24,129 bases of DNA from a virus (taxonomy: Duplodnaviria > Caudoviricetes). The stretch covers positions 1-24,129 of IMG/VR virus record IMGVR_UViG_3300017649_000017; one strand, 5' to 3'. The position numbers and the translations under genes are program-made. The notes under the pieces are model-generated. The model was not told the DNA's origin and made no database searches. It was given only the letters and a program-made list of their open reading frames with translations. This document shows positions 1 to 24,129 of this stretch, piece after piece (position 1 is the first letter of the stretch; each line of letters opens with the position of its first letter).

Positions 1-516
1 CGGGAGGCGCGCCGCGAGCTGGCCACCGTCTTCCGTGATGTCGCGCTGGCGCACGAAGGCCAGATCGAGGACATGCCCATGCGGCAGTTCGACCTGCTCG
101 GCTTTGCGACCTCCAAGATGCTCGACCGCCTCAAACGTGACCGGGTCGCAGGCATCGACGACATCTCGATCCTGCAGATCACGGTGGCCAAGCCGTTCGA
201 GCAGACCTCAGAGTACGGCGGACGTGATGTGGTGCGGCAACTCTCCAGCAAAATGCAAATCACCCGCGACCGGCGCGACGGCCGCAACATCTATCAGGTT
301 GCTTATGAGGATTACTGCGCCGAAGACCTGAGCCAGTACGCGCTCGTGCAGGTGAAGTTGGTCATGAGGATGTCCAAGACGCCGCACCGCAAGGCGCACA
401 ACGTCGCGGTCCAGATCACCGCACCGAACGGGCTGAACGACAAGAGCAGGACGGACGACGACCGCAAGCGCGTGCAGGAACAGCTCATCAAGATCGGCGT
501 GCTGAGCCAGTTCTGA
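1..516 (+). CDS. Hypothetical protein, 5'-truncated
   Basis: Frame of ORF 73..516 is open from base 1 (REARRELATVFRDVALAHEGQIEDMPMRQF...); GC-rich third codon positions; stop followed by the SD of the next gene. Confidence 0.75.
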   Translation, partial: REARRELATVFRDVALAHEGQIEDMPMRQFDLLGFATSKMLDRLKRDRVAGIDDISILQITVAKPFEQTSEYGGRDVVRQLSSKMQITRDRRDGRNIYQVAYEDYCAEDLSQYALVQVKLVMRMSKTPHRKAHNVAVQITAPNGLNDKSRTDDDRKRVQEQLIKIGVLSQF

Positions 517-527
517 GGAGGACGCCG

Positions 528-1466
528 ATGACGTCGCCGTATTTGAGCTTCTTCCTCGCGCTAGACAACCTTCCACGGCTCGATGCATCAGTGCTGGCTG
601 ACAGGCTCGGGCGCGACTACCAGCAGTTTCTTCAGCGGCGCTGGGTCGTGCCCGCAGGCCATCTCACCCATGTGATGGTGCCGTTTCTCGATTCCGAACA
701 GGAAGTCGAAATCGATGTAGACGAGGACGCCGGTCGCTACAGCTACTGCAGTCCGCTGAACGGCAGAACCATCGTCCAACCGCTGGCGGGGATTGCCCTC
801 TATTCCATCCAGATGGATTCCTGGCTCGCAGATCTGGCGGCGCTGATCGGCATTGAGGAGCGGCGACGCTCTAACCAGATCTGCCGGACACCGAATCACC
901 TGTGGCACCTCGGTGAGCAGCGAATCGCTGGCACGCACGATTTCGCACCGGTGTTCGTTGCCCGAGCATGGTCACGCGCGCCGCAGGACAAGATCACCGC
1001 AGTCCTTGCCGACGCCGTGTGGCCGCGTGGTGGCGTTGTTCTGTGCCCAAGGCGAACCAATGCCTCGCTGCCACGTGACCACACGATGCGCGGCTTCGAT
1101 GAGTTCGTCCGCGTGACCGATGGCGCAGATGCGTTCGACACCGATGCCTTTGATCGTGTCCTGCGCGGCTACGCAACCAACGTGGGTGAGCCGGAGCCGG
1201 TGCAATTCTTCAATGGCAAGCGGCTCAAGCTCCCGCACATGGCGTCGTCCATCGAACTCACCGAAGCGCGCGCCAAGATCATCAAGCTGATGTGGGGGAC
1301 CGAAGGAAGTGCCCCGCCCGTGATGTCGTGGAAAGAGGTGAATGGTTCCGTCACCGTCAACACCGGCTTCCAATCCTTCGACGATGCCTTCGGCGACAAA
1401 GTAGCGCGTGAGGAGGTGATTGAGCTGGTTTCGCGCGGGAAATACCGGGTGAGGCGCAACACATAA
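528..1466 (+). CDS. Hypothetical protein (312 aa), possible C-terminal winged-helix DNA-binding domain
   Basis: GAGGAGG SD just upstream; C-terminus (IELTEARAKIIKLMW...SWKEV...IELVSRGKYRV) has an OmpR/Trans_reg_C-like pattern (inference). Confidence 0.75.
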   Translation: MTSPYLSFFLALDNLPRLDASVLADRLGRDYQQFLQRRWVVPAGHLTHVMVPFLDSEQEVEIDVDEDAGRYSYCSPLNGRTIVQPLAGIALYSIQMDSWLADLAALIGIEERRRSNQICRTPNHLWHLGEQRIAGTHDFAPVFVARAWSRAPQDKITAVLADAVWPRGGVVLCPRRTNASLPRDHTMRGFDEFVRVTDGADAFDTDAFDRVLRGYATNVGEPEPVQFFNGKRLKLPHMASSIELTEARAKIIKLMWGTEGSAPPVMSWKEVNGSVTVNTGFQSFDDAFGDKVAREEVIELVSRGKYRVRRNT

Positions 1467-1503
1467 ACGCACCCATAAATCGAACCAGACACGGCCCATA
1501 AAC
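1462..1503 (+). repeat. Four phased hexamer direct repeats (CATAAA, CATAAA, CAGACA, CATAAA), putative regulator-binding site
   Basis: Copies start at 1462, 1474, 1486, 1497 (12, 12, 11 bp period), upstream of the early operon. Confidence 0.6.
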
Positions 1504-1551
1504 CCGTGCGGAGACTGCGATGTGCCCATTTCATACAGGAGGCACATCGAA

Positions 1552-1809
1552 ATGCAAACCCACTTCACCAACGCAACATCTGGCCTGATCCCGGCCAAAA
1601 CCGGTGCGCCACAGCGCATCGCCCTTGACGAAAACGAGCTGGCCATCCGCTGGGGGCTCTCCGTCAAAACCCTGCGCCGCTGGCGGCAGGAACAACTCGG
1701 CCCGGTCTTCTGCAAGCTCGGTTCGCGTGTCACCTACCTGATCTCCGAAGTCGAGGCCTTCGAGCGTCGCGTGTCGCGGCACTCGACCTTCACTCGCGCG
1801 TACCAGTGA
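1552..1809 (+). CDS. AlpA/excisionase-like helix-turn-helix DNA-binding protein (85 aa)
   Basis: AGGAGG at 1537-1542; LDENELAIRWGLSVKTLRRWRQEQLGPVFCKLGSRVTY is a typical HTH_17/AlpA pattern. Confidence 0.85.
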   Translation: MQTHFTNATSGLIPAKTGAPQRIALDENELAIRWGLSVKTLRRWRQEQLGPVFCKLGSRVTYLISEVEAFERRVSRHSTFTRAYQ

Positions 1810-1820
1810 GGAGAGCGGCC

Positions 1821-2303
1821 ATGAGCGATCTGACCATCTTTCCCGCCGACCTCGCTGCCATGAGCACCGCCCAGTTGGTGGCGCTGCCGATCACCGATTT
1901 CGTTGCTGCCGAGCGCAATGTCGACGAGGCATCTGCTTACCTCAAGCAGCTGCGCGCCAAGCTGGATGCCGCCAAGCTCCAGCGCTACGGCGAGCAGGCC
2001 CGTAGCGCGCTGCGGGATTCCGGCCGCGACTTCGGCACCGCCCACGTCAGCGACGGTGCGCTGCACGTCAAGTACGAGCTCCCCAAAAAGGTGACCTGGA
2101 GCCAGACCATCCTCAAGGAGATGGCCGAGCGCATCGTCGCCTCGGGCGACAAGGTTGAGGACTACATCGACATCAAGTTGTCGGTGTCCGAGTCCCGCTA
2201 CACCAACTGGCCCACGGCGCTGCAGGAGCAATTTGCGGCTGCGCGCACAGTCGAGGAAGGCAAGCCGAGCATCACCCTGACGCTCGATGGGGGGGCCGCA
2301 TGA
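1821..2303 (+). CDS. Conserved phage hypothetical protein (160 aa)
   Basis: GAGGAG SD before ATG 1821; ATGA overlap with next gene; typical codon bias. Confidence 0.8.
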   Translation: MSDLTIFPADLAAMSTAQLVALPITDFVAAERNVDEASAYLKQLRAKLDAAKLQRYGEQARSALRDSGRDFGTAHVSDGALHVKYELPKKVTWSQTILKEMAERIVASGDKVEDYIDIKLSVSESRYTNWPTALQEQFAAARTVEEGKPSITLTLDGGAA

Positions 2304-3148
2304 AGAAGCTCCCCATCGTGTCCGCCATCGAGCGCATGGCTGAACGCAAGGGCGTGAAGCTGCTGATGCTGGGAAAGTCCGGCATCGGAAAAACCACGCG
2401 GCTCAAGGACCTCGACCCAGCCACCACTCTGTTCCTCGACATCGAGGCCGGTGACTTGGCGGTGGCTGACTGGCCCGGCGACACCATCCGCCCGGCATCC
2501 TGGCCGGAAAGCCGCGACTTCTTCGTGTTCCTCGCGGGCCCGGACAAGTCGCTGCCGCCGGACGCCGCGTTCTCGCAGGCGCACTACGACCACGTCATCG
2601 AGAAGTTTGGCGATCCGTCGCAGCTCGACCGCTACCAGACCTTCTTTCTGGACTCGATCACCCAGCTGTCCCGCCAGTGCTTTGCGTGGTGCAAGACGCA
2701 GCCCGGCGCGACCAGCGACCGCTCTGGCAAGCCTGATCTGCGCGCGGCCTACGGGCTGCTCGGCCAGGAAATGATCAGCGCATTGACCCACTTGCAGCAC
2801 GCACGCGGCAAGAACGTGGTGTTCGTTGCGATCCTCGACGAGCGGCTCGATGACTACAACCGCAAGGTGTTCGTCCCGCAGATCGAAGGCAGCAAGACCA
2901 GCCTGGAACTGCCCGGCATCGTCGACGAGGTCGTGACGCTGGCCGAGATCAAGGCCGAGGACGGCAGCACCTACCGCGCCTTCGTCACCCATACCGTCAA
3001 TCCCTACGGCTTTCCGGCCAAAGACCGCAGCGGTCGCCTCGACCTGCTGGAGCCGCCGCATCTCGGCGCGCTGATCGCCAAGTGCGCAGGCGCTTCCGCC
3101 GTGCCTGCCAGCGCCGCCACCCCCGCACACATCGAATCTCAGGAGTAA
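2300..3148 (+). CDS. Phage AAA-family ATPase (AAA_24 / Sak4-like recombination protein)
   Basis: Walker A GKSGIGKT, Walker B FFLDSIT, C-terminal AKDRSG motif; followed by an SSB-like gene. Confidence 0.85.
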   Translation: MKKLPIVSAIERMAERKGVKLLMLGKSGIGKTTRLKDLDPATTLFLDIEAGDLAVADWPGDTIRPASWPESRDFFVFLAGPDKSLPPDAAFSQAHYDHVIEKFGDPSQLDRYQTFFLDSITQLSRQCFAWCKTQPGATSDRSGKPDLRAAYGLLGQEMISALTHLQHARGKNVVFVAILDERLDDYNRKVFVPQIEGSKTSLELPGIVDEVVTLAEIKAEDGSTYRAFVTHTVNPYGFPAKDRSGRLDLLEPPHLGALIAKCAGASAVPASAATPAHIESQE

Positions 3149-3153
3149 TCGCA

Positions 3154-3777
3154 ATGACCGCATGGAATGACTTCAACGACGCCGACGCCCAGCAATCCGG
3201 CTTTGATCTGATCCCCAAGGGCACCGTTGTCCCGGTGCGCATGACCCTCAAGCCTGGTGGCTATGACGACCCGTCGCAGGGCTGGGGCGGCGGCTACGCC
3301 ACCGAATCTTTCGAGACCGGCTCGATCTACCTTGCCGCCGAATTCGTGGTCACCGCTGGTGACCACGCCAAACGCAAGATGTGGTCGAACATTGGCCTGC
3401 ACTCCAAGAAGGGGCCGACCTGGGGCCAGATGGGGCGCAGCTTCATTCGCGCGGCGCTCAACAGTGCCCGCAACGTTCATCCGCAGGACAACAGCCCACA
3501 GGCTTCTTCTGCGCGCCGCATCCAGGGCTTCCACGAACTGGATGGCCTGGAGTTCCTTGCCCGCGTCGACATCGAGAAGGACGGCAAGGGCCAGGACCGC
3601 AACGTGGTCAAAGTGGCGGTCGAACCCGATCACCCCGACTACGCCAAGTTGATGGGCGTGCCGCCCAAGGCTTCGGGCGGCGGATCTTCCGGGGCTCCGG
3701 CGCAGGCAGCACCCGCGTATCAGGCACCGGCTGCGCAACGCGCACCCGTGACGGGCAAACCGTCGTGGGCGCAGTGA
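3154..3777 (+). CDS. Phage single-stranded DNA-binding-like protein (DUF669-like)
   Basis: AGGAG SD; N-terminal DFNDA..FDLIPKG, beta-rich core, Ala/Pro/Gly linker ending KPSWAQ; position after Sak4-like ATPase. Confidence 0.65.
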   Translation: MTAWNDFNDADAQQSGFDLIPKGTVVPVRMTLKPGGYDDPSQGWGGGYATESFETGSIYLAAEFVVTAGDHAKRKMWSNIGLHSKKGPTWGQMGRSFIRAALNSARNVHPQDNSPQASSARRIQGFHELDGLEFLARVDIEKDGKGQDRNVVKVAVEPDHPDYAKLMGVPPKASGGGSSGAPAQAAPAYQAPAAQRAPVTGKPSWAQ

Positions 3778-3788
3778 GGGAGGTTGCC

Positions 3789-4643
3789 ATGAACGCATCC
3801 ATGCTCACTGCCAGCCACTACGGCGTCGTGCATTTCGGCGATCTCGACTGCGAGGCGGTCGTGCTCACCACCGGCGAGCGCGGCTACGTCCGCAAGGAAC
3901 TGGCCAAGCTCCTCGGTTTTCACGAATCGCACAAGGGTGGCCGTTTCGCCCGTTTTCTGGCTGACATTGCACCTAACTCATTGTCTCTATTGGATAAATC
4001 ATCCGGGCCGATTTTGCTGCCATCGGGACGCCAGACCCAGTTCTTCCCTGCAGGCATCATCGCGGACGTGGCCACCTCCGTGGTGGACGCAGCCATTGCT
4101 GGCACGCTGCACCGCGCACGCCAGGGCATCGTCGGTAACTGCCTGACGATCATGCGCGCTCTTGCCACCACCGGCGAGGTCGCTCTGATCGACGAGGCCA
4201 CTGGCTACCAGCACCACCGCGCACCGGATGCGCTGCAGGAGCTGATCTCCAAGTTGCTGCGCCAGTCCTGCGCATCGTGGGAGCGCCGCTTCCACCCGGA
4301 CTACTACCGCGCCATCTATCGGTTGTTCGGCTGGAAGTACCAGGGCCACGACCAGAACCCTCCGCACGTCGTCGGCCAGATCACGCTGCGCTGGGTCTAC
4401 GGGCCGGTGCTGCCAGAAGACTTGCTGGGCGAGATCCGCAATCGCAAGGGCATCTCGCAGAAGCACCACCAGTGGCTGTCCGATCAGGGACTGGCGCATT
4501 TGGAATCGCAGATTCACGCGGTCACGGCGATTGCGCGCAGCTCGATGAGCTATCCCGACTTCAAGCGCCGCTGCGAGGCCGCCTTTGCTGGCGCTGCCCT
4601 GCAGTTGGGCCTGCTGCTCGATGAACTTGAGGAGGGGGCGTGA
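3789..4643 (+). CDS. P63C domain-containing protein (phage Mx8 p63 C-terminal family)
   Basis: GGGAGG SD; signature ALIDEATGYQ...WERRFHPDYYRAIYRLFGW...VYGPVLP...KHHQWLS. Confidence 0.85.
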   Translation: MNASMLTASHYGVVHFGDLDCEAVVLTTGERGYVRKELAKLLGFHESHKGGRFARFLADIAPNSLSLLDKSSGPILLPSGRQTQFFPAGIIADVATSVVDAAIAGTLHRARQGIVGNCLTIMRALATTGEVALIDEATGYQHHRAPDALQELISKLLRQSCASWERRFHPDYYRAIYRLFGWKYQGHDQNPPHVVGQITLRWVYGPVLPEDLLGEIRNRKGISQKHHQWLSDQGLAHLESQIHAVTAIARSSMSYPDFKRRCEAAFAGAALQLGLLLDELEEGA

Positions 4644-5140
4644 AATGCTGGGTCTGCAAACGACAGGCCCGGGGCTACGGCCACACCGACAACCGCCACG
4701 GTGTGGGCGATCCCCGGCGCTATCCCATCGACTGGGTGTTCTGCTCGCGTCGCTGCCAGGACGCATTTCACGCGCTGTACGGCAACTGGCAGCGGGCCAA
4801 GGAAGGTCGCATCGACAAGACGGAGGTCGCCATGATTGATCCGTCTGATGTCGAACTGGCCGCAATGCGTCATTGCCTCAAGGCCTTCGGCGAGGCAGCG
4901 GGCGAGATCGGCTTCACCAAGCCGCTGGGCGACTACTCCGAAGCCGAAGCTCTGCGGGTGATCGACGCCATCGTCACTTGCTGGTCGGACGCAATGGTCG
5001 CGCACCACGAGTCCAGCAAGTTTCCGCCCGTGCGGGGCTTGCCGCCCACGCCCGATCCGCTGGCACCCGATGCCGCCAATCCGTTCGCGGATCTGGAGGA
5101 CGACCTGCCCTGGGAAGAACCGAAGGGGAAGAAGCCATGA
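4640..5140 (+). CDS. Zn-finger + DUF6511-like protein (166 aa)
   Basis: GTGA overlap start; CWVC and FCSRRC Cys pairs; C-terminal MIDPSDVELAAM...IGFTKPLGDYSEAEAL pattern; acidic DLEDDLPW tail. Confidence 0.75.
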   Translation: MKCWVCKRQARGYGHTDNRHGVGDPRRYPIDWVFCSRRCQDAFHALYGNWQRAKEGRIDKTEVAMIDPSDVELAAMRHCLKAFGEAAGEIGFTKPLGDYSEAEALRVIDAIVTCWSDAMVAHHESSKFPPVRGLPPTPDPLAPDAANPFADLEDDLPWEEPKGKKP

Positions 5141-5871
5141 TGGACTTCAATTCCTCATCGAGCATCGCGGGCCAGGTCACCGCCCTGGTCGACGCCGGTT
5201 TGCAGCAGGCCCGCGCCCGCCAGTCTGAGCGCCAGTACCTCGGGGCCTCGCGCCTCGGAGTGGCCTGCGAGCGCGCGCTGCAGTTCGAGTACGCCAATGC
5301 TCCCATCGACCACGGGCGGGACACCCCGGGCCGGATGCTGCGCATCTTCGAGCGTGGCCATGTCATGGAGGACTGCATGGTCGCGTGGCTGCGGGACGCA
5401 GGTTTTGACTTGCGCACCCGAAAGGCCGACGGCGAGCAGTTCGGCTTCTCGGTGGCCGATGGTCGCCTGCAGGGACACGTCGACGGCGTCGTCGTTGGAG
5501 GCCCTGAGGGCTTCACCTATCCCGCGCTCTGGGAGTGCAAGTGCCTGGGCAACAAGTCCTGGAGCGATCTGGAGAAAAAGGGCTTGGCCGTCTCCAAGCC
5601 CATCTACGCCGCGCAAGTGGCGATTTACCAAGCCTATCTCGAACTGCACGAGCACCCCGCGATCTTCACGGCGCTCAACGCCGACACGATGGAGATCTAC
5701 ACCGAACTCGTGCCCTTTGACGCGGCGCTGGCCCAGCGTATGTCGGATCGGGCGGTGAAGGTCATCACGGCGACCGAGGCTGGCGAACTGCTGCCACGCG
5801 CCTTCGTTGATCCGACCCACTTCGAATGCCGGATGTGCGCGTGGCAAGACCGCTGCTGGAGGACAACATGA
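5137..5871 (+). CDS. PD-(D/E)XK (Cas4/RecB-like) phage exonuclease
   Basis: YLGASRLGVAC, FERGH, GHVDG, WECK, QVAIY motifs plus C-terminal CRMCAWQDRC (1+3 Cys Fe-S arrangement). Confidence 0.85.
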   Translation: MMDFNSSSSIAGQVTALVDAGLQQARARQSERQYLGASRLGVACERALQFEYANAPIDHGRDTPGRMLRIFERGHVMEDCMVAWLRDAGFDLRTRKADGEQFGFSVADGRLQGHVDGVVVGGPEGFTYPALWECKCLGNKSWSDLEKKGLAVSKPIYAAQVAIYQAYLELHEHPAIFTALNADTMEIYTELVPFDAALAQRMSDRAVKVITATEAGELLPRAFVDPTHFECRMCAWQDRCWRTT

Positions 5872-6113
5872 GCAACGACACGCAATTCATCGGAGGTGTC
5901 GAACCAATGATCGACGCCAAGCAGGCCGCTGCCGCACTGCGCCTGCCGTACTACTGGTTCGCCGACCCGCAGATGCGCAGCAAGTACAAGATTCCCCACT
6001 ACCTGATGGGCGGTCTGGTGCGCTATCGGCCATCCGAACTGTCTGCGTGGGCAGCCCGCAGCACCGCCGCGCAAGGGCGCACCGGTGACGCCGATGGTGA
6101 GGAGGCCGAATGA
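5868..6113 (+). CDS. Small excisionase-like HTH protein (81 aa)
   Basis: ATGA coupling at both ends; MIDAKQAAAALRL...KIPHYLMGGLVRYRPSELSAW resembles HTH_17. Confidence 0.7.
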   Translation: MSNDTQFIGGVEPMIDAKQAAAALRLPYYWFADPQMRSKYKIPHYLMGGLVRYRPSELSAWAARSTAAQGRTGDADGEEAE

Positions 6114-8410
6114 CGCTCGACTTCAACGACATCGCGCCACTGCCCGATCCCAACCGCCGCACCCTCAGCGATGCTGAACGCGAAGAACTGCGTGCCGAAC
6201 TGCTCGCGCGTCTTGAATCCGTTCTGATCACATTGTTCCCGGCGGGCAAGAAGCGCCGTGGCAAGTTCCTGATCGGCGACGTGCTGGGTAGTCCAGGCGA
6301 CAGCCTCGAGGTGGTGCTCGATGGCGAGAAGGCTGGACTGTGGACAGATCGCGCCACCGGCGACGGTGGCGACATCTATGCACTGATTGCCGCGCACCTC
6401 GGTATCGACGTGCCGGGCGACTTTCCGCGCGTGCTCGACGCCGCTGCCGATCTGATCGGACGCTCGCGTTCCGCACCAGTACGCAAGGCCAACAAGAAGG
6501 ACGTGCCGGTCGACGAACTCGGCCCCGCTACCGCGAAGTGGGACTATCTCGACGCCCAAGGCCATCTCATCGCCGTCGTCTACCGCTACGACCCGCCCGG
6601 ACAGAAGAAGCAGTTCCGGCCCTGGGACGCGAAGCGGCGCAAGATGGCACCGCCCGACCCGCGTCCGCTCTACAACCAGCCAGGGATGATCAGTACCGCG
6701 CAGGTGGTGCTGGTCGAAGGCGAGAAGTGCGCGCAGGCCCTGATCGATGTGGGCATCGTGGCCACCACGGCGATGCACGGCGCGAACGCTCCGGTCGAAA
6801 AGACCGACTGGTCGCCGCTGTCCGGAAAGGCCGTGCTGATCTGGCCCGACCGCGACAAGCCGGGCTGGGAGTACGCCACGCAGGCGGCACAGGCCATCTT
6901 GTCGGCGGGGGCCAAATCCTGCCACGTCCTCTATCCGCCCGAAGAGGCTGCAGAGGGTTGGGACGTGGCCGATGCCATCGCCGAGGGCTTTGATGTCGCC
7001 ACCTTCCTCACCCACGGGCCGCGCCTGCAGATGCACGACGTGGCCGATGACGTTGATCCAGTCGTCAGCAGCGACGAATCCGTCTGGGGTACGGAGGACG
7101 CGCTGGCGCTGTCCTTCACGCGCCGCTACCACCGCGACTGGCGCTACGTGGCTGGCTGGGGCAAGTGGCTGGTGTGGGACGGGCAACGCTGGCGCACCGA
7201 GGACACGCTGGCGGCCACGGACTTGATCCGCAGCGTCTGCCGCCAGTCGGCTGTGCGCGCCGACAACCCCAAGGTCGCCGCCAAGCTGGCCAGCTCAGGC
7301 ACGGTCAGTGGCGTGGAACGGCTGGCGCGGGCAGACCGCAGGCACGCGGCCACCACCGACGAGTGGGACGCCGATCCGTGGCTGCTCAACACGCCGGGCG
7401 GTGTGGTCGATCTCAGGACGGGACGCAAGCGTTCGCATGAGCGCGCCGACCGAATGACCAAGATCACCACGGCCACGCCGGGAGGCGACTGCCCAACCTG
7501 GTGGCAGTTCATCGACGAAGTGACCGGTGGCGACAAGGAGCTGCAGGCCTATCTGCAGCGAATGGTTGGCTACGCGCTGACCGGCTCGACGCAGGAGCAC
7601 GCGCTGTTCTTCCTGTACGGCACCGGTGCGAACGGCAAGTCGGTGTTCGTGAACACGCTGGCCACCATCCTGGGGGACTACGCCACCAACGCGCCGATGG
7701 ACACCTTCATGGAAACGCGCACCGACCGGCACCCGACAGATATGGCAGGCCTGCGCGGCGCGCGCTTCGTGGCGGCCATCGAAACCGAACAGGGACGGCG
7801 CTGGGCCGAGTCCAAGGTCAAGAACCTCACCGGTGGCGACAAGATCTCCGCGCGCTTCATGCGGCAGGACTTCTTCGAGTTCTTCCCGCAGTTCAAGTTG
7901 TTCGTGGCGGGCAACCACAAACCGGCGATTCGCAACATTGACGAGGCGATGAAGCGGCGACTGCACCTGATCCCGTTCACCATCACCGTACCGCCCGAGC
8001 GCCGCGACAAGCATCTCCAGCAGAAGCTGCTGGCCGAGCGCGACGGCATCTTGGCATGGGCGGTCCAGGGCTGTCTGGACTGGCAGGGCCACGGACGTCT
8101 CGATCCGCCGCAGCGGGTGGTGGAAGCGACCGAGGAGTACTTCGAGGCCGAGGACGCGCTGGGCCGCTGGCTCGATGAGCGCTGCGTGCGCGAGCCCAAC
8201 GCCAAATCGCTGACCGCCGAACTGTTCAACGACTGGAAACAGTGGGCCGAGGCGGCCGGTGAATTCATCGGTGCGCAACGACGCTTCTCCGATCTGCTGA
8301 TCACGCGCGGACTGGAGAAATGGCGTAACGGCATGGGCGTGCGCGGGTTTCAGGGCATTGGCCTCAAGCACCCGCCGACGCCTACCTATACCCCCTACGC
8401 GGACAACTGA
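6110..8410 (+). CDS. P4-family phage primase-helicase (TOPRIM + D5_N + SF3 helicase), 766 aa
   Basis: TOPRIM VLVEGEKCA / WPDRDKPG; D5_N-like WLVWDGQRW and LLNTPGGVVDL; Walker A GTGANGKS; KNLTGGDKISARFMRQDFFEF. Confidence 0.93.
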   Translation: MTLDFNDIAPLPDPNRRTLSDAEREELRAELLARLESVLITLFPAGKKRRGKFLIGDVLGSPGDSLEVVLDGEKAGLWTDRATGDGGDIYALIAAHLGIDVPGDFPRVLDAAADLIGRSRSAPVRKANKKDVPVDELGPATAKWDYLDAQGHLIAVVYRYDPPGQKKQFRPWDAKRRKMAPPDPRPLYNQPGMISTAQVVLVEGEKCAQALIDVGIVATTAMHGANAPVEKTDWSPLSGKAVLIWPDRDKPGWEYATQAAQAILSAGAKSCHVLYPPEEAAEGWDVADAIAEGFDVATFLTHGPRLQMHDVADDVDPVVSSDESVWGTEDALALSFTRRYHRDWRYVAGWGKWLVWDGQRWRTEDTLAATDLIRSVCRQSAVRADNPKVAAKLASSGTVSGVERLARADRRHAATTDEWDADPWLLNTPGGVVDLRTGRKRSHERADRMTKITTATPGGDCPTWWQFIDEVTGGDKELQAYLQRMVGYALTGSTQEHALFFLYGTGANGKSVFVNTLATILGDYATNAPMDTFMETRTDRHPTDMAGLRGARFVAAIETEQGRRWAESKVKNLTGGDKISARFMRQDFFEFFPQFKLFVAGNHKPAIRNIDEAMKRRLHLIPFTITVPPERRDKHLQQKLLAERDGILAWAVQGCLDWQGHGRLDPPQRVVEATEEYFEAEDALGRWLDERCVREPNAKSLTAELFNDWKQWAEAAGEFIGAQRRFSDLLITRGLEKWRNGMGVRGFQGIGLKHPPTPTYTPYADN

Positions 8411-8428
8411 CCCATGAAAACCACGCCG

Positions 8429-8524
8429 TCTGACGCAGCTGACACAGTTTGTCGTAACTCCTACGCGTGCGCGCGTGCGCGCGCCTCATGGAGAGTTTCG
8501 TCACGAAGTGTCAGCTGCGTCAGA
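8429..8524. repeat. Perfect 17-bp inverted repeat around an alternating purine-pyrimidine tract; candidate replication origin
   Basis: TCTGACGCAGCTGACAC (8429-8445) / GTGTCAGCTGCGTCAGA (8508-8524); centre TACGCGTGCGCGCGTGCGCGCGC (8462-8484); directly after the primase. Repeat is certain, origin function is inferred. Confidence 0.75.
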
Positions 8525-8549
8525 TCCGCACCGGATAAGGACTGACACC

Positions 8550-9026
8550 ATGACCACGACCATCCTCGCCCTTGATCTGGGCACCACCACCGGCTGGGCG
8601 CTGCGCGGCAGCGACGGCCACATCACCAGCGGTTCCGAGAGCTTCCGGCCGCAGCGCTTCGAAGGCGGCGGAATGCGCTTCCTGCGCTTCAAACGCTGGC
8701 TCAGCGAGATCAAGCAATCCTGCGACGGCATCGACTGTTTGCACTTCGAAGAGGTGCGTCGCCACGTCTCGACCGACGCTGCGCACGCCTACGGCGGTTT
8801 CCTTGCCACGCTCACGGCGTGGTGTGAGCACCACCAGATCCCGTACCAAGGCGTGCCTGTCGGCACGATCAAGAAGCACGCCACGGGCAAAGGCAACGCT
8901 GGGAAGGAAGATGTCATCGCTTCCGTCACCGCGCGCGGGCACGCGCCGGTCGACGACAACGAAGCCGATGCCCTGGCGCTGCTGCACTGGGCAATTCAGC
9001 ATCACGACGATGGCCAGGAGGTGTGA
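8550..9026 (+). CDS. RuvC-like Holliday junction resolvase (phage type), 158 aa
   Basis: AAGGA SD; ILALDLGTTTGWA, FEEVRRH, TIKKHATGKGNAGKEDV, DDNEADALA motifs. Confidence 0.85.
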   Translation: MTTTILALDLGTTTGWALRGSDGHITSGSESFRPQRFEGGGMRFLRFKRWLSEIKQSCDGIDCLHFEEVRRHVSTDAAHAYGGFLATLTAWCEHHQIPYQGVPVGTIKKHATGKGNAGKEDVIASVTARGHAPVDDNEADALALLHWAIQHHDDGQEV

Positions 9027-9027
9027 G

Positions 9028-9231
9028 ATGAAAGTTCCCACACCCCAGTACCGCTGCCCCCTCGGGCGACTGCAACCCCAGGCCACCGATCTGGACGCCA
9101 TCAAGGAACGTGGCTGGCGTGACCAGCACATCCTGGTGGTCAACGCGTCCGATGAACGTCTGGACTTTATCGAGCGAGAGATCGTGCGCCGCATTGGCGA
9201 ACGCTTGTACGGAGGGGCTCGTCATGGCTGA
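9028..9231 (+). CDS. Hypothetical phage protein (67 aa)
   Basis: AGGAGG upstream, ATG just after previous stop; MKVPTPQYRCPLGRLQP... Confidence 0.7.
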   Translation: MKVPTPQYRCPLGRLQPQATDLDAIKERGWRDQHILVVNASDERLDFIEREIVRRIGERLYGGARHG

Positions 9232-9640
9232 GTGGACGATTGAGGATGTGGCGGCCCGCTTCGAGGAGGCCGCCAGCACCGGACGACGCCTGCCCCCCGT
9301 GCGTGTGCAGGGCTACTTCAACACATGGCCTGTCATCGTGCGCAAGGAGTGGGAGACGTTCGCAGCCGACGAGCACGTCTACCGACCATTTCCACCCACC
9401 CCCGATGCCATCGACCGAATGCTGGAGACGATGCGCTGGGTGCAGTGGCTGGAGATCGAGCAGCGTCATCTGGTGTGGATGCGCGCCAAGCGCTATGGCT
9501 GGCGAGACATCACGATCCGCTTTGCCTGCGACCGCACGACGGCGTGGCGTCGCTGGCAGCGGGCGCTGGAAATCGTGGCTGAGAAGCTCAACAGCGAAGG
9601 CATCCGTGCGCCCTCCAAAATCGTAGGCCAAGCAGGGTAA
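9224..9640 (+). CDS. DUF6362-like putative late transcription regulator (sigma region-4-like HTH), 138 aa
   Basis: GGAGG SD; MAEWTIEDVAARFEEAA...QRHLVWMRAKRYGWRDITIRFACDRTTAWRRWQRAL; last gene of the early operon. Confidence 0.75.
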   Translation: MAEWTIEDVAARFEEAASTGRRLPPVRVQGYFNTWPVIVRKEWETFAADEHVYRPFPPTPDAIDRMLETMRWVQWLEIEQRHLVWMRAKRYGWRDITIRFACDRTTAWRRWQRALEIVAEKLNSEGIRAPSKIVGQAG

Positions 9641-9648
9641 TGCTTGCC

Positions 9649-9678
9649 GCGTTTGTCCTTCGTTTCCTGCGTTTGTCC
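9649..9678 (+). promoter_or_regulatory. Direct repeat GCGTTTGTCC x2 with a central CGTTT, putative late-promoter regulator site
   Basis: Copies at 9649-9658 and 9669-9678 (20-bp period); TTGACG follows at 9682-9687; no convincing -10 hexamer. Confidence 0.4.
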
Positions 9679-9783
9679 CTTTTGACGCTCGTCGAGGCTG
9701 CAACAAATCACCCCGGTCGGGGGTAGTATTTCAGCTATCTTCTGGACAGCGGTGACGGTTCGGCGAGCGGCCCGAGGCAAAAG

Positions 9784-9833
9784 GGGTCCTTCCTGCCAAA
9801 AATCCAATGCGGGGGGCGCGAGCGCGGCATTCG
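9784..9833 (+). other. Candidate cos site (cosQ + cosN-like)
   Basis: GGGTCCT at 9784-9790 equals lambda cosQ; 21 nt later ...ATGCG-GGGGGCGCGAG-CGCGG resembles lambda cosN TTACG-GGGCGGCGACCT-CGCGG; phage encodes a GpA-type terminase. Confidence 0.6.
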
Positions 9834-9845
9834 CCTAGCGTCCGA

Positions 9846-9880
9846 CTGCAAACCAAGGTTTGCAGGGTTTGCAGTTTGCA
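9846..9880. repeat. GGTTTGCAG repeat cluster (cosB R-site-like)
   Basis: CTGCAAACC-AA-GGTTTGCAG palindrome (9846-9865) then GGTTTGCAG (9866-9874) and TTTGCA (9875-9880). Confidence 0.6.
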
Positions 9881-9907
9881 CCCGCCACAGTCCGCACCCA
9901 TCACGAG

Positions 9908-9943
9908 CCCGCCCACGGTTTTCCGTCGGCGGGTTTTCTTTTT
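9908..9943 (+). terminator. Rho-independent terminator upstream of the methyltransferase/late genes
   Basis: CCCGCCcACGG-TTTT-CCGTcGGCGGG stem followed by TTTTCTTTTT. Confidence 0.75.
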
Positions 9944-9957
9944 CCGAGGAACCGATT

Positions 9958-11367
9958 CTGAACACGCTCAACGTCGAGTACCGCAAGGTCGAGGCGCTGA
10001 TCCCCTATGCCCGCAATCCGCGCACGCACACCGACGAGCAGGTGGCCAAGATCGCCGCCAGCATCGTCGAGTACGGCTGGACGAACCCGGTGCTGGTGGA
10101 CGGCGACAGCGGCATCATCGCGGGCCACGGGCGCTTGGCCGCCGCGCGCAAGCTGGGCTTGGACGAAGTGCCAGTCATCGAACTGGCCCACCTGTCGCCC
10201 ACGCAAAAGCGCGCCTACGTCATCTCCGACAACCGGCTGGCGCTGGATGCAGGCTGGAACGAAGAACTGCTGGCGCTGGAACTGGCCGAGTTGTCCGAAG
10301 CCGGGTATGACCTTGCGCTGACCGGGTTCGAGGATGGGGAGATCGAGGCCCTGCTCGCGGACGACGTGATCGCCGATGAAGGCGACCAAGGCCAGGACGC
10401 CGGTGAATCGGATACGGCCGACGAGGTGCCTGAGACTCCGTTGGTGCCGGTATCTCGCCCTGGCGACGTCTGGGCCATCGGCTCACACCGTCTGATCTGT
10501 GGCGACGCCAGCGACCGCGCCGTGGTCGCCACGCTGATGCAGGGTGACGCGGCACGGCTGTGCTTTACCTCGCCCCCTTATGGCAACCAGCGCGACTACA
10601 CGTCGGGCGGCATCGCCGATTGGGACGGCCTGATGCGCGGCGTGTTCGGCAACGTGCCGATGGCCGACGACGGCCAGGTGCTGGTCAACCTCGGGCTGAT
10701 CCACCGCGACAACGAGGTCATTCCATATTGGGATGCGTGGCTCGGTTGGATGCGCACGCAAGGATGGCGGCGTTTCGCGTGGTACGTCTGGGATCAGGGG
10801 CCGGGCATGCCCGGCGACTGGGCGGGCCGCTTCGCGCCGAGCTTCGAATTCGTCTTTCACTTCAACCGCACCAGTCGCAAGCCCAACAAGATCGTCCCCT
10901 GCAAGCACGCAGGCCAGGAGTCCCACTTGCGCCCCGACGGCTCGTCCACGGCGATGCGCGGCAAGGATGGCGAGGTCGGCGGCTGGACGCACAAGGGCCT
11001 GCCGACGCAGGACACCCGGATTCCCGACTCGGTGATCCGCGTGATGCGCCACAAAGGCAAGATCGGTCAGGACATCGACCACCCCGCCGTCTTCCCGGTC
11101 GCGCTGCCGGAGTTCGTCATCGAGGCCTACACCGACGCGGGGGACATCGTGTTCGAACCCTTCGGCGGCAGCGGCACGACGATGCTGGCGGCCGAGCGCA
11201 CCGGTCGTGTCTGTCGCACCGTCGAGATCGCGCCGGAGTACGTGGATGTCGCCGTTCGGCGCTTCCAGCAGAACCATCCCGGCGTGCCCGTCACGCTGCT
11301 GGCCACAGGCCAGTCCTTCGACGACGTTGCCAAGGAACGTCTGGCCACCACGGAGGCCGCGCAATGA
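9958..11367 (+). CDS. ParB-N domain + beta-class DNA methyltransferase (SPPY motif, probable m4C), probable CTG start, 469 aa
   Basis: LIPYARNPRTH...IIAGHGRLAAA ParB/Srx motif; LICGD, FTSPPY, HPAVFP, EPFGGSGTT; GAGGA SD 7 nt before CTG 9958. Confidence 0.9.
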   Translation: MNTLNVEYRKVEALIPYARNPRTHTDEQVAKIAASIVEYGWTNPVLVDGDSGIIAGHGRLAAARKLGLDEVPVIELAHLSPTQKRAYVISDNRLALDAGWNEELLALELAELSEAGYDLALTGFEDGEIEALLADDVIADEGDQGQDAGESDTADEVPETPLVPVSRPGDVWAIGSHRLICGDASDRAVVATLMQGDAARLCFTSPPYGNQRDYTSGGIADWDGLMRGVFGNVPMADDGQVLVNLGLIHRDNEVIPYWDAWLGWMRTQGWRRFAWYVWDQGPGMPGDWAGRFAPSFEFVFHFNRTSRKPNKIVPCKHAGQESHLRPDGSSTAMRGKDGEVGGWTHKGLPTQDTRIPDSVIRVMRHKGKIGQDIDHPAVFPVALPEFVIEAYTDAGDIVFEPFGGSGTTMLAAERTGRVCRTVEIAPEYVDVAVRRFQQNHPGVPVTLLATGQSFDDVAKERLATTEAAQ

Positions 11368-12632
11368 ACGCCTCCTGGTTGGCCGACAAGATCGAGCAGT
11401 GGCCGACGGCCAAACTGCTGCCCTACGCCCGCAACGCGCGCACCCACTCGGAAGAACAGGTCGCGCAGATCGCCGCCTCGATTGCCGAGTTCGGATTCAC
11501 CAATCCGATCCTGGCCGGCAGCGACGGCGTGATCGTGGCCGGGCATGGACGGCTCGCCGCTGCACAGAAGCTCGGACTGGAAATCGTCCCGGTAGTCGTG
11601 CTCGACCATCTGAGCCCGACGCAGCGCCGGGCGCTGGTCATCGCGGACAACCGCATCGCCGAGAACGCCGGCTGGGATGACGCGATGCTGCGCATCGAGA
11701 TCGCGGCCCTGCAGGACGATGACTTCGACCTGTCGCTGACCGGCTTCGATGCCGATGCGCTGGCCGAGTTGATGGCGGGCGATGAGCCGGAGGGCGAAGG
11801 TCAGTCCGACGACGATGCCGTGCCCGAGGTGGCCGAGACGCCGGTCTCGCGCCCGGGCGACGTCTGGCTGCTCGGTGGTCATCGCCTACTGTGCGGCGAC
11901 TCCACCCTGGCCGAAAGCTACGAGCGCGTGCTGGACGGCGAGCAGGTGGACATGGTCTTCACCGATCCGCCGTACAACGTCAACTACGCCAACAGCGCCA
12001 AGGACAAGATGCGCGGCAAGGATCGCGCGATTCTGAACGACAACCTCGGCGACGGCTTCTACGACTTCCTGCTAGCGGCGCTGACGCCGACCATCGCGCA
12101 TTGCCGGGGCGGCGTCTACGTGGCGATGTCGTCCAGCGAGCTCGACGTACTCCAGGCCGCGTTCCGCGCCGCCGGTGGTCATTGGTCGACGTTCATCATA
12201 TGGGCCAAGAACACCTTCACGCTGGGCCGGGCCGACTACCAGCGCCAGTACGAACCGATCCTGTACGGATGGCCCGAGGGTGCGCAGCGCCACTGGTGCG
12301 GCGACCGTGACCAGGGCGACGTTTGGAACATCAAGAAGCCGCAGAAGAACGATCTGCATCCGACGATGAAGCCGGTGGAGTTGGTCGAGCGCGCCATCCG
12401 CAATTCGAGCCGCCCCGGCAACGCGGTGCTCGATCCGTTCGGCGGTTCCGGCACGACGCTGATCGCCGCCGAGAAGTCTGGACGGCTGGCACGGTTGATC
12501 GAACTCGATCCGAAGTACGTCGATGTGATCGTGCGCCGTTGGCAGGACTGGACTGGCAAACGAGCCACCCGCGAAGCGGATGGCCTGTTGTTCGATCAGG
12601 CGGCGAGCGACTCGTCGGTGATCTCGCAGTGA
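11364..12632 (+). CDS. ParB-N domain + beta-class DNA methyltransferase (DPPY motif, probable m6A), 422 aa
   Basis: ATGA overlap; LLPYARNARTH...IVAGHGRLAAA; LLCGDS, FTDPPYNV, HPTMKP, LDPFGGSGTT. Confidence 0.92.
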   Translation: MNASWLADKIEQWPTAKLLPYARNARTHSEEQVAQIAASIAEFGFTNPILAGSDGVIVAGHGRLAAAQKLGLEIVPVVVLDHLSPTQRRALVIADNRIAENAGWDDAMLRIEIAALQDDDFDLSLTGFDADALAELMAGDEPEGEGQSDDDAVPEVAETPVSRPGDVWLLGGHRLLCGDSTLAESYERVLDGEQVDMVFTDPPYNVNYANSAKDKMRGKDRAILNDNLGDGFYDFLLAALTPTIAHCRGGVYVAMSSSELDVLQAAFRAAGGHWSTFIIWAKNTFTLGRADYQRQYEPILYGWPEGAQRHWCGDRDQGDVWNIKKPQKNDLHPTMKPVELVERAIRNSSRPGNAVLDPFGGSGTTLIAAEKSGRLARLIELDPKYVDVIVRRWQDWTGKRATREADGLLFDQAASDSSVISQ

Positions 12633-12964
12633 ATCACAAACCCGGTCAGGTAAGGCAGGCCGCGCGGGATGCCGTAATCCTTGCTGGTTTGGCGTCCGAT
12701 CCTCCAACCCATCCATTGCCGGGTGGCGGCGTGGATCGCGTCGGCAAGGGCGTGACCTGCGTGCAGTTGGTTGAGGACGTCGTCGGCAAAGTGCCGTCCG
12801 TGGCGGCTGTCGAGGAAGATCCGGACAGATTCGAGGGGCTGGCTGGTGGTGTCCGAGATTGCGGTCATCGCCAAGGGCCACGCGGCGCTGGCCTGCTCGT
12901 TCATCGTGCCCCAAAAGCCCCAGGCATCGTTTTGGGTGGCGGGGATTTGCTGGGTGGTGGTCAT
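12596..12964 (-). CDS. Hypothetical protein (122 aa), cassette gene
   Basis: AAGGGAG SD; MTTTQQIPATQNDAWGFWG...FLDSRHGRHFADD; preceded by the conserved motif. Confidence 0.8.
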   Translation of the reverse strand: MTTTQQIPATQNDAWGFWGTMNEQASAAWPLAMTAISDTTSQPLESVRIFLDSRHGRHFADDVLNQLHAGHALADAIHAATRQWMGWRIGRQTSKDYGIPRGLPYLTGFVIHCEITDESLAA

Positions 12965-13002
12965 CTCGGGCTCCCTTCGGGTTGATCGTTGCGACGTCCG
13001 TA

Positions 13003-13033
13003 GTAACGCGCTGTTCGATTGAGAAGCCAAGCG
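13003..13033 (-). promoter_or_regulatory. Cassette motif copy 1 (putative promoter/operator)
   Basis: Minus strand CGCTTGGCTTC-TCAATC-GAACAGCGCGTTAC. Confidence 0.7.
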
Positions 13034-13063
13034 CCGCTTGGCCTCTTTCTCGAACAATTCCGC

Positions 13064-13423
13064 TCACCCGAGCCGAGCCACGTACCGGGCGTAATCGCCA
13101 CCCTCGGGATTGACGTAGAGGTAGGGGCGTCCCGGTGCGGTGACCTCGACGCAGAGGTAACCATCGCCGGTGCCGCCGCCCTTGCCGCGCAGCCAATCAC
13201 ACGACACCAACAGGCTGCGGGCAAAGGCATCGAATTCGGCAGTGGTGAGTTCCTTGGTTTCGGTGACGTAGATCCTGGTCTGGCCCTGGCCGCCGACCTC
13301 GCCCAGATCGGCGGGCTTGCGGGCAAACGGCAGTCGGACGCCCAGCTCCTCGACCTGGATGGCGTTGTCGCCAACCTGCAGGGTGCGCGGGGTGCGTTCG
13401 ATGGTGATGGTCATGGTGCTCAT
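13064..13423 (-). CDS. Hypothetical protein (119 aa), DUF6329-like C-terminus, cassette gene
   Basis: AAGGAG SD; ...ELTTAEFDAFARSLL...LYVNPEGGDYARYVA. Confidence 0.8.
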   Translation of the reverse strand: MSTMTITIERTPRTLQVGDNAIQVEELGVRLPFARKPADLGEVGGQGQTRIYVTETKELTTAEFDAFARSLLVSCDWLRGKGGGTGDGYLCVEVTAPGRPYLYVNPEGGDYARYVARLG

Positions 13424-13464
13424 TGCAGTTCTCCTTGGCTTGCGTCGTCAATCACGACACCAGC

Positions 13465-13496
13465 ATGAACACGCTGTTCTGCGGAGAAGCCAAGCG
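13465..13496 (-). promoter_or_regulatory. Cassette motif copy 2 (putative promoter/operator)
   Basis: Minus strand CGCTTGGCTTC-TCCGCA-GAACAGCGTGTTCAT. Confidence 0.7.
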
Positions 13497-13523
13497 TTTC
13501 AGGCGGCGTCGTGATCGAATTCC

Positions 13524-14039
13524 TCAGGCGATCCGGTAGACCCGTTCGCCGCCTTGGGCCTTGTCCGAGACGATGGTCAGGCCGAGCTTCTTCTTGAAGG
13601 CTCCAGCGAAGGTGCCGCGTACCGTGTGCGCCTGCCAGCCGGTGGCGTCGCAGATCTGGCGTACCGTCGCGCCCTCGGGGCGCTGCAGCATCCGGATCAC
13701 GGTGGCCTGCTTGCTGTTTTCGCGGGTGCGAGGTTTCGCCTCGACGTTTTCTTGCGCCCACGTGGCTTCTGCGGCTACCACGGCGGCTTCGATCTCCGGG
13801 TCTGCGTCCAAGGGCGCTGGCGCGGGACGGGCGCGCCCCATCGCGTCGTAGCCCTCGGCGGCGACGAACCAGTCGGTGCCTGAGGGGGTGATCAGGGCGT
13901 GGTTGAACAAGCCGTCGAGCACCTTCTTGCGCGCGCCGCCTTTGATGTTGTCGGGAAACCAGTCGATCTTGCCGTCGGTGTGTTCGAGGGCGTAGGCCAG
14001 GATCGCGTGCTGGGCCGGGGTCAGTTGGGTGGTGGTCAT
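13524..14039 (-). CDS. DUF3489 domain protein (winged-helix-like), 171 aa, cassette gene
   Basis: AAGGAG SD; RENSKQATVIRMLQRPEGAT...TGWQAHTVRGTFAGAFKKKLGL...ERVYRI. Confidence 0.88.
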   Translation of the reverse strand: MTTTQLTPAQHAILAYALEHTDGKIDWFPDNIKGGARKKVLDGLFNHALITPSGTDWFVAAEGYDAMGRARPAPAPLDADPEIEAAVVAAEATWAQENVEAKPRTRENSKQATVIRMLQRPEGATVRQICDATGWQAHTVRGTFAGAFKKKLGLTIVSDKAQGGERVYRIA

Positions 14040-14075
14040 TTGCTGCTCCTTCGGGGTGGTTGATCGGGTGACGTG

Positions 14076-14107
14076 ATGAACGCGCTGTTCGGCAGTGAAG
14101 CCAAGCG
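14076..14107 (-). promoter_or_regulatory. Cassette motif copy 3 (putative promoter/operator)
   Basis: Minus strand CGCTTGGCTTC-ACTGCC-GAACAGCGCGTTCAT. Confidence 0.7.
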
Positions 14108-14135
14108 CTTTCTGCTTGGCTCCAGCCGTTCTTGA

Positions 14136-14333
14136 TCAGCTGCCGGCCTTGTCCGCCTTCGCGGCCTTGCGACCCTGCTCGACGCCTGCGTTGAACGCGG
14201 CTTCAAGGGCATCGCGCAGGCACCAGACCGCCAGGTCATGGAAGTCGAGGCTGTCCGATTTGCGCGTCTCCAGGGTTTCGATGCGGAGGTGCTGCTGGGC
14301 GATCTGCGTGAGCAGGGTGTCGAGCTGGTTCAT
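14136..14333 (-). CDS. DUF6900-like small protein (65 aa), cassette gene
   Basis: GAAGGA SD; IAQQHLRIETLETRKSDSLDFHDLAVWCLRDALEAAFNAG. Confidence 0.82.
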   Translation of the reverse strand: MNQLDTLLTQIAQQHLRIETLETRKSDSLDFHDLAVWCLRDALEAAFNAGVEQGRKAAKADKAGS

Positions 14334-14367
14334 TTCCGTGTCCTTCGATGTGGTGGATGACGAACGT

Positions 14368-14398
14368 ATGAACGCGCTGTTCCAGATGGAAGCCAAGC
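14368..14398 (-). promoter_or_regulatory. Cassette motif copy 4 (putative promoter/operator)
   Basis: Minus strand GCTTGGCTTC-CATCTG-GAACAGCGCGTTCAT. Confidence 0.7.
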
Positions 14399-14438
14399 TG
14401 ATTCCGGGGGAATCACGAACGAATGATTGAAGGGGCCG

Positions 14439-14966
14439 ATGGGTATCTCGATTCGCGCTTACGCCCGTCACCGTGGCGTGACGGACACCGCTGTTCACAA
14501 GGCGATTCGCGCCGGGCGCATCACGCCGGAGGCTGACGGCACCATCGATGCAGACCGTGCCGACCGCGAGTGGGCGCGCAATTCGGATACGCCCAAGGCC
14601 GGAACGCGCGCCAAGCCCGCAAAGGTCGCCGTGCCGGAGGGTGGTGGCGACGGGCCTGGGGCCTTACCCGCTGGCGGCACCTCCTTGCTTCAGGCCCGCA
14701 CGGTAAATGAGGTGGTCAAGGCGCAGACGAACAAGGTGCGGCTGGCCCGTCTGAAGGGCGAACTGGTGGATCGGCCGCAGGCCATCGCCCACGTTTTCAA
14801 GCTAGCGCGCTCCGAGCGCGACGCGTGGCTGAACTGGCCCGCGCGCATTTCGGCGCAGATGGCGGCCAAGCTTGGCGTCGATCCGCACACGATGCACGTC
14901 GCCCTGGAGGCGGCGGTGCGTGAGCACCTGCAGGAACTGGGCGAGTTGCGTCCCCGGGTGGACTGA
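14439..14966 (+). CDS. terS: Terminase small subunit (Nu1-like), 175 aa
   Basis: N-terminal HTH (SIRAYARHRGVTDTAVHKAIRAGRI), coiled coil ending LKGELVDR; TGATG coupling to terL. Confidence 0.85.
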   Translation: MGISIRAYARHRGVTDTAVHKAIRAGRITPEADGTIDADRADREWARNSDTPKAGTRAKPAKVAVPEGGGDGPGALPAGGTSLLQARTVNEVVKAQTNKVRLARLKGELVDRPQAIAHVFKLARSERDAWLNWPARISAQMAAKLGVDPHTMHVALEAAVREHLQELGELRPRVD

Positions 14967-16939
14967 TGTTGGACATGGACTACGAAGGCGCTACCGAGAT
15001 CGAGCGTGCGTGGCGCGAGGGGCTGACCCCCGACCCGCTGCTCACGGTGTCCGAATGGTCGGATCGGCATCGGATGCTGTCCTCCAAGGCGTCCGCCGAG
15101 CCGGGGCGCTGGCGCACCAGCCGCACGCCGTACCTGAAGGCGATCATGGACTGCCTGTCACCGACCTCGCCGGTCGAGCGCGTGGTGTTCATGAAGGCCG
15201 CCCAGCTCGGGGCGACCGAGATGGGCTCGAACTGGATCGGCTACGTGATCCACCACGCGCCGGGGCCGATGATGGCCGTGTGGCCGACCGTGGAGATGGC
15301 CAAGCGCAACTCCAAGCAGCGGATCGATCCGCTGATCGAGGAGTCGGCGGCCCTGGCGGAACTGATCGCACCGGCTAGGAGCCGGGACTCGGGCAACACC
15401 ATCCTGGCCAAGGAGTTCCGGGGCGGCGTGCTGGTGATGACCGGGGCCAACAGCGCAGTCGGCTTGCGCTCGATGCCGGTGCGGTATCTGTTCCTCGACG
15501 AGGTGGACGGCTACCCGCTGGACGTCGAGGGCGAAGGCGATGCGATCTCGCTGGCCGAAGCCCGCACGCGCACCTTCGCGCGCCGCAAGATCTTCATCGT
15601 CTCGACGCCGACGATCTCGGGGGCGAGCGCCATCGAGCGCGAGTATGAGTCCAGCGACCAGCGTCGCTACTTTGTGCCGTGCCCGCATTGTTCGCATCGC
15701 CAGTGGCTGCGCTTCGAGCAGTTGCGCTGGGAGAAGGGACAACCGGACACGGCAGCCTACGTCTGCGAATCCTGCGATGACCCGATTGCCGAGCATCACA
15801 AGACCTGGATGCTGGAGCACGGCGAGTGGCGCGCGATGATCACCGACGGCTCGGGCAAGACGGCGGGGTTCCACCTGTCGTCGCTGTACAGCCCGGTGGG
15901 CTGGCGCAGTTGGCGCGACATCGCCGCCGCCTGGGAGAGCGCCGTCAACAAGGAGTCGGGATCGGCGGCTGCCATCAAGACCTTCAAGAACACCGAGCTC
16001 GGCGAGACCTGGGTCGAGGAAGGCGAAGCACCCGACTGGCAGCGGCTGGTCGAGCGCCGCGAGGACTACCGCATCGGCAGCGTACCGCTGGGCGGCCTGC
16101 TGCTGGTGGGCGCGGCCGACGTACAGAAGGATCGCATCGAGGCCTCGATCTGGGCTTTCGGGCGCGGCAAGGAAGCGTGGCTCGTCGAACACCGCGTGCT
16201 GATGGGTGACACCGCCCGCGATGCGGTGTGGAAGCGTCTTGGCGAGTTGATCGGCGAGAACTGGACGCACGCCTCGGGTACGGCGATGCCGCTGGCCCGT
16301 TTTGCGCTGGACACCGGCTTTGCGACGCAGGAGGCCTACGCCTTCGTGCGTGCGTGCCGTGATCCGCGCGTGATGGCTGTCAAAGGTGTGCCGCGCGGCG
16401 CCGCCCTGATCGGTACCCCGACTGCCATCGATGTCTCGCAGGGCGGCAAGAAGCTGCGCCGGGGCATCAAGGTGTTCTCGGTGGCGGTGGGCATCGCCAA
16501 GCTGGAGCTCTACAACAACCTGCGCAAGGGCGCTGACGTCGATGAGGACGGGGTGACCACGGTCTTTCCGGCCGGGTTCGTCCATCTGCCCAAGATCGAT
16601 GCGGAGTTCATCCAGCAGCTCTGCGCCGAGCAGTTGATCACCCGCCGCGACCGCAACGGCTTCCCGGTGCGCGAGTGGCAAAAGATGCGTGAGCGCAACG
16701 AAGCGCTCGACTGCTACGTGTACGCCCGTGCCGCCGCGTCGGCGGCAGGGCTGGATCGCTTCGAGGAGCGCCACTGGCGGGAACTGGAGCGGCAGCTCGG
16801 GATGGAGCGACCACCGGATGAGCCGCCCCCGATTCAAGCATTCGACCCAGATGAGGCCACCCATAGCGGTGGCCTCGCTGCTTCTGGCGCCCGCCATTCC
16901 GGTCGGCGCGTGATCAAGAGCCGCTGGCTGACCCGATGA
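14966..16939 (+). CDS. terL: Terminase large subunit, lambda GpA family (657 aa)
   Basis: RTPYL, KAAQLGATE, YLFLDEVDGY, VSTPT, CPHC/CESC, FKNTELGETW, RNEALDCYVYA. Confidence 0.96.
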   Translation: MLDMDYEGATEIERAWREGLTPDPLLTVSEWSDRHRMLSSKASAEPGRWRTSRTPYLKAIMDCLSPTSPVERVVFMKAAQLGATEMGSNWIGYVIHHAPGPMMAVWPTVEMAKRNSKQRIDPLIEESAALAELIAPARSRDSGNTILAKEFRGGVLVMTGANSAVGLRSMPVRYLFLDEVDGYPLDVEGEGDAISLAEARTRTFARRKIFIVSTPTISGASAIEREYESSDQRRYFVPCPHCSHRQWLRFEQLRWEKGQPDTAAYVCESCDDPIAEHHKTWMLEHGEWRAMITDGSGKTAGFHLSSLYSPVGWRSWRDIAAAWESAVNKESGSAAAIKTFKNTELGETWVEEGEAPDWQRLVERREDYRIGSVPLGGLLLVGAADVQKDRIEASIWAFGRGKEAWLVEHRVLMGDTARDAVWKRLGELIGENWTHASGTAMPLARFALDTGFATQEAYAFVRACRDPRVMAVKGVPRGAALIGTPTAIDVSQGGKKLRRGIKVFSVAVGIAKLELYNNLRKGADVDEDGVTTVFPAGFVHLPKIDAEFIQQLCAEQLITRRDRNGFPVREWQKMRERNEALDCYVYARAAASAAGLDRFEERHWRELERQLGMERPPDEPPPIQAFDPDEATHSGGLAASGARHSGRRVIKSRWLTR

Positions 16940-16946
16940 GGACCCG

Positions 16947-17153
16947 ATGACCTACACCACCACACAACTCGACGCGCTCAAGCGCGCGCTGGCTACCGGC
17001 GAGCGCCGCGTGAGCTTTGGCGACAAGACGGTCGAGTACCGCTCGGTCGAGGAACTGCAGTCGGCCATCCGCACGGTCGAGGCCGAAGTCGCGCGCGGCG
17101 CGGGCACAAGTCGCAAGCGCCAAATCCGCGTCACCACGGGCAAGGGCTTCTGA
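16947..17153 (+). CDS. Head-tail joining protein (gpW-like), 68 aa
   Basis: LDALKRALATGERRVSFGDKTVEYRSVEEL; between terL and portal. Confidence 0.85.
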   Translation: MTYTTTQLDALKRALATGERRVSFGDKTVEYRSVEELQSAIRTVEAEVARGAGTSRKRQIRVTTGKGF

Positions 17154-18664
17154 TGGCCTGGTTCTCTAAGTTCCGAAGCCTGTTCGGCCAATCGCCCGTC
17201 CACGAAGCCGCTGGCCGAGGCCGTCGCTCGCTTGCCTGGATGCCCGGGAACCCGGGTGCGGTGGCCGCGATGCTAGCGACCAACAGCGAACTGCGCAGCA
17301 AGAGCCGCGACCTCGTCCGTCGCAATGCCTGGGCGCAGGCCGGCATCGAGGCCTTCGTGGCCAATGCGGTGGGTACCGGCATCAAGCCGCAGAGCCTGGC
17401 TGCCGACGAGCACTTCAAGACCGAGGTGCAGGCGCTGTGGCGTGACTGGACGGAGGAAGCCGACGCCGCTGGGCAGACCGACTTCTACGGCCTGCAGGCG
17501 CTGGCCTGCCGCGCGATGCTCGAAGGCGGCGAATGCCTGATCCGGTTGCGGCCGCGTCGCCCGGAGGATGGCCTGGTCGTGCCCCTGCAGCTTCAGTTGC
17601 TGGAGCCCGAGCACCTGCCGATCAGCCTCAACACCGATCTGCCCTCGGGCAACGTGGTGCGCTCGGGCATCGAGTTCGACGGGCTCGGGCGACGCGTGGC
17701 CTACCACCTATACCGTTCGCATCCCGAGGACGGGCGTCTGGCGCCGATGTCGGGCCAGGGCGGGATGGACACGGTGCGCATCGACTCGCGCGAAATCATC
17801 CACCTGTTCCGCGTCCTGCGCCCGGGCCAGATCCGGGGTGAACCGTGGTTGTCGCGGGCGCTGGTCAAGCTCAACGAACTCGACCAGTACGACGACGCCG
17901 AGCTGGTGCGCAAGAAGACCGCCGCGATGTTCGCCGGGTTCGTGACGCGGCAGAACCCCGAGGACAACCTGATGGGCGAAGGCGCCGCCGATAGCGAGGG
18001 CATCGCGCTCGCCGGGCTGGAGCCGGGCACGCTGCAGATTCTGGAGCCCGGTGAGGACATCAAGTTCTCCGACCCGGCGGACGTCGGCGGCTCGTACTCC
18101 GAATTCCTGCGCACCCAGTTCCGCGCAGTCGCCGCCGCCATCGGTATCACCTACGAGCAACTGACCGGCGATCTGACCGGCGTGAACTACTCGTCCATCC
18201 GCGCGGGCCTGCTGGAGTTCCGGCGTCGCTGCGAGATGGTGCAGCACGCCGTGCTCGTCCATCAGCTGTGCCGCCCGGTCTGGGCCGCGTGGATGAAGCA
18301 GGCCGTGCTCGCGGGTGCGCTCGAAGCCCCGGGTTTCGCACGTGGCGGGCCAGCGCGCCGTCGCCAGTACTTGCAGGCGAAGTGGATTCCGCAGGGCTGG
18401 CAATGGGTCGATCCGGAGAAGGAGTTCAAGGCAATGCTGCTGGCCATTCGCGCCGGCCTGATGAGCCGCTCGGAGGCCATCTCGGCCTTCGGCTACGACG
18501 CCGAGGACGTCGACCGCGAGATCGCCGCCGACAACCAGCGCGCCGACGACCTCGGCCTGATCTTCGACTCCGACCCTCGTCGCACGTCCAAGGACGGCGG
18601 CAGTGCCGAGCCGAACAAGAACGCTGCCGACGCCACACAAACCGGCAACTCGCCACCTGCCTGA
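17153..18664 (+). CDS. Phage portal protein, lambda family (503 aa)
   Basis: RSKSRDLVRRN, RPGQIRGEPWL, LTGDLTGVNYSSIRAGLLE, WQWVDPEKE. Confidence 0.96.
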   Translation: MAWFSKFRSLFGQSPVHEAAGRGRRSLAWMPGNPGAVAAMLATNSELRSKSRDLVRRNAWAQAGIEAFVANAVGTGIKPQSLAADEHFKTEVQALWRDWTEEADAAGQTDFYGLQALACRAMLEGGECLIRLRPRRPEDGLVVPLQLQLLEPEHLPISLNTDLPSGNVVRSGIEFDGLGRRVAYHLYRSHPEDGRLAPMSGQGGMDTVRIDSREIIHLFRVLRPGQIRGEPWLSRALVKLNELDQYDDAELVRKKTAAMFAGFVTRQNPEDNLMGEGAADSEGIALAGLEPGTLQILEPGEDIKFSDPADVGGSYSEFLRTQFRAVAAAIGITYEQLTGDLTGVNYSSIRAGLLEFRRRCEMVQHAVLVHQLCRPVWAAWMKQAVLAGALEAPGFARGGPARRRQYLQAKWIPQGWQWVDPEKEFKAMLLAIRAGLMSRSEAISAFGYDAEDVDREIAADNQRADDLGLIFDSDPRRTSKDGGSAEPNKNAADATQTGNSPPA

Positions 18665-18673
18665 AGGTTTCCC

Positions 18674-19909
18674 ATGACCCTGCTTCCCCATTTGGCGGCA
18701 CGCCTCTTTGGTGTGCCGCTGGCGATCCATCGCCCGAAACTTGACGTGATCCTGGCCGTGCTCGGCCCCCGGGTCGGTCTGGCAGATCTGGCCGCACCGA
18801 CCGGCTTCACGCCGCCCACGCGCACCGCGGCCACCGAGACGCCGAAGGTCGCGGTCATCCCGATCCACGGCACGCTGGTGCGGCGCACCGTGGGGCTGGA
18901 AGCCGAATCGGGCCTGACCAGCTACGCGGGGCTCACCGCCCAGCTCGACGCCGCCCTGGCCAGCCCGGATGTCGCCGCGATCCTGCTCGACATCGATTCG
19001 CCCGGTGGCGAGTCGGGCGGCGTGTTCGACCTGGCGGACCGCATCCGTGCCGCGTCCGCTGTGAAGCCCGTGTGGGCGGTGGCCAACGACATGGCCTTCT
19101 CGGCGGCCTACGCACTGGCTTCGGCCGCCAACAAGGTGTTCGTGTCGCGCACCGGCGGCGTCGGCTCGATTGGCGTCATTGCGATGCACATCGACCAGTC
19201 GGAGAAGGACGCCCAGGACGGCGTCCGCTACACGGCGGTGTTCGCCGGCGACCGCAAGAACGACCTCAACCCGCACGAGCCGATTTCGAGCGAGGCCCAC
19301 GCCTTCCTCAAGGCCGAGGTGAATCGCGTCTATGGCTTGTTCGTCGAGACGGTGGCCCGCCACCGGGGCATCGAGCCGTCCGCCGTGCGGGACACCGAAG
19401 CCGGGCTGTTCTTCGGGCAGGCCGCCGTCGCCATCGGGCTGGCCGATGCCGTCGGCACGTTCGATGACGCGCTTGCCCAGCTCTGCGAATCCATTTCCCC
19501 ACTCCCGAATCTGGCGGCAAGCCACTCGGGCTCTTTCCGCAACCTCCAGATGGAGTCTTTCATGAATGATCGAACCCACCCCGCTGCTCCTGATCGGCTT
19601 GCTGCTGATCCTGCTGGCAGTACTTCTCAACCGGCGACCGCCACCGCTTTTGACCTGGCCGACGCCGTCGAAATCGCCCAGACCTGCACCCTGGCCGGGC
19701 GAGCCGACCTGATCGCGGGCTTCCTCGAGGCGCAGGCGTCGCCCGCCAAGGTGCGCAGCCAGTTGCTGGCCGCACAGGCTGAAGCCAGTCCCGAGATCGT
19801 CAGCCGCATCGCCCCCGATGCCGCTGCCTCCACCACCGCCAGCAACCCGCTGCTCGAGGCCGCGAAGCAGCTCGCGGCCAAGTCCGCATCGCTGAAGAAG
19901 GAGATCTGA
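18674..19909 (+). CDS. S49-family capsid maturation protease (lambda gpC-like) with C-terminal scaffold region
   Basis: IPIHGTLV, LDIDSPGGE, AFSAAYALAS, GSIGV, GLADAVGTFDD. Confidence 0.93.
   Translation: MTLLPHLAARLFGVPLAIHRPKLDVILAVLGPRVGLADLAAPTGFTPPTRTAATETPKVAVIPIHGTLVRRTVGLEAESGLTSYAGLTAQLDAALASPDVAAILLDIDSPGGESGGVFDLADRIRAASAVKPVWAVANDMAFSAAYALASAANKVFVSRTGGVGSIGVIAMHIDQSEKDAQDGVRYTAVFAGDRKNDLNPHEPISSEAHAFLKAEVNRVYGLFVETVARHRGIEPSAVRDTEAGLFFGQAAVAIGLADAVGTFDDALAQLCESISPLPNLAASHSGSFRNLQMESFMNDRTHPAAPDRLAADPAGSTSQPATATAFDLADAVEIAQTCTLAGRADLIAGFLEAQASPAKVRSQLLAAQAEASPEIVSRIAPDAAASTTASNPLLEAAKQLAAKSASLKKEI
19562..19909 (+). CDS. Putative nested in-frame scaffolding protein (Nu3-like), 115 aa
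   Basis: GGAG at 19552-19555 then in-frame ATG 19562; Ala-rich helical product; same layout as lambda C/Nu3. Confidence 0.55.
   Translation: MNDRTHPAAPDRLAADPAGSTSQPATATAFDLADAVEIAQTCTLAGRADLIAGFLEAQASPAKVRSQLLAAQAEASPEIVSRIAPDAAASTTASNPLLEAAKQLAAKSASLKKEI
19566..19712 (+). CDS. Putative overprinted small membrane peptide (48 aa) in the +1 frame of the protease gene
   Basis: MIEPTPLLLIGLLLILLAVLLNRRPPPLLTWPTPSKSPRPAPWPGEPT; 15-residue hydrophobic run using mainly CTG/CTC/ATC codons; same GGAG SD 10 nt upstream. Confidence 0.45.
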   Translation: MIEPTPLLLIGLLLILLAVLLNRRPPPLLTWPTPSKSPRPAPWPGEPT

Positions 19910-19910
19910 G

Positions 19911-20291
19911 ATGCCCACTGTGTTCACCGAATCGATGAACTTGGGCGACCTGCTCAAGTACGAGGCCCCGAACCTTTACTCGCGTGACCGCGTCACGGTG
20001 GCCGCTGGCCAGACCCTGCCGCTGGGCGCGGTCGTCGGGATGGTCACCGCCACCGGCAAGGTCAAGCGGATCGACCCCTCGGCCACCGACGGCAGTCAGG
20101 TCGCCGCTGGCGTGCTGATGCAGGCAGTCGATGCCGCCTTGGCCGAGCGCAATGACGGCCTGATGGTGGCGCGTCACGCCATCGTCTCCGACCACGCACT
20201 CTCGTGGCCCACCGGCATCACCACCGCCGAGCAGCAGGCCGCCATTGCCCAGCTCAAAGCGCTGGGTGTCCTCGTTCGCCAAGGAGTCTGA
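19911..20291 (+). CDS. Head decoration protein (gpD-like), 126 aa
   Basis: LGDLLKYEAPNLYSRD, GQTLPLGAVVG, DGSQVAAGVL, QLKALGVLVR; between protease and capsid genes. Confidence 0.9.
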   Translation: MPTVFTESMNLGDLLKYEAPNLYSRDRVTVAAGQTLPLGAVVGMVTATGKVKRIDPSATDGSQVAAGVLMQAVDAALAERNDGLMVARHAIVSDHALSWPTGITTAEQQAAIAQLKALGVLVRQGV

Positions 20292-20293
20292 CC

Positions 20294-21304
20294 ATGCAGA
20301 ACATCTTCGAAAACCCCGCCTTCTCGATGTCGGCGCTGACTGCCGCCATCAACCTGCTGCCGAACAACTACGACCGCCTGGGCGCGATGGGCCTGTTCGT
20401 CGACAAGCCGCAGCGCTTCCGCTCGGTGATCGTCGAAGAGCAGAACGGCGTGCTCACGCTGTTGCCGACGATGCCCCCGGGCTCGCCCGGCACCGTAGGC
20501 GTGCGCGGCAAGCGCAAGGTGCGCTCGTTCACCATCCCCCACATCCCGCACGACGACGTGATCCTGCCCGAGGAAGTCCAGGGCATCCGCGCCTTCGGCT
20601 CGGAAACCGAACTGCAGACCGTCGCGGGGGTGATGGCGCAGCACCTGCAGACGATGCGCAACAAGCACGCGATCACGCTGGAGCATCTGCGCTTCGGGGC
20701 GTTGAAGGGCCAGATCCTCGACGCTGATGGCAGCGTCATCTACGACCTCTACAACGAGTTCGGGATCACGCCCAAGACCTTCACCTTCAACATTTCCAAT
20801 CCGGCCAACGGCTGGGATGTGAAGAAGGCCTGCCTGGATGTCGTCCGCTACGTCGAGGACAACCTGCAGGGCGAACGGATGAGCGGCCTGCATGCCTTCG
20901 TTGGCGAGGATTTCTTCGACGCGCTCACCGGCCACGATGAGGTCAAGGCCGCCTACGACCGCTGGCAGGATGGCCAGGCACTGCGCACCGATATGCGCGC
21001 GGGCTTCACCTTCGCCGGGGTCACCTTCGAGGAGCATCGCGGCCGCGCGGTTGCACCGGGCAGTGCCGTGCGCCGCTTCGTCGAGGCCGACGAGGGCCAC
21101 ATCCTGCCGCTGGGCACGATGGACACCTTCGCCACCTACTACGCGCCGGCCGACTTCAACGAGACGGCCAACACGGTGGCGCTGCCGCTGTACGCCAAGC
21201 AGGAGCCGCGCAAATTCGACCGGGGCACCGATCTGCACACGCAGGCCAATCCGCTGCCGCTGTGCCACCGCCCGGCGCTGCTGGTCAAGCTGGTGATGGC
21301 CTGA
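20294..21304 (+). CDS. Major capsid protein (lambda gpE family), 336 aa
   Basis: AAGGAG SD; FSMSALTAAIN, PHIPHDDVILPEEVQGIRAFG, TLEHLRFGALKG, QANPLPLCHRP. Confidence 0.93.
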   Translation: MQNIFENPAFSMSALTAAINLLPNNYDRLGAMGLFVDKPQRFRSVIVEEQNGVLTLLPTMPPGSPGTVGVRGKRKVRSFTIPHIPHDDVILPEEVQGIRAFGSETELQTVAGVMAQHLQTMRNKHAITLEHLRFGALKGQILDADGSVIYDLYNEFGITPKTFTFNISNPANGWDVKKACLDVVRYVEDNLQGERMSGLHAFVGEDFFDALTGHDEVKAAYDRWQDGQALRTDMRAGFTFAGVTFEEHRGRAVAPGSAVRRFVEADEGHILPLGTMDTFATYYAPADFNETANTVALPLYAKQEPRKFDRGTDLHTQANPLPLCHRPALLVKLVMA

Positions 21305-21588
21305 TGGGGCTGATCGAACGGCTCTACGAGGCCGCTGATCGTGCCGGTCTGCTGGTGATCGCCGATGTCGAGGGAAGAAGCGTTGCAGTGGATTTTTCTT
21401 CGGCCGATGAAACCGTGCTTGATGGTCTGCTTCGCGCGGCCGACTACACGATTCGCTTTCCTGCGTCCGCGCTGCCGGAACTTGCCACAGGCCACACGCT
21501 TTCCATTGCCGGCGTCACCTACCAGGTGCGCGATGTCCGCAGCATCGGCGATGGCAGCGAGCGTCGCGCCGACCTCTCCCGTCTCTGA
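21304..21588 (+). CDS. Head-tail joining/head-closure protein (FII-like), 94 aa
   Basis: TGATG coupling; C-terminal GHTLSIAGVTYQVRDVRSIGDGSERRADL beta pattern; position after capsid gene. Confidence 0.75.
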   Translation: MGLIERLYEAADRAGLLVIADVEGRSVAVDFSSADETVLDGLLRAADYTIRFPASALPELATGHTLSIAGVTYQVRDVRSIGDGSERRADLSRL

Positions 21589-21599
21589 GGACCCACAGC

Positions 21600-22025
21600 A
21601 TGAACTCCATCCGCGAGCGCATCCTGCGCGAGGTCGTGGCACGTCTGTCGGACGCCGTCGCGCCTATGCCGGTGCTGCGCCATCCGACCATACCCATCAC
21701 CCGCGAAGCCAGCCCCGCGCTGCTCGTCTTTGCCGAAAGCGACAGCATCGCCGGCCACGCGAATCACCTTGTGGATCGAGCCCTCACCCTGCGTCTCACC
21801 GTGGTGACGCGCGGCGAGGACGCGTTCGACCAGGCCGATCAGACGCTGGTGGCGGTCCACGTGGCACTGATGCGCGACGCGAGCCTCGGCGGCCTTTCGC
21901 TCCTGCTCCACGAAATCGACTGCGAATGGGACGCCGAGGACGCCGATGCCGGCGCCGTCGCAATGCCCGCCCGCTACGAGATTCGCTACCGCACCCACGC
22001 CCTGGACCTGACCAAAAACGGATGA
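21600..22025 (+). CDS. Putative tail terminator (gpU-like), 141 aa
   Basis: GAGGA SD; SIRERILREVVARL...PALLVF...YEIRYRT; lies before the tail tube. Confidence 0.7.
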   Translation: MNSIRERILREVVARLSDAVAPMPVLRHPTIPITREASPALLVFAESDSIAGHANHLVDRALTLRLTVVTRGEDAFDQADQTLVAVHVALMRDASLGGLSLLLHEIDCEWDAEDADAGAVAMPARYEIRYRTHALDLTKNG

Positions 22026-22031
22026 CTTTCC

Positions 22032-22205
22032 ATGACTCTTGAACTGCTGAAACCCCACACGCACGCCGGGGTGCTTCACTCCCCCGGCACCCACCTCAAG
22101 CTCGACGAGGCCACTGCCCGCTGGCTCATCGAGCACGGCGTCGCCCAGCCTGCGCCCCCGGAGGCCGATAGCAAACCCAACACCACTTCCCGCAAAGGAG
22201 ACTGA
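22032..22205 (+). CDS. Small phage protein (57 aa), below the ORF-track cut-off
   Basis: MTLELLKPHTHAGVLHSPGTHLKLDEATARWLIEHGVAQPAPPEADSKPNTTSRKGD; fills the gap and its end carries the AAGGAG SD of the next gene. Confidence 0.75.
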   Translation: MTLELLKPHTHAGVLHSPGTHLKLDEATARWLIEHGVAQPAPPEADSKPNTTSRKGD

Positions 22206-22207
22206 CC

Positions 22208-22960
22208 ATGCCGTACTTTTCTGGACAAGGCCGCGTCTACATCGGCGCCCGCGACACTGCCGGCAACCCGCAAGGCCTGAGTTTTGTCGGCAACGTGCCG
22301 GAGCTCAAGGTGTCGCTGTCGGTCGAAACTCTGGAGCACCAGGAGTCCACCAGCGGACAACGCCTGACGGACCTGCAGTTGATCAAGACCAAGAAAGGCG
22401 AATTCGCCTGCACGCTGGAAGAGCTGATCGCGGTGAATCTAGGCTTGGCGCTCTACGGCACGACCATCGAACAGGTTAGCGGCACGGTGACGGCCGAGGC
22501 ACTGCCCAACCCGGTCACGGCGGGAAGCCTGTACCTGCTCGCCAAGCAGAACGTCTCCTCTGTGGTGGTCAAGGACGCCTCCGGCACGCCCAAGACGCTG
22601 CCCGTCGCCCAGTACAGCCTCAATGCCAAGCACGGATCGCTGGTCATCAACGACAAGACGACGGGCGGCCCCTACGTGGAGCCGTTCAAGGTCGACTACG
22701 CCTATGGCGCGGCCCAATCGACGGCGCTGTTCACCCAGCCGCTGCCCGAACGGTGGGTGCGTTTCGAGGGCTTGAACACCGCCGACAGCAACCGCGAAGT
22801 GGTGATCGACCTGTACCGCGTGGCGATCAATCCGGCCAAGGAGCTCTCGATCATCACCGAGGAGTTGCTCAAGTTCGAGCTTTCCGGACAGGTGTTGGCC
22901 GACACGCTCAAGCCGACTGCCGGCGACCTCGGCCAGTTCGGCCGCATCGTGCTGTTGTAA
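22208..22960 (+). CDS. Major tail tube protein (250 aa)
   Basis: YFSGQGRVYIG...FVGNVPELKVSL...EHQESTSGQR...RFEGLNTAD; followed by tail chaperone. Confidence 0.82.
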   Translation: MPYFSGQGRVYIGARDTAGNPQGLSFVGNVPELKVSLSVETLEHQESTSGQRLTDLQLIKTKKGEFACTLEELIAVNLGLALYGTTIEQVSGTVTAEALPNPVTAGSLYLLAKQNVSSVVVKDASGTPKTLPVAQYSLNAKHGSLVINDKTTGGPYVEPFKVDYAYGAAQSTALFTQPLPERWVRFEGLNTADSNREVVIDLYRVAINPAKELSIITEELLKFELSGQVLADTLKPTAGDLGQFGRIVLL

Positions 22961-22969
22961 GGAGCCGTC

Positions 22970-23371
22970 ATGACCCATTCCGATCTGGATGTGCTCGTGC
23001 CGCAGGCTCGGCTAATGGAAATGGCCGGGCAGCGCCTTACCATCAGCCCGCTGGTGGTCGGCGAACTGCCGGCGATGCTCAAGGCCGTGCGGCCTTTTGC
23101 CGAGCAGCTAACTGGCGAACCGGACTGGCTCGCCTTGCTCTGTGATCACGGCGACGCTTTGCTGGCTGCGCTGGCGCTCGCCAGCCGTCAGCCGCGCGAA
23201 TGGGTGAACGCCCTGGCGCTCGACGATGCGATCACGTTGGCCGCTGCCGTGTTCGAGGTGAATGCCGATTTTTTCGTGCGCCGGGTCGCGCCGAAGGTCG
23301 GCGATCTGGCGCAGAGCATGAACGGACAAAAGAAAGGTCTGTCGGCTGGATCGACACCGTCGCCCGCCTGA
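22970..23371 (+). CDS. Tail assembly chaperone (gpG-like), 133 aa
   Basis: AAGGAG SD; follows tail tube; EVNADFF codons contain the T TTT TTC slippery site. Confidence 0.78.
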   Translation: MTHSDLDVLVPQARLMEMAGQRLTISPLVVGELPAMLKAVRPFAEQLTGEPDWLALLCDHGDALLAALALASRQPREWVNALALDDAITLAAAVFEVNADFFVRRVAPKVGDLAQSMNGQKKGLSAGSTPSPA

Positions 23372-23583
23372 TCCGCAGCGGTCACCGCTACCCGGACATC
23401 CTGGGATACACGCTGGGCCAGGTGAACGCCTTCCTGTCGGCCGACGACCGTCTCGAATACGAGCGTCTCTCCATCCAGTTGGCGGTTATGACTGCCGCCG
23501 CCCAAGGCAGCCGCGACGGCATCCGTCAGTTGCAGGCCGAACTCCATCAGGGAATGCGCGATGAAGATCGATCTGGTCGCTGA
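23269..23583 (+). CDS. gpT-like extension of the tail chaperone reached by -1 ribosomal frameshift
   Basis: Slippery heptamer 23269-23275; -1 frame open to 23583 encoding ...GWIDTVARLIRSGHRYPDILGYTLGQVNAFL...; hairpin at 23277-23313. Confidence 0.65.
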   Translation, partial: FFRAPGRAEGRRSGAEHERTKERSVGWIDTVARLIRSGHRYPDILGYTLGQVNAFLSADDRLEYERLSIQLAVMTAAAQGSRDGIRQLQAELHQGMRDEDRSGR

Positions 23584-24129
23584 GGGCCTGCTAGACCGGC
23601 GGCGTTTCAACGCTTGGCAGACCAATACCCACAAGGCGATCCACGCGGCAGTTGCCCGCGCGATGCGTGACAGCGGCAAGGATATGGCCGAACAGGTCCG
23701 CGGCGAGATGCGCGCCAGCTTCCGAACGGCCAGCCCCAAATTCCTGCGCTCCATGCACGCCAAGGTGTTCGACCGCAAAACCAATGCGTTCCCGGCCCTC
23801 TACCTCGGCTCGAAGGTGCCGTGGCTGGGCATCCACGAGCAAGGCGGAACGATCCGGGGGCGGATGCTGATCCCGCTGTTGCCTCAACACCGGCGCATCG
23901 GGCACAAGGCCTTCGCCCGGGTGATCGATGCGCTGATGCGATCCGGGAACGCCTGGTTCATCGAGAAGAACGGCCAGCAGATCCTGATGGCCGAGAACCT
24001 TGCCGAGAACGCCCGGCCGCTCACGCGCTTTCGCCGCGCCGAGCGCGAACGCAGCGGCGCAAAGCGCCTGCGGCGCGGCCAGGAGATTCCCATCGCCGTG
24101 CTGGTGCGGCGCGTGAGCTTGAGAAAACG
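23561..24129 (+). CDS. DUF6441-like basic phage tail-region protein, 3'-truncated
   Basis: ATG 23561, open to window end: MKIDLVAEGLLDRRRFNAW...WLGIHEQGGTIRGRMLIPL...EIPIAVLVRRVSLRK. Confidence 0.72.
   Translation, partial: MKIDLVAEGLLDRRRFNAWQTNTHKAIHAAVARAMRDSGKDMAEQVRGEMRASFRTASPKFLRSMHAKVFDRKTNAFPALYLGSKVPWLGIHEQGGTIRGRMLIPLLPQHRRIGHKAFARVIDALMRSGNAWFIEKNGQQILMAENLAENARPLTRFRRAERERSGAKRLRRGQEIPIAVLVRRVSLRK

Follow-up and report, generated by a model that had tools for sequence, protein, structure and literature searches.

A predicted membrane-peptide gene very probably overprints the protease-scaffold linker of a lambda-type phage head gene

Does the +1 frame of a phage capsid protease/scaffold gene hold a second gene, one for a membrane peptide, and what might such a peptide do? 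The window, by which we mean the whole stretch of DNA analysed here (24,129 nucleotides), is a virus record of 24 kb whose lambda-type head module includes a terminase, and the host frame of the +1 ORF is that of a lambda-like gpC (S49 protease/scaffold) gene. The head genes stand in the same order as in lambda, and like lambda C/nu3 the gpC-like gene has a probable internal in-frame scaffold start. The annotated head genes that concern us are the following:

17153..18664, + strand: lambda-family portal gene (PF05136)
18674..19909, + strand: gpC-like capsid protease/scaffold gene, 411 aa (Pfam Peptidase_S49, E 4e-32; phrog_53 head maturation protease, E 1.5e-111)
19911..20291, + strand: head decoration protein D (PF02924)
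20294..21304, + strand: major capsid protein E (PF03864)

The named genomes with close relatives are labelled mostly as Burkholderiales, Rhodocyclales or Xanthomonadales; hosts with the +1 peptide gene include Hydrogenophaga bisanensis (L007), Variovorax defluvii (L039) and Comamonas granuli (L048). Upstream of the head module, at 10042-12632 of the window, lie two neighbouring N6/N4 DNA methylase ORFs, of which the second shows a weak ParB-like match.

The original prediction, made from the letters of the window, held that a single GGAG offers two starts, one in frame at 19562 and one in the +1 frame at 19566, and that the second opens a 48-aa peptide with a single helix, basic residues and a proline-rich tail, encoded by a real overlapping gene. 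The arrangement of the starts is plain in the sequence, where the GGAG is followed by ATG 19562 in the gpC frame and by ATG 19566 in the +1 frame:

19552..19555, + strand: Shine-Dalgarno (SD) motif GGAG, 6 nt 5' of the scaffold ATG and 10 nt 5' of the peptide ATG
19562..19909, + strand: putative Nu3-like scaffold protein of 115 aa, initiated internally and in frame at codon 297 of 411
19566..19712, + strand: overprinted +1 ORF, 48 aa here and 24-33 aa in most relatives
19566..19583, + strand: N-terminal M-x-x-P-x-P segment, net charge -1 (P4 in 151/153, P6 in 149/153; the overlapping frame-0 residues vary)
19584..19628, + strand: hydrophobic core of 15 residues (L7-L21), predicted to form a single transmembrane helix; G11, I15 and A18 are conserved
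19629..19646, + strand: basic C-flank (NRR-PPP), predicted to lie on the cytoplasmic side (charge higher on the C-side than on the N-side in 153/154 carriers)
19650..19652, + strand: usual stop codon position, read as Leu29 in this lineage (homologous +1 stop in 149/154 carriers and 5/20 scored non-carriers)
19650..19712, + strand: lineage-specific read-through tail, unconserved (48-aa form in 3/154 carriers)

The ATG at 19562 is most likely the scaffold start and older than the peptide, since lambda nu3 is nested in frame within C (lambda record NC_001416) and a script scan found an SD-like motif with an in-frame start in all 61 outgroup genes, none of which has the peptide. Its position places an internal SD and start within the C-terminal third of gpC, as in lambda (codon 309), and lambda nu3 is named as a scaffolding protein in one published account (PMC10695390). 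HMM searches with the scaffold part alone (19562..19909) gave no match. The SD lies 6 nt from the scaffold ATG in 154/154 carriers of the peptide (defined below), as against 9 nt in 33/61 outgroup genes; the 10-nt spacing of the peptide ATG is long. In lambda itself (L384, NC_001416, 833) the RefSeq nu3 start is at C codon 239, and the sole in-frame SD plus ATG returned by the scan is the one at codon 309.

No other 15-mer in the six frames of the window is as hydrophobic as the core of the +1 peptide (3.51 on the Kyte-Doolittle scale; the next scores 2.85). This core is uniformly hydrophobic, with no polar face (hydrophobic moment of residues 7-21, 0.05), and at 15 residues is short for a transmembrane helix. 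The runner-up, at 13398-13442 on the + strand, lies on the strand opposite ORF 13064-13423. As had been predicted, the protease-frame codons at 19583-19627 run against the bias of the gene, 13 of 15 ending in T compared with 26 of 296 in its protease part; the best 15-codon windows of nine other genes in the window hold 3-7. In four separate runs, each with 100,000 recodings of the frame-0 linker by genome-wide or 5'-end codon usage, the hydrophobicity was never matched (0 of 100,000 every time). T-ending codons and hydrophobicity must be counted as one fact, because each such T supplies the second base of a +1 codon.

Homologues were collected as 345 loci, which gave 327 full genes and 236 distinct ones, and a carrier was defined by a +1 hydrophobicity of at least 2.4 and a start four bases after the scaffold ATG. 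The peptide was present in 154 of 175 genes with at least 70% protease identity to the window and in none of 61 more distant genes; a second batch of 110 new genes gave 34/50 (at least 69% identity) and 0/60 for the outgroup. Taken together, the two batches comprise 225 distinct in-clade genes, 188 of them with an intact peptide, and 121 outgroup genes, none of them with one. It occurs in two types, that of the window and a shorter one (71-75% protease identity, with a peptide about 40-60% identical to the window's). On a FastTree tree of 81 representatives, with weak basal support and some mosaic genes that show visible recombination, the shorter type is basal and non-carriers are nested among carriers. 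This nesting suggests one gain and at least seven losses, a count that is approximate because of the poor basal support and the mosaic genes; a single de novo origin followed by several losses is likely. With at least seven separate losses the peptide would therefore be dispensable, and the non-carrier lineages retain an ordinary protease and scaffold. A profile search for copies relocated elsewhere in non-carrier genomes matched 5 of 19 genomes; four of these were carriers, and the fifth match was a decayed remnant in the usual position. The sister to the carrier clade, L068 (3400-3500), has a T-rich linker (8/15) and a +1 frame that is partly hydrophobic but lacks a start codon, and may represent a precursor or a remnant. 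Three genes (L105, L190 and L086) join a protease domain and a linker from different subclades, which points to recombination inside gene C near the scaffold start.

Parsimony changes per site were counted in 153 carriers (L248, which has an insertion, was excluded). For frame-0 positions 1/2/3 the overlap gave 7.0/4.2/3.1, the protease 3.7/1.6/13.7, the scaffold core 4.2/1.7/13.8 and the upstream linker 7.7/6.1/10.4, so that third positions in the overlap show about four times fewer changes than the rest of the gene or other gene starts. Codons 291-320 have the lowest third-position rates of the gene, which return to normal just past the ORF. Third positions of the core are 81% T and 0% A. 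The 5' ends (first 22 codons) of C, D and E undergo about 3/1/9.5-11.6 changes per site, with T at 8-18%; because these starts show normal patterns, ordinary start-region bias fails as an explanation.

The start codon of the +1 frame is ATG in 153 of 154 carriers and TTG in one, and ATGAATG is found in 152/154 although AAT makes up 190 of 787 Asn codons (24%). A synonymous change of this Asn codon, which removes the +1 ATG, occurs among natural losers. Residues P4, P6, L7, G11, L14, I15 and A18 are almost fixed, the frame-0 residues beneath most of them vary, and +1 replacements lead to hydrophobic residues in 67 of 100 observed cases versus 43% expected. A carrier definition based on hydrophobicity inflates conservation, and 7 colinear non-carriers were therefore added back. 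Changes to polar residues, Pro or stop then make up 13 of 29 on branches that lost the start or gained an early stop (a class of four sequences in three lineages) versus 40 of 237 on the other branches (p=0.001). Relative to branch length, third-position change rises from 5.7 to 32 on the branches with a lost start or early stop. Against strict selection, the core contains Pro or Ser in three sequences (L116, L253 and L275) whose ATG is retained. Taken as a dual-coding locus, the second frame keeps its start, open frame and stop, and synonymous change in the older frame is suppressed within the overlap only. The alignment of homologues by which the original prediction proposed to be judged, for the ATG, the hydrophobicity and synonymous suppression, thus went in its favour, and strongly supports both the overlapping gene in the linker and the view that the +1 frame is kept by selection on its own amino acids. 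We conclude that this is very probably a real, unnamed, overprinted gene for a predicted membrane peptide.

The predicted peptide kept its hydrophobic run and basic flank on comparison, but not its length or its proline tail. The product is 24-33 aa long in 149/154 carriers, and 48 aa in the window's own lineage. Judged from the aligned relatives, the 48-aa form is a local stop loss, and the Pro-rich tail is therefore not conserved. The Pro run varies along with frame-0 Ala/Thr repeats and does not occur throughout the shorter type, which leaves the first 24 or so residues as the functional unit. Among carriers, 65 of 66 Ser codons at the stop site are AGY (27% baseline), a weak test because non-carriers use AGY too (15/17).

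Database searches placed the peptide in no named family. Scans against Pfam and PHROG gave no match, the ESM Atlas offered no usable one, and tblastn with a 27-aa part found nothing in cultured phages. Among 1.84 billion proteins a profile search returned 7 hits, all unnamed and all either members of the peptide family or apparent fusions; P0005 and P0006, in which the peptide is joined to scaffold-like sequence, are best read as sequencing errors. A few copies on short contigs, all without a name, had been picked up by gene callers. A peptide-pattern scan of viral contigs matched 148 stretches and says little, because only 3 of them passed tblastn. A literature search that covered main texts, chiefly outside the subscription journals, found no description of the peptide; small-ORF catalogues in supplements could list it.

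What, then, might the peptide do? By analogy, our main reading, with a probability of roughly 40%, is that it would be a late, single-pass inner-membrane peptide, a dispensable lysis accessory that binds a membrane protein. On the late head transcript, ribosomes would in all likelihood start mostly on the scaffold at 19562 and sometimes on the peptide at 19566, and this sharing of a start site would tie the dose of peptide to head assembly, in proportion to scaffold. The peptide is predicted to insert in the inner membrane as a single pass, N-out/C-in, where the P-x-P cap and the face of G11, I15 and A18, with small residues 11 and 18 on one side, might form a helix-helix contact. If the peptide is translated, its partner could be a cell-envelope or lysis protein, a guess that we place just short of even odds, and the peptide would then weaken the envelope or shift lysis timing, like phiX174 E or the leviviral Sgl. 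Its position in the late operon, this precedent and the finding of no lipobox ORF near the lysis cassette in 20 of 20 regions favour a lysis accessory over the readings discussed below.

The precedents can be compared in detail. In phiX174, the scaffolding protein gene D contains, in its +1 frame, the gene for the 91-aa E protein. T-ending codons of D yield the Leu-rich membrane segment of E (PMC8227390), and the peptide would likewise be a de novo membrane product, overprinted on an older frame whose T-ending codons give rise to Leu codons. Unlike E, the sole lysis gene of a microvirus, it has only 24-33 residues, is dispensable, shares its SD with the scaffold start, and belongs to a tailed temperate phage with a lysozyme cassette; the Pfam and PHROG scans gave no family match. 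Leviviral Sgl genes are described in one account as small, with an SD and a predicted transmembrane domain, and as lying within weakly conserved stretches of an essential gene, mostly in its +1 frame (PMC7693330). The peptide resembles them, and phiX174 E, as a small embedded +1 ORF with an SD and one predicted transmembrane segment. Sgl phages, however, are RNA phages without an endolysin, whereas an endolysin is found in the relatives here and the lytic activity and target of the peptide are putative.

Those relatives carry a lysis cassette of DUF6127, a 158-aa membrane protein (no Pfam match) and a PF00959 lysozyme, so that, with a lysozyme and two membrane-protein genes present, the peptide cannot be the sole lysis gene in the manner of E or Sgl. 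The cassette is identical in make-up among carriers, losers and outgroups (the lysozyme was not seen in 1 of 20 regions). There is consequently no genetic link between peptide and lysis, and the peptide is at most an accessory. The cassette is very conserved at L345:1-1232 (- strand) and in L356-L375. In G002 (L348:8413-12052), an AAA ATPase-like ORF with a partner gene, which we take to be McrBC-like, lies 3' of the lysozyme together with a transposase-like ORF.

Lambda Rz1, another overprinted late envelope gene, provides a further comparison. The peptide is likewise the predicted envelope product of an overprinted late gene. It has no Cys or lipobox and no periplasmic domain, and its host gene encodes an S49 protease instead of Rz, so the original prediction was right to deny it the status of an Rz1-type o-spanin; no lipobox ORF was found near the lysis cassette in any of 20 regions. 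The phiKT gp28 disruptin is summarised as a 56-aa, cationic, amphipathic peptide from a phage without evident spanins (10.1101/515445). The peptide is similar in its small size and in the absence of evident spanins, and differs in being uniformly hydrophobic (moment 0.05). Lambda C and the corresponding gene of Acidithiobacillus phage AcaML1 differ from the gene described here in having no hydrophobic alternative frame (best 15-mer 1.1 and 1.0, respectively).

After a lysis accessory, the next reading is that the peptide blocks a host membrane protein, either for superinfection exclusion (at a receptor or DNA-entry complex) or to neutralise a membrane-bound defence effector triggered by head proteins. 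The patchy retention with repeated losses, together with the missing link to the lysis cassette, would suit such an accessory host-interaction gene, as would the one-sided conserved face of G11, I15 and A18. Arms-race genes usually vary, however, and the peptide is nearly constant across hosts labelled as Burkholderiales, Rhodocyclales and Xanthomonadales; a crude scan found no internal promoter-like site from which it could be expressed in a lysogen. We consider this, the main rival, somewhat unlikely.

A target-free, membrane-depolarising toxin is improbable. The type I toxins Ibs, TisB, ShoB and DinQ are very short, hydrophobic, single-helix peptides, and at 24-33 strongly hydrophobic residues, well under 60 aa, the peptide might pass for a depolarising toxin like Ibs or TisB. 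It has, on the other hand, no polar face with which to line a pore and no toxin-family match (Pfam, PHROG, and only the 7 unnamed hits of the profile search). The original prediction had raised a type I toxin-like peptide as one possibility, but membership of a type I toxin-antitoxin module found no support: a consensus scan of 18600-20400 gave 0 promoter-like sites on either strand, the two subclades share no RNA structure, third-position variation is normal again just after the ORF, and the peptide, unlike those toxins, is embedded in a late structural gene with no evident promoter or antisense RNA of its own.

Equally improbable is a role in regulating head assembly, in which the peptide would restrain the S49 protease by mimicking a signal peptide, or scaffold synthesis would be throttled by translation of the peptide. 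Hydrophobic signal peptides are cleaved by S49 proteases such as SppA, and the SD common to both starts with its fixed 6-nt spacing would lend itself to throttling. Throttling, however, requires neither a conserved hydrophobic helix nor a charge asymmetry, and the lineages without the peptide have kept an ordinary protease and scaffold.

It is still less probable that the ORF is untranslated and that its T-rich codons reflect a constraint on the nucleic acid, such as a need for weak structure where the scaffold begins, for a hairpin or for an antisense frame. The T-rich stretch does sit directly 3' of a start codon, and a 7-pair hairpin can be drawn in the window's subclade. Yet the bias is to T alone and is absent at the C, D and E starts; four of the seven pairs of the hairpin are disrupted in 11-17 of 47 sequences, with almost no compensation, the joint consensus fold reaches only -1.9 kcal/mol with no RNA structure common to both subclades, and the in-register antisense frame has stops in 26 of 154 sequences and no fixed start. 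The decay of the helix where the +1 ATG is lost also speaks for translation. Finally, a frameshift fusion of protease and helix is ruled out, since the +1 frame has a stop immediately 5' of the ATG and the six bases that follow the GGAG vary.

The same linker hints at having produced peptides more than once. In a different, outgroup gpC lineage it contains an unrelated +1 ORF of 26 aa with its own GGAG, intact in 8 of 9 sequences (L501:1757, L506:1066, L489:1623; L546-L549, L582-L586), whose product is cationic and rich in Trp and Arg (charge +6 to +8). In this small sample, 1 extra third-position allele was seen in its 15 codons versus 16 in 30 control codons, and it is possibly an independent overprinted peptide. 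One could go further and propose that the linker behind the Nu3-type start, under loose constraint and with a single ribosome site serving two frames, is a cradle for new membrane-active late genes of tailed phages, with at least two births, and that the hydrophobic peptide is an Sgl-like inhibitor of a conserved envelope protein in phages without evident spanins, although we regard this broader idea as unlikely.

The locus may offer a clean and datable example of a gene born de novo in a dsDNA prophage: outgroups do not have it, two diverged subclades keep it, and in natural knockouts it decays. Its start, with one SD serving two frames, would be an unusual way of tying a membrane peptide to capsid production. 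If it is true that the peptide targets an envelope protein, it would add a family of 24-residue inhibitors that annotation has overlooked.
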